Shown here: piece by piece, positions 1 through 64,000 of the stretch
How positions within the stretch are numbered: the first letter of the stretch is position 1
Layout: each line of letters opens with the position of its first letter
DNA from: Lytechinus pictus
Lineage: Eukaryota
Length of the DNA: 64,000 nucleotides
Assembly (NCBI RefSeq): GCF_037042905.1
Contig: NC_087252.1
Coordinates: 6,078,001-6,142,000, forward strand
Direction: 5' to 3'
Position numbers and translations under genes: made by a program
Notes under the pieces: model-generated
What the model was told of the DNA's origin: nothing
What the model saw: the letters and a program-made list of their open reading frames with translations, nothing else
The model's database searches: none

Positions 1-1129
1 TTCCCTACATGATAAGAAATCAACTTGAAAAGGTGAACATGAAAGATTTATCATAATTTTATTTTTATTTACTAGGTGTTATTTTTATTTACTAGTTTGT
101 GACTATGCTTGATTTGTGGACCAAATAGTGATAGGTAAACATCAATCTCTTTCCCGCGAATATTACGATAAGCAAATTGCAACTTTGCATTTAGCATAAA
201 AAGAAGTAACCATAGAAGTACCCGTTGAAGTATGTACGGGATGATTTTGTCTCATTGTCACCAGTCTCCCCTTCCCTTCCCCTCTCTCTTTCTCTCTCTC
301 TGCCCCCCCCCCCCCTCCCACACACACACACACGCTCACATATTCTCAATCTAAATATGTTAGAAAATATTTATATGATTAAACACTTTTGAAATACTTA
401 TAAACTTACTACTTATAAAATGGTTCGTTAATTTATATGACGTTAAGTGGGAGGGATTATAAAGAAAAGTAAAATATCGAAGCTTCCTGTCAATATACAA
501 GATTACTTTGCAAATTCAATCGGGCAAAATTGCGAATGTAGGTCGAAAACCAGACACTTTCGATTCATCCCTACCAATGGTTTATAATGATGTATTTTTA
601 TCTGCTATGTATATCTTTGCACCTGTGCCCCGGGCAGACGTCTCCCATCATCAATTACATCTCAGATTACTTTTAATCAGACCAGAGTCAGAACATTTTC
701 AGCTATCAATATTGAAACAGAATCTGCGATACCTGTATTAAAGAGGAATGTGTTTTGATGCTGGCCTTGTGCATAGTCGTTGAGAATGTCTACAGGCAAA
801 TCTGCCGACATATATTTAGACATTGTAATCCTTTGGACCTGAAATTGTGTCTGCAATATTGACGGCCAAGCAAGTGGGCATGTTTAAAGGGGATATAAAT
901 GATGCAACATGCCGTAGATCATGACATTGTCTTATCTTCTTGAATGTTAGCCATGTTAGTTATGTGTGAAAGTTTCCCACGTTTTGTCCATTTGTTATTT
1001 CACTCGTTCCTAATTCTTGAAATCTTTATTGGAATGTGTGACAAACTATTAAAAAAGGGGGGTTAATGATTTTTATTATGTAGTAATTCATCACTTAATC
1101 TAACATTCAAATCGTTCAGAACAAATGGA

Positions 1130-1700
1130 TAAAAACATAGAAGGGAGAACGCCCAGGGCTTATCTTAGTAAACAGAATAAGCAGGGCATATTCCATTCTG
1201 CAGAATAAAACAAAATAAAAACATAAATCAGATAAATCTACGAACATGATGAAGGATAGACCAAAATCTAACACGCAGGCAGAGACAGCACCGACAAAGC
1301 AGGGGAGAGAGTAAAAGAAATCTCTTGGATATTCGGAATATGCCTATCGTTTATTGCTATGATTATTTCCAGGTGGAACCAAGTAGTCCCCTTGTCGGTT
1401 TATTAAAATAAACTACCAAGAGTTACAAAGAGGTATACTGGCACGCTGAAATGGAAACAGTATAGTTTGGTTTACACGGGCAATATTTTTCCTAATTCAA
1501 ATCGCTGCGGGATCGTCGGCTTGCAGCCTACATCTAAATTACAATCCTCGTGGAAGACTTCATTTCCAATTACCCCAAAATATATCTGATCTTCAGGAGG
1601 CTGCATCTGGGTCGCACCCAATACCCTCTTCTGGGATAACTTCTTGATGACCTCCTTGTACCAATTGTTGATGATATTTGAGTACACAATATAAATAATG
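1130..1700 (-). mobile_element. Possible highly degraded 3' end of a CR1/L2-type LINE
   Basis: Minus-strand translation near 1415-1485 (ARVNQTILFPFQRASIPLCNS) loosely resembles the terminal RT-ORF motif (..SFFP.TI.LWNS), followed by a pyrimidine-rich UTR-like tract. Weak, by eye. Confidence 0.2.
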
Positions 1701-1725
1701 TACATCCCCCCCCCCCGGTCCCCAT

Positions 1726-2320
1726 TCCACAGAGGGGAGACATTTGAAGGACCTCTGAACGACCAAAAATTGGCAAGGTCTTACAGTCTCAAAGATAACT
1801 GAAAATTTTCATCTCTGTGGAATGACTCTGAAAGACCCCTCAAAAAACAATGAAAGACTGATGGATATATCTTGTCTTACTGGTCTTAGACTAGTCCTAT
1901 AGAGGTCTTTCAATTGTATTTCAGAGATCTTTTTATAGAACAAGTGATCTTTCAGAATTCTTCCCATGGATTTTGCCCGGTCTTTCAATTATCTTTCACT
2001 GAACTTTCAATGATCTCTTAAGTCTGACAGTGATCTCCCCAAAAGTCATGAGAGACTGTCGAAAGATCATGCAAAAAGATCATACGAAGTTCATCGAAAG
2101 ACCACCAAAAGACTGCTGAAAGACCATCAAACGACTATTTTCCTGTAAGACCGCTGAAAGACTGTTTTGAACCTTTTCAAAATGATGGAGACCACTGTAA
2201 GATCCATCAGGAATCGTCAAAGACCTCGGAGATCTTTGAAAGTTCGTTGAAAGACCCATAAAAGATCAAGCAAGATTCATGGTCTTACGGCAGTCTTTCA
2301 GAGATCTTGCTTTCTGTGGA
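1726..2320. mobile_element. Old non-autonomous TIR element with many GAAAGAC/GTCTTTC subterminal motifs
   Basis: Ends TCCACAGA... and ...TCTGTGGA are inverted. The interior is full of GAAAGAC(C/T) motifs in both orientations. No ORF; TSD not clear. Confidence 0.55.
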
Positions 2321-2702
2321 GAAGGGTTATACTCTAGAAAGTGATTTCTTAAGTTAAGATAAATGTATACATCAATGATGGTATTTATTTCTACAAATCC
2401 ATAAAGGCATAAGGCTGAAGTTTGGCATGATTTATTGCAGAAAATTCCTCACTTTATTTCAACAGGAATTTACGTTAAAATAATAAAGTAGTGGGAAAAA
2501 GATGAAAGAAGTCTTGCACGCTCAGGTTTATTGAAAATTCATGTGTAAGATGAAGAGTAATTATGTATGTTGTCAAGAAGGCACAATGGCCTAGTGGCTA
2601 CTGACTTTTTTAAAGATCGTTAGGGCCTTTTACAGGGGCTTCCTAGTTGAAGTGGGTCACGGGTTTACAGGCATGATCTAGTGCATCAGTCGTACAATCG
2701 CA

Positions 2703-2747
<45 letters not shown>

Positions 2748-4277
2748 GTCTTCCCATTTCTCTCTCTCTCCACCACACACGTTATTCCCCCACTATCTCT
2801 TGAACATTCTTTCCGAACCTCAATGTACAATTTCATTTCCTCAATCTTCCCCTCCATTCATCCTGCTTATAGAGGGTCGCAGACGCCACCCCGGTCTAAT
2901 TCAATCACATTTCGAGTATTGACCGATGTCCATCTCACGTTTGCTTGAGATAATTTACCCTACTTCCCTCTAAGTGCCCGCTAATTTGGACGGGAATGAT
3001 TGCTTTTTTAAGGTCAATAACGCAGTGACTTTGATATAACGGGGTCAAATACCACCCTACGTCACAAAGAGAAATAATCATGTTCTAGCTTTTATTTTCC
3101 ATGTCTCTGCGTAGTATTCATGCTGCAGCCGAGGCAGACGTCATTCATCAAAACCTTCGAATTGTCTGTAATTACCAAACATTTTTCGCATTCACTTGAG
3201 ACGGGAAGCAACAATCTCTCCCGATTTTATTGAGTTAAGGTTCAAATGAAAAGTTGATTTATTCTCTATCACTTTTTTTCTTCGTTCCAAATGTGTACAA
3301 AATCCACCCTTTAGGTTTATTCTTCGTCTCCGTCGCTTTCTCCTTTCGAGTCTTTCAATTTTATTTCGATTTTTATTTCATAGAAACTGCTCGCTCTATT
3401 TTTTTTTTTCAACTTCTGTTTTCTTTTTTTTTTTCTGTATTGTTTCCTTCGTTCTTCTTCTGTTTTTTCTTCTTATTCTTCTTATTCTTCTTCATCTTCT
3501 TCTCCTCCTCCTCCTTCTTCTTCTTCTTCTTATTATTATCATTATCATTCTTTCTTTCTTTCCACTTTAATTATTTTCGTTCCATTAGTTCTACCTTTTA
3601 ATTCCTTCTATTTCTGATATTAAAACACTTGCTTTTGATTATCCTTCCGATTATGTTTGGCCCTTATTCTTAATCCTCCATTTCTCAAGCACACTATTGA
3701 ACAGACAAATTTCTCAAAAATTATTGAATTATATTTCGCATAAACCCTTCATTAGACGATGATTTGATTTTCTATTCACGTTCTTAATATCTTGCAGAAG
3801 GAATGCAAGTATGTGCATAGATAATAGACATGACTTGTACGAAATGTCAGAATGCTTTATTAGTTCATTTTTCACGAGTAATGACTCTTGGAAAACTGTT
3901 GAGACACGCACATAATTTCTTTGAAATGTAATCAGATTTTTTCTTGGAAACTCGGTGTTTATAACGCTAAAGGAAAAAAAACTGGTTTTTAAATCCATCT
4001 ATTTATTTCCTTGCATTTCTAACCGTGCCTTCCCATAGGAATGATAAACACAGGACGTGCCACATTTCATTGGCGGGACGATGATCGGTTCCCATTTACA
4101 CAAAGCTTGGCGTTTGATAGTAGAAATTATCATGCTGGCCGTAATGATCATTATCTGCTAAATGTCATAAATAAATCCTTGGACCCATGACATAAACTTG
4201 GGTTGGTTATACTGTATCTTTGTTGTTTGACACATCTGAATCATGTTGGTCAAGTTAGCAGTTGAGTGTCTCTTGAA

Positions 4278-4695
4278 GGTTTATTTTCATTTCGTCCAAT
4301 GCCAATTCGTCCAATTACCGACTCGCCTGCTATCATTTGGTCTACCATCTGTTCGTCCAATATCTACATGGTCTAAATGCCATTTCGTCCACTCACCATT
4401 TCGTGTAATAACCAGTTGGTCCTATGCCATTTAGTCCATATACCATTCGGTCTAATTAGACGAAGTGTTCATTGGGCAATATGAATGAAAATAAAACGAA
4501 TATTAGACCAACTGGTTGTGAGACGAAATGGACATAGACGAACTCGTTATTAGACGGAGTAATGATCGAACCAAATCGTTATTGGACTAAATGGTTGTTA
4601 GACGAAATGTGGATGGACGGAATGGCATTAGACTAAATGAAGGTAGACCATGTGATGAGTGGAAGAGTTGGCATTGGGCGAATTGGCAATTTACC
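4278..4695. mobile_element. Foldback-like MITE built from ~16-bp repeats in two opposed arms
   Basis: Left half is tandem (C)CATTTCGTCCAA-like units, right half tandem TTRGACGAAATGG-like units, switching near 4455. Termini GGTTTATTT...AATTTACC; flanks CTCTTGAA / CTCTTAAC are an imperfect duplication. Confidence 0.7.
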
Positions 4696-5088
4696 CTCTT
4701 AACTTGCATACGCTGTCTCGTTGTTTTTGTTTTCTGTATATCTTTCTTCTCTTTCATTTTTCATAGCTGTAGGGGAAAAGAAAATTAATGTGCGTGTTTG
4801 TTTTGATTTACGTATCAGTGATGGCGATATAGCCCGCTTTTATGCACCGCTTAAAACGTCTGAACGGCATCACTAAGCATTTTAAAATTGGTCCTTGTGC
4901 ATACAGAGTAATTTATATAATATATAGATATAATTCCAACCTCAGTAGGAAGTTAAATCGTTCATATTGGTCTCATAGAAGTGGATAAAATGGTTTCTCA
5001 TCGACTCTCTACCAATCTACTTTGGAGATTGCCATAGCAGGAGGGAATGTATAAAGTCTTTCCGACATCAAAATATACGGTTTATTAA

Positions 5089-5676
5089 ACGGGAATCCAG
5101 CCTTGGTCATAACATATTGTGTGGAAAGGAAAAGAATAAATAAAACAGAATGGTGAAAGTCTGAAGGAAATCGGACAAGCAATAAGAAAGTTATGACTGC
5201 TTTAAAATTGAGATCCCTAAGAGTATGTAGATCTCAAATTGGCAACAGGGTAAGTTGATTATGACAAGGGGCAAGGACAACTTTTCCATTGGCCATTATA
5301 ATTATCAGGGATTGTGGTTTTCTCTTGAGTACCCATTTCCCCGGGGCAGTAATCTGAATATAACCAAGGAAGTATATTGTTTTATATCCTAATAAAAGAA
5401 AAATACATTTTAAAGTAAAACTTTTGACAAAAGACATTTTAGCCGTTTTACGTATTGGAGTACATGGAAGAGTAGTCCTTGCTTTACATCACTATGTCAT
5501 CACCTATGCGGCCAATTTGAAGTCTCCATGGGTATAATGATTAACAATATTTACAACTTTTAACAATTCATAACTTTCTTATTGTTTGTCCGATATTGTG
5601 CAAACTTTCACCTATCAACTTGTCTGATGTTTCTTTTCCCTCTGAAAACAAGTTTTTATTTGGATTGGATTCCCCT
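5089..5676. mobile_element. TTAA-flanked Kolobok/T2-type MITE
   Basis: TTAA|ACGGGAATCCA ... TGGATTCCCCT|TTAA. Long imperfect subterminal IR (ATCGGACAAGCAATAAGAAAGTTATGA / TCATAACTTTCTTATTGTTTGTCCGAT). Confidence 0.8.
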
Positions 5677-6655
5677 TTAACAGAAGAGAAATGGACCTAC
5701 TTGACGCCCTTGGGGTGAAGCAAGATGCGATCTGATTAACTCTGATTAACTTCCATCTTCTAATCTTTCATGCGATCTCAAGGGAGTTATTGGTCTAATA
5801 CTCGCAGACTCTGTTAGATAAACTAATTCAAATTAATAGGAGGCTTACTGATCAAATCTATTTGGAGAGCAGAATTTTTTTTGAAATAATTGTTGCAATT
5901 AAGCGAAACAAGGGAACCTGAAGACCCAATGTTTAATACGATTCAACTTGAAAGTCATCAGGGGCTCGTTGCAGAAAGCATTGCTTTCAAACGCAAGTCA
6001 AGAATCAGTCACAAGTCACAAATGCGTGATGTTGATTGGTTGAAAATCAGGTTGCGTACAGGAGTAATACCTCTTGGAAAATAAAATATGGATTGATAAC
6101 GAATTGGTTAAAATGTTAGTAATGTATGTGTCACTTTCATTAAAAGCAGATGCACGTCAAAGTTTGGAAGCCTCAAATTGGTTTATTTGCAAATGAACAA
6201 AAGACATGTATTTCTCTGCAAACAGGCATTCATAATTATGTGTCAAGTCGTGTTACAAGATAAATCGATGAGCTGAAAAGTGATTAAATGAAAAAAAAAA
6301 AAACTTTGTATCAACTAGAAATATCATTTTATTAGTGTAAAGCAGTAAATAAAAAGTGCAACAAGTTTTAAGGCTGGAATATTCCAAACTAGCAGCAACA
6401 TAATGGTTCGTATAGTGTCACCAAAGGTTCACTCTTTCGCTCAAGTATATTTTCTCATGGGAAAATAATTGCACTTGAGCATACGTCTTTATCAGATTTC
6501 AAATTAACCGTGAAAGAAGATAGTGTTTAGAATCTTGAATGCACCCGACTAGGTCAAACTCCTCAAAAATATACGAGGTCATTTCATTTTAATTTCTTCT
6601 CAAATATCATGGAGGACATACACGAGTGCAGTGACGTAAGAAATCCTTGTTTATA

Positions 6656-6840
6656 TTTATAATATTATTATTATCATTAATATCATTATTATTACTATTA
6701 TTATTTGTATTATTATTATTATTGTTATTATCGTCATCCTCATTAATATTGTTATTATCATGATTAACATTATTGTTATTGTTGTTGGTGGTGGTGGTGG
6801 TGTTATTATCAGTATCATTAGTAAGTAATAGTATATTATC
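6656..6840. repeat. Degenerate (ATT)n/(GTT)n/(GGT)n microsatellite
   Basis: Direct reading; explains ORF 6657..6890. Confidence 0.9.
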
Positions 6841-7539
6841 GTCTTTCCAAATGAAATATGCTTACCATGATGTATTACTCTAATTCTCAAAATTTAAACA
6901 ATTTTATTATGTTCGCCAAAATGGTTTTCATCATGAACAATTTGAATGAAAATTCATAATTGTTTAATAATAGAAGAAAGAAAATGCCTAATTGAGGACT
7001 CTATCGGAAGGTTTGGCAATCGGAATTCCTCCGCTCGTACACCACGTTCCGACGAAGCGGTTGTTTGGCAAAAAGAAAATCTGAAAAACAATTTCAATCG
7101 AAAATTCTTATCGATCAGGCTCGTGCCTGCGATCAAATATCATCCTTTCTGCCTGTGATGGGTTTTAATACCAATTCGCGATGGCTCGGCTTACAATGCG
7201 AGTCTCCATTCCTATACCGAATGAAATAGATTATCGTCAATCAAAGAGGACTATGAGCACTGCTGTGATGATAGGGGAAAGAAGTTTGAAGGGTGTAGGA
7301 TATGGAAGATATGTGTGAAGAAAGAGTTCTATGCAGATTTTTCATGGATTCTATGTAATCTCCAAGAGCGGTAGAACACAAGGTAAAGATTTTGATAGAA
7401 ATAACTTAACAAATTAGCACGTCAATTAGCTAGAACTGAATAAGTCAAATAAACTTTCTGATGGCGGTTTTAAGTGAATCATTGGTTAATTAGTACTATC
7501 AATATCAGAAATCACTGCTCGCTGTATACAGGTAAGAAT

Positions 7540-8705
7540 CCAAAAAGGAGCGGTGTTTGAAGGTGTGGTATACAGGAGGGTTATCAATAACTGTCTGTGG
7601 GAAAAGGTATGGGTTAGTAAACAGACTCTTTGGGGATAGAGTGGGAGTGAGGGATAATAGAAGGTGTTTGGGTTATTGTGAATGTCGAATATGAGGGAGT
7701 GTGTGTAGTGAAGGAAAGTGTGTGGGATATGGGAGAGTGCGTCAGATATATGGAGGAATTGTGGTCAGGGAGAGTGTGGGGTTGGATGGGTTAATAGAGG
7801 TGTAGAAGATGTGTGAGGTAGAGGTGGTGGTGGTGGTAGTGAATATGGGCAGAGGGGTGGAATGTGGAGGGGGTGTGCCTTCTTGGACAGGATGCAGGAT
7901 GTGGGGTTCGATATTGAAGGACGTGTGGGCTTGGTCGATGTGGGATAAAGGAATCATGTACACAATGACGATTGTGCAGGATATGGAGAAGGATACAGGA
8001 TGTAGTGGAATATGTGTGGGTATTAGAGCAGGGCGTGTGGTGATGTGTGCGGCATGTGGAAGGGTGTGTGACAAAGGAGTGGGACGCAGATTATGGGAGT
8101 GTCTGTTGGTTATTGGAGAGTGGGTTAGATTTAGGAACCAAGGTGTGTATATCTGTGTGTGTATTACTGTAGATTGTGAGTTTGTTCATGAGTGTGTGGG
8201 TTATACGAGAGGGTGTGTAGTAGAGAGAGGGTGTGTACTAGAGAGAGGGTGTGGGTTTTGAGAGAGGAATGATTATAGCAGGGGGTATGGATTAAGGCAT
8301 AGTGTGTAGGTTATAAGAGAGGGTTCGGGTTATGGAAGAGGTGCGTTATATAGGTAAAGTTTTGATAACAGGGGCAAGGTGTGTGTGTGTGTGAGGGGTG
8401 AGGGCGTGTGTGTGTGTGTGAGTGTGTTGTCTGAAAGAGGGTGCTTTCATTTTAGTGTACGTCGTTTTATTGGAGTGTGTGGGTTGGGAGAGGGAGGTAA
8501 ATCATGCGGGTAGAGTAATAAATGTATTCATTAGGGCACTGTGGAGGGTTCGGGTGGTGGGAGTGGTTTGGAACTGTCAGTGGGTAGGGTGTCCGTTGTG
8601 AGATGGGTGTATGCCAGAGGACAGGATGATTGTCACGCCATAGTGTGCAGTTCATTGGAGTGGATGTGGGTTACGGGTAAAGTGTGTGGCTTATTGGAGA
8701 GGGTT
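7540..8705 (+). repeat. G/T-skewed degenerate minisatellite (~19-21 bp, GTGTGTGGGTTATRRGAGAGG-like)
   Basis: Repeated variants such as GTGTGTGGGTTATACGAGAGG, GTGTGTAGGTTATAAGAGAGG, GTGTGTGGCTTATTGGAGAGG. Confidence 0.6.
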
Positions 8706-9054
8706 CACTGTCCACGATGTTGTATAGATGAAATTTATAATTAATGTGATCGATTAACAACAACATGATGAAGTAGATGAAAGTTCTGGGGAATTCTGGT
8801 AGTGGGGTTTAGTACAGTTTCTCATTCGTACTCTGCAAAAATGTCATCGGATCTTTTGTTTCAAGTACATACTGTTACCCTTCGGTGCAAAGTAGCAAAT
8901 TGTAATTGGGTGCATTCTATCACCTCAAATATGTTTAATGAGATTCCCAATAATGTGCACGAATGAGGTCCCGAGTTATGAGGTATTTCCGAGATCCACT
9001 TCGGTATGCAGGTCGACGTCGAGTAAATATGATGTCGGATGAGGTGTAGTAGGG

Positions 9055-9068
9055 GTTGCCATGGAAAC
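9055..9068. promoter_or_regulatory. Candidate RFX X-box
   Basis: GTTGCCATGGAAAC closely matches the palindromic X-box (GTTGCCATGGCAAC, one mismatch). ATTGG (~9106) and a GGGGCGTG GC-box (~9197) lie nearby in unique sequence. Confidence 0.35.
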
Positions 9069-10030
9069 GAGTGGGATGACCTGATTGTATTGAAGCGTTA
9101 CGACTATTGGTTGGCAAGGATAAGGCACGTCTGGTGTTTGCTAGGATGGTCTTAACCTTCGAGAGCTGTTGATTGCTTTTAAGGAGGAAGAGACTGAGGG
9201 GCGTGTGGTATCGGGAAGATGGTGAAAAAAGGGACGATGTCGTCTACCTCTATGCCTAACTATGGGGGTATGGGTGACTCCCAACCACGACTGGCAGAGG
9301 AGTACTTGCTGCCGTCTGTGAGGTTCACGTTCTTCTAGAAAACTAAACATAAACCAAGGCTGCTAAAAGTTTGTGAAAGTTGTTAAACAATATACACTTC
9401 GAGGTTGATTTTAACGACATCTTGGGCAAATGTGGCCTGTCTCACTTAAACCTTTCTTTAAAGATAAAAAGTTTTTATAAATCTCTATTATACGTTGTAA
9501 ATGAAGAGGTTTTTCAGAATACGCAATTAACGTATAACAATAAAAGTAAACAAACCAAATTAAAAGGAATAATTGATATAATGAATAAAACTGTATCTCT
9601 TCACTTTTTTTCGTATAAGCTCTAGTCCGTAGACATATCTCCGCCACGGTTGCGTATATTATGTTATAAATGGGCACAATTTAAGTTGCTTGGCCATTAT
9701 CAGTTTGACAAGGTTTGTCCGCATTTTGTTTTGTATTTAGTTTAATTTACGATAATTTCATATGTCGTCTGGAACAAAAATTGGATTATATATTATCATA
9801 TTAACAAAATAATATACTATACTATTATTATTACTATTTCATTTATTATTATTATTATTCTGGCAACAATGTGGAGCCTGCTCTATCATTTTTTATTTTA
9901 AAAAAATAAATGGGTAAAAAAAAAACACTTAGGTTTTCCTTTGAAAAAAAAAATATATATATATATATGTGTGTTTCCTTTAAAAAAAAAAAATATATAT
10001 ATATATATATGTGTGTGTGAGGGAGGGTGG

Positions 10031-10074
<44 letters not shown>

Positions 10075-10654
10075 TGAAAGAGAGGAATAAGATCATTTGG
10101 CGTTTGATACACCCATGGATAAAATTGACGTAAATTAATGCTTGAAACTATGTTTATCATGGTATGGTCTTGTCGTAATGGCGTGATCTGTACCTTTCTG
10201 TATGTGCAGGGTGGTCTTGCTATAACTCTTAATGAGTTGATATCGATCAGTCATTTGGTGCGCACATGATTGGATTACATTTACTTGATACATGAGAGTA
10301 AGGTGTCCCACAGGGAGACTCCAACCTTGGCCCCAACATGCGGAGGATAAGATAAAGAGGGGGGAAAACCCCGACCTCGCTTACGCGAAAAGGAGAGAGT
10401 TTGAGTGGGGCAACCTTAGACTAAAGTGTTTGGTGTGAAGGCTTTAAGGTTAGATGGTAAGAAATCAATGATCTTAACATTCAGCTAGACCCCACACCTG
10501 TCAAGAGAAATAATGAATAATTCAGGCTTGTCGGTGGGCTCTGAGAGAACCATACGACATCGACCAATCGATCTCTGGTAATGGGGGTTTAGAGTATTTC
10601 CGGCCCCTAGTTTGAGGGGGTAATCTACATCACTCTTTTCCTCCCCTCTGTACT

Positions 10655-10731
10655 TATCTATCTCTCTTTCTTTCTTTCTCTTCCTCTCTCTCTCTCTACA
10701 CCTACTTCTGTCTCTGCTTATCTATCAATCA

Positions 10732-10772
<41 letters not shown>

Positions 10773-10990
10773 AATCCCCCCTCTCTCCCTCTCTCTCTCT
10801 AACTCTTTATCTCTATATTTTCCTCTATTTCTGTCTCTGCTTACTTAACAATCACTCTCCCTCGATCATTTCTCTCTCATTCCCTACCTCTCCTCTTTCA
10901 ACTCGCCATCTTTCTCTCCCTTTCTCTCACCAGCTTTTACTTGCTTCAATCCAATCTTCCCCTGCCCTATACATGCCCCCCCCCCCTTCT
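10655..10990. repeat. (CT)n-rich low-complexity tract with a short internal duplication
   Basis: CT runs; TTCTGTCTCTGCTTA...CAATCACTCTCC occurs twice. Confidence 0.8.
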
Positions 10991-12937
10991 CTTGCACATA
11001 CCCTCTCCATCATCAGCTGTAACTATATACTTATATCTGTGTATTTTGTTTTGATCTGTCGGTAAAGATTTGGACTGAAAATGATAGTACCGCTGCTGAT
11101 CCTTTTATTCCTGCATTGTTTTTATTGATGGTAATTGCTGCTATGGTAGTGTTAATAAGAAGAAAAGAAAACACTTTTTTTATTCCACATTGAGATTGGG
11201 TATTCACAATGAATAATAACATATGATGAACAAACACAACTAATATTTTCGGGCGAAATTAGAGGGGAAAAATCCTTTGCAACCGATAGTAATAGAAATA
11301 TATCGACAGCTTTCCAGACCGTGATAAATGGACTCCTTATTCTAATACTGCGGTACTGGAATTCGGTCAAATATGTAACTTGGTCGCTTTATGGTAAAGA
11401 AAAAAGTTTTTCGTAATTGTATTTTGACGATATGGGCCCCAATCGGCTGGGAGGGCGTAAATCCAATAAATACCGGGGCATTTCGTGTCGCTTTATGACG
11501 TAGAAACTGAGATGTGACACTGTAGTCAAGTTTATAACACGCATATTTTGATCACAACATCGCTCGTGGAAAACAATATACTAATTTCGTTTGGAACAAG
11601 GGCTTGGTTAAAAATGGGATGCAGATTGTAATGAGTGGTTTATACGATACTGATAAAAATCAATTATGCTAAAAGGCCCCGTTGGCGAATGCTTATCGGG
11701 GAACATAATAGGGTTTTCAATAGAGAAACATAGGCAAGCTACTCGCAATGCTTAGTGTGAAATATTCTGTAGTGAAAACTTAGGAAAGCCACTATGTATT
11801 GCGCTATCTTGATAGTAATGTGATGCCAGCATCAAGATTATGATCTTGGATTCTAGGTGTAGCTTTTCAAGAAAATAAATACGATGAATTGATTTTAAAG
11901 AAATGAACATGCAATTAATATTTGTGTTTATATACGAAAAAACATAACTATTAAAAACATTTTGTCTCTTTTATATGTTTGTATTGTTTATTAGCCTGTT
12001 TTCAGTGTTCTATTTGATAACTGCTGCTTTACTTTTTTGTACATGTCCTGTCAATGGAAATCCTTTTCCATTCCTAACTCTAATATTACAAAATAAAAAG
12101 ATATTACGGGAATAAAAGAATCAAATCTTCAATCAGGCAGTTGGCCCTTCTTTGATGAACTCACTTCGTGGAAAATTAATTAACTCATTTTCCCTCTTCC
12201 TCTTCGCCCAATCTCAATCAAACACTTCATCTCGGTAAATTTGCCAAAAACCGATTGCATTTTGTCCAAATTGAATAAGAATCAATAAAGACTTAGGTTT
12301 GGAGACCGCCCTGGTCAAGCGTGCCTCTGACCACGTTTGATAAAATAATAGAAGTGTTGTAAGAGAGTGAGGGTGGGAGAGAGAAGGGGGAGGGAGAGAG
12401 AGAGAGATGTGGGGTTACGCGTGTGTGTGTGTGTATGAGTATGTGCAAACCTATCACAGACGGAGATAAAGAGTTTACACACCAAGCTTGAAAGAGAGAC
12501 ATAGATGAGAAGAGAGATGGGAAGGAGAGTCAGGGAGAGAGATAGAGAGAGAGAAGATAACGTGATAGTTCCTGCTCTTTCAATTTCTGGACGCTTTTAA
12601 TATTATAGTTTCAATGAATGTGAATTAAATCTCTTCATCTTACTTTTTTTTTCATTTTTTGTCGTGTTTTTTTTTTAACAAGGGCATAAGCCCACCGTCT
12701 GCATTTATCCAAACAATTAAGTTATATACGCGCTAACTCCACGATTAAAGCACAGACACACACACTTTCGACAGGTATTTACAATGCTGATAATGTTAAT
12801 AAGAAGTTAATGCCCTTACGACAACAAAGCCTTCTCTAAAAGAAGCTGAGCCTTTGTAAGCTTGAAGTAGGCGTGTATGAGAACGTGTGTAGGCGTATAC
12901 AAATTGCGTTTGGATACAAATCGAAAGGTTGTCTTAA

Positions 12938-13521
12938 AGGAGAATGAAACATTTGGAACAAGATAGCTTGTGTGAAAACAAACAAATCAAAGAATCAGAT
13001 CAACGAAAGTTTGAGAAAAATTGGACAAATAATGAGGAAGTTATGAGCATTTTAATATTGCGATCACTAATGCTATGGAGATCCTCAAATTGGCAAAGCT
13101 ACAAAGATGTGTGATGTCACTTGTGAACAACTCTCCCCATTACTTTAGTATATATTTCACTTAAATTGCCTCTTTTATCACATCTATCAGTAGATCATGT
13201 GTTCTTTCTATAGGAGGGCATTTAATACAGATTTTTAAAGAATACATCATGGATAAAGAGTTTGTATCACCACAAGAAAAAGCAGAAAGAGACATTTTGC
13301 TGGTATTCTATAGTCCATCAAAGGGAAAGTTGTTCACATGTGACATCACACATCCTTGTCGCGTTGCCAATAGGAGGATCTCCATAGCATTAGTGATTGC
13401 AATATTCAAGTGCTCATAACTTTTTCATTATTTGTCCGATTTTTCTCAAACTTTCTTTGTTCTTATTCTTTGATTTTTCTGTTTAAGCACAAGCCTACTT
13501 ATTTTAAAGGTTTCATTCCCC
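12938..13521. mobile_element. Kolobok/T2-type MITE, same family as 26973-27557
   Basis: TTAA|AGGAGAATGAAAC at left, GTTTCATTCCCC at right (terminal TTAA lost). ~200-bp imperfect inverted arms (CACTAATGCTATGGAGATCCTC / GAGGATCTCCATAGCATTAGTG). Confidence 0.85.
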
Positions 13522-14606
13522 GAAAAGTTACATAGGTATTTAAGTCATGGACGGAATTTTTTTCCTTGTCAAACTTTCCAGCCTTTGGTCCCCCTCCCTT
13601 TGGGGAAAGATTTCCGCCTATGATTTAAGTGATCATATCAGAGCTAAACCCAGAAAAAAAATCCTAAGAATAAAACAAATAAGAATTTAAGATTAATGTC
13701 TTCGATTTTTAATAATCCTTTTGATTCTTCACTTCTTAAGCATGTTAAAGGTGGTCGCATGAAAGGGAAATATGTCACCCATGCATTGTTGTGTACAAAT
13801 AGGGCAGGCAAGAAACCAAACAGTGCATACTACAGGAAAAACATATAAAGGGGAAGATAAGGAGAGGGAGAAAGGGGGAGAGGGGTGGAGTATAAAAAGT
13901 CGGCTTCCAACACACTTTTACACATTTTTTTTTACTCATTAATTAAAATAAACCTCGTGCATTCCTACTCATAGTGACCATGAAATTATACACATCTGAC
14001 CTTTGTGCTGCGTCTATCTTTGCATTAGACAGCTAAGCAAAACTATGATTGAGTCGACAAACCACCACCTCCCTATGAAGGGAAACTCATGAGCACACTT
14101 CTGTAATTGGAGAAGACTCAAGAACAACACGTTCTCTATATTTATCTTCTCATTTATCTTACCTTCATTCATCTTCATTTATTTTTTTTCCTCTCACCAA
14201 TGGTTAGCATTTTGCTCCCACATGACTGACTGTATATGAAAACTATAACTGGGAACATATTAGCTTTATGACGTGTTCAGATGATTAAGATGGAATATGA
14301 GAAGCTTGATAAATGTTCGTCTGGGCTTCATTTATTTGTTTTCTTTATTGTTTGTATTTTGTAAGCATGTTTAAATCATATTTATGGCTTGATGTGCTCA
14401 TTGACAATATCTTAAACCAACCAATCTCATTATTGTCTTGTAGTTTTTATTTATTCTTAGTTTTGTCCTTGTCTTCTTTTTCATCATTTTCATTATTTGA
14501 TTATTTTGATTTCAATAGCATTGTTTTCATCTCATCCAAAAATCATAATCACTGCCATCATTTTCATCAGTGGTGGTGGTGGTAGTGATAGTGGTATAAG
14601 TTGTAC

Positions 14607-14632
14607 TAGTAGTAGTAGTAGTGGTAGTAGTA

Positions 14633-14666
<34 letters not shown>

Positions 14667-14698
14667 AAGAAGTAGTAGTGGTAGTGGTAGTAGTAGTA

Positions 14699-14781
<83 letters not shown>

Positions 14782-14798
14782 TGTTGTTGTTGTTGTTG
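14607..14798. repeat. (AGT)n microsatellite ending in (GTT)n
   Basis: Direct reading; source of the poly-S, poly-V and poly-Y ORFs. Confidence 0.97.
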
Positions 14799-17700
14799 CT
14801 GTTAGTGTTAGTGATTATCATCAGATATTTTATTTCATATTTCAGTTACATTTTCAATAGGAAAATACATTATTCTTAATAGTTTACTATAATAAAAAAA
14901 AACAAATCTGTAATAATCGAAAGAACATTTCTCGAGGGACTGCATCATTAGTATTAAAGCTACATTCTGCTAAGATGGCATTAATAGCATTCCAGAATCT
15001 TCAGCATTACGGCTAATAATGTAATAATGTAATGCACAGGGAGAAGAAAAGGCAAAAATTCCATCTTGTAACACGATTCGCAAATATGCCCTTGTCAACA
15101 ACGATAGCCATGAAAAGGAAATAAAGCAAAGAATTGGATGAAACGACCTTGATAATGTAATAAGATCCCTTCTGGGTTTTTTAGGCCAGAAATGTGCTGG
15201 GATTCGTGGAGAATGAATCAAAATCGAATTATTGAAAATTTGGGTTGAATGCTGAGCAGATCATGGCGCCGACAGGACCCGAGGCGAAGCGAGGAAATAC
15301 AAACGAGGCGACATCTCCGAGAAAGGAATGAATGGAAAGAGTGGATAGATGAAGATTAATATGGGGAAGGGGTGTAGGTTGGAAGAGAAAGAAGGAGAAT
15401 TACAGTCTTTGTTAACACAATGATACGGGTACTTCCTGGGGTGAAGGAAAGAAAGAATATATATAAAGGTGCACCAGATGAAGGGTTATAAGAAAATTTC
15501 AAGTTTGGTTACTACTAAAGCTTATATTGATAGGAAACAGGTAAGTCAACATTAATTTGGTCAAAACAAAACATGCATGTTGGTTTGATACAATTTTTAT
15601 ACAGTTTAATCAATGTTTTGTTAATATTTACGCATGAGACATGAATTATTCTTTATTCATGGCTAGAATTCGACCCATCATTTGTGTGTTCTCTTTAAAA
15701 CAATAACTGTAACATTCAACTTTTTTGGATAGAAAGGGAGATTTTGGAAAAATGAGCGGAAATAAGGTGAGAAAATTCCAGTGGGTGAATTAGAGAGAAA
15801 AAATTGTATGAGTGTGAAAAGTTGAGCGCTATAAAACCACTAGGGTACAGATTTGATTTTTTTTTGGGGGGGGGTGCTTGAGGGACGTGCACCCAAAAGT
15901 TCAATGGCCAAGAAAAGAAAGTCGAAATTCAAGGAAATAGAATTAAAATATAGCAAATATGTCAAATGAAGAGGAAAGCAGAATGGAACTAGTCCAATTT
16001 CTGTTTGAGGCCTCTTTTTCCAAATCAGGTTTCTTCTGAATACTCCTCGAGAAAGCAGGCATCCTGCATTTTTTTGCAATATATCAATACAATATTCATT
16101 TGACCTAGTTTATAGACAGTGCAAGATAAGATCAAATCTACTCTATATATCTGACTATACTGGTAAGGACATTTATCGAGCTACTTCTACCCGCCACCGA
16201 GCATTTGCCAGACTGGTATCCCGGAGGATGGCCCGTATTTATCTATTAGATACCGGATTGAACTGGGAACAAACAGAGTTCAATTTACGTATTTATAAAA
16301 TAAACGAGCTGGTGTGAGGCCAGCGCGTAGTCGAGTTATTTCACTGAGTTTGTCTCGTTTTTGCCCAGAGGGGGTTCACATCCAAATTACGTTTGTTTTA
16401 CCAAGAGCTAGGGAAGTATGAGAAACGTAGGAGGGCATTTTCGTGTTTAGATCACGTACAACATAATTTTTTCTATAAAAATGTTGGTAAAATCTAGTTT
16501 TTAAATAGGAAGATACATAGGTTTTTGTTAACGATGAAAATAAAGGAATAAGTAACATCGCCCAGTGCCGATTGGAAAGGACATCATTTTTTTTCAATGA
16601 TTAGCCCAAGCAAACCCTTTTTCTAAACAAAACGTTTATTTTACAAGCACCAGGAAAACCATAACATCATCAATAACAACAACAGCATCATCAGTTTAGA
16701 TTATGCAATAAACTTCATATGAAATCTCAGAACAAAATTTACTTGCAAGTTTATCCTATAAATCTAAGCCAAGCCTTAATGATCTAAATACAGTTAACTA
16801 TGGTTATGTTACGGAACAACCCCTAACGATGTAAAAATTATAACGGATTGAAAAATATAGAAACCCTTCCACAAACAATATTATAAAAAGCTTATACAAT
16901 CGATTAATATAAATGTGACTTCATCTTTCCATCATTTTTTTTTAGAAGCCCGAGTCCTTGACTAACTTGGTTTTCGCCCCCGATCAGTTATCGTATGCAA
17001 TTCTTTACAACCCCAAAACCTGATTTCGTTGTCTTCGTAAAATTGATTATTTTTTCTGCTAGCAAGGTAATGTGGACATGGTGAAACTAATCAAATTGGA
17101 CAATCGCAACTGATTTTCTTGTGAATATTTGACCTTGCTTATACATAAGACTATGTCAACTATTGCCAACGGATAACTTGAATCAAACATCTCTTTATTA
17201 GCAATGACGCATAAACCCTATCTTTGAAAAACATATAAATGATAAATGTGGTTTTTCCAGTCTCAATCAAAAAATTTCTTATTACACCTGGTAGAATTCC
17301 TGGTAAACAAAAAAAGGATCAAAACAGCGCCCGCTGGCAATTCAAATGAATTATATTTCAATTACTACCCTACCCACCTGGATTTAGAGTTTCACTTTGT
17401 GACCTATTTTAATTCAAGATAGTTTGAATAGTCGTATTGTGGTACGTGGTTTGCCAAAATTGCGTTTCTTGTTTGTTCTTAGACACGATAGTCCCCTAAA
17501 AGAATGAGACATATGCTGAAGATGATTTAGTGATTTATTTTCTTTAGATTTTGATTATTATTATTTTTTTCTTTTTGGGGATTGCTTCTACATTTTCAGA
17601 ATTCAAGTCACCAATAAATAGCATGCATTCCAGTGAGTGTAACATGTAAAATTAAACATACGATTTTATTCAGTATACATACAAAATAACTTTGTGGGTC

Positions 17701-19879
17701 CAATCCGTTATAACGCATTAAAATTAATCAAATACTAGAAACAGTAGAGATTTATTTACCCACTGACATTTTATTTTCTGAAGCAATACCTACTGGCGTT
17801 TTGTTCATAATATTCGTTATTCCTACTATTTCACAATCAAAGGATTGTCGTTCCCTGAAACATATATCAGATCGATGACATTCAGCATGTTTCGAACTAA
17901 CGCTTTAGACCAAAAAAGGGAAACCCGAAGTTATCAACAACATTCCCTGGGAAAAACAGATTAATTGCAGAATACAAAAAGTTAATATATTTGTTAAAAC
18001 ATTCTTTGATTAAAAAAGTATTGCTACTTCTTATAAAGTCACCTTTCTACGAGCATAGTGATTATATTTGTATAGACTTTCTACGGACTATATTTGATCA
18101 TTTTACTTATCATTTATTTATTATTCAGTTTATTCAATTATTTATATATCTATTCATTTATTTATCTAGTTAATTATAAACATATACAAATTTACTTATT
18201 CATTCATTTGTATATTTATCATCATTAATTTACTTATTTACATTAAGTTTCCAAAAATCAATAAAGTCGGCCTACGCTTTATAATAAATCAATTTCAATT
18301 ATTTCAATTAAGAAAATACATTATCTGAATGAAATTTGCTGATGTTTACAAGTACTAGAAAACATATTTCTTACATTAACCTTATCTTCTGTTACATTTA
18401 CATTATGTTATTACTTTTTTTTTTTTTGTGTTTACATTACTTCACAATTTATCTAAATTCCAGTCTAAAATCCCTTCGTTTTAGAGTAATGTATGATCCA
18501 GGGTATTGGGATCGAAATCTTGTCATGCAGAAAAAAAATGATTTGGCTAAAAATAAAATGGACCAATTTTGCTGCGGGCCGAAATTTTCACATCTCATTA
18601 ATCATCAGTAAAGATCAAGACACCTTATCATGTCACTATGATGAATTAATTTCCTTTCATATTGCATGGCCGGAAAATGGACACGGAAAAGGGTATCACG
18701 TGACCATCTTGAATGCTTAATTTCGCAGTCCGGAAATGCTTCTTGAAGATTAATGATGAAAGTTAAGAGTTGCTTAAAATATACATTCAGAGGGTAAAAA
18801 GGAATGAACAGCTATTATGCTGTTGTAACGAAGAGATGCATTTTATATTATGGAGATGACGTGTGATAAAGGTGAAAGGTCAATCGGACTGTAAATTTGA
18901 CCGCCCCCCCCCCCCCCACACACACACACACATGTAAAAACTGCCCTAATCGTTCTGAAATAAGTTAAAACATTGTCTTTTGACTTTTCGGGAATCAAAA
19001 TGGCGTCATGATATTTTTTTTACTAATAACGAACACATATCTGTAATATAATCTTGTTGATATTGAACCATATCATATTGTATCACATATTCATATGATT
19101 TTTTTTACAAGTTTTCTTATATAAAATTAGAGCATAGCGGAACTGCGCGGGTATAATTATAATTGGTAAACTGTGAGAGTACATTCGTTCTCTACTACAC
19201 CATCAACGGCTATGTCGATTATGTTCAGAAGGCTCGAAAGAATGGACGGTTAGTATTGTTCTGCAATCAATCACTAATGAACAGTTATGCGTTTACAACT
19301 GCGTGAATGTTCACATATTGTCTCGGTTTAGTGCTTTCAATTAAACGGTATTATTCTCGAATGACAGGCAATTGATTTGCATGATTGCCGCGTGATCATT
19401 CACCCATTGTGTTATACGACATTATTGCTTCACATCGTCTGTCAGATTGAATGATGATACGCCATTAATTCAGTTATCAGTAAAGGAAATTGATTTGGAT
19501 GTATCTGCCTCGCTCATAAAGGCATAATGCGGATGATAAATGAATCAAGGAAGTGGTAATAAATGTTTTCCAAAATAGACCATTCGTAGTTTATTATCAT
19601 TAATTTGATTTTATTTTTTCGTTCAATCACCCAGCTCCGCGGATTCCTTGTCAAGCATATGCCAGACTAACATTATCGGACAATGTCGCAAGATTCTCCA
19701 CTTTAGATCGGGGAGTGGGGAATTATATGAGGAATATGACTGTACCTTTTTAAAAGGCAATTGTTGTCTTATATGATTTGGACATCTATTTATTGCTTCC
19801 AATTCTTACCCCCAACCAATCGTTTTTTGCAATGATAGCCGGACATGATGGGCAGTGGCTCAGTGGTATGGCCTACAGC

Positions 19880-20078
19880 CACTTGCGGATCCAGGGGGGC
19901 ACAGCCGGCCCGTGCCCCCCCCCCCCCCCTTTGAGAAGCAAAAATATAATTTGTGGTGTAAAAAATGCAATTGAAAAACATAAGCGTGTCCCCCCCCCCC
20001 CCCTTTGAAAGTGAATACTTTTTTTTTCCTGGGAAAAATGTGCCCCCTCCCTTTTGGAAAATCCTGGATTCGCCCCTG
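19880..20078. mobile_element. hAT-type MITE
   Basis: Perfect 8-bp TSD CCTACAGC (19872-19879, 20079-20086). Imperfect TIR CACTTGCGGATCCAGG ... CCTGGATTCGCCCCTG. Confidence 0.85.
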
Positions 20079-20169
20079 CCTACAGCGTCCAATTAATGAC
20101 CATACCAACGTCCTAGTCTCTGCTTTAGGATTAGTGCATGGATGGTGTTGCGTTCGTGTTGAATCGATA

Positions 20170-20460
20170 TTAGCGATTTTTAGCCACCACTACGCAGACG
20201 TTTTCTTGAACGTTGGGAATCTATTAAAAATGTTCGTCAAATCATAATGTACATATGAGAGGTCATTGTCAAAACTGGTTAACCAGGACAGTAAAATGAT
20301 TCGGAGCTGACGAAAATATGCAAATATGTCGCTTGTCCGCGGTCCAGGACGACTCTGCTGTTTTGATTCACATATTTTCGACGAAGGATGATTTTGTCAT
20401 GAAGGGCTTTTGACAGTAGATTCTTATCGGTAGATGAATCGTCGTCGTATTGGTTGCAAA
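20170..20460 (+). mobile_element. Old imperfect-palindromic interspersed repeat, copy A
   Basis: Collinear similarity to 22068-22355 and 59937-60052 (CGCAGAC...AACGTT..GAATCTATT.A.AATG..GTCAA.TCA.AATG...GG.CATTGTC). Confidence 0.7.
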
Positions 20461-20532
20461 AACTCCCCATTTGCGTTGAATTACTAGAACTAGTAATAAC
20501 TCAATTATGGTCCAGTAGTAGTAGTGCATTAG

Positions 20533-20733
20533 TATCACCATGCTGCACTCAACCCAGGTGAGGTGAATGGGTACCCGGCAGGATTAATTCCTTGAATGCT
20601 TGAGCGCCTATAGGCAGCCCAGCTAAAGCCGGGGTAATAATAGCAGGGCCCGCTGGGAGAACAGTTTTCGGAGCTGAAGTGGCTACCCTGGGTAAATATA
20701 CCGCTATTATTATTATTATTATTATTATTATTA
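20533..20733 (+). mobile_element. 5'-truncated SINE with (ATT)n tail
   Basis: Core CTCAACCCAGGTGAGGTGAATGGGTACC is shared with the tRNA-headed SINE at 50565-50848. The 3' tail is nearly identical to 52904-53052. Ends in (TAT)n. Confidence 0.85.
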
Positions 20734-21427
20734 AGATTAAAATAAAGTATACTTTAAAAGTATACTTCAAAGACTTAAAAACTTTCAGTGAAAGTCAGTG
20801 TCCGACATGTCTAATAAAATACCAATCTAAATAAGAGCTAGGTGAAGTAGTCTGCAGTCGAGGACGGTATTAAAAAAGGAGAGCACAATATGACCCGGTG
20901 TAACTGGCTAACACGTCTAGGCTAATTTGTCACGCCTTAGAAAATAGGTCAGGTAGCTAAATATGGTTGTTGCATCCGTGATGAACCAATTCAACAGCAG
21001 CCGTCATAGGTAATAGAAGGAAAATGAACCTTTTCCGCTAAGCCATAAATGAAGGAAAAACCGAAATTGTCAAAATAATGTTAATTTACAATCAAAGGTC
21101 ACCTTTAATATCGCAAAATGTAACATGGGGTGTCAAGGGTCAGGAGATGAGAAGGGTAAGACAGTGGCTCAAGTTTCTGAGAATTTTACAAGAATCATTA
21201 ATTTTCCAGTATCAAAATAAAAGACCCTATAATCCCGGTGAAATATTTTATTTTCAATTGACAATAAGTAAGATTACTTGATAAAATTATCATATTTTTA
21301 AATACAATAAATAATTGTTGTTAATTAAATTGTGAAGGAATATGATGATCTTACATGAACCAATAATCTTGTATCTTTTTACTATTATCTAACTTACCGA
21401 ACCCCAAAGAAAAATACGAGAACATTT

Positions 21428-21896
21428 GTGACCTACCATCTCAAAAACAACCAATAAGTCGCCAGGTAAGGTTCTCTGTAACTAGTCAAAATAGTAATTT
21501 AGTGTCCAAAAACCAACAATTAGAAAAATAGCTTATCTGAAAGAGCAATTATTCTTCTTCATACTGTAAGAAACTGAAGTCTTGAAGTTGAATAAAAGAA
21601 AAGATACAAGAGTTTCCTGGACACTACTTTTTCGGACTGCTTTCAAGTTTTACTGAGATTACACAGTATGCACATTTCATGCTTAAGTGAACCCCAAACT
21701 TCAAAGCTTGTTTTTTTTAATTAAGCTCTTGCTGAATTTCCTCTGCATTCAATCAAGTACTTGTATTGGTTATTGTTGGTCAATTTTAACATATCATATA
21801 TCATTTGAAAGCTTAGGAAATGAATTTCTCAAGCCCAATAAAAATCTAAATATTAATTTGGGTCGACTTATTGTTGGTTTTGAGGTGGCAGGTTAC
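21428..21896. mobile_element. MITE with 4-bp ATTT TSD (Sola1-like AWWT target)
   Basis: ATTT|GTGACCTACCATCTCAAAAACAACCAATAAGTCG ... CGACTTATTGTTGGTTTTGAGGTGGCAGGTTAC|ATTT; ~35-bp imperfect TIR. Confidence 0.75.
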
Positions 21897-22067
21897 ATTT
21901 ACTATGGTTTCATTGTCGTCAATCTACGCTCATTGACATGTGACGAAATAGCAATCAACATGATCATGGTACGTAAAGATTAATGATGCAGCGTGAATTG
22001 GTGCGTTCACCGTTGACTAGAGATGGTGAAAACATGCCATTACCCATTAAAATCATTGGACAAATTA

Positions 22068-22355
22068 ATAGCGTATTTTAGTATCCCCTTCGCAGACGCC
22101 TTCTACAACGTTCAGAATCTATTGAAAATGCCTGTCAAGTCACAATGAATTATGAGGTCATTGTCGAAAAATGGTGGACCGGGAGAGCACATCGTCTAAG
22201 ATTCGGACCAGACGAAAAATTACAAATATGTGGTTTGTCCAGAGTCTAAGACGACACTGCTGTCTTGATTTACCGATTTTCGACAAAGCTAATTTGGTTT
22301 GAGGGGCTTTTGACAATAGATTTTCTGCGTTAAGGAATGCGTCTGCTAAATTGCA
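22068..22355 (+). mobile_element. Old imperfect-palindromic interspersed repeat, copy B
   Basis: Arms GCAGACGCCTTCTACAACG..GAATCTATTG / CAATAGATTTTCTGCGTTAAGGAATGCGTCTGC. Homologous to copies A and C. Confidence 0.7.
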
Positions 22356-23019
22356 TTATTATGCGCTATTACAAACAGGGCTGAAACTAATCTACTGCCA
22401 ACCACAGTCATGACCCTCAATGCTATCTAGATCTAAGTAGACAATGTCTCCCATTCGCTGTCAACAACCATCTCACTGGTCCTGGATATTTTTAAGCCTT
22501 GTAATTATTTCCAAGTGATAGTAATTTTTTCTTATAATGAAACTTTTCTCTCTTTTTTTAAATTTAACATCGCTTGCTTTTATCTTCTTTCTTCTCTCAT
22601 TTGCAACTGATAAAAAATATTGATCGTTAATCAAGTATCTCTTTTTATTAAAAGAAACTAGGATTAATATTCGATATCTTATATTTATCAGTGTGTTTTA
22701 ATAATTACTGACATAGCCTATGTTTGTATAGCACAAATTAACCGCAGATGATATGAAGTTTATCGTTTGGTCGGATGAGGTGAGAACAGGGTAGTAACTC
22801 GCAAAGAAACAATCTCCTTGATATTTGTTTTCGATCAATTTCTACATAACATCCTTTACCTATTTTCCTCCACCGGCCCGCTTCATCCGTCTGATAATGA
22901 CCCCCTTAACTTAACCCCCCTCCCCCATAAAACAGCTCTCTTTGAAATGTTTCTTCCCTCCCTCCTCTTCCTCGCTCCTACCCAGGGCCTTTTTGCATGA
23001 AGGTTAATATTAAAGTTTC

Positions 23020-23128
23020 TTTGCCATCCAGTGGTAACTACCATGTTAACTACAATGCTCAGCAGCCAATCAAAATCAAGGATTTCATGGCAAACTTACC
23101 ATAACAGTCACTTTGGTGCAACGGGGCC
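23020..23128. mobile_element. Right part of a Harbinger-type MITE related to 28856-29010
   Basis: Shares CTCAGCAGCCAATCAAAATCAAGG with 28924-28947 and ends GCAACGGGGCC|CTG. Confidence 0.6.
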
Positions 23129-25860
23129 CTGATCTTATCTTGTGACGCTCTGTCCATTGTTACACCCCATGCATTTATCCCTTTTCTGAGCACTCTTTCT
23201 ACTTCCACACCCCAGTATATTACCCCTATTTCATGTACTTGTTCATTATCCATACTGTCCCGAAAAGCCCTTCCTACCCGCATTTACGGTTGTGCTTGTA
23301 TAGCACTCTTTGACCACCAGCTCCGATTTCTTACCACATCTTCTTGGAATGACCAATCTTAAGGTCCCTTCTATCCATCATCCTCCCCCCCCCCCCCCAT
23401 ACTATGGGGTCTTTTCGAATAATCCTCTCCTGACCACTTTCTCTTCTTCTTCATCCCTGTATTACCCCTCTTCTTGGCATAATCCTCGTTGAGTACCCTT
23501 CTCCTACAGATCTGACGGGTTAAAGACAGGTTGAATATCTATCCTGGCGTAATTTGAATTTCATGACAATCCATTCTCCTCAAAATTCATCTGAGCGACA
23601 TCGATTGGTAAGTGGGGGGTAGATTCCTTCGATTTTCACCCGTTTCATATGGCACGGCACGACATAAGAAGAGGGTAGTTGATGGTTGAAGGTAGATAGA
23701 TAGCGAACGTGCATGCAGGTGTAGACATTTGTTGTATACAGGGGCGAATGCAAAAGAAGACGGAATATTAAACCAATAACAAATCCATAGAATGAAACTA
23801 ATTACATAAACGCCTGTATAGTTATCAGTTGTTTTCGGACCGGCTTAAATAATAATTTTAAAAGAAGGGGCACTTTGGCAGACGCCCTCTTTGCCCGATA
23901 GGATTCGAGCTCAGTGTCAAACTCGAAATACAATTTTTACACAATTATTTCTAAATAGATTTGATGTTAAACAATACATACCCTACACCAATCGGATATA
24001 CTCCCCCATACCGACGTTTCACGAATTGGTAAACGATATGACGCACGAGACACATACGACTCAAAGTCTTAGAACATATCGAGTGGATTGTCCGGGAGCT
24101 ATATTAAAATCCGCTTTTTTTCCCCCAAAATAATGAAAAATTATATACTGTCACTAAAATATTTATAGAAGAAGGCAAACTTGTGGAAACGAACGTTATT
24201 CCTCGGTTTGATTTCGTATTTGACCGACTTTTGAACCATTTCTCGCTAAAATTCAGCTCGAAGGCATAACGGTAGAGAAATCGATAAATGCAACACCTGG
24301 AAAATAATGTATCAGCGAATCTGACCAACAAGCAATGAATTGTCCATGAACAAAAATGATAATAGGTAAATAATATCCCATGATTTTGATGCTCGATAGG
24401 CAACAATGGTGCAGAATGAAATTCATCAAGTTGAACACGCTCTAAAACAACAGAAATAAAAGGACGGGATAATAGAGAGGTGTTATTTTCTCTGATGGAT
24501 GCAGTTTCATAAAGAACTATATGCATCTAAATATACATTTAAGTACATTTGCGTATCGATTTTCGAATGTTTGTATTTTTTTTCAAAAAATAACTTGGTT
24601 AATATACTTTCTTTTTTCTATTTTCTTTTCATCGGATGTTCTCTATTGAACTCATACATAACTCATAAACTGTAAATTACAATTCCTCAATGATACCAAC
24701 ATTCAGTCGAGTTTATGAAGTACAAAATGCACATAATGGGAGATCCACTGTGGCCTACTCAATGTATGATTTAAAGACCTGTGAATGTTGTTAAATCATC
24801 TTGTAGGGCAACTTAAAAAGATTCGTTCTGAGATCAAGACTAGTCACTGAACCCTCAGGACAGACGACATTACAAATTGAAGGGTTGAAAAACGAGACGC
24901 ACTCGGAAGACACCGATGGCGTTCCATAGTCCACATCAAATCAATACCGGAGTGTAATCCGAGACCCGTCTAGAATCGTCAAGGAATTTGCGAGGGGTTT
25001 TTGGCGGATAAAATTCACGTCGATTCTTAAGTAAACAGGTATTTGGAAGGGTTGGCTGTCTGTGTCGGCAAAACGAAAAAGAAAGGAAAAGTGAGAGAGA
25101 TTGGGAGAAGGATGAAAATGAAGAACAAAAAAGGAGTGTTCATACGTGAATATTTTTACGGTCTAATGCTGCTTGTTTATAATCAACAATATTATTACTC
25201 CTAATGCCGCTAAAGATGGGCATTGTGAAGAATCTACAAAATTAAGCCTGGGTTTTTTTTAACCCAAGCAATCTGATTCTGATTTAAAACGCTTTAAACT
25301 GAAATACGCAAAAAAAACAGTAAAAAAAGGGAGAGAGAACATTAGAGAAAAGAAGATATGCATCACGATAGAGGAATGGAAGAATAAGACAGAGAGACGA
25401 AAGGGGGAAGAATAAATGATGAGAGAGATAAGAGGAGAGACATAGAACATCTACAGGGGTGAATGTGGGGAAGATACAAGAAAAGAAGGAGAGATTGAGC
25501 AAGTCGGGACGAGAGCGAATGAGAGGTTTGAAGAGAGAATGAGAGATCAAAATCACTGAAAAAGATCAAGTGAGGGAGTTTGAGATGAATGTCCTCAGGC
25601 ATTTCTACAAACCACCAAAGAACGTGAAAGCAAAGACAAGAGATGGAATTGCTTTACCTTCGTGTCAGTTGGTAACATAACCTGGACTTAAAACAAAGAT
25701 GCAGGGAAGGAATAATGTGACGCAGGCCTAGCTCTTCAAGAACCATACCATGGATAAAGCTTAGATTTATTGGTAAAGCAAGGCAGGTTACGTTCAGTTG
25801 GACCACCGACTCTTTAACGCTCAAACGAAAAGGCAGAAGAAGAGAAAAAGAATGAGAAAG

Positions 25861-25879
25861 AGTAGTAGTGGGAGTAGTA

Positions 25880-25962
<83 letters not shown>

Positions 25963-26042
25963 TTTAGTAGTAGTAGTAGTAGTAGTAATAGTAGTAGTAG
26001 TTGCAGCAACGGCAGTAGCGGTAGTAGTAGCAGCAGCAGTAT

Positions 26043-26080
<38 letters not shown>

Positions 26081-26157
26081 TAGGAGGAGTAGTAGTAGTA
26101 GTAGTAGTAGTAGAAGTAGTAGTAGTAGTAGTAGTTGTTGTAGTATTAGTAGTAGTT
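25861..26157. repeat. (AGT)n microsatellite with AGC variants
   Basis: Direct reading; explains ORFs 25798-26241. Confidence 0.97.
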
Positions 26158-26172
26158 GCAGCCGTTCATTCT

Positions 26173-26398
26173 GGGGACACGACATTTGTTCAGGCGACAA
26201 TTTCTCTTGGCTTTATTTCGTCTAAGTCGTCTAAGATATAGAGTTAGGGTTAGGGTTGCAATAGGGTTTTATGTTAAGTTTAGGTTAGGCTTAGGGTAGG
26301 GTGCTAATATTTTTAATTCCAGGGTTGAAATTGTTCATTCCATTAGTGTGTGAAATTTACAGCAGAGCAATTGTCGCCGGAGCAAATGTCATAGAACC
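26173..26398 (+). mobile_element. GG...CC MITE with 8-bp TSD (Merlin- or MULE-like) and TTAGGG-like interior
   Basis: TSD TTCATTCT (26165-26172, 26399-26406). TIR GACATTTGTTCAGGCGACAATT / AATTGTCGCCGGAGCAAATGTC. Interior GTTAGGGTTAGGGTT. Confidence 0.85.
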
Positions 26399-26972
26399 TT
26401 CATTCTTGCTGGCGTAAGTTGGAGTATTGTACATTTGCCAATAATAGCAATGATTTTGATATTGCATTTTTCTGACCGACGAGATGTTACAGTGCACCTC
26501 CCAGCTGTGTTTTTTTTATTACACTTATCAAAATATGTAAATTATGTAAAACTTAATTAATTATACGAATGCATTCTTCCCATTCAATTCTACGTCCATC
26601 GCAATCAGCAGTAGATATGAACACAGTCGAATACTAGCACCGACTGTAACAATTCGTTTGATAGAGGTCGCTTGTTAAGAAAACTGAATAATTATGTTTG
26701 CTTTACAATAGACGTAAGAATTATTCCTATCCTATATTAAAAAAATAACATTGTTAACATTCTAGATTCAAAAAAAAAAACAATAAAATGCGCTACGGCT
26801 TACATCCCCCTCCTCCCTTCCTGTGGAAGAAATACGCAAATAATGCTAGTTTAATCAATCACTTAATTGCATTCTAAATCATATTGTTAATGAAATGCTA
26901 TAACTACTTCTACCTCTTTGACTGACGTTTCTTCTACTAGAGTCAATATGAATGTTTATCGACACATATTAA

Positions 26973-27557
26973 AGGAGAATGAAACCCTTGAAACCAGCTG
27001 AATCCATATCAAAGAGAAAAATCAAAGAAACATATTGTTGAAAGTTTGAGGAAGATTGAATGAATAATAAGAAAGTTATGAGCATTTGAATATTGAGATC
27101 ACTAATGCCATGTAGATCCTCCCATTGGCAATGCGACCAAGATCTGTGATGTCACACACGTACAACTCCCTCATTACTTTAGTACTTATTTCCTTTATAT
27201 TCTCACTTTTATAGAGTCTATCACAATGTGAGGTGTTCTCTTTATGAGAGGACAAGTACAGAGGTTTCACAACATTATATCATTGATGAATCGTTTGTCA
27301 TATGATTAGAAATGAGCAAAAAGAGATGTTTTGGGGTATATTTTCAGTGTCCAAAAGGGGAGAGTTGTTCATCTGTGACATCATAGATCTTGGTCGCATT
27401 GCCAATGGGAGGATCTCCATAGCATTAGTGATCTCGACATTCAAATGCTCATAACTCTTCTATTGCTAGTCCTATTTTACTCAAACTTTTGTTGATCTTA
27501 TTCTTTGATTTTTCTGCTTTCACAAAAGCTAACTTGCTCCAAGAGTTTCATTCTCCT
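26973..27557. mobile_element. Intact Kolobok/T2-type MITE
   Basis: TTAA|AGGAGAATGAAAC ... GTTTCATTCTCCT|TTAA (perfect 13-bp TIR, TTAA duplication) plus ~200-bp imperfect inverted arms. Confidence 0.9.
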
Positions 27558-28855
27558 TTAAGGGTGACGTAGAATCAGACGTTTTTGCCATGTTTACTCT
27601 TCCCATGTATAGTGTTAGGAACTGGTTTATATTGGGCTTTATCGCCCTTGGTATTTGTGTAACTGCTAACATCTGTAACGCACCCTGATGTTAAACACGA
27701 GGTCTGACACAAGCCTTGATTTTTGCTTCCAGCTTTTAAAACAATCCCTGGCTTAACCGCGTAATACTAAACATCTGCACATGACATCATCATCTGATAA
27801 AAATGGTGACCCCATTTTCAATCATACAGCCATTGATCAAGATACACCTTTGATAGATTAAACCGGATACCATGTCAAAGCTTTGGCACGTTGGATCCAT
27901 TGTCCCACGCATTGGAATCTGTGTCAGTTAACCAGATGATTGATCTTAATCGAGACAAGACATAATGAGATCAGCTATTAGCACTTTTATATTTACCGGC
28001 CAGCCACGCAGGGTGACCTATAAAAAGGAAAGAAAATACCCATTGTTGTACGAAGATTCGAATTCTAGAATTGTATTTGCAAAGTAGAAGGCTGCTATCA
28101 AAATAATTGATATTTTTGGGGATAATTGTCCTGACGATAAAAGTTATCAAAATCAGTCAAATTATTCGTTATAATCTACCAGAGTTTTTGACTGACATTG
28201 GCTTATGACCACAAACAGAATGAGTAATTTGGCCAATCATTTGTTCTTTAATTTACCTCACTAATCATTGAGAGGTCAATGTTATCAAATTGGCAACAAG
28301 ATGATAGAAAGGCGATTCAAAAACTTCCTACCGCAAAAATTGCAACAAATGTGCATTATCGGTAGCCGAGTGTTATGGAATGAACGGATGTGACCTAAAA
28401 CAAACACAAGGGTTACAAGTCCTCGGCATACAAATATTGTTATACTGGCATCGTATCGCATTCCACTTTCCGTGTAAGATAAACACATTCGAATCTATTT
28501 GCTTCAAGCAGTTTGAACTTAGGGATTGGGGATGAATCAAATATTGGTTTAACTGTAAATAATATCCACGACTGGTCGTCGTGAATCGGTGAATGAGTCG
28601 CTATTCGCATTCTTCGTTGTGTTTGTTTGTTTTCCGTTCTTTGTTTGTGTGGTTTATGTGTGTCTGCCTCTCTCTCTCACTCTTCCCCCTCTCCCACATA
28701 CACTTACCCCCCCCCCCCCCCACATCACACATAACAGTATGCATGTGGAAGAAATAACCAATGCCTTCGAATCATCCGTTCAAGATACTATAAAATGTCC
28801 CACTGTCAAAGTCTTTACTGAAAAGCGCGCCATGATACAGTCACACCCAGATCAG

Positions 28856-29010
28856 GGGCCCGTTTCATAAAGAGTAACAAATGTTATAACTTTGCAGTTA
28901 TGGCAACTACCATGGCAACAGGACTCAGCAGCCAATCAAAATCAAGGTTACCATGGTAGTTGCCATAATGGCAAAGTTACAACAGTTGCAACTCTTTATA
29001 AAACGGGCCC
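28856..29010. mobile_element. Short palindromic Harbinger-type MITE
   Basis: CAG|GGGCCCGTTTCATAAAGAG ... CTCTTTATAAAACGGGCCC|CTG; almost the whole element folds back. Confidence 0.8.
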
Positions 29011-29089
29011 CTGGTCACACCAAGGAAACTGAGTCCAGATCGACACAGCTATAATGTTATCGGTTGGTTGGATCTTCTTGAGTCTTGTC

Positions 29090-29790
29090 TGCCAGGAGCC
29101 TATTATTCATATTATTAAAAACCTTAATGTTCTCCAAGAGAAGTACGATCTTCCATCTCTACTAGATCTTCTGCAGCAAGGTTGCTCGTATATTACATGG
29201 AAGGAAAGAGTAAGACAGGCTGTGGAAAGTAGGGCCCTTGCATCCCTCTCCGAAGAAACCTCCCTCAAGTCGTCCCTTCTTCTGTTCCTTATTATTGACT
29301 TGGTGCTTCCTAATCATGTATTCCTGTCCGACATGTATCCTGCACATCTCCGGGTAGCCATCAATATGAAAGCTCAGCTTCTTACCAGCACTTATCTCAC
29401 CCAAAGTCGACTGTCTTTCAGTTTGTTATTGAATGTACTCATCTTAGAAATAATCTTCTAAAACATCTTCCAGAAGATGCCTTTAAAGTGCTCTCAAGCC
29501 TTTCAAATACAGACTCTTCATCTTCATGTCGCACAAACCAGACTTATCCTCCTTGTTGTCCTTGGCAATGTCTCGTATCAGTTTCCTGACTTTCATCCTG
29601 TTACTCTTCAATTTGTGTATGATATACATTTCTCAAGACAGCGCCTTGTTGATCAAGCTGCTGCAAACAGTGACTAATAATCAGCTTATTATTGTACTAT
29701 GATGTACTGCAACTCAAGGCTTGCAGTTCTCCGGTGAAAGGAGGAATTCAACACAGAAGAAGAAGGAGGAGGATGAAGAGGAAGAGGAGG
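29090..29790 (+). mobile_element. 5'-truncated, frameshifted 3' end of a non-LTR retrotransposon (CR1/L2-group RT ORF C-terminus)
   Basis: Translation has the C-terminal pattern LQEKYDLPSLLDLL..WKERVRQAV..KSSL..RVAINMKAQLLTSTYLTQ. In other frames it continues FVIECTHL and FVYDIHFSRQRL*, then a short UTR and a GAA/GGA-rich tail. Confidence 0.7.
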
Positions 29791-30710
29791 TTTGGACCGG
29801 TTCCGTCAATTTGACTAGAGCATCACCTCCAGTACCGGCCGCTCAAAAACGTCGTAAGAGCTATCAGTGCGCTAACAGAGGACCTGTTACACCGGGTTAT
29901 GTCACAATGATGCCTAATGTCACAACAGCGCGTTATTTACATTACATCTTGGATCGACGTTTGGCATTACAATCCGAAAGATGTGACTAGGCCTACTGCA
30001 CTGCTAGCGTTAAGAACGTTTCTCTGCGGTAGGTACAGATTTACCAATAGTATACTCTTGGTACAGAATCTGCGATGGTATTGAATGATATTCTGCAAAA
30101 GAAAGGGAGGCTGATGTCATACCAAATCGACAGTGACAGTTAAGAATTCAATCACTCATCAGTCTCATTGACCATTCATTATGGTCATTACGATTGCTGT
30201 CCTGTAAACATGCAAACTATTTCATTGCTAATCGAATTAACCCAGGGGGTTTTGTGTCAATCGAAAATCGCAGAGTCGTATATAGTGTTTACAGAGTTAG
30301 GTCACTATAGGGTAGACAAAGGAACGACCAATATAATACTCGGGATACGTTTTTGAGCAATAAAAGACCTTTTTGTGTTCAGTAGTGAAATGAAGGAACA
30401 TAAACATCCAAGGCAAACTATTTATAAAATGTCATCAAATTTTATTTGAATTCTTTCGAACTATTGAATATTAAATCTGAAATATTCGTTAACATGACTA
30501 AGCATCTTTTAACTTTTGCTTATAGCTTTCTAATTGGAAAAATGGCGTAAATCTGCTATTGTTATTATAATAAATAAAGGTGTAAATTATTTAAATAGGC
30601 AGTTTTTTTTTTCTCAAAAAGAAAAAAAAATCCGTAGTTCTAAAGAAAGGTTAAATAAAAATCTTCTGGAGAGTCCTCTAAACTTCGAAAACAATTCAGG
30701 GTGTATGTTA

Positions 30711-30742
<32 letters not shown>

Positions 30743-30962
30743 TATCAATCCGTTTGCCCATGAACAGACGTGTTTTTCAAGACTGTTTCAGAAAGGGATT
30801 TTGAATTCTCTTTTTTGTCACATCATGGGCACTGACGAAGAGTGTGACTTGACCTTTCACTTTTGAGAGCTATGCTCCTTTTAAAATCTACGATTTTATT
30901 TCTACGGCATTTATTAAACCTTTTGTGATTATTTTATTCCTTATGCCGAAGCAGACTATTTC

Positions 30963-30999
<37 letters not shown>

Positions 31000-33590
31000 T
31001 ATTTATTAATACCAATCATAAAGAATCAAAGATTTACCGGATTAAAACAAAACCATTGAACACACAATAAAATGAAAAGACCGGTTAACAAGTATTCTCT
31101 TTTATACATGTTTCATCTCCTTGCCAAGAACTTGGCCTGATACCACCAGTGTTTTCACCGGAAAATAATAAGAGAATGATGAACGTCGATCATAATCAGC
31201 ATACAAATGTAATTTAATACTAAAAATAATGAATATTAACGGCATTTGAAGACAAAACTAGAATAAAGAATAAGATGGTAGCTCCTTCTTTAACAGCAGT
31301 CATAGCATCTACCACAATAATTTGTATTCAATACCAAACGCCGTTACTGATGCAACGGACTCATTATGCTAAACTAATACGAGTCATTAATTCCTGACGC
31401 CGCCCTGCTTCTCCCGACCAGAGAACCATGCTTGACCCTTCCCTGTCGAGCCACGACTCATCACAATGATCATCAACGTAATGGCGACCGTCCAATGACC
31501 ACGACGATTGATACATGTTATTATATGACCTAGTTATTGGTTGACATGCCTTCGGATGGTCGCCATCAAGGAATTGATGGTGTCCATGTGATTTTGATTA
31601 GTAAAGGAGAATCACCATGTCCAGTCTTAAAGGGGGAGTGGACTGGCAAAAACTGTATTTAGTCTCCTATTGAGTGTGTGCTATAACGGCTCGTCTTAAA
31701 ATACATATACATTTTGAGATAGCTATTTGTGATATAGAAGATAAATTTGCCAATATTTTTTTTGTGAATTAGAACTGACATGTTTTTTAGTGGAAAGAAA
31801 CCTGTTTAGATATTTGGTAACATAATAATTGCGAGGTGAATACAATGAATGCATGGAGTAATTAATTCGTGCGTTATCATTAAAATTGACCTATAATACA
31901 AGACAACGCTACTGAGAATGTTGCATTATGGGAAATTAATTTGACAGATATGAGTAGCTCTGGACTTGAGGTGGGGCTATAAAATAAACTGTTGTTTCGA
32001 TTGCCCTTTAAAGGGATTTGGTAAATGTGAAAAATGAGCTCATTCCCATTTTCACTGTTCTTGCTCTAAATATATATATATATGTCTTAAGCTTAGAGAT
32101 TAATTAAAAAAATCGAAATAAGCACTACCATCACGTACTTCAAAGGATTTATGAATCATGTACGTGAATGGAATACCCCACACCCAGGTGGATTCATCTC
32201 TCATAAACTGCAGAGGTAAAACGAGGTCACTCATACACCATTAAAAAATGTGGTAACATTAGCATCTTGCTAATGATGCAATTCATTCATATTCCCGTAC
32301 ATCACCTTGCAGTACAATCAAAGGCCGCAATTCCATAGAATTAATGATTTTTTTTGTCCAAACCTTTACAGGCTTTCAACATGGGAAAAAGATGAGTAAG
32401 CACAAGTCATCTTTGAAACGATAATAAATTAAAAGGGAAACCAAGGGGTTTGATTGGAATTTATTTGTTCCACTCTTGTTTTCATTTAGAATTCGTAATA
32501 ATACATACATGATAAGCGAAGAATAATTGAATTACAATATAAGGTTAAAAACGTAATCATATCTAGAAAAATCAACAACAACAAAGTATTCAATGACTGA
32601 GTACAATCAGTTGAAAAGAGGTTTCTGTGGGGGGAAAAAAGCGCTGGTACCTGAAATGAAAGCAGGGCTGTAATTGTTAGGTCCCTAACAGCATATGAAT
32701 GGTAGCATGATAATTTCTTCTTTTTTCATAAAATGAAATATAGGGTGAATGTGAATTGGCATTTAACATCAAATATGTTACCCCTTTTCACTGCCAGAAA
32801 CACGATTGTTGTTGTTTTTTAGATTTTATTCTCTCGTTACCATTTAAAAATATTCTTCCAGACTTCCCTCCTCTCCTTGCCGCCTTGTATGGCACAAAAT
32901 CAACAAACTCAATTGAATAACTTGAAGATAAATGTATTTCAAGAGCGTTGGATTGACTAGACTCGCATCTATAGCCAAGAGCAATTATGTTCATTTTCAC
33001 CTTAGTTGAAGGCTGTTACGTCATAATGTCACGAAGAAGTAGGCCAATGAAAATGTTATTGCCCAATTATAAGTGTTAAGTGGTTAAGCGGAGCTAGACG
33101 ATTTTTATATCTGACATTTCTCGAACAGAATGGTAGATATCATGATTAGTTTTAATATAATATCACAAAATAGAATGATATCACAGAACCTGTTACTGAA
33201 TAAGTCTGAGATAATTACATTCAATATTTGGTGTGCAATACTACAAGGACATTCGGTACAGTCGTCTTTGATTTTTTTGTGTATATGCGAGAAATAACAA
33301 AACCGTAGATTATATTTTGTTGTTGTTTATTTGTTTGATTTTTATGATAAATGCAAAATGCAATTTAATATGAATTCAGCCATAACTTCACAGTACCCCT
33401 TATTATAAATCTCAGGTATGAGGGAAATTATTTCTTTAGCACAGACATGTCTTATTGATCGTTGATCATAATGACTGAATTTGATTAAAGAAAGTAAGGC
33501 CTGCACAATACGTATATCGAATATACATCGTGTTTAGGCCTGTTAGAGTCATGTGGATGAGGGTGGGTTGGTGTGTGTGTGTGTTTCTTA

Positions 33591-33807
33591 GGTTCTACGA
33601 CATTTGCTCCGGCGACAATTGCTCCGATAGAAAATATGCACATCAAAAGTCAACCATAAAAACTTAACCAACAAAAGTAAATAGGCTCTTATTCTAATCG
33701 TTACATTATTCTGAACCAAAAACTGTATTACAGTCTTAACTTTAATCCTATTCCATCTCATATATGAAAACGGGAGCAAATGTCGAAGAAGCAGAGTCCA
33801 TGCCACA
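33591..33807 (-). mobile_element. Diverged relative of the 26173 MITE family
   Basis: Starts GGTTCTACGACATTTGCTCCGGCGACAATTGCTCCG, the reverse complement of the right end of the 26173 and 58006 copies. Flanks GTTTCTTA / GTTTCTTT (7/8). Confidence 0.7.
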
Positions 33808-34928
33808 GTTTCTTTAGCCTAAATAACGTGAGACAGTACAGCTAAAGTTAAATCTGTATGATTGGCACAAATGTAAGTGGCTATGATCAGGGACATGGTA
33901 ATTCCCTTGATACATGGTTCCACCTTCAATCTACCTTCCCTATTTCCATTAATTCATGTGTGTTGTTCAACCGATAAGACTCGATAGTGATACGAACGTT
34001 ACGAAGTTCTTCATGGAGTTGGTGTCCTCGACATTGATCAAAGATGGCAAGAGACTAAAGAAACTCAACCTTCATCACCGCCAGTGGCTAAGAATGTAAC
34101 GTTATCATGCGGACCATCCGCAGTGTCTATCTATTGTATTCCAGGTGGTTAGATGACGTGCTACCCATGCGACCCTCTTTTCTCCTAGGTTGTCTTTGGC
34201 GTCTAAGGTTTCTGAGGACATCATGCCTATACACGTGGCGCGATAATTGAAATCAAGTGTAACGGACTGGGTAAGCTTTCAGTCTGCATCAAGGTATTAA
34301 TTAACCCATCGCATCTCGGCATCCTGATAACAGCGTTGGTCAACAGATTTTTTAGGATACATTCGATGGTGGTGAGACGCGATGACTTAAGTACTGAACG
34401 GATAATGAAGTTTACTGAAGCAACGGTATTTTCAGTGATCGGAGTAAACTGACCTTCTTGATTGCCTGAGGTGTGTCTTATCTTCGTGAGAAGGATTGGT
34501 TGAACCCTTCATGAAATCGGTAAATGGATATTTTTTTGTGGGCGTCTTCTTCTGGAGACTTGAAAATCGATTTTAAATTTCCCTCATCAAGACAGATGAT
34601 AAAATGCGCATGATGTTGTTCAGAAGTCACGGTGAATAAAGACGAAGTTGACTTTCGTCCTATGTTGAACACTTCTGGATCCGTAACCTAAGAGTAAGTG
34701 ACTAATCTTTAATCAGGTTTCTATGATTAATTTCATTGATTATTGTGTATGATCAATCGTAAGAATCTACTCAACGTTCAGTTGCTAAAAGCTTGATGTT
34801 AAGGGGTCCCGATATTTTACTTAATGCGCGATTATGCAGACGGAATTGTCCTACATAAGGGATTCAGAATACGTTACCCCAGAGTAAGAGAAAAAGAGGG
34901 GCCCTTCGTAACCGAAGTATAGAATCAC

Positions 34929-35118
34929 TATAGCTGCAAAGTAGGGGCAGGGGGTTTATCACCCCCCCCCCCCTATTTTGCAGCTCAGACCAAGCGATTA
35001 GATTTACTACTTGTCTAAGAATTGAGATACACATTGTTTGCAGCTTAATTATTGCAATGGGGGGGGGGTTATTTCGTACCCCTAGGCCTGGATCGGTCCT
35101 CCTTGTTTGCAGCTCTGC
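34929..35118. mobile_element. Possible decayed hAT-like MITE
   Basis: AGCTGCAAA ... TTTGCAGCTCTG inverted ends with internal C and G runs; no clear TSD. Confidence 0.35.
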
Positions 35119-37505
35119 TAATGATTACCTAAACCTTGGCGTGCTGATGGAATAGAACTCTACACAGCTGCATGGCTCGGGGCCTTACAGTGTGCTTGGA
35201 GCGTTATTCACACCGTTCTCATGAAGAGAACCCGTATAGAATGAACAACCAAAACGAAATAAATCTGTTTTTATTCGCGTACTACATGGTTTCTATTGCC
35301 AATGATACAGCCACAGCTAGTTTAGGGGCCTACTTTCCCATTCCATGCGACCTTAAAGATTTGAAGACCTCAAAAAACACCAAACAATCTGTGTCAATAA
35401 CACACAAAACTCATTACCATATTTTTACAATATTTCATAACTAATCCTGATCTGAAAATCTTAAGTTGTTGGTATTTTGATTAATATTTAACCAACCGTT
35501 TCGTTGGTACGAATTTTTCTATTTTCGGCCGACATAACCCTGCATGAGTTTCCTGTGGTGTATCGTGTCTGTATTACCTGGCTTATAAGTTTGTATTTTG
35601 TGTTGGTTGTTCAGGTGAAAATTTGAACCTGTCCAGTTTATTAAAAAGTAAATAAGATAACTACTGATGAACCTTTAATATTTTTGGTTCTTTAAAGATT
35701 GCCGATTCCGGTATTGAATATGTGCGTCAGTATCCATAAACTTCCTCATTTCTAATTCCTTTATCCCACATACCCTATATTAATCAGGACGCGAAATTAA
35801 CTAGGGTTCCACTTTATCGCCCGAGTCACAAATAAAAGGAGAACCGCTTTAAGATGTGATGAAAAAAAAAATAATCCTTTGCTAAGTATTCATTTAATCC
35901 GGATAATACTAAATCAAAATCGAGGTAATCTGAAATGATTTTCGGCTAAGAACCCTAAAATTCTGAATATGAAATCTAGGGACATCAAATTTGCAAATAT
36001 CAGGAATAAATGAATGTGTCTTGTTGCAGTAGGGTTAATGTTAGAAGTGCATATTGAATTCGGCCGAAAGAGTAATTGCAAGGAATACGAAAAAAAAGTT
36101 TAAGTTACTGTCTTTTTTTTTTTGTGCAAACTCTCTGTCTATCTTTCTCTCTCTCGCTCTAATTCTCAGATCTATACGGTACATACACACGTACGCACGG
36201 CGTCACACATAAAACTCATCATCCCCTTTCCACCGCTGGTTTTTTTTTTGTCTTTTTCTTCTTCTTCTTGTATTCCTCATTCTCCACTTCTAGTATGTAT
36301 TACTGGAAAAATGCTTTAAGATATGAAAATCTTTTGCTGTGTTTGCATCAAATCCGGATTATATATAATGAAAATCGAGATCCTTAAAAATGGCACCTGA
36401 ATTAGTAACCTAGAATTCCTAATATAAGCTGAAGGAAATCATGTTAGCAATCTCTCTGAGATTAATGATTTTTTTCGCTTTTTGGAAAGATTTGAATGAT
36501 GAAGATGGGCATTGGCAGATAGACCTAAACACGAAATAAGGGATACAACAGTTTCGATTACCATGTATTTTTCTCCCTATCATTTTTTCTTTCTTCTCTC
36601 TGTCTCTCTCTCAACAAACACACACATACGTCCTCACAAACACAAAAAGTTATCACTCTCATACCATCTATACATCTCTTTTTATTTGCCATGTTTGCCC
36701 TTCCCTCCTTCTCTCTCGGCCCCTCCCCCCCCCCTTCTCTCTCTCTCTCTCTCTCTGTCTTGTCACTGTCAATCTTCTTCCTCACCTCTCCAACAACTCC
36801 CTCTCCCCACAAAAAATAAATCAATCTCCCCTTTTTTTCTCGCCCCCGTTTTCTTTTTTGACCTATTTGTCTCTCCCTTTCTCTGTCTTTACCTCTCACT
36901 CATATCCATATTCTCTCTCACTACAACAGAGTCTAAATTTTCATTCATTTCCTTATATATATATCTCTCTCTTCTCTGCTCTTCTCATCAGCTAGGTCTA
37001 ACAATCTAGATCTAAGTAATTAATCTTCTCGACTGGCTGAGCCCGAAGTAGGATTAACTGGCTAGACTGAATGAGGCATAGGTAGACGTGTGACCATCTA
37101 AATACCTCTATTCCACGAGTCAAAATAATTAATACATTATGCATATCCAGGATGATTTGTTCATTTATACGTTTACGTATAATTTATTCAACATGTTCAA
37201 GTTTATTTAATCTTAAATAATTGGCAGTTCATTTGGCGTAAACTTATCTTTGATATACTCAATATACACAAGTATTTTCCTAGTATACCAATGAGATAGA
37301 AAACTATGAGGCGCCGAATGTACCAATATTATATAGAACAATTATTTGTTATATAATCATTATTTATTAAATAATAACTATTATTTATATATAATTTACA
37401 TTTTATTTGTAAATAACTACTATTATATAAAATATCATTTCTAATTATTTATATATAATTCCAAGTAATACTTCATTATTTGTAAATAATAATAGTTCGA
37501 CATTC

Positions 37506-37863
37506 CATTATTTATAAATAATAATTATTTGTTTTTCATTATTTATAAATAATGATTATTTGTTTTTCATTATTTACAAATAATGATTATTTGTTTTTCA
37601 TTATTTATAAATAATGATTATTTGTTTTTCATTATTTATATATAATGATTATTTGTTTTTCATTATTTATAAATAATGATTATTTGTTTTTCATTATTTA
37701 TAAATAATGATTATTTGTTTTTCATTATTTATAAATAATGATTATTTGTTTTTCATTATTTACAAATAATGATTATTTGTTTTTCATTATTTACAAATAA
37801 TGATTATTTGTTTTTCATTATTTATAAATAATGATTATTTGTTTTTCATTATTTATAAATAAT
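37506..37863 (+). repeat. 31-bp tandem array in left arm (11 units)
   Basis: GTTTTTCA recurs at 37531, 37562 ... 37841 (period 31). The common unit contains the 20-bp palindrome TCATTATTTATAAATAATGA. Confidence 0.95.
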
Positions 37864-39128
37864 TTGTTGAGTTTTCCATTATTTATAAATAATGATTATT
37901 TGTTAAATAATGAAAACGTCTACTTCATTATTTATAAATAATTTTTTCGAGTGCACCATTATTCTCATTATTTATAAATAATCATTATTTAATGTTCGAG
38001 TTTTCCATTATTTATAAATAAAGATTATTTGTTAAATAATGAAATATCTACTTCATTATTTATAAATAATAATTTTGTTTCAATATCCCATTATTTATAA
38101 ATAATCATTATTTATAAACAATTTTTACAGTTTGCCATTATATACAAATAATCATTATTTATATACAAATAACCATTATTTATTAAATAATGCCATTATT
38201 TATTAAATAATGCCATTATTTATTAAATAATGAAAACTCGCTATAACATGCAAATGTGGGACCGCCCATGATATGAATATTCATGATGCGATTTCCTTTT
38301 TCGTGATTTTTCTTCACAAATTTTTGTCCATTTCCTCTTCATAATGACATTTCTTGAAGCAATTTTCTAGGGATATGGTCTGATTGTAATATTCTTCATT
38401 TTCTATATAACTTCGTCTTCGTAGAAATATCAAAAAGTGTAATTTTATACGATTTTTCCTACAGTTCACAATCCCCATAGGCGCGCGTGTACGGTAGGGA
38501 CAACCGGTGAATCGACGGAGTGCTCTTCATCGAAATACTACGTTGGTTGGTCCCCGGAAGTGGCGGGCGGAATTTAGCCCGAATCCTCGATGGAAGTCGA
38601 TCAAGTGCATATGAGCTGAGAGAGTGAAATATCAGTGTACTTGTACAGGCCCTTCTACTTTTTATAAATATTTCTTGTTGCTTTTTTTTTTTGTTAAGTT
38701 AATTTTTCCTGGTGTAGAGATAAGTTTCAGTTCTAATAATGCACTTCAAATACATTTTGGAGTGTCTGTTTGAGGCGTTTGGGGCGATTTTACCCTGGCC
38801 CCAAAATGCTCGCAATGACAATACGGGGGCATGATGACCCCTAAATTTTAAAAAACTTATTTTTCTATTGAAAATTATCACAAAATTCACCAAAAGTGTG
38901 CACGAAAGCCTTCGTATTTCACTTTTAAAACTCCGAAAAGTGCCCAAATGACAAGCTTGGTCGCTTCGCTGTGTCGCTTTCAACTTGAGAACGTTTACGC
39001 GTCTGCTCCCCCCCCCCCCCCCCCCCCTCCTCCGAAAGAAATTCTGCATGTATACGGCCATGCTCTAAAGAGCCTGGCACATTGATTTATGTATACTTTC
39101 ATTTTCATTATTTTTATCTCATTATCAT

Positions 39129-39619
39129 CATGGCCTTACGCAGAATTTTTTCCGGGGGGGGGGGGGGGGTGGGGGGAGCAGGACGCGCGTAAACTTTCTC
39201 ATAAAAATCTTGAGAAAGCGAAGCGACCAAGCTTGTCATTTGAGCTTGGTCGCGTCGCTGTCTCGCTTTCAAGATTTTTTTGAGAAACTTTACGCGCGTC
39301 CTAGCTGCCCCCCCCCCCCCGGTAAAAATTCTGTGTAAGGCCATGATGATAATGTGATAAAAATAATGAAAATGAAAAGTACATATAAATCAATGTGCCA
39401 TATGCTCTTTTGAGCATGGCCGTTCACAGAATTACTTTCGGGGGGTGGGGGCAGACGCGTGTAAACGTTCTCAAGTTGAAAGCGAGACAGCGAAACGACA
39501 AAGCTTGTCATTTGGGCTTGGTCCCGTGGCTGTCTCGCTTTCAAGATTTTTTTGAGAAAGTTTACGCGCGTCATGCTCCGGCCCCGGCCCCCCTGGAAAA
39601 AATTATGCGTAAGGCCATG
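39129..39619. repeat. Core of foldback: two tandem ~205-217-bp mini-palindromes
   Basis: CATGGCC...GGCCATG units at 39129-39345 and 39415-39619, separated by a ~70-bp AT-rich spacer that recurs at 39620-39685 and, inverted, at 39063-39128. Confidence 0.85.
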
Positions 39620-40041
39620 TTGATAATGAGATAAAAATAATGAAAATGAAAGTATACATAAATCAATGTGCCAGGCTCTTTAGAGCATGGCCGTATACAT
39701 GCAGAATTTCTTTCGGAGGAGGGGGGGGGGGGAGCAGACGCGTAAACGTTCTCAAGTTGAAAGCGACACAGCGAAGCGACCAAGCTTGTCATTTGGGCAC
39801 TTTTCGGAGTTTTAAAAGTGAAATACGAAGGCTTTCGTGCACACTTTTGGTGAATTTTGTGATAATTTTCAATAGAAAAATAAGTTTTTTAAAATTTAGG
39901 GGTCATCATGCCCCCGTATTGTCATTGCGAGCATTTTGGGGCCAGGGTGAAATCGCCCCAAACGCCTCAAACAGACACTCCAAAATGTATTTGAAGTGCA
40001 TTATTAGAACTGAAACTTATCTCTACACCAGGAAAAATTAA

Positions 40042-40493
40042 TACCGTGTTTACACTTAATCGGCATTTGAATCGGCTCGCGGTTCTGAACCGTGAGCCGA
40101 TTCAGCATCGGCTTTTTCATAGCGTGTAAACGCGAGCAACTTGAATCGGCTCGCGGTTCAGAACCGGCAATTTGCACCACCAAAGTAGTAGGTTCTGAAC
40201 CGCGAGCCGATGCAGAATCGGCTTTTTTACTACGTGTAAACAGAAAGCCGATTCTGCACCGGCAATTTGTGCGCATTTCAATTACTTACCATTGTGACGT
40301 AATTGTAAGCGCACTGATCCAGCGTTGTCTTTATTATGACGTATATTGTAGGTATGCGTATATCATTTCAGATTTTTGCATCGGCTCGCGGTTCTGAACC
40401 GCGAGCTGTAACAACGTGTAAACGCAATCCAAATGCCGATTCTGCATCGGCATTTGGTTCAGAACCAATTGCCGATTAAGTGTAAACACGGTG
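40042..40493. mobile_element. 452-bp PIF/Harbinger-type MITE inserted in the right arm
   Basis: TSD TAA (40039-40041, 40494-40496). 24-bp TIR (T/C)ACCGTGTTTACACTTAATCGGCA. The left arm shows the empty site with a single TTA at 38699-38701. Confidence 0.93.
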
Positions 40494-41331
40494 TAACTTA
40501 ACAAAAAAAAAAAGCAACAAGAAATATTTATAAAAAGTAGAAGGGCCTGTACAAGTACACTGATATTTCACTCTCTCAGCTCATATGCACTTGATCGACT
40601 TCCATCGAGGATTCGGGCTAAATTCCGCCCGCCACTTCCGGGGACCAACCAACGTAGTATTTCGATGAAGAGCACTCCGTCGATTCACCGGTTGTCCCTA
40701 CCGTACACGCGCGCCTATGGGGATTGTGAACTGTAGGAAAAATCGTATAAAATTACACTTTTTGATATTTCTACGAAGACGAAGTTATATAGAAAATGAA
40801 GAATATTACAATCAGACCATATCCCTAGAAAATTGCTTCAAGAAATGTCATTATGAAGAGGAAATGGACAAAAATTTGTGAAGAAAAATCACGAAAAAGG
40901 AAATCGCATCATGAATATTCATATCATGGGCGGTCCCACATTTGCATGTTATAGCGAGTTTTCATTATTTAATAAATAATGGCATTATTTAATAAATAAT
41001 GGCATTATTTAATAAATAATGATTATTTGTATATAAATAATGATTATTTGTATATAATGGCAAACTGTAAAAATTGTTTATAAATAATGATTATTTATAA
41101 ATAATGGGATATTGAAACAAAATTATTATTTATAAATAATGAAGTAGATATTTCATTATTTAACAAATAATCTTTATTTATAAATAATGGAAAACTCGAA
41201 CATTAAATAATGATTATTTATAAATAATGAGAATAATGGTGCACTCGAAAAAATTATTTATAAATAATGAAGTAGACGTTTTCATTATTTAACAAATAAT
41301 CATTATTTATAAATAATGGAAAACTCAACAA

Positions 41332-41721
41332 ATTATTTATAAATAATGAAAAACAAATAATCATTATTTATAAATAATGAAAAACAAATAATCATTATTT
41401 GTAAATAATGAAAAACAAATAATCATTATTTATAAATAATGAAAAACAAATAATCATTATTTATAAATAATGAAAAACAAATAATCATTATTTATAAATA
41501 ATGAAAAACAAATAATCATTATTTGTAAATAATGAAAAACAAATAATCATTATTTATAAATAATGAAAAACAAATAATCATTATTTATAAATAATGAAAA
41601 ACAAATAATCATTATTTGTAAATAATGAAAAACAAATAATCATTATTTATAAATAATGAAAAACAAATAATCATTATTTATAAATAATGAAAAACAAATA
41701 ATCATTATTTATAAATAATGG
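41332..41721 (-). repeat. 31-bp tandem array in right arm (12 units)
   Basis: TGAAAAAC recurs with period 31, ending at 41354 ... 41695. Confidence 0.95.
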
Positions 41722-42166
41722 AATGTCGAACTATTATTATTTACAAATAATGAAGTATTACTTGGAATTATATATAAATAATTAGAAATGATATTTTATA
41801 TGATAGTAGTTATTTACAAATAAAATGTAAATTATATATAAATAATAGTTATTATTTAATAAATAATGATTATATAACAAATAATTGTTCTATATAATAT
41901 TGGTACATTCGGCGCCTCATAGAAAACATTATTATATTATTATACATCATTATGACGGAGAAGAATGTTAGCGTTGAAACTTGAAAGTTAACATTCAAAT
42001 ACTAGTAATGGCAAAGGGGATAAAAGTTACGATTGATCAAAATAGACTACTAGGATGAATGGATGGATTGAGACACTCAGACAGGAAATAATGAACGTCA
42101 CTTAAATATTTGTAAATAGAAAAAGATAACCACTGATACCATGTTGACATTTACCATTAAACAATT

Positions 42167-42432
42167 TGGTCCGTATTCGGAACTTTAACCACAGACTAAA
42201 GTTGTTGTTTAACCATGGGTAGGCAAACGTGACGCCAATCTCTATAATTAGATGATCAATGTATTATAACACGTCATCGGCAATACAATAATTTTCCTCA
42301 TCCTCGAAACATAGGAAAGATCCCAGTAAAGCCAGGATGAATTACATTGCATACACACACTTACAGCTTCCAATAATTTTAGCCCAGAGTTAGACCACGG
42401 TTGAGTTAAACTGGAGAACAGACTACGGAGCT
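42167..42432. mobile_element. Possible decayed Harbinger-type MITE
   Basis: TGGTCCGTATTC at left, GACTACGGAGC at right; AACCACAGACTAA / TTAGACCACGGTT subterminal motifs. Degenerate. Confidence 0.3.
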
Positions 42433-44630
42433 CATGGTTTAATAATGAACAGAAAATTATTTTATGCTAACCTATATTGACCTGAATGTTCATTTATTTT
42501 AATAAATAGAGTGTTAATCAAAACTGAGTTGAATGATAATCAATGTTGCGAGCAAACCTTATGGAAACCTATGGGATGAAGTCTGTAGTAAGATTGACTG
42601 TTGACGGAATGCACTGATTATAAACAGGATTAAGCTACCAAATTGGCCTCAATATTGAGGAGCTGCTTTCTAAGAAAAGGGACTTTTTTAAAAGAAAACT
42701 TGTCGCGCTCTTTTGGTACATAACTGGCTTTGATATCGAGTGCAGTCAAGTATGAAATTATATCCTATTGGGGCACCCCCCCCCCCATTCTACATACTGA
42801 ATATTTGTACATTTTGTCATCATCGAAGAAGCCCCCCACCCCACATTCGTCATGTTGTAACCCCAGGGAACCAGAAAATGCCCGAACGGATCTTAACAGG
42901 AAACTATGAATGCATTATTCAACATTAAGTTATGAGACGTGAACGACAAGGTAAATACGGGGAAAATCCCTAAATGAATGCGTAAAGTGACTGAGTAATA
43001 AAAGCCAGAAGGTGGTGACTTTCAAGATGGATGTTGCAATATTGCTTTAAAAGGATTAAGAGAGTCTGAATTTAGCTCAGAGGCCGACTTCCCAATGCAA
43101 TATAGGAAAGACGTATAATACGTCAACATTCTAAGATTGCCAAAGATCTTCATCCAAAAAGTGTCTAAACATGAAGGTGCTTCTTCTGTATATATATATA
43201 TATACAAAAACACACAGCATGTTTTGTTTTATCCAAAGGGGTCTGTTAACTTCTGAAGAAAAAAACCCGAAAATTTGAGGGTTATTATTTTACTCTTTTT
43301 CTTTTCGGTGTAAAAGCAACAAAGCCTGAACTGTAAGAACGAGATGGAAGTCAGTAACATGGGGACCAATGATCGAGTTTTGGAATGCACCTTGGCTGAG
43401 TGATAGCACCCAGCGGGTGTGAGAGGGTGCGTGTGTGGGCGCGCGCGCGTGTGTGTAGGCTGATAGTGACAATATGCACACCTGAATGAATGATATCTGA
43501 TTCAGGCACGTCTGCAAAGTTATTTTAAACAAAATAGGAATAATGAAAGTTTCATTATGTACCAATTCCATTGTGGATATTGCTAAGAAGTATAACGTCT
43601 AGAAGACATGAGGTAGCCTGCCAACATGTATATAGATTAGCTTTGATTCAACTTTAAATATCCTGTACAGAGGCGTATTCGAGGCACGTATTACCTTAGA
43701 CCACACGATCTAAATTGGAAATCAACGCTTCAGTAATCATTAATAACTTACGTGTCTCAGAGTAATTGAAACCCGCTAGGATTTTCGTAACTGGATTTTT
43801 CAGGGATTTCGGAAGACACCAAGTCGTTTCAGAGTTTAAAGATCACTTTGGTTTCTTTGGCTTCAAATAGCTGAAACTTTGCATTAACTGTTCACTTCAT
43901 TAATAAGCTAATATCTAAAAAAAATGATAACATGCAAGAGCATTAATAGCATTACTTAGCAATGCCCTTTGCGGAGGTAATTTGATTCTTATTACAATCA
44001 TGCTTATAGCGCTTATTTCACAATACAAATGACAGAAAGAAGTAGAGATTAGTGTAATCTATCTCGTTCCTATCGTTCACACATGATTTTGAATGTAAGG
44101 AATCCAAGAAACGGTTTCAGACTTCCCTTTTCTCCTTTCTTAAACGTACTCTCCAGCAAACTGAATTGTCCTAGAAAGATCAACTAATAAACTCGACAAG
44201 GGTAATGCCCAAGAAAGAGGCTATTAACATTAATAACAATTTCAAGCATTTAGAATATACGACAATCCGTGAGGAAAAAGAAGTTTTGGAGTGAAAACAT
44301 GGAGCACAAGGGGGCCAAATAAGACATATAGGAGCAGCCTTATAGAGAGAGGAACGGTATGAAATAAATATGCATGGGATCATATCTGGAGGCAGACTTG
44401 TGTATTGATGTTACTACAACTGGGCGAATAGACCCTCGGGGTTTAGTCATATCCAAACATATTCTCCTATTTATATATTCCCCTGCCTCGCATGTGAAAT
44501 TGTTTGTCTCGGGTTTCTTTCGTAATGTCGAACGACAGATTTAGGGCTCGTTCACATACAAGAGCTTGGTAGACGCCAAAGAACCGAAACATAAAGACAT
44601 GAGTAGTGTGTAAGACAATAGGGATTAAAC

Positions 44631-44632
<2 letters not shown>

Positions 44633-44720
<88 letters not shown>
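44633..44720. repeat. (TA)n microsatellite
   Basis: Direct reading. Confidence 0.98.
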
Positions 44721-44722
<2 letters not shown>

Positions 44723-45181
44723 CAAGGTAAAGCATTAAGGGCGAGCAAGCTGACAAATTTCAAGGAAATAAAGAATCTTTTTTTTTTCAAACATCAAAAA
44801 CAGCTAAAGGTATAATAACAAAGGAGAAGCTGGAAGGTTAATACAATTCGAAGAATAATACGAAGAAGAAGAAGGAAAGGAAGAAGAAGAAGAAGAGGAG
44901 GAGGAGGAGAAAGACTCCCTGAGACCCCGTAGCTTGACGCATCCATGCGTCTGTCATTTGCGTCATGTAATCATGGTAATTGTTTTCAACTACACATCGA
45001 TACTCTATTGCCATTCACGAGGGAACGTCACGCCAATGCTTGTTTGAACGAAAAACTGTTAGACATTGAGCATGCGCAATAAGTTTCTGACCCATCTACT
45101 TCATTCTAAAACAACTTTCAGATGGTGGATTCACGGGGTCATACAAAGTTTTGTGTGTGAGGGTGTGCGCGTTTGTTGGTT

Positions 45182-45237
<56 letters not shown>

Positions 45238-45631
45238 AGGGTGTGTGTGTGAGAGAGAGAGAGAGACATTAGCTAGAAATTGTAGTTTTTGAGTCCCAAG
45301 ATCAACGTCACTAAGTTATGAAGTAATGCAGTTTTTACTGTTTTTTTTAATATATTTACTGAAGCCAAGCGCAAAACTTCCTCACTGCATCAACCACCGT
45401 TCTCTACCCTCTGCTTTCAGTATTTTCGATTTTATATCTGCTACACGCCACCTTAATGCGATGTAAGATCTGAGAGAAAGAGTTAATATGAGCCGATATT
45501 GAAAACCGAGATAGACGCGTTATAAACGGGTTTTATACACTGACATACGTCGACATATGATCGACAATGTTGACTTGAAAGAAATATATAACCTGTAGAC
45601 GTGTTTCAATCTCGAAATTAATCCTAAAAAA

Positions 45632-46142
45632 CATGATGAAGATGATTGTGATGATGATGGTGCCATTTATGATGATGATAATGATGGTGCTGATGATGTG
45701 ATGGTGCTGCTAATGATGGTGGGTGTGATGATGGTGGTGGTGGTGCTAATGATGGTGGTGGTGGTGCTGCTGATGGTTGTGTTGGTGTTGTTGATGATGA
45801 TTGTGCTGATTTTGATAGTGGTGGTGGTGCTGCTGATGATGATGATGGTGGTGCTGTTGATGATGGTGGTGGTGCTGATGATGATGGTGGTTCTGATGAT
45901 GGTGGTGGTGATGCTGATGATGATGGAGCTGCCGAAGATGATGGTGCTGTTGATGATGGTGGTGCAACTGACGATGGCGATTCTGATGATAGCGGTACTA
46001 ATGATGATGATGGCACAGATTATAGTGACAGTGGAGATGATAATGGTAGCAATTATTATGATGATGGTGATGTAGTTGGTTATGATGATGACGGTGGTGC
46101 TGGTGATAACGACGTTTGAAATGATAATGATCGTGGTGGTGT
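45632..46142. repeat. Compound (GAT)n/(GGT)n/(GCT)n trinucleotide tract
   Basis: Direct reading; gives poly-H, poly-S/P and poly-M/V ORFs in several frames. Confidence 0.93.
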
Positions 46143-48805
46143 TATGGGATTACTTGGGCTGGGTATTGTGTGTAGTGGTTGTACTGGTACTCTCCCTGCT
46201 GTGAGTGTGGTAGCTGTGGCAGCAATGATGAATATGTTACCGATGGCAATATTGGTTTACATAGCAACAATGATGGCGGTTGTGGTGATACTTGTTGTGA
46301 AGTTGAAAGGTGTAATCGATCCCGATGGTAATACTAATATTGGTGAAACATGTGGTGTTGTATACGTGCGTTACTTTTTTTTCCTTTTATTTTCGTGTGT
46401 GCATACAAATTGCCATGCGGTTATATCTAAACAAAAAAGGAAACGAGGAAGAAACATGTCTAAAGTGGATAATTGTGGATATAAGCACATTTGTAGTCTG
46501 CATTCTTAACCTGAAAGCCAAATTCGAAATGAATATTTTGATATTACCCTAATGATTCATTATGTATTCCTCCGTACCCATATGAATTTCAGAATTCATA
46601 AGAGGAAGATGCCGAAAGCGTGATGCGGATTTTATACGATTTTACATCGCTGTAATCATGCACTCTGCTGCCGCTTAACAGCCTCATCATATTGAAATAT
46701 AAGAAAAAGATGCTGACTTCATGACACATCTTCGACGTACACCATGATGATAAAAGCGAGAACAGGGAATAATTTTTTTTCATAGATTCTGAATTTAGTA
46801 TTGTACATAATCAGCCGAGCATGCATCCGTTGCCTAAACCATCTTCCTCAGATTAGCATAAATATGAGGGCTGCCAAGTTACTAGCGGGCAAACTGTCAA
46901 GATTTGTTTAAATCGGTTTGCTGAAAAGTGACATGAAATACATAAAGAAAGATGACAGATGATCAAAAAGAAGGCTTTAGTTTGGAGGTATGTAAACCCA
47001 TACTTTCAAACAAACATAGTTGGCAAGCCTTACAACCCCCCCCCCCCCTCATTTACATGATCATAAACTTTCTTTTAAATCAAAATAGCGTAATATCAAA
47101 AAGTTTTATTCTTTCTTACAATCATGAGATTATTATATCATACGCTTTAAATCAATCTATATGTATACCTTCAGTAGAATATGGATATAACCACTCCTGA
47201 TTAAAACCAGATTGCATTATGAAGAACAATCTGGTTTTCTTTCAAACAATGGTTTGAACTGATATTAGCCAATTATTGTTGGAACAATAGTCTAAAAATA
47301 TGACTACTTACTCGGAAGCAAGAGGTTGCACCAATAGAATCTGGTCTGTTCCTTAAACATCTCAAGTGTCCCTCTTCATTACCGTCAATGATCTCTATTT
47401 CCCGCCCTTTTCGTCACGTGTGTCTGTGATACGCAAGCATCCATGCCCACGATATGAAAGCAACCCTAGATTCTAATTTCTAGTAATTGCGCTCTCTATT
47501 CGCGAATGTCCTGAGAGTGTCCGAACGCCGGGCTCCGTGAAGGGGTCTATTGAGACGGGTTCAGACGAATTCTGGGAAAATTAATTTAATGTGTCTTTGA
47601 AGAGCAAAAACGCAAACAAAATATGTTAAATCCACGCGCAGTTGAATTTGTAGTTTTAGGACTAGTTTAGCCGAGGAATTAGAGTGAGTGATCCCGTGAG
47701 TAACGGAAATTTGGGGCAATTTAACATTTGGAAGGTTTGGGCTGCTACGCCTTGCATGTTCCCTTAAGATTTGTCAAGTTTGACAGAACGTTACCAGGGT
47801 AGCATACGCATTTACGCGCGCATGCAGTTGGTATCATGCACAATTTACTATGTTGATTGAATGGTATAGCTCTGGTATTACGCAGCGATTGGTCTCTTAA
47901 AACTGCGCGTGTGCCTTATAATTGATCATTGGTGTTTATTTCTTTACTTATACACGCATTCATTTTATTTTATTTATATCATTTATTTTAGTTCATTTAC
48001 TTTATTCATATTTTATTTATTTTATTCTTTATAATTTTCTTGTATTACTCGTTTGACTTATATCTTTATTTGTGGTAGAGCATAATGTAAGCATGTCGAA
48101 TAACATTCCCAGTATCTCTGTAGGTACCTAAAAAGGGCGTAATTAGATGAAACTGTATTGAATTAAATCTATTTATCATCTACTTGCTAGGAGAGTTCAT
48201 CTAAACGCATCCACTCGTCTCGTTTTCAATAGGTTAATGCACTGTGGTACAGACATACGATACTGGCTATTTGATGGTGTCTATGGGGAAATTAAATCAT
48301 CTTCAACTTGAAAGATATACGGACATCAAGGGCGTAGCTTTACTGGGGGCTCAGGGACACGGCTCCTCCCCCTCCTCAATTACTTGCATAATGTATTACG
48401 CCAACATCAACATGCAAAGTCAATACGAATTTAGATGATTGCTAAATTTGTTGTCAAGTATCAACGCATGATGAATCTCGTATAATAATTGTTGCATTAT
48501 CAACATGGGCGGGCGGCACTTTAGAACCACCCCCCCCCCTTCCCCTTTACTTATTATATTTGCCTCCCACCACCCACGTTATAGAAGTGCGTTCCGGTTT
48601 ACTATGGTGTAAACAGTGAGAGCAATAGCTTATAAAAGTCACTGACTCGTATTAGTGAACTGCGTCATGTTGAAGTTGTAGAGTTTCGCGTGATGACGAC
48701 ATAAGAAAAGTGAAAAACACCCCCCCCCCTCCCCCCTCTCTCCCTCTCTCTTTCTCTCTCTCTCTTTCTCTCTTTCTCTCAATGGGTCACATTAAATGTC
48801 ATTAA

Positions 48806-49280
48806 AGGTCAAGTGTACTTGTAGAGAAGTTTGACTGAAAAATATAAAGGAAAAAAAAATAAAGTGAAAAGTCAAACAAGCATACCACTGACAGTTCATT
48901 GGAATCGGATATAAACTAAGAAATGCAATACATCCTAGTTATCGCATATTTGTGTAAAAAGTGACATAAACAGTAAAGGTGTTCATGGTAACGAGAAAGC
49001 CGATTATGTATTTTGAATTTCATTTGCTTTTCTATGAAGCAACAAGTATTTCAACTTCCCTTTAAAATGTAAAAATTCGTCTAATTTATCATGGACAATT
49101 TAAAATCATCATTATTTCAATCCATTGTAATTTGATGGAGGCTCTCTTAATCATCGAATCTACTTTTTAAATGCTGATTAGCGTCGTTATTAAAGTCAAA
49201 TTTAAAAAAGTATAATAAAAAATGAGTGACATCATCTACTCCCTCATTTGCATACTGACCGTGATATTCATACGACTGTA
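48806..49280. mobile_element. Decayed Kolobok-type MITE remnant
   Basis: TTAA|AGGTCAAGT start and an AATCGGAT subterminal motif like the other TTAA MITEs. Right end not found. Confidence 0.4.
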
Positions 49281-49684
49281 CCTGCTTGATTGTAACTAAT
49301 GAACTTCCCACAACCACTTTTTCATCTTTTACTTTCTATTTCTCTCTTCCGGCTTTTCCAAGATACCATACAGTCTTCTATATTTCGGTTTTTACCATGT
49401 TCCATTGCCCTTCACTCATGCACCTAAATGAGGGCATTAATGCCTCCACCCTATCAATTACCACAATTGTTACACCGTTCGCAAGACAATTCAAGTGGTA
49501 AACACTTCCCAATGTGATCTTTCATACTGTCACGTGATACACTCTCTTCCTCTGTTCAAGGCCAAGGTTAAGTATGGAGGAATTTTTATTCTATATCAGG
49601 AATAAATGGGCTCGCATACATGAATGTACGATTTGTTATTTAGTGGGGGATGAATTATTTGCCAGATCTTAGAGGACTTAAAGT

Positions 49685-49945
49685 TGGTGGTGGTGTTTTG
49701 TGGTGATAATGATGATAATGATGATGATGATGTGATGATGATGATAACGATGATGAGGATAATGATGATGATGATGATAATGATGATGATGATGAGGAGG
49801 AGGAGGATAATAATGATGATGATAATGATGATGATGACGATAACGATGATGATGACGGTGACGATGATGATGATTACTACTACTGCTGCTGATACTAATA
49901 CTACTACTACCACCACTACTACTATTACTACTACTACTACTATTT

Positions 49946-49991
<46 letters not shown>

Positions 49992-50035
49992 TACTACTAC
50001 AGCTGCCGATGCTACTACTTATAACACTACTACTG
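49685..50035. repeat. (GAT)n tract followed by (ACT)n tract
   Basis: Direct reading. Confidence 0.95.
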
Positions 50036-50564
50036 GCATTGACACTAATATTAATTGTAGTCTACTCAGGTAATAGTTATAAGCATAACATGAGAGACAG
50101 TGAGTCGATGATGATGATGATTATAAGAATCCTTGTTATGGTGAAGATAAATACAAAATTATTTTCATTTGCGTGAAAATCACTTTGAAAAATCAGGTCC
50201 AGATTTTCAAAAGGTAGATCGTCTTAAGCAGAAAAGCGTCCATTTTACATACTTTTTCCTGATGTTTCTTTGGGGGCGAGGGAAGGTACACTCTCAAAAT
50301 CAGGGGTGTGTAAAGTGACCATCTCATTTTAATTTTTACATGGTCAGCCCCCCCACCCACCCACGCACACACACACACACACGTACACACAGTTTGAAAA
50401 CTGTCCGCGTTATATTAGGTTATCTTCAAACTGCAAGCATATAGCTGAATTTAACATTGGTAGCAAAAATGTGGCGTCAGCTTCCAAAGTGTGCATTGAG
50501 ACAAAATTCATGGGACGTCAAATATATTTGTATATCCTTTTTTTTTCTAAATAACTAGGAAAAT

Positions 50565-50848
50565 TATAATTGTAATTATACTTGCTTATATAGCGCTAAA
50601 CACTTTATCAAAAGTCTCTTAGCGCTCTACAGTAATAATGGTAACTTAGTATAATTCCCCTCAGGCTGGCTGTTAGCAGAGACCAAGTAATAACCCCGGT
50701 CGGATACCCATTTACTTCACCTGGGTTGAGTGAAGCACATTGTGGATCTATGTCTTGCTGAATGAAGGAAATCACGCAATAGCTGGGATTCGAACCCACG
50801 GCCCATGATTCAAAGTCCGGACAATAATCCACTATGCCACATTGCTTC
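50565..50848 (-). mobile_element. tRNA-derived SINE with Pol III A/B boxes and L2-like tail
   Basis: Minus strand: A box TGGCATAGTGG (50829-50839), B box GGTTCGAATCC (50786-50796), core CTCAACCCAGGTGAAGTAAATGGGTA, tail TGTAGAGCGCTAAGAGAC...AGCGCTATATAA. Confidence 0.85.
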
Positions 50849-52679
50849 ACAATCATGTCTCAATTGAATTCATATTCTTCATCAAAAAACATAAATTTTC
50901 AAATGGTTGTACTCACCATGTATCAAGCATCAGATCACGATGAATCTTCACCCTTTAAAGGCAGATCCCAGTCACAGCGTATATCTTCAAAATGCAGGCC
51001 TTTTCTACAAATTGAAAGTCACTGTTCACGTTCAATCTTGACGAAAATAAATATCCTGTCCACTTGCCATTAAAACATATAAGATGTTGCCTCGGATGGA
51101 AATGATTTTGTCAAATGTTAATTTCATCAAATGCTTAGTGTCAGTTAAAGTGTCTTCGCTTAATAACATCAGTTGTGGTATTAAAAAAATCAACTGTAAT
51201 GAATATGTACAGCCCTGTCTAATGCATAACATGCATAAATCACTCTAATACAGCAGGGTATCATTCATCATATAGTTTTTATAATAAAAATCAAAGTTTG
51301 CTATCGCGTTTTCGATAATTTTTCCACCCATCAAGACAGAATTTATGTTGATCCGGAGATGATTATTGATGGACTCACCCATCGATCTAGTGCTCGTTGG
51401 TTTACCGTCAGCAATGAAGCATCATCTCGACATTGAGCCGTTTTCCACCCGGTAATGTCATTCAAAAATGGATGTCAATACTTGAAATTCGAGGAGTGAC
51501 GAAACTGTGGCGTTTCCACGGAGATATGTCACTTTCGAAGTCAAAATGTCGAAAGAATATGATTGTATTTTTATTGCAGTCATAAACAATCCGAGACTCG
51601 GCGGGAGTGTCGAGGTATTCTGTGCTCGATTCGATGTTCAAAGCATCTCAAACGGAGAAAATCGCCAATGCGTCTCTTTACTTGCGCGAACACTGAAAAG
51701 GGGCTTCTTTGATTTTATCGGAGCACCGAACCGATTCAGACGCCATTTTTGTGTTAAGATAATTGGGTATTTAGCATGTTTAGCAACACACATGAGTTGT
51801 TGCGTAATATGTGTAAGTTCCTTTCTTTTTAGTTGGAAGCTTCGAAATGCGGTGTTTTGAAACTTAATCGTGGTTCTTATAATAATAATTTAGCCCAAAC
51901 GCAGTGCCTTGAAACGTCATCAGGGTTCTAAATAGTTTTAGTCACGATGTTGACGCAAAAATTGATGGCTCATCCTCCAAATGTGACTTTTTTTGTATTG
52001 AACTGGATTTTTTAAAACAAAGTGATTGCAAAATAACAATTTTTTTTTGTCTAGGGGTTGGGAACCTAGTCTAAATATGTATTTTGCCCATGTCAGTTAT
52101 AATCAAACTATAATACATGCATGGGATCCAGTTCGTGTACATTACTTGTTGCTATCTCTGTCAAACTTTGGTAACTTTTAGGTTGTCAAGGACAACCTTA
52201 ATTTGTACATGTTGTTTAACTATTATCGCGACTGGTACTATTTTTGTCTAGTATACATGGTATATATGCATCTCGTTTTGGATTTGGGGGGGGGGGAGAG
52301 CATATCTATTACCATGATTGACAATATTACAAGTAAACAAACATGACTATACATCCTTTCAAACAATGATATTTATCAACAACATGAATGTGGTCAATGG
52401 CTTTCAAGACACATCAGAATCAAATCAATTTATCACATCAAAAGTGGTTTTCAATGAATGTATCTAAACCACAGTATAGTTTTTTCACTAACATAATTAT
52501 GTAAAACGTTTATATTATTCATCGTCATTCAATCCTCATTGCAAATGGATTATCTGGGCAATCGGTGATCAGTTTTGTGGTCTCATCGCTGTAAACGGTC
52601 ATGTTGGCAAGAGGGTATCAAAAAAAAAATTCATTTGGTGTTGATTATTTTAAAGTAAATATTTATTTTTTTATATAGT

Positions 52680-53120
52680 GTATATACATTTGTGTTACAG
52701 TGTTTATATCTATATAAATTTATAGAATTTGCTGATTATTTTTACTCTACTTATATCATATTACCCTTGTATAAAATTTTGATAGGGGGTCTACATCTTA
52801 CAAGCTTTGCTTTTCAGTAGGCCCCTCCACTATTTTTCATTTCATTGGTACGTTTCAACCCTGCATGTGTTATGCAGTTGATGCATCTTTTCATTGTAAA
52901 AATGGCAGGAAGTAATTCCTCAAAAAAGCTGTGTGCACCGAATAGGTAGCCTAGCTTAGCCGGGTAATGATAGCAGGGCCCGCTGGGAGAACAGTTTTCG
53001 GAACTGAAGTGGCTACCCTGGGTAAATATACCTTTATTATTATTATTATTATCTATTACGAAATGTAATTTGAGTATTTGTGGAATATGAATATATCAAT
53101 AAATAAATAAAAAAATAAAT
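52680..53120 (+). mobile_element. Probable LINE 3' UTR remnant interrupted by a SINE fragment
   Basis: Stem-loop GGGGTCTAC...GTAGGCCCC (~52786-52825) in T-rich UTR-like sequence; (AATA)n tail at ~53098-53120. Confidence 0.4.
52904..53052 (+). mobile_element. 3' fragment of the SINE family at 20533
   Basis: TAGCAGGGCCCGCTGGGAGAACAGTTTTCGGA(A/G)CTGAAGTGGCTACCCTGGGTAAATATACC differs from the 20641-20702 copy at one base; (TAT)n tail. Confidence 0.85.
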
Positions 53121-53308
53121 AGATGTTCTAAGAATTCATAATAAAAAAAATGCATTCTGTGTAACTTGTCAGGAGGTCATCTGACAGCAGATAGCAGACC
53201 TATACAGCAGTATACCATTCATTGTATACATTAGAAGGATTTGTTATAAAACAAATGTTTTCTGGTGAAATTGCCAGAGATTCTTCTGGCAGCTTATGAC
53301 CAGACCTG

Positions 53309-53586
53309 GGCCCCGTCTAACAAAGAGTCGCGATTGATCCTATTAACCACAACGATGGATAGCCAGTAACCATGGTAACGTCAACATCTAAAATGTGTGT
53401 TTATTCAAAACTGTTTTCTAGATAAAGATGGCTTTTCATACATTCATCATTTTCTTAAAAATTCAGGGTGCTTCCCCTTTTCCACTAAGTACATCATGCA
53501 AATTTTCTGTAGAAAAAATATGACATTGGTGGATTTTCATAGAGTTGAGGTGATGGGTCAATCGTAACTCTTTGTAAGACGGGGCT
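53309..53586. mobile_element. Harbinger-type MITE with CTG TSD
   Basis: CTG|GGCCCCGTCTAACAAAGAGTCGCGATTGA ... TCAATCGTAACTCTTTGTAAGACGGGGCT|CTG. Confidence 0.85.
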
Positions 53587-53992
53587 CTGATGTCATTCAA
53601 TGTGGTCATGTGCATTTTACCTTCAAAACTCTCCCCTACTTCAAAGTAACTCGTGTCTTCTCTCGTTAGTATTCCCTTCGATGATGACATCAATCCATCA
53701 GCACTGGAATCAAAGAAAATCCTCTGAGCTATTCCGTGAATAAATATAGCATCATGATGAATAGGGTTGAGACAGAAGAATGTCCGACAGACAGACAGAT
53801 AGACAGAAAATGGCGTACAGACGTCATTTTCCTGGATGGGAGGTAACCAAACACCTTTGCCTTATTCTGATCTCGATGTGTCCTGTATTTCGACTGTCCA
53901 CATCTGGTCACCCTGGGTGCAAAACGTCTTCTTCATCAATCTATTCGCGGTGTCCACTCCAGTTTGAGGTGTTGGAGGGGAAGGTAAGATAC

Positions 53993-54146
53993 ATGACTTT
54001 TAAACTTAAGAACAGAATTTCTCCATGTGGAAGGTATTTCACATCGGTCTAGTATCTTATGAGAAATGAATGACTTTTAAAATTAAGAACAGAATTTCTC
54101 CATGTGGAAGGTATTTCACATCGGTCTAGTATCTTATGAGAAATGA
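53993..54146 (+). repeat. 77-bp tandem duplication of unique sequence
   Basis: ATGACTTTTAAA(C/A)TTAAGAACAG...TATGAGAAATGA occurs at 53993 and 54070 with one mismatch. Confidence 0.95.
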
Positions 54147-54254
54147 AATGCTTCAAAGATTTGTTGAATGCGAAGTGTTTACATGTTGTTGTTTGTGTAT
54201 ATAGTTAAGAAACGTTATAATATGACGGGGGGGGGTAAAAATCAAGAAAATGAT

Positions 54255-54470
54255 TGATTGATGATGATGAGGGTGGTGATGATGATGATAGTGACGATGC
54301 TGATGATAATGATGATGATGATGGTGATAATGAGGGTGGTGGTAGTAGTGATGATGACGATAATGATGATGATGATGATGATAATGATTATGATGATATG
54401 ATAATGATCAGGAGGAGGAGGATGATGATGATAATGATGATGATTGTGGTGATGGTAGCGATGATGATGA
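54255..54470. repeat. (GAT)n-rich microsatellite
   Basis: Direct reading; source of the poly-D ORF. Confidence 0.93.
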
Positions 54471-55970
54471 GGGGCACATTTTCCTTACGAGGAAACCCAA
54501 TAAAAAGAATTTATCATACTCCAGACCTGTAGACAATATTCTAGTTTTAAACAATCGGGAATGTCATGTTCAGATCATTCGTCAGTCTACGAGGGGATAG
54601 AGTAGGGTTGAGAGGGTCTCATATTTCCCGTCATAGAACGTTGTCATCATCGCTCATTAATATTGACTCCAAGCTCCTTTCACCATCCCGAGAGCATTAA
54701 AAGACTCGAGATTCAAGAGTGTTAGGTGTGTTCACATTGCCGACATTTTTAAGTCTTACTGTGTTGAAATTATCAAATGCTTTCAGCTTTTTGATTTGTA
54801 TTAAACCCTAAATTACGAACAACTGTCTTAATGTCGTCGACGTTCATTGTGTTCATATTCAAATACGTCCCTCTCAAATGCTGTTGTTTGTGATGTTGTT
54901 ATTATCATTGTTTTGCTAATACTGAAATGTCTTATCAAAACATGTATCCGTATTAGGCAAAATGGTAGGAATGTGTAGGAATGGATTCCATAATGTAATC
55001 TCGAAACTTTGGTTTGTGTTAACAGGCCCGCCCTAGACTCAAGAGTGAAGAGGTAAAAGCTGTAGTTTCCTGGCGAGATGTTTTTCCTCCAACCATCTAC
55101 AGCATTACAAAGCACGTAGACCACTCCAATCAGATCAATAGAATACAGAAAGGGGTTTATGATATCACTATAACACTTTCACAACCAAACGTCAATCCAT
55201 GCTTTACATGTATACCAACTTCGGAAGAGACTTTTTTTTCTTAATCCGTATCATCTGATTATTGCCCTTCTTTCTTCTTTTAATACTCGATTGTTTTAAT
55301 CACTGAATTTTCGATGGCTTCAAAAAAGATTGTTATATACTTGACATATTTAACTTCCAGAGAAGATTATTGAAGAAGCGTCCTTCCTTTGTCGCTTCAC
55401 AGCTCTCCCCTCACTCTTTTCATTTTATTTTTATACTATAAGATTGTTATGGAAAGAAAGAATATGATCATACGATAACTATAACTAAGATGACCATGTT
55501 ACACGAGACTTGTTTGATGTAACAATGCACAATATCTATTATAAGTCTACTATCAGCCAATCGAATTAAATGATCTCAATAACTTTGAAATGTTGTTGCA
55601 AATTTGTTATCTTAACAAGTTTATGAGACTGGCTCAATGTTCGTTCAACTTTATTACCATCATGAACAAAGTGAAAGCAAGGGGTAAGAGAAGGGGCAGA
55701 GAGAGGGGGTGGGGAGAGGGAGAGAGCGAGAGAGAAAAGGTAGAGAAGGGGTGTTTAGGAGAGAAAATTATATAGGTGATGACCTTGGCAGCCATTCCTG
55801 TTGCCGAGAGATGTGCCCCTCCCCATCCCACACCCATCCCTCGATTTAGAAATAATGTGAAAGACATCCTATGGGAATAAATCTCCTCCCACCCCTGGCC
55901 CCCCCAAAAAATATAGCAATTGCTGCCTATGGTATATAGATAGATTGGGAGAGAGATTGAAAGAGGGGAT

Positions 55971-56330
55971 CACTAGCGTACCTAAGGGGGGGCAGACTGC
56001 CCCCCCCCCCCTGACGAGTCACAACACATGCAAGGAACGTACCCCTGCCCCCCTCCCCTCTGACGAGTCAAAACTGATCCCACAAGTGGCCCCCTCTTTA
56101 GAACTTGAAGACCTTTTTTTTTTTGCTTGTCAATTTTTATTTCTATTACGAAATCCTCTATTATTTTGGGTTGAAGACCTTTTTCCTTTTTTTTTGGCTT
56201 GTCAATTTTTTTTCTGGTGCGAAATCCTTTATTAGTGGTTGAAGACCTTTTTTTTTTTTTTTTTGCTTGTCAAATTTTTGGCGGACGAATTTGCCCCCCC
56301 CCCCTTTGGAAAATCCTGGGTACGCCACTG
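55971..56330. mobile_element. hAT-type MITE
   Basis: Perfect 8-bp TSD GAGGGGAT (55963-55970, 56331-56338). TIR CACTAGCGTACC ... GGTACGCCACTG. Three internal TTGAAGACCTTTT...GCTTGTCAA repeats. Confidence 0.88.
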
Positions 56331-56344
56331 GAGGGGATGGAGGG

Positions 56345-56515
56345 GAAGAAAGAAAGGAAGGAAGGAAGGAAGGAAGGAAGGAAGGAAGGAAGGAAGGAAG
56401 GAAGGAAGGAAGGAAGGAAGGAAGGAAGGAAGGAAGGAAGGAAGGAAGGAAGGAAGGAAGGAAGGAAGGAAGGAAGGAAGGAAGGAAGGAAGGAAGGAAG
56501 GAAGGAAGGAAGGAA

Positions 56516-56612
<97 letters not shown>

Positions 56613-56623
56613 GAAGGAAGGAA

Positions 56624-56700
<77 letters not shown>

Positions 56701-56720
56701 GAAGAAAGAAAGAAAAAAAA
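56345..56720. repeat. (GGAA)n/(GAAA)n compound microsatellite
   Basis: Direct reading; explains the RKEG/RKKE ORFs in all three frames. Confidence 0.98.
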
Positions 56721-58005
56721 AGAAATACAGAAAGAAAGAAAAAGAGAAATTGAATTAATGAGAAAGAAAGGAGAGAGGGGGATTGGGGGAGAGAGTGAGG
56801 AGGGATCGATACTGACCTCTCTTACTTATACTTTCAAATTAGAATTCCCTTCATTCTCTTTCGTGTACGAAACACACCAAGCCGGACGCATCGGGCTACT
56901 ATCCTGTCAGACACTCCACTGGTTTTGCCGTGATGGCGAATATATATTTTTGGCACTGTCTTGCTATTTCCACGTGTTTTATTAACGTATGTGTCTTCAA
57001 CTATGTCAAACAGGATACATTTATGTTCAGGCACGCCATCCTGTACATCTCAAATAATGTAGTAGTGCCAGGGAAATATAAATACGAAATATATAATTGG
57101 GTTGGAATGTGACTGAGAGGGGGGTAGTCTTCAAGCACAGACTCATTTTTGACACTTCAACCAAAAACAGCTAGGTCTAGAGTAAAGACTATTATAGACG
57201 CCAAATACCCTGTCTGTGTAGAGCCAGCCACAGTACATAGTGAATCTAGTCTCACTTTTTCAGACTCTGCATTATGCAATATGTGAATTGAGAAAACCAA
57301 GGGTCTGCACCTGCAGACTAGGGTGAGGGCCCAGCCCGAATCTAGCCGGATAAAACACAATAGAGAGACCGACTATCAATCAACAATTTACATTGATGAC
57401 CATCCGTTGTATGCTGTGGTACAGGCACTCCAAAGAAAACTTCTTTAGAAAAATCAACGCTATTTACGTTATTTCGAAAAGATCATCATCTGTCGGTTTC
57501 GAGTCGGTTGTTGTGGGTATAAAGCATATAATTCATGGTAAATATTATATTCTACATCATACATGTATTAAGAACTCGGATGTTGATCAATCGAACTTAT
57601 ATAATGAAGCATCTAGCAAAGTTGGGTTGTTGTTTTTCTTCACATCTCAAGTTCAATGCCAAAATAAGCGGTTTAACCAAAATCCCTTCCCTCTTTGTCC
57701 ACACCCAAATAGCATGCTTAGATTTCATTTAGCACATATCAATACGAATTAAAGTAATTACTAAGTGTCTATCATTGCATAATTGATATCTTTAATCCAT
57801 ATATTGAACATTTCAACAAACATTTATTGTTGAACTTTGTGTCACTATTATTTCAAATTTCGTTAAATTTAGGGATGGATTTTTCCTTCAAAGCGAATTT
57901 CCCGTGATATCGACAAGGGGAAAGAGCCCTCCACGACGCAAGATGGCTCCCTTCACTTAAACTGCTATGAAGGCATTGAGGATGTGTATAAAATGTGATA
58001 TTTGG

Positions 58006-58213
58006 GGTGACACGACATTTGCACCGGCGACAATTGCTCCGGGCTTTATTTCTTCGAAGATACAGGGTTAGGGTTGCAATAGGTTTTTATGTTAGGTTAA
58101 GGGTTTGGTTTAGGATAGGGTAAAGTGTTAAATCCAGGGTTGAAGTTGGTCATTCCGTTAGTGTGTGGAATTTACAGCGGAGCAATTGTCGCCGGAGCAA
58201 ATGTCAAGGAACC
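58006..58213 (+). mobile_element. Second copy of the TTAGGG-interior MITE
   Basis: Collinear with 26173-26398. TIR GACATTTGCACCGGCGACAATTGCTCCG / CGGAGCAATTGTCGCCGGAGCAAATGTC. Confidence 0.85.
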
Positions 58214-58314
58214 GATTTTTTTATTAATCTTTTTTCGGGGTGGTTAAAAGTGAGATTTCTGGCCGTCATTCTCACCCCCACATTTACACACACGCACGCA
58301 TACCATCCATCTCT

Positions 58315-58331
58315 CACCCCCCCCCCCCCCA

Positions 58332-58369
<38 letters not shown>

Positions 58370-58700
58370 CATCACTCCCTATCTCTCCCTCTGTCTCTCT
58401 TTCTCTCACTCATTCACTTACTCTATCTATCCATCCATCTATCTATCTATTCATCTATCTGTCAATCTATACCTCTCTTTCTGTCCTTTTCTTTTTCTTG
58501 CTATCGTTCTTCCATTCACACACCCGTATATCCGCTCATTCGGTATAATGTTTTTAGTTCACATCGCTTCTTCCACCCCCAACTCTTACTCTCTCACCCT
58601 CTCTCTCGACATGTACATGGTATTCTTAAATTTCCTTCCTACCCCCCCCCCTCCTCCTCCCTCTCTCTCTCTCTCTATCACACTCTCTTCCTCCATTTCC
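58315..58700. repeat. CT-rich and (ATCT)n low-complexity tract
   Basis: Direct reading; underlies ORF 58163..58927. Confidence 0.8.
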
Positions 58701-59936
58701 CTCATTCGTGCCATATGTTACTTCTAAATAATATTACCCCTGCATTTTCTCTAAATATGTTTACCCCGATATCTCTGTATCAATTCACTCTTTTCATACA
58801 GATCATTCAAATACACAAAAAAGATACACATTACCCGCTGTTTTATGTTACATGCATTCATTTATTTCAAGTTATCCAAACAGTCATCAATGCAGATGTA
58901 CTTTCATCTGCCAATGAAATTGTGTGACGTCACATTCATACTGTACAGTAAGAATCGGTTACTCATAGGCCTTATAGTCGTCTCTAAAATCGTAGGTCTT
59001 TGTCGTTTTGGGTGAGATTCTTCATCGGCTTAGCTTAGATGGCGCCAGCTCCCGCTCCTGTGAAAGAACAGGGAAAATGTTTATAATAATAAATAATTTT
59101 TGCTGCATAATGTAATACTGCGGGATTCATTTCATTTGCCCTTAAAACTTTTATATTTTAAAATATTTTTCCCCACATTTTTTCTCCTCAGTGCGTCTCG
59201 GAAAGAAAACGACACTACAAGTATTTGCAGGTTTTCACCACAACCCATTGACTTCGAACAATCTGAGCCGCAACGTGCCATTTGTCACTTGCGTTTGTAA
59301 TACCATTATGTTGTTGAAATGAATCCTTGAAAAGAAATGTTCCTGAAAAAAGGTTCTTCAAAAAAGGGGGAAATAAGGCGACTGCAAATCACCACACAAA
59401 TTTCATTCTTTTAAATGTAACAACCAGAAATCACACGAAAAATTTTAAACCATAATTTAGGTATCTGAAAATTACTTGCACTCATTTTTCCCATTGCTGG
59501 ATATTTTTTAGATCTATTTAAACATTGTGAAATTCAGAAATACATCACACATAACATATCGAAGTTCGATATTTTTTTTTCATGGGGGATTAGACCTTTT
59601 AGAAAATCAACCAATGGCTTAAGGGAATCAGACATATGCAAATGTGCTATGTAAAGAAAATGTGTTTCAATATCATAGAGAAAAGAAAATGGAGAATAAA
59701 TGTTTCTTGGGGATTGCAAATGTGTTTACACCCACTTCTACATACATCATCCAACATGATTTAATCCTATTTATCTCAAACCACTTTGTCTACTAACCAC
59801 TTGCTCTAACTGCCAATTAGCTAATTCCCAATTTTGTCTACTTCACCGATAGGCTGTACCCATTTTGACTAATATTCCCGTAGTTTAACATGAATATTGG
59901 TCTATATGGGTTCATGAATAGTTTATAAACCAAACT

Positions 59937-60052
59937 ATAGCGTATTTTAGCATCCATTACGCAGACACTTTCTGTAACGTTCAGAATCTATTGAGAATGC
60001 CCGTCAAATCACAATGGACAGTTTAGGCCATTGTCGAACCTTGGTGGACCAG
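59937..60052 (+). mobile_element. Palindromic family copy C, cut off by a Harbinger insertion
   Basis: Matches 22068-22181 up to GGTGGACC(A)G, where the Harbinger TIR begins. Confidence 0.75.
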
Positions 60053-60803
60053 GGCCCCGTTGCATAAAACTTTTGCCGGAGTTTTTTACGGCAAAAAATC
60101 AGGAAACTACGGCAAAAAAAAATTTGCCGGAGTTTTCCATTGCATAAAACTTTGCCGGAGTTTTTTACGGCAAAACTTAAAAAAAACTCCGGCAAATCAA
60201 GCGGGTTTTTGCCGTAGCTCCTGTACCAACGGCAAAGTCCTAAAAACTCCGGCAAAACTATTTCAAGGCAGCTGCTCAGGATCTGTCCCAAGTACCATAT
60301 ACAGTATTCACCTGTCTACGGCTTCAAGAATAATTAGAAGGGTGACATAAGCCTTGTATAGGCTACGCAATAAGGTAATTACAGAAAATTTCATTTAATT
60401 TAGCAAAAATAGGGCCTAGGAAGATCTAGATTTTAAGTGAAGTGGGGGTAATAATAGTTGGTGGTTTAATTTTTTAAAATTTATCAACCCTGTGACAGCT
60501 CAATAATAAAAATCTTCTAAGATAGAATCTAGTTCTAGTTTAAGTAAATCTATATGATTATAGTGTTTTTGAAAAGTTATGCTGTGAATAGAGCGATGCA
60601 GTTGGACTAAACCCTTTAAATTACTCAAAACATAAGGCTTTAAAGTTGAACTTGAACTTAGGCAGTCTGCTCTTTTTCTTTGCTACCTACCGTGACCTTT
60701 ATCGCCAAAGCCTCCGGCTGGCGAGTTGGCCGCTGGTTCAACCTCTATGCGATATGCGACGATGTGTTGTTAGAGTACCTCCTTAAATCATGTCAAGTAA
60801 ATA

Positions 60804-61080
60804 AGACATGGCAAAGGTAAAATAATACCAATGGGCACTCCTAACCTGACATTTGAAGTTGCGCGTACTTTATTTTTGCAAGATTGGGACTAGGCCGTAA
60901 CGACTGCTAGTTCAAGTTTTTAACGATTGAACAGACTTGTACTGCAAGTTCAATTTTACGAGGAAAACTTGAATAGCAGTCGATACGGCCTAGTCCCACA
61001 CTTGCAAAAATAAGTTGGAACTTCAAAGTAAGGTTAGGACGCGCCCATTGGACATCTTAATTTCTCACCTTTGCCAGTCT
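60804..61080. repeat. ~280-bp imperfect inverted repeat
   Basis: TTATTTTTGCAAG..TGGGACTAGGCCGTA.CGACTGCTA.TTCAAGTTTT / AAAACTTGAATAGCAGTCGATACGGCCTAGTCCCA..CTTGCAAAAATAA; outer arms TGGCAAAGGT / ACCTTTGCCA. Confidence 0.8.
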
Positions 61081-62057
61081 CATTTTTCTTTAACAGGTCA
61101 TAAAAACTGGGTGATGATTGAGAAGGAGGGGCATGCCGGAGGAGGTCTATCTTTCACTCAAAACAGACCTAACTTATATTTTTCTTCCCCGTCGCTCGGC
61201 TTGCTCCAGTCCAAGACAGACGACGATCGAGCACGTAAACAAAAGGGGAAATGAAATATCCGACTGATATATTTATCAAAACTTACACTATATGTACAGT
61301 GACCCGAAATTTGTGTGGATTCCTTTTTAATTTCACACTTGTGTCTACATGTATGTGATAGAAGGCTGGGAACAAAATGTAATAAAGTAAGAAAAACTAG
61401 CCATCATCGAAAGTTCCTGAACGGGGACAACTGAGAGATGTTTTATTTTTTCTTTGTGGTTGCTTTATAAAACCCAGGAATGAAACTCAATTAATGATAA
61501 CCTCCATGATGGGACGAAACTGTTCCTGAACATCTAACATACAATGAGAGAGAGAGAGAAAGAGAGATAGCAAGAGGGGGATTATTCTGGAAGAAGGGGG
61601 GGGGGGTATACAGCCTAGGTCTACACATTGTATTTACATTGGATGAAAATATGTATATCCAAATTATTTGACAAGGAACAAATAATTAAATTCATCAATT
61701 CAATCACACCACCCCCTCCTCAATGCCATTATTCAAAACATTATAATATTGTTAGAAAAAGTGGAGGAAAACATTTTGTATCACATTTGTCCATAATATT
61801 TCAAAAAGCTTCTTTTTTGTTGTTGTTGCTTTCTCGGCAATGTTAAAAATATTTCCAAAATATCAAAATTAGCAATTTCATAAAACATAGATCCATAGTG
61901 TTAAAGGTGTGGCAATTATATGGGGGGGGGCGAACAAGACTTGATGTTTTTCTTGGTAATATTTTATGTAACAATCAAGAATATTTTCCTTTATGGGCCA
62001 AGAGGGATGGTGCAATTGTAGTTTTATAGTCGGAGGCCAACCTAAAGGTTAAATCAT

Positions 62058-62416
62058 TCTTTTTCTGTCAATTAAAATATCAGTCACACAAATCAGACAT
62101 CTCTTTCTTAATAATTCTCCTTTCTTTCTTTTTCTTCCTCTTCTCTCTCCCTTTCTCCTTTTTAAACAATTTAATTCTGAATTATATATTTAAAATAATT
62201 TAATTTGCAATTGAGAATGGGGAACACTCATCACTTATTAAGAACAGTTTTCTTCTCTCAATTAAATTACGGTCACGCAACTCAGACGTCTCTTTCTTAA
62301 TACTTTCTTTCTTTTTCTATCTCTTCTCTTGCAATTTATCCTCTTTTAAACAATTCATTTCTCATTGAATTATACATTTAAAATAATTTTATTCGCAATC
62401 ACTTATTAAGAACAGT
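62058..62416 (+). repeat. Diverged ~190-bp tandem duplication
   Basis: TCAATTAAA..GTCAC.CAA.TCAGAC.TCTCTTTCTTAATA ... TTTAAAATAATTT ... TCACTTATTAAGAACAGT occurs twice. Confidence 0.75.
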
Positions 62417-62608
62417 CAGAGTGACAGTCAAAAGAACTCGTTATGAACCATTATAATACTTTGAATTTATTTTATCAAGTCATATTTTAATTTCAATGCT
62501 AACAGTATCCCATACCCTTATATGCGTATTGAAAGATGTGATTGAATGTTGACAAGGTCCCTTTTCTTTTAAATCAACATAACATTACCATTGGAAAACG
62601 TTTTGCAG

Positions 62609-62713
62609 ATGGCGAATTGCAAGGCATCCTGTTGGGTAATGCAGGATATAGATTGGAACTATGGCTAATGACACCAGTGTGAGATCCACAATGCTGACAG
62701 ATCATATAACAGA
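62609..62713 (+). pseudogene. Decayed exon of a Harbinger (HARBI1-family) DDE transposase
   Basis: After TTTTGCAG it reads GELQGILLGNAGYRLELWLMTPV*DPQ, then after a frameshift ADRSYNR. This matches the family motif LLGDSGY.L..WLMTP..P...E..YN. The catalytic D is N and there is an in-frame TGA. Confidence 0.85.
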
Positions 62714-62953
62714 CTTGCAATATGAACATGTATAAATAAACTTTAAAACTGTTCTTGCACAGGGATTCCCATCAAGATTTCAGAACCTAAATTTTTATGT
62801 TGCATTGCAAGGCATTTGTTCAAATTCTACCGCAGTATTGAATGAATAACATTATGAGATGAGAATAAAGTTCAAGTTTAACTTTCTCAATCCTGAAGAA
62901 TGTAGTCTTCGTCATTTTTTTGTTCAAAATTATGAGGCAATGACATCAACAAC

Positions 62954-63114
62954 TTATGCCTAGGTCACATTCGCCAGCCGGTGGCATTATGGCGAGTCGA
63001 AATCAACCATTTTACTCATCCTTGTACCAGCTTCACGTAGGTGGTTCGTATAGTAATACATAAAACGACTGATTTCAACTCGCCGTAAGGCCACCAAATG
63101 TGACCAAGGTATAA
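62954..63114. mobile_element. Short palindromic MITE
   Basis: TTATGCCTAGGTCACATT..GTGGCATTATGGCGAGTCGAAATCA / TGATTTCAACTCGCCGTAAGGCCAC.AAATGTGACCAAGGTATAA. Confidence 0.75.
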
Positions 63115-63268
63115 CTCATTTTCATATTACTTGCTAAAATATATGCTTTTGGAAATTGCTAAAGTTCAAGGTGATTTACTTCATATTCTAAAAACAATAT
63201 TCAACAGGTTTCCAGTTTAAAAAAAATGCAGAGAAAGTTGCATTGTTCAATGTTACTACAGATTTCCA

Positions 63269-63596
63269 TTAACAAACTGCTGCAAACAATTGTGGATAAT
63301 TACAAAAATCAACATGGATGATTTTAAATGTTTGCAGCATAGCTTGCTGCATTCTGAGCGTCTCCTGCTGAACTTGCTGCAGATCCATGCTCCTGGTAAT
63401 TGGTGTGCTGGTCACAACAGCTAGAGCACCTTCTCTTCTCTTATGCTGGGTGTCATCTTGGCGTCCTACACAATCAACTAGACCCCATCTACCCTGGATG
63501 TCAATGGTGCCCCAGATTAGCTTGAGGCTCCGCCTTAACCTCCTTTTCCTCCTCTGGCTTTCCCATGTCCAGAAGCAGGCTGCCTTATTTGAAAGC
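63269..63596 (-). pseudogene. Candidate terminal exon of the Harbinger Myb/SANT-like accessory gene
   Basis: Minus-strand acceptor TATTATTTTCTTGATGTGCAG, higher GC, C-terminal coiled-coil-like MDLQQVQQETLRMQQAMLQTFKII, convergent with the transposase remnant. No Myb domain visible in the window. Confidence 0.35.
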
Positions 63597-64000
63597 TGCA
63601 CATCAAGAAAATAATATTTGACTTAACTTTTATTACATCTTCAACCATTCCGCATTGATTTTTTTTTAATTGACTTACTATGATTCAACATTTTTATTTC
63701 ATTTTGGAAATCTTAAATCATTTACCAACTCTGAACAAAAATCCCTCAATCTGGCAATAGTAGTTGAAGCTACTTACTATTCCTTGCTTAAATTTTCATG
63801 AGGAAAGAAAAACTATCCCCTTTAAAATTCAGATTTAATTAATTCAAAATGAATGATAGTAATTCTATGGGTTAGGGATAATTATTCTAGGTTTTAAAAA
63901 ATCTGAATTTTTCATTGTAAACCAGTTTGCCTATTTCTATAGGGAGAACCATCTTGTACAAATTTCAATCGAAATTATGCTCATTTTTCGAGAAAAATGA

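Follow-up and report, generated by a model that had tools for sequence, protein, structure and literature searches.

The window, a 64-kb stretch of the genome of Lytechinus pictus, was aligned to itself, and a palindrome of 4,617 bp was revealed at positions 37305-41921. It is a real mobile element devoid of genes, almost wholly a mirror image of itself, and represents selfish DNA. An earlier note had placed it at coordinates that turned out to be exact to the base, and the perfect inverted match at its termini comprises 119 bp. That note had also described inverted arms of about 1.8 kb with few substitutions. In the alignment, the left arm (37305-39127) and the right arm (39620-41921) differ at 7 of 1,815 aligned columns, and the three arm differences that had been singled out were located at 37424/41802, 38173/41022, and 38791/39949. 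The longest perfect inverted match in the element spans at least 400 bp, whereas all 20 mononucleotide shuffles gave 12-16 bp and 11 further stretches of 4.6 kb in the window gave 12-90 bp. The features of the element are compiled in Table 1.

Table 1. Features of the foldback element and its target site (positions in the window)
Feature	Position	Strand	Remarks
Left target-site duplication copy, GAAAAC	37299..37304	+	no other duplication is perfect at the boundary 37305/41921; boundary set by other copies
Left terminus, 36 bp, non-repeated, starts TATGAGG	37305..37340	+	at least 99% conserved in X1 and X7 contigs; presumably where cleavage occurs and the transposase primarily acts
Left outer domain, 14% GC	37341..38236	+	25 copies (at most 3 mismatches) of a 16-18-bp palindrome, CATTATTTA-TAAATAATG
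Left inner domain, non-repetitive	38237..38954	+	no coding signal; inverted 11-bp linker copy at its end
Unit M1, the ~270-bp quasi-palindromic unit in inverted orientation	38955..39232	-	
Unhomogenised centre	39128..39619	.	inner part of M1, whole M2, inner part of M3
Turn-round point between M1 and M2	39223..39253	.	11-bp stem and 9-nt loop
Unit M2, a further, diverged copy of the ~270-bp unit in tandem	39244..39504	+	
Unit M3	39516..39785	+	right-arm partner of M1
Right inner domain	39786..40957	-	broken by the nested MITE
Nested palindromic MITE, 452 bp	40042..40493	.	missing from the left arm
Right outer domain	40958..41885	-	12 regular 31-bp units (left + 1)
Right terminus, ends CCTCATA	41886..41921	-	other-copy contigs depart from the window here
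Right target-site duplication copy, GAAAAC	41922..41927	+	

Modules of the arms

The division of each arm into an AT-rich outer domain with tandem repeats and a GC-richer inner domain, as proposed earlier, was borne out by GC contents of 14% in the outer and 41% in the inner part. The left outer domain contains 11 regular units of 31 bp at about 37506-37847, with degenerate units on either side, and the arrays of the 18-bp palindrome in both outer domains are presumed to be secondary transposase sites. The left inner domain differs from the right arm by 1 substitution in 718 columns, and neither a Pfam nor an Rfam match was obtained for it. Overlooked in the earlier note was an excess of about 480 bp in the right arm, which harbors a nested element of 452 bp together with three duplicated bases (40042-40496) as well as one extra 31-bp unit.

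The nested MITE has near-perfect inverted repeats of 24 bp at its ends. In comparison with the uninterrupted left arm its target TAA has been duplicated (40039-40041 and 40494-40496); a TA duplication was also considered and discarded, as it would not restore the left-arm sequence. PIF/Harbinger elements prefer TAA targets. The TAA duplication of 3 bp, the short TIRs, the internal palindromic repeats and the lack of an ORF match are features that the nested MITE shares with PIF/Harbinger MITEs, from which it deviates in that its outermost base is unlike at its two ends. By its 3-bp target duplication, which is also given for canonical Harbingers in the available text of PMC12730594, it would be classified as PIF/Harbinger-like. 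Its terminal motif yielded no match in metagenome contigs, and neither a second copy in the 64-kb window nor a transposase was found for it.

The earlier statement that the element has no ORF was upheld, as none of the 18 complexity-filtered internal frames of at least 58 amino acids had a Pfam match, and no transposase was found among them. An Rfam search over 35000-44000 was likewise negative, and no second copy of the modules of the element was present elsewhere in the 64-kb window. Of the 201 complexity-filtered frames of at least 58 amino acids in the window, the 134 from position 22161 onward had no Pfam match. The frames scanned around the element yielded no protein-family match, and no link to a host gene is known for it.

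Other copies and the ends of the element

Other copies were sought as contigs in four public sequencing runs (X1, X2, X3, and X7), of which X2 and X3 represent one species and possibly have copies in common. Among the 16 of 140 loose-end matches listed, 1 contig of X1, 7 of X2, and 10 of X3 departed from the window at position 41921, and a further 5 of X2 and 9 of X3 departed at 41922; the X7 contig stopped at 41921. At least 32 contigs in X1-X3 run from the element end into other flanks, which revealed dispersed copies. In total, 129 contigs were aligned in X2 and 222 in X3, and the summed contig depth at 41817-41878, which does not equal copy number, was 706 (X2) and 10,214 (X3), compared to 8.5 and 68 in the flank. 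A 99%-identical copy in X1 has a base after 41921 that differs from that of the window, and at 41802 the other copies carry the base of the left arm. The exact terminal motif had no match in metagenome, prokaryote-genome, and viral contigs.

As the contigs of other copies depart from the window at 41921/41922, the symmetric ends TATGAGG..CCTCATA, and thus TA..TA, and the 6-bp duplication are fixed. The flanking direct repeat of the earlier note is therefore GAAAAC, and the target of the present copy has the form G-N4-C. The duplication is known for this copy alone and the other copies were met on one side only; 6 bp is not established as a rule of the family, because just one copy has both flanks. 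The first flank base was G in 14 of the 31 loose ends listed (P = 4e-4 at 18% G) and in 9 of the 19 listed for X3 alone (P = 0.003). The loose ends at 41922, which make up 14 of the 31 listed, could also mean that a subfamily is one base longer.

An 865-nt contig of X2 matches the flank from 41946 on, but no alignment to the end of the element was obtained for its first 409 nt; it is probably the empty site in the relative. The flank lacked coverage in X1 and X7, and past 42436 also in X2 and X3, which is not evidence of absence. That the near-identical ends in organisms A and C reflect horizontal transfer, and not DNA of the same host, is very improbable.

Taken together, the ends, the contigs of other copies and the absent coding region support the earlier classification as a non-autonomous foldback-type transposon of a multi-copy family. 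Long modular TIRs with tandem repeats, a target duplication, and dispersed copies, which characterize the foldback structural class, were all found.

The centre of the palindrome and the history of the arms

A core of about 490 bp between the arms had been noted earlier. Its extent was reproduced (492 bp), yet it is not a unique middle, but consists of copies of a unit of about 270 bp that also forms the inner ends of the arms; a separate variable middle domain was thus not found. The outer part of M1 is equal to M3 except for a G-run, while its inner 105 bp or so have diverged. The orientation of the linker flips at 39223-39253, with one inverted copy to the left and three direct copies from 39233 on. 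The unit-junction motif had no match in prokaryote genomes.

Between the arms, 13 of 99 columns are mismatched in the centre, compared to 7 of 1,815 outside (Fisher P = 5e-13), and therefore the divergence jumps sharply from 0.4% to about 13% near the axis. In the outer 155 ungapped columns M1 and M3 are identical throughout and M2 has 19 private substitutions, while in the inner 96 columns 5, 4, and 8 private changes were counted for M1, M2, and M3, respectively. This pattern suggests arm-to-arm homogenisation that stopped about 250 bp from the axis, a model built on one copy, and the data would fit just as well if one arm had been re-synthesised from the other in a single recent event. The earlier note had called the family young. 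This is likely for the present copy, but arm identity is no proof of youth, because the centre indicates homogenisation after the palindrome had arisen. The step from 0.4% to 13% is a warning that arm identity cannot date such insertions.

The following mechanism is proposed. A transposase supplied in trans would cut at the 36-bp termini and would bind the arrays of the 18-bp palindrome as secondary sites. It would pair the two ends and insert the element with a 6-bp stagger, with a preference for targets that start with G. That repeats can be transposase sites has been shown for Muta1 (PMC5499845) and is reported for Galileo in the available text of PMC3573991. As for its history, a longer element would have lost its internal part, and one long end would have come to face its own copy. 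The switch would lie where a short inverted repeat separates two 270-bp units, and would have come about by fold-back synthesis or by annealing during gap repair; short inverted repeats with spacers of 3-12 bp can prime palindromic duplication (reviewed in PMC7999016). Afterwards each arm would have served as a template for the other, as far inward as about 250 bp from the axis, and the 492 bp in the middle would have been left to diverge. Since the last copying, 7 substitutions and a one-unit difference in the 31-bp array would have arisen, and the Harbinger-like MITE would have been gained.

It had also been proposed that the element forms a very long hairpin or cruciform. As a single strand it could plausibly fold into a long branched hairpin, whereas the divergence of the 492-bp centre and the insertion of 455 bp in one arm make a full cruciform doubtful.

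Superfamily assignment and comparison with known elements

The element is best read as a non-autonomous cut-and-paste foldback transposon that is most likely moved in trans by an integrase-like DDE transposase of the IS3EU/GingerRoot type (probability about 0.7). Because neither a transposase nor an autonomous partner was found, the superfamily is deduced solely from the ends, i.e., TA..TA and the 6-bp duplication of this one copy. IS3EU elements are described as always having TA..TA termini and usually TSDs of 6 bp (available text of PMC10045372), and GingerRoot elements as having a 6-bp TSD, GC-rich targets, TIRs of 100-150 bp, and TA..TA in 72 of 77 copies (available text of PMC6839031). 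The element shares with them the TA..TA ends with a TAY start, the 6-bp duplication, and a hint of a G/C-rich target. It differs in its 1.8-kb arms with tandem arrays and in lacking a transposase and any internal region. In addition, its third to fifth bases are TGA and not the YGG of the TAYGG ends given for rust IS3EU (available text of PMC12730594).

The same foldback could be moved by a transposase of the hAT6 type, a hAT lineage with 6-bp duplications; this is the main rival, and it is unlikely. The ends of hATs have the form YA..TR with a purine at the third base, and subterminal repeats are common in them; TA..TA is compatible with this form, but the third base is T (TAT) here. That T agrees with the TAY of IS3EU in the available text of PMC12730594, in which hAT6 is credited with the 6-bp TSDs that are also found here. 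The usual values for hATs, TIRs of 10-25 bp and TSDs of 8 bp (available text of PMC3942097), do not fit, and a description of hAT6 termini was not found in a literature search. Quite unlikely is also what the earlier likening to TU and FB would imply, a foldback of the Mutator/TU/FB type with slightly asymmetric ends and a duplication of 9 bp (or 7-8 bp), or with C..G ends and one of 4 bp. Mutator contains most foldbacks according to the available text of PMC4079207, and at the present site perfect duplications of 9, 8, and 7 bp can be drawn if the right end is put at 41918-41920, and one of 4 bp if both ends are one base longer. The readings of 7-9 bp demand asymmetric termini, and other copies, including the 99%-identical one in X1, match through 41921 and diverge after it. 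For the same reasons the 8-10-bp duplication of Mutator-type foldbacks (Tetris, FB, Muta1), which needs a right end at 41918-41919, and the 7-8-bp duplication of the P superfamily (Galileo) were rejected. An 8-bp duplication with a mismatch and a 2-bp AT duplication with GAG ends also failed against the boundary of the other copies, and a Polinton/Maverick, with a 6-bp duplication and AG termini (the latter according to the available text of PMC6839031), was discarded in view of the TA..TA ends.

Two further explanations deny that the palindrome moves as a unit or exists at all. It might be a passive inverted duplication, made from one transposon end by fold-back repair and never mobile as a unit. 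With its short stem and short loop, the turn-round point indeed has the form that can prime such a duplication, and a second full-length copy was not seen. This origin is nevertheless very unlikely: both ends stop precisely where the family terminus does, their flanks are unrelated, and the 6-bp direct repeat is perfect, whereas a local fold-back would have produced mirrored flank DNA or no direct repeat at all. Least probable is an artefact of assembly or library, i.e., a mirrored read. No read or contig in the four public runs spans the whole element, but only one arm contains the nested element and its target duplication, the arms are unequal by one repeat unit and 7 substitutions, the centre is 13% different, and at 41802 the left-arm base recurs in other copies. 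Nor would a mirrored read break off just at the terminus of a family and be flanked by a duplicated target.

IS3EU elements are largely unexplored in structure and function (PMC11934779), and a description of IS3EU together with a foldback build was not found among the papers listed in the literature search; Repbase or Dfam may already contain the family. More tentatively than the assignment itself, it can be proposed that IS3EU/GingerRoot has its own foldback lineage in the host: gene-less elements in which one long end is set against a mirrored copy of itself. Such elements would have arisen when a short inverted repeat in their interior folded back, and recurrent conversion between the arms, with a central loop of about 0.5 kb exempt, would keep the arms nearly identical. 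If this were true, the array of the 18-bp palindrome would provide the first candidate binding site of an IS3EU transposase, and the family would be a many-copy natural test of palindrome conversion. The foldback build has been described mainly in Mutator and P, and most foldbacks are assigned to these two (PMC5499845 and available text of PMC4079207). A foldback with IS3EU ends would add another independent origin, which would favor the idea that DNA transposons arrive at long, repeat-laden arms by convergence. The minimal end and the clear, repeated palindrome of the element would lend themselves to a study of transposase binding.

The element is an instructive variant of known selfish DNA, not a new system. 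Tetris of Drosophila virilis, compared by its description in the available text of PMC4079207, is similarly non-coding and has TIRs of up to about 1.7 kb composed of a terminal part, an outer domain of tandem repeats, and an inner domain; it differs by duplications of 8-10 bp, which suggested Mutator, by repeats of about 220 bp, and by a separate middle domain. The 2-TIR derivatives of Galileo (P superfamily) are a published case with little or no middle; they are non-autonomous, have two long TIRs and arms unequal in tandem-repeat number, and their TIRs were extended by recruiting internal sequence, with conversion proposed, but they have 7-bp duplications, a P-type transposase, and TIRs of up to about 1.26 kb (available text of PMC3573991). 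The earlier note had likened the layout to the TU elements of sea urchin and FB of Drosophila, and the modular arms with tandem repeats outside and unique sequence inside are indeed alike, a resemblance confined to the layout. FB has a 9-bp duplication, and TU1, one of the TU elements ascribed to Liebermann et al. in 1983, reportedly has an 8-bp duplication, arms of about 840 bp, and 15-bp repeats. Compared by description, the present element deviates from both in its duplication of 6 bp, its 1.8-kb arms, its 31-bp units with an 18-bp palindrome, and the lack of a variable unique middle, and its ends and duplication match IS3EU/GingerRoot instead.

Architecture and history of the palindrome

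An inverted repeat structure of 4,617 bp was found at 37305-41921, which bore out the 4.6-kb palindrome described in an earlier note on this DNA; the three sample arm substitutions quoted there are all present in the arm alignment. The arms were compared by global alignment, counted domain by domain. The terminal plus outer domain yielded 926 matches and 6 mismatches, and the inner domain 717 and 1; the innermost unit gave 165 and 0 in its outer part and 86 and 13 in its inner part. The element contains a perfect inverted match of at least 400 bp, compared with 12–16 bp in 20 mononucleotide shuffles. Eleven further stretches taken from the window gave 12–90 bp, and the 90-bp match is probably a (TA)n run. 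Pfam gave no match for the 18 internal frames scanned, in agreement with the proposed lack of an ORF, and Rfam gave none for the element region. Taken together, the palindrome is a genuine and well-formed foldback transposon that carries no genes, has ends of the IS3EU type and contains a nested MITE, and the probability that it is a non-autonomous foldback-type TIR transposon is put at about 0.93.

Features of the element and of the surrounding window (window positions)
Feature	Position	Location	Description
Left arm	37305-39127		
Centre	39128-39619		
Right arm	39620-41921		
Terminus		outermost part of each arm	36 bp, unique sequence
Inner domain			718 bp, non-coding
M1	38955-39232 (-)		~270-bp central unit
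M2	39244-39504 (+)		~270-bp central unit
M3	39516-39785 (+)		~270-bp central unit
Nested MITE	40042-40493	right arm	452-bp palindrome, TAA duplication
6-bp duplication		window sequence	symmetric ends
4-bp duplication		window sequence	ends one base longer
2-bp duplication		window sequence	ends three bases shorter
7-9-bp duplication		window sequence	asymmetric ends
(AGT)61	14599-14781		long microsatellite
(AGT)99	25861-26156		long microsatellite
(TA)44	44633-44720		long microsatellite
(AAGA)101	56346-56749		long microsatellite

The right arm contains 455 extra bases, namely the nested element, which was missing from the earlier description, and the duplicated TAA, a preferred Harbinger target. 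The ends of this MITE, 24 bp each, are nearly perfect; palindromic repeats lie inside it, and it was predicted to fold independently. As the canonical Harbinger duplication is 3 bp (PMC12730594), it appears to be Harbinger-like. Its presence in one arm is the best argument against the possibility that the palindrome is an artefact of mirrored reads.

The outer domain has a GC content of 14%. A 16-bp palindrome, absent from the remaining 59 kb of the window, is repeated there in 25 approximate copies. Its extended form, the perfect 18-mer CATTATTTA-TAAATAATG, occurs seven times in the left arm and ten times in the right arm. One palindrome and an extra half-site form a regular 31-bp unit (11 left, 12 right). 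A ~490-bp core had been described between the arms; instead of a unique middle, the centre was found to consist of three copies of a ~270-bp unit with an 11-bp linker between copies. The unit is itself an imperfect palindrome (190 columns match its own reverse complement); M1 is inverted and closes the left arm, while M2 and M3 are direct and open the right arm. The linker orientation reverses between 38945 and 39233, and the sequence of M1 turns from start-type into end-type some 20 bp ahead of 39233, indicating that the true turn-round lies at 39223-39253, where a stem of 11 bp encloses a 9-nt loop. Within 38955-39785 the unit has long inverted ends and a flanking 11-bp direct repeat, and thus it may itself be an old MITE, the target duplication of which seeded the tandem copies; as the unit could also be drawn in another phase, this is no more than a possibility.

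Arm mismatches rise from 7 in 1,815 to 13 in 99 in the inner part (Fisher P = 5e-13). This step is beyond chance, and therefore the palindrome, whose family had been called young, predates what the arm identity implies: the arms were made identical after it arose, repeatedly or once, as far as 39127/39620. Over the 155 ungapped columns that make up the outer part of the unit, private substitutions numbered 0 in M1, 0 in M3 and 19 in M2, and over the 96 inner columns 5 in M1, 4 in M2 and 8 in M3. At 41802 the left-arm base is present in other copies (contigs of the public sequencing runs X1 and X7 and most of the X2/X3 depth), so that the right-arm base is probably derived; arm-specific changes postdate the equalisation. 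A short inverted repeat could have given rise to the palindrome through fold-back, by analogy with yeast mutants, in which 5–9-bp repeats with 3–12-bp spacers drive palindromic duplication (reviewed in PMC7999016). The same product would result if two quasi-palindromic units annealed while a gap was being repaired.

For the central 941 nt, folding with DNA parameters predicted -467 kcal/mol, and 87% of the bases were paired; the fold closes via M1:M3 with M2 self-folded, and M1:M2 pairing is an alternative. A single strand can therefore form a long, branched hairpin, in line with the very long hairpin suggested earlier. Cruciform extrusion begins at the centre, and spacers and mismatches work against it. 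In eukaryotic cells, forks no longer stalled frequently once a 52-bp spacer was present, and 6-kb repeats with a 280-bp spacer were stable in wild-type yeast (PMC7999016). The centre, 492 bp of diverged sequence, probably moderates the structure.

Ends, other copies and flanks

From the window alone several boundaries are possible, each with a perfect duplication. Contigs of four public runs (X1, organism A; X2 and X3, organism B; X7, organism C) were aligned to 41755-43600; these are 4 of the 13 runs containing the end sequence among 23 listed. In the 16 of 140 rows on which the loose-end figures rest, contigs of other copies matched to 41921 and continued with unrelated sequence (X1 1, X2 7, X3 10), or stopped at 41922 with the first flank base G, as in the window (X2 5, X3 9). 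The X1 contig leaving at 41921 is at least 99% identical and its following base is unlike that of the window, and the alignment of the single X7 contig likewise ends there. This divergence after 41921 indicated that the element is TATGAGG..CCTCATA and the duplication GAAAAC. A subfamily longer by one base could possibly explain the stops at 41922. G was the first flank base in 14/31 listed loose ends versus a background of 18–19% (P = 4e-4; X3 alone, P = 0.003), a statistic in which X2 and X3 represent one species and possibly share copies; the excess fits a G-N4-C target like that of the window copy. Several organism-B contigs quit aligning at 41906-41907, about 14 bases short of the terminus, which suggests a subfamily with a variant end.

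Aligned contigs numbered 129 in X2 and 222 in X3, mostly 90–95% or <90% identical. The summed depth at 41817-41878 was 706 and 10,214, respectively, and only 8.5 and 68 in the flank; as summed contig depth is not copy number, this was read only as tens of copies or more in organism B. A flank contig of organism B differs from the window at 27 letters plus 27 gap columns (41946-42275), and thus this organism is a relative, not the source. In this contig, which is 865 nt long, the match starts at position 410 and the first 409 letters cannot be aligned to the element end, suggesting, as judged from the right flank, that the insertion site is empty there. Organism-B flank contigs of X2/X3 lack the 63 window bases 42276-42338 and have 4 letters instead, and two further high-copy repeats have their short cores at 42366-42401 and 43427-43456, where organism-B contigs have loose ends on both sides.

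In X1 and X7 the element end is at least 99% identical over 41755-41921 and the flank is uncovered; two further runs of the X1 sample contain almost none of the sequence words. Host DNA at low coverage is the simplest reading, while contamination and horizontal transfer are both possible.

No Pfam match was obtained for 134 frames of at least 58 aa in 22161-63622, and the element sits in intergenic DNA or in a long intron, with room for short exons only. A 142-aa open frame at 29033-29458 (+), also devoid of Pfam matches, resembles, as judged by eye, the last part of a degenerate LINE ORF2.

Putative mobilisation and relation to known foldbacks

IS3EU is defined in Repbase by TA..TA ends and a 6-bp duplication (PMC10045372), features shared by GingerRoot (72/77 copies TA..TA, targets GC-rich; PMC6839031), which forms one lineage with it; rust IS3EU ends read TAYGG. 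The element contains no transposase, and its ends and 6-bp duplication make IS3EU its likely mover. An IS3EU-type transposase provided in trans would cut at the termini and might use the outer-domain palindrome arrays as additional binding sites, in analogy to Muta1, for which subterminal repeats were shown to be bound (PMC5499845), and to Galileo, for which extra binding sites were reported (PMC3573991). The main rival is a hAT6 transposase, which also yields 6-bp duplications; a description of hAT6 termini was not found in the literature searched, including the available part of PMC3942097.

Among the papers listed by the literature searches, none joined IS3EU with a foldback, and Repbase, Dfam or supplements may contain the family. 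A sea-urchin genome table lists IS3EU among its annotations (PMC11316814), and the group is linked with tandem repeats in oyster (two satellites; PMC8268682) and in Hydractinia (PMC11934779). Foldbacks are mostly placed in Mutator or P (PMC4079207, PMC5499845). The layout of the element resembles those of Tetris (PMC4079207) and of Galileo 2-TIR copies (PMC3573991). If the IS3EU assignment holds, it is a variant form of foldback; otherwise it is another member.
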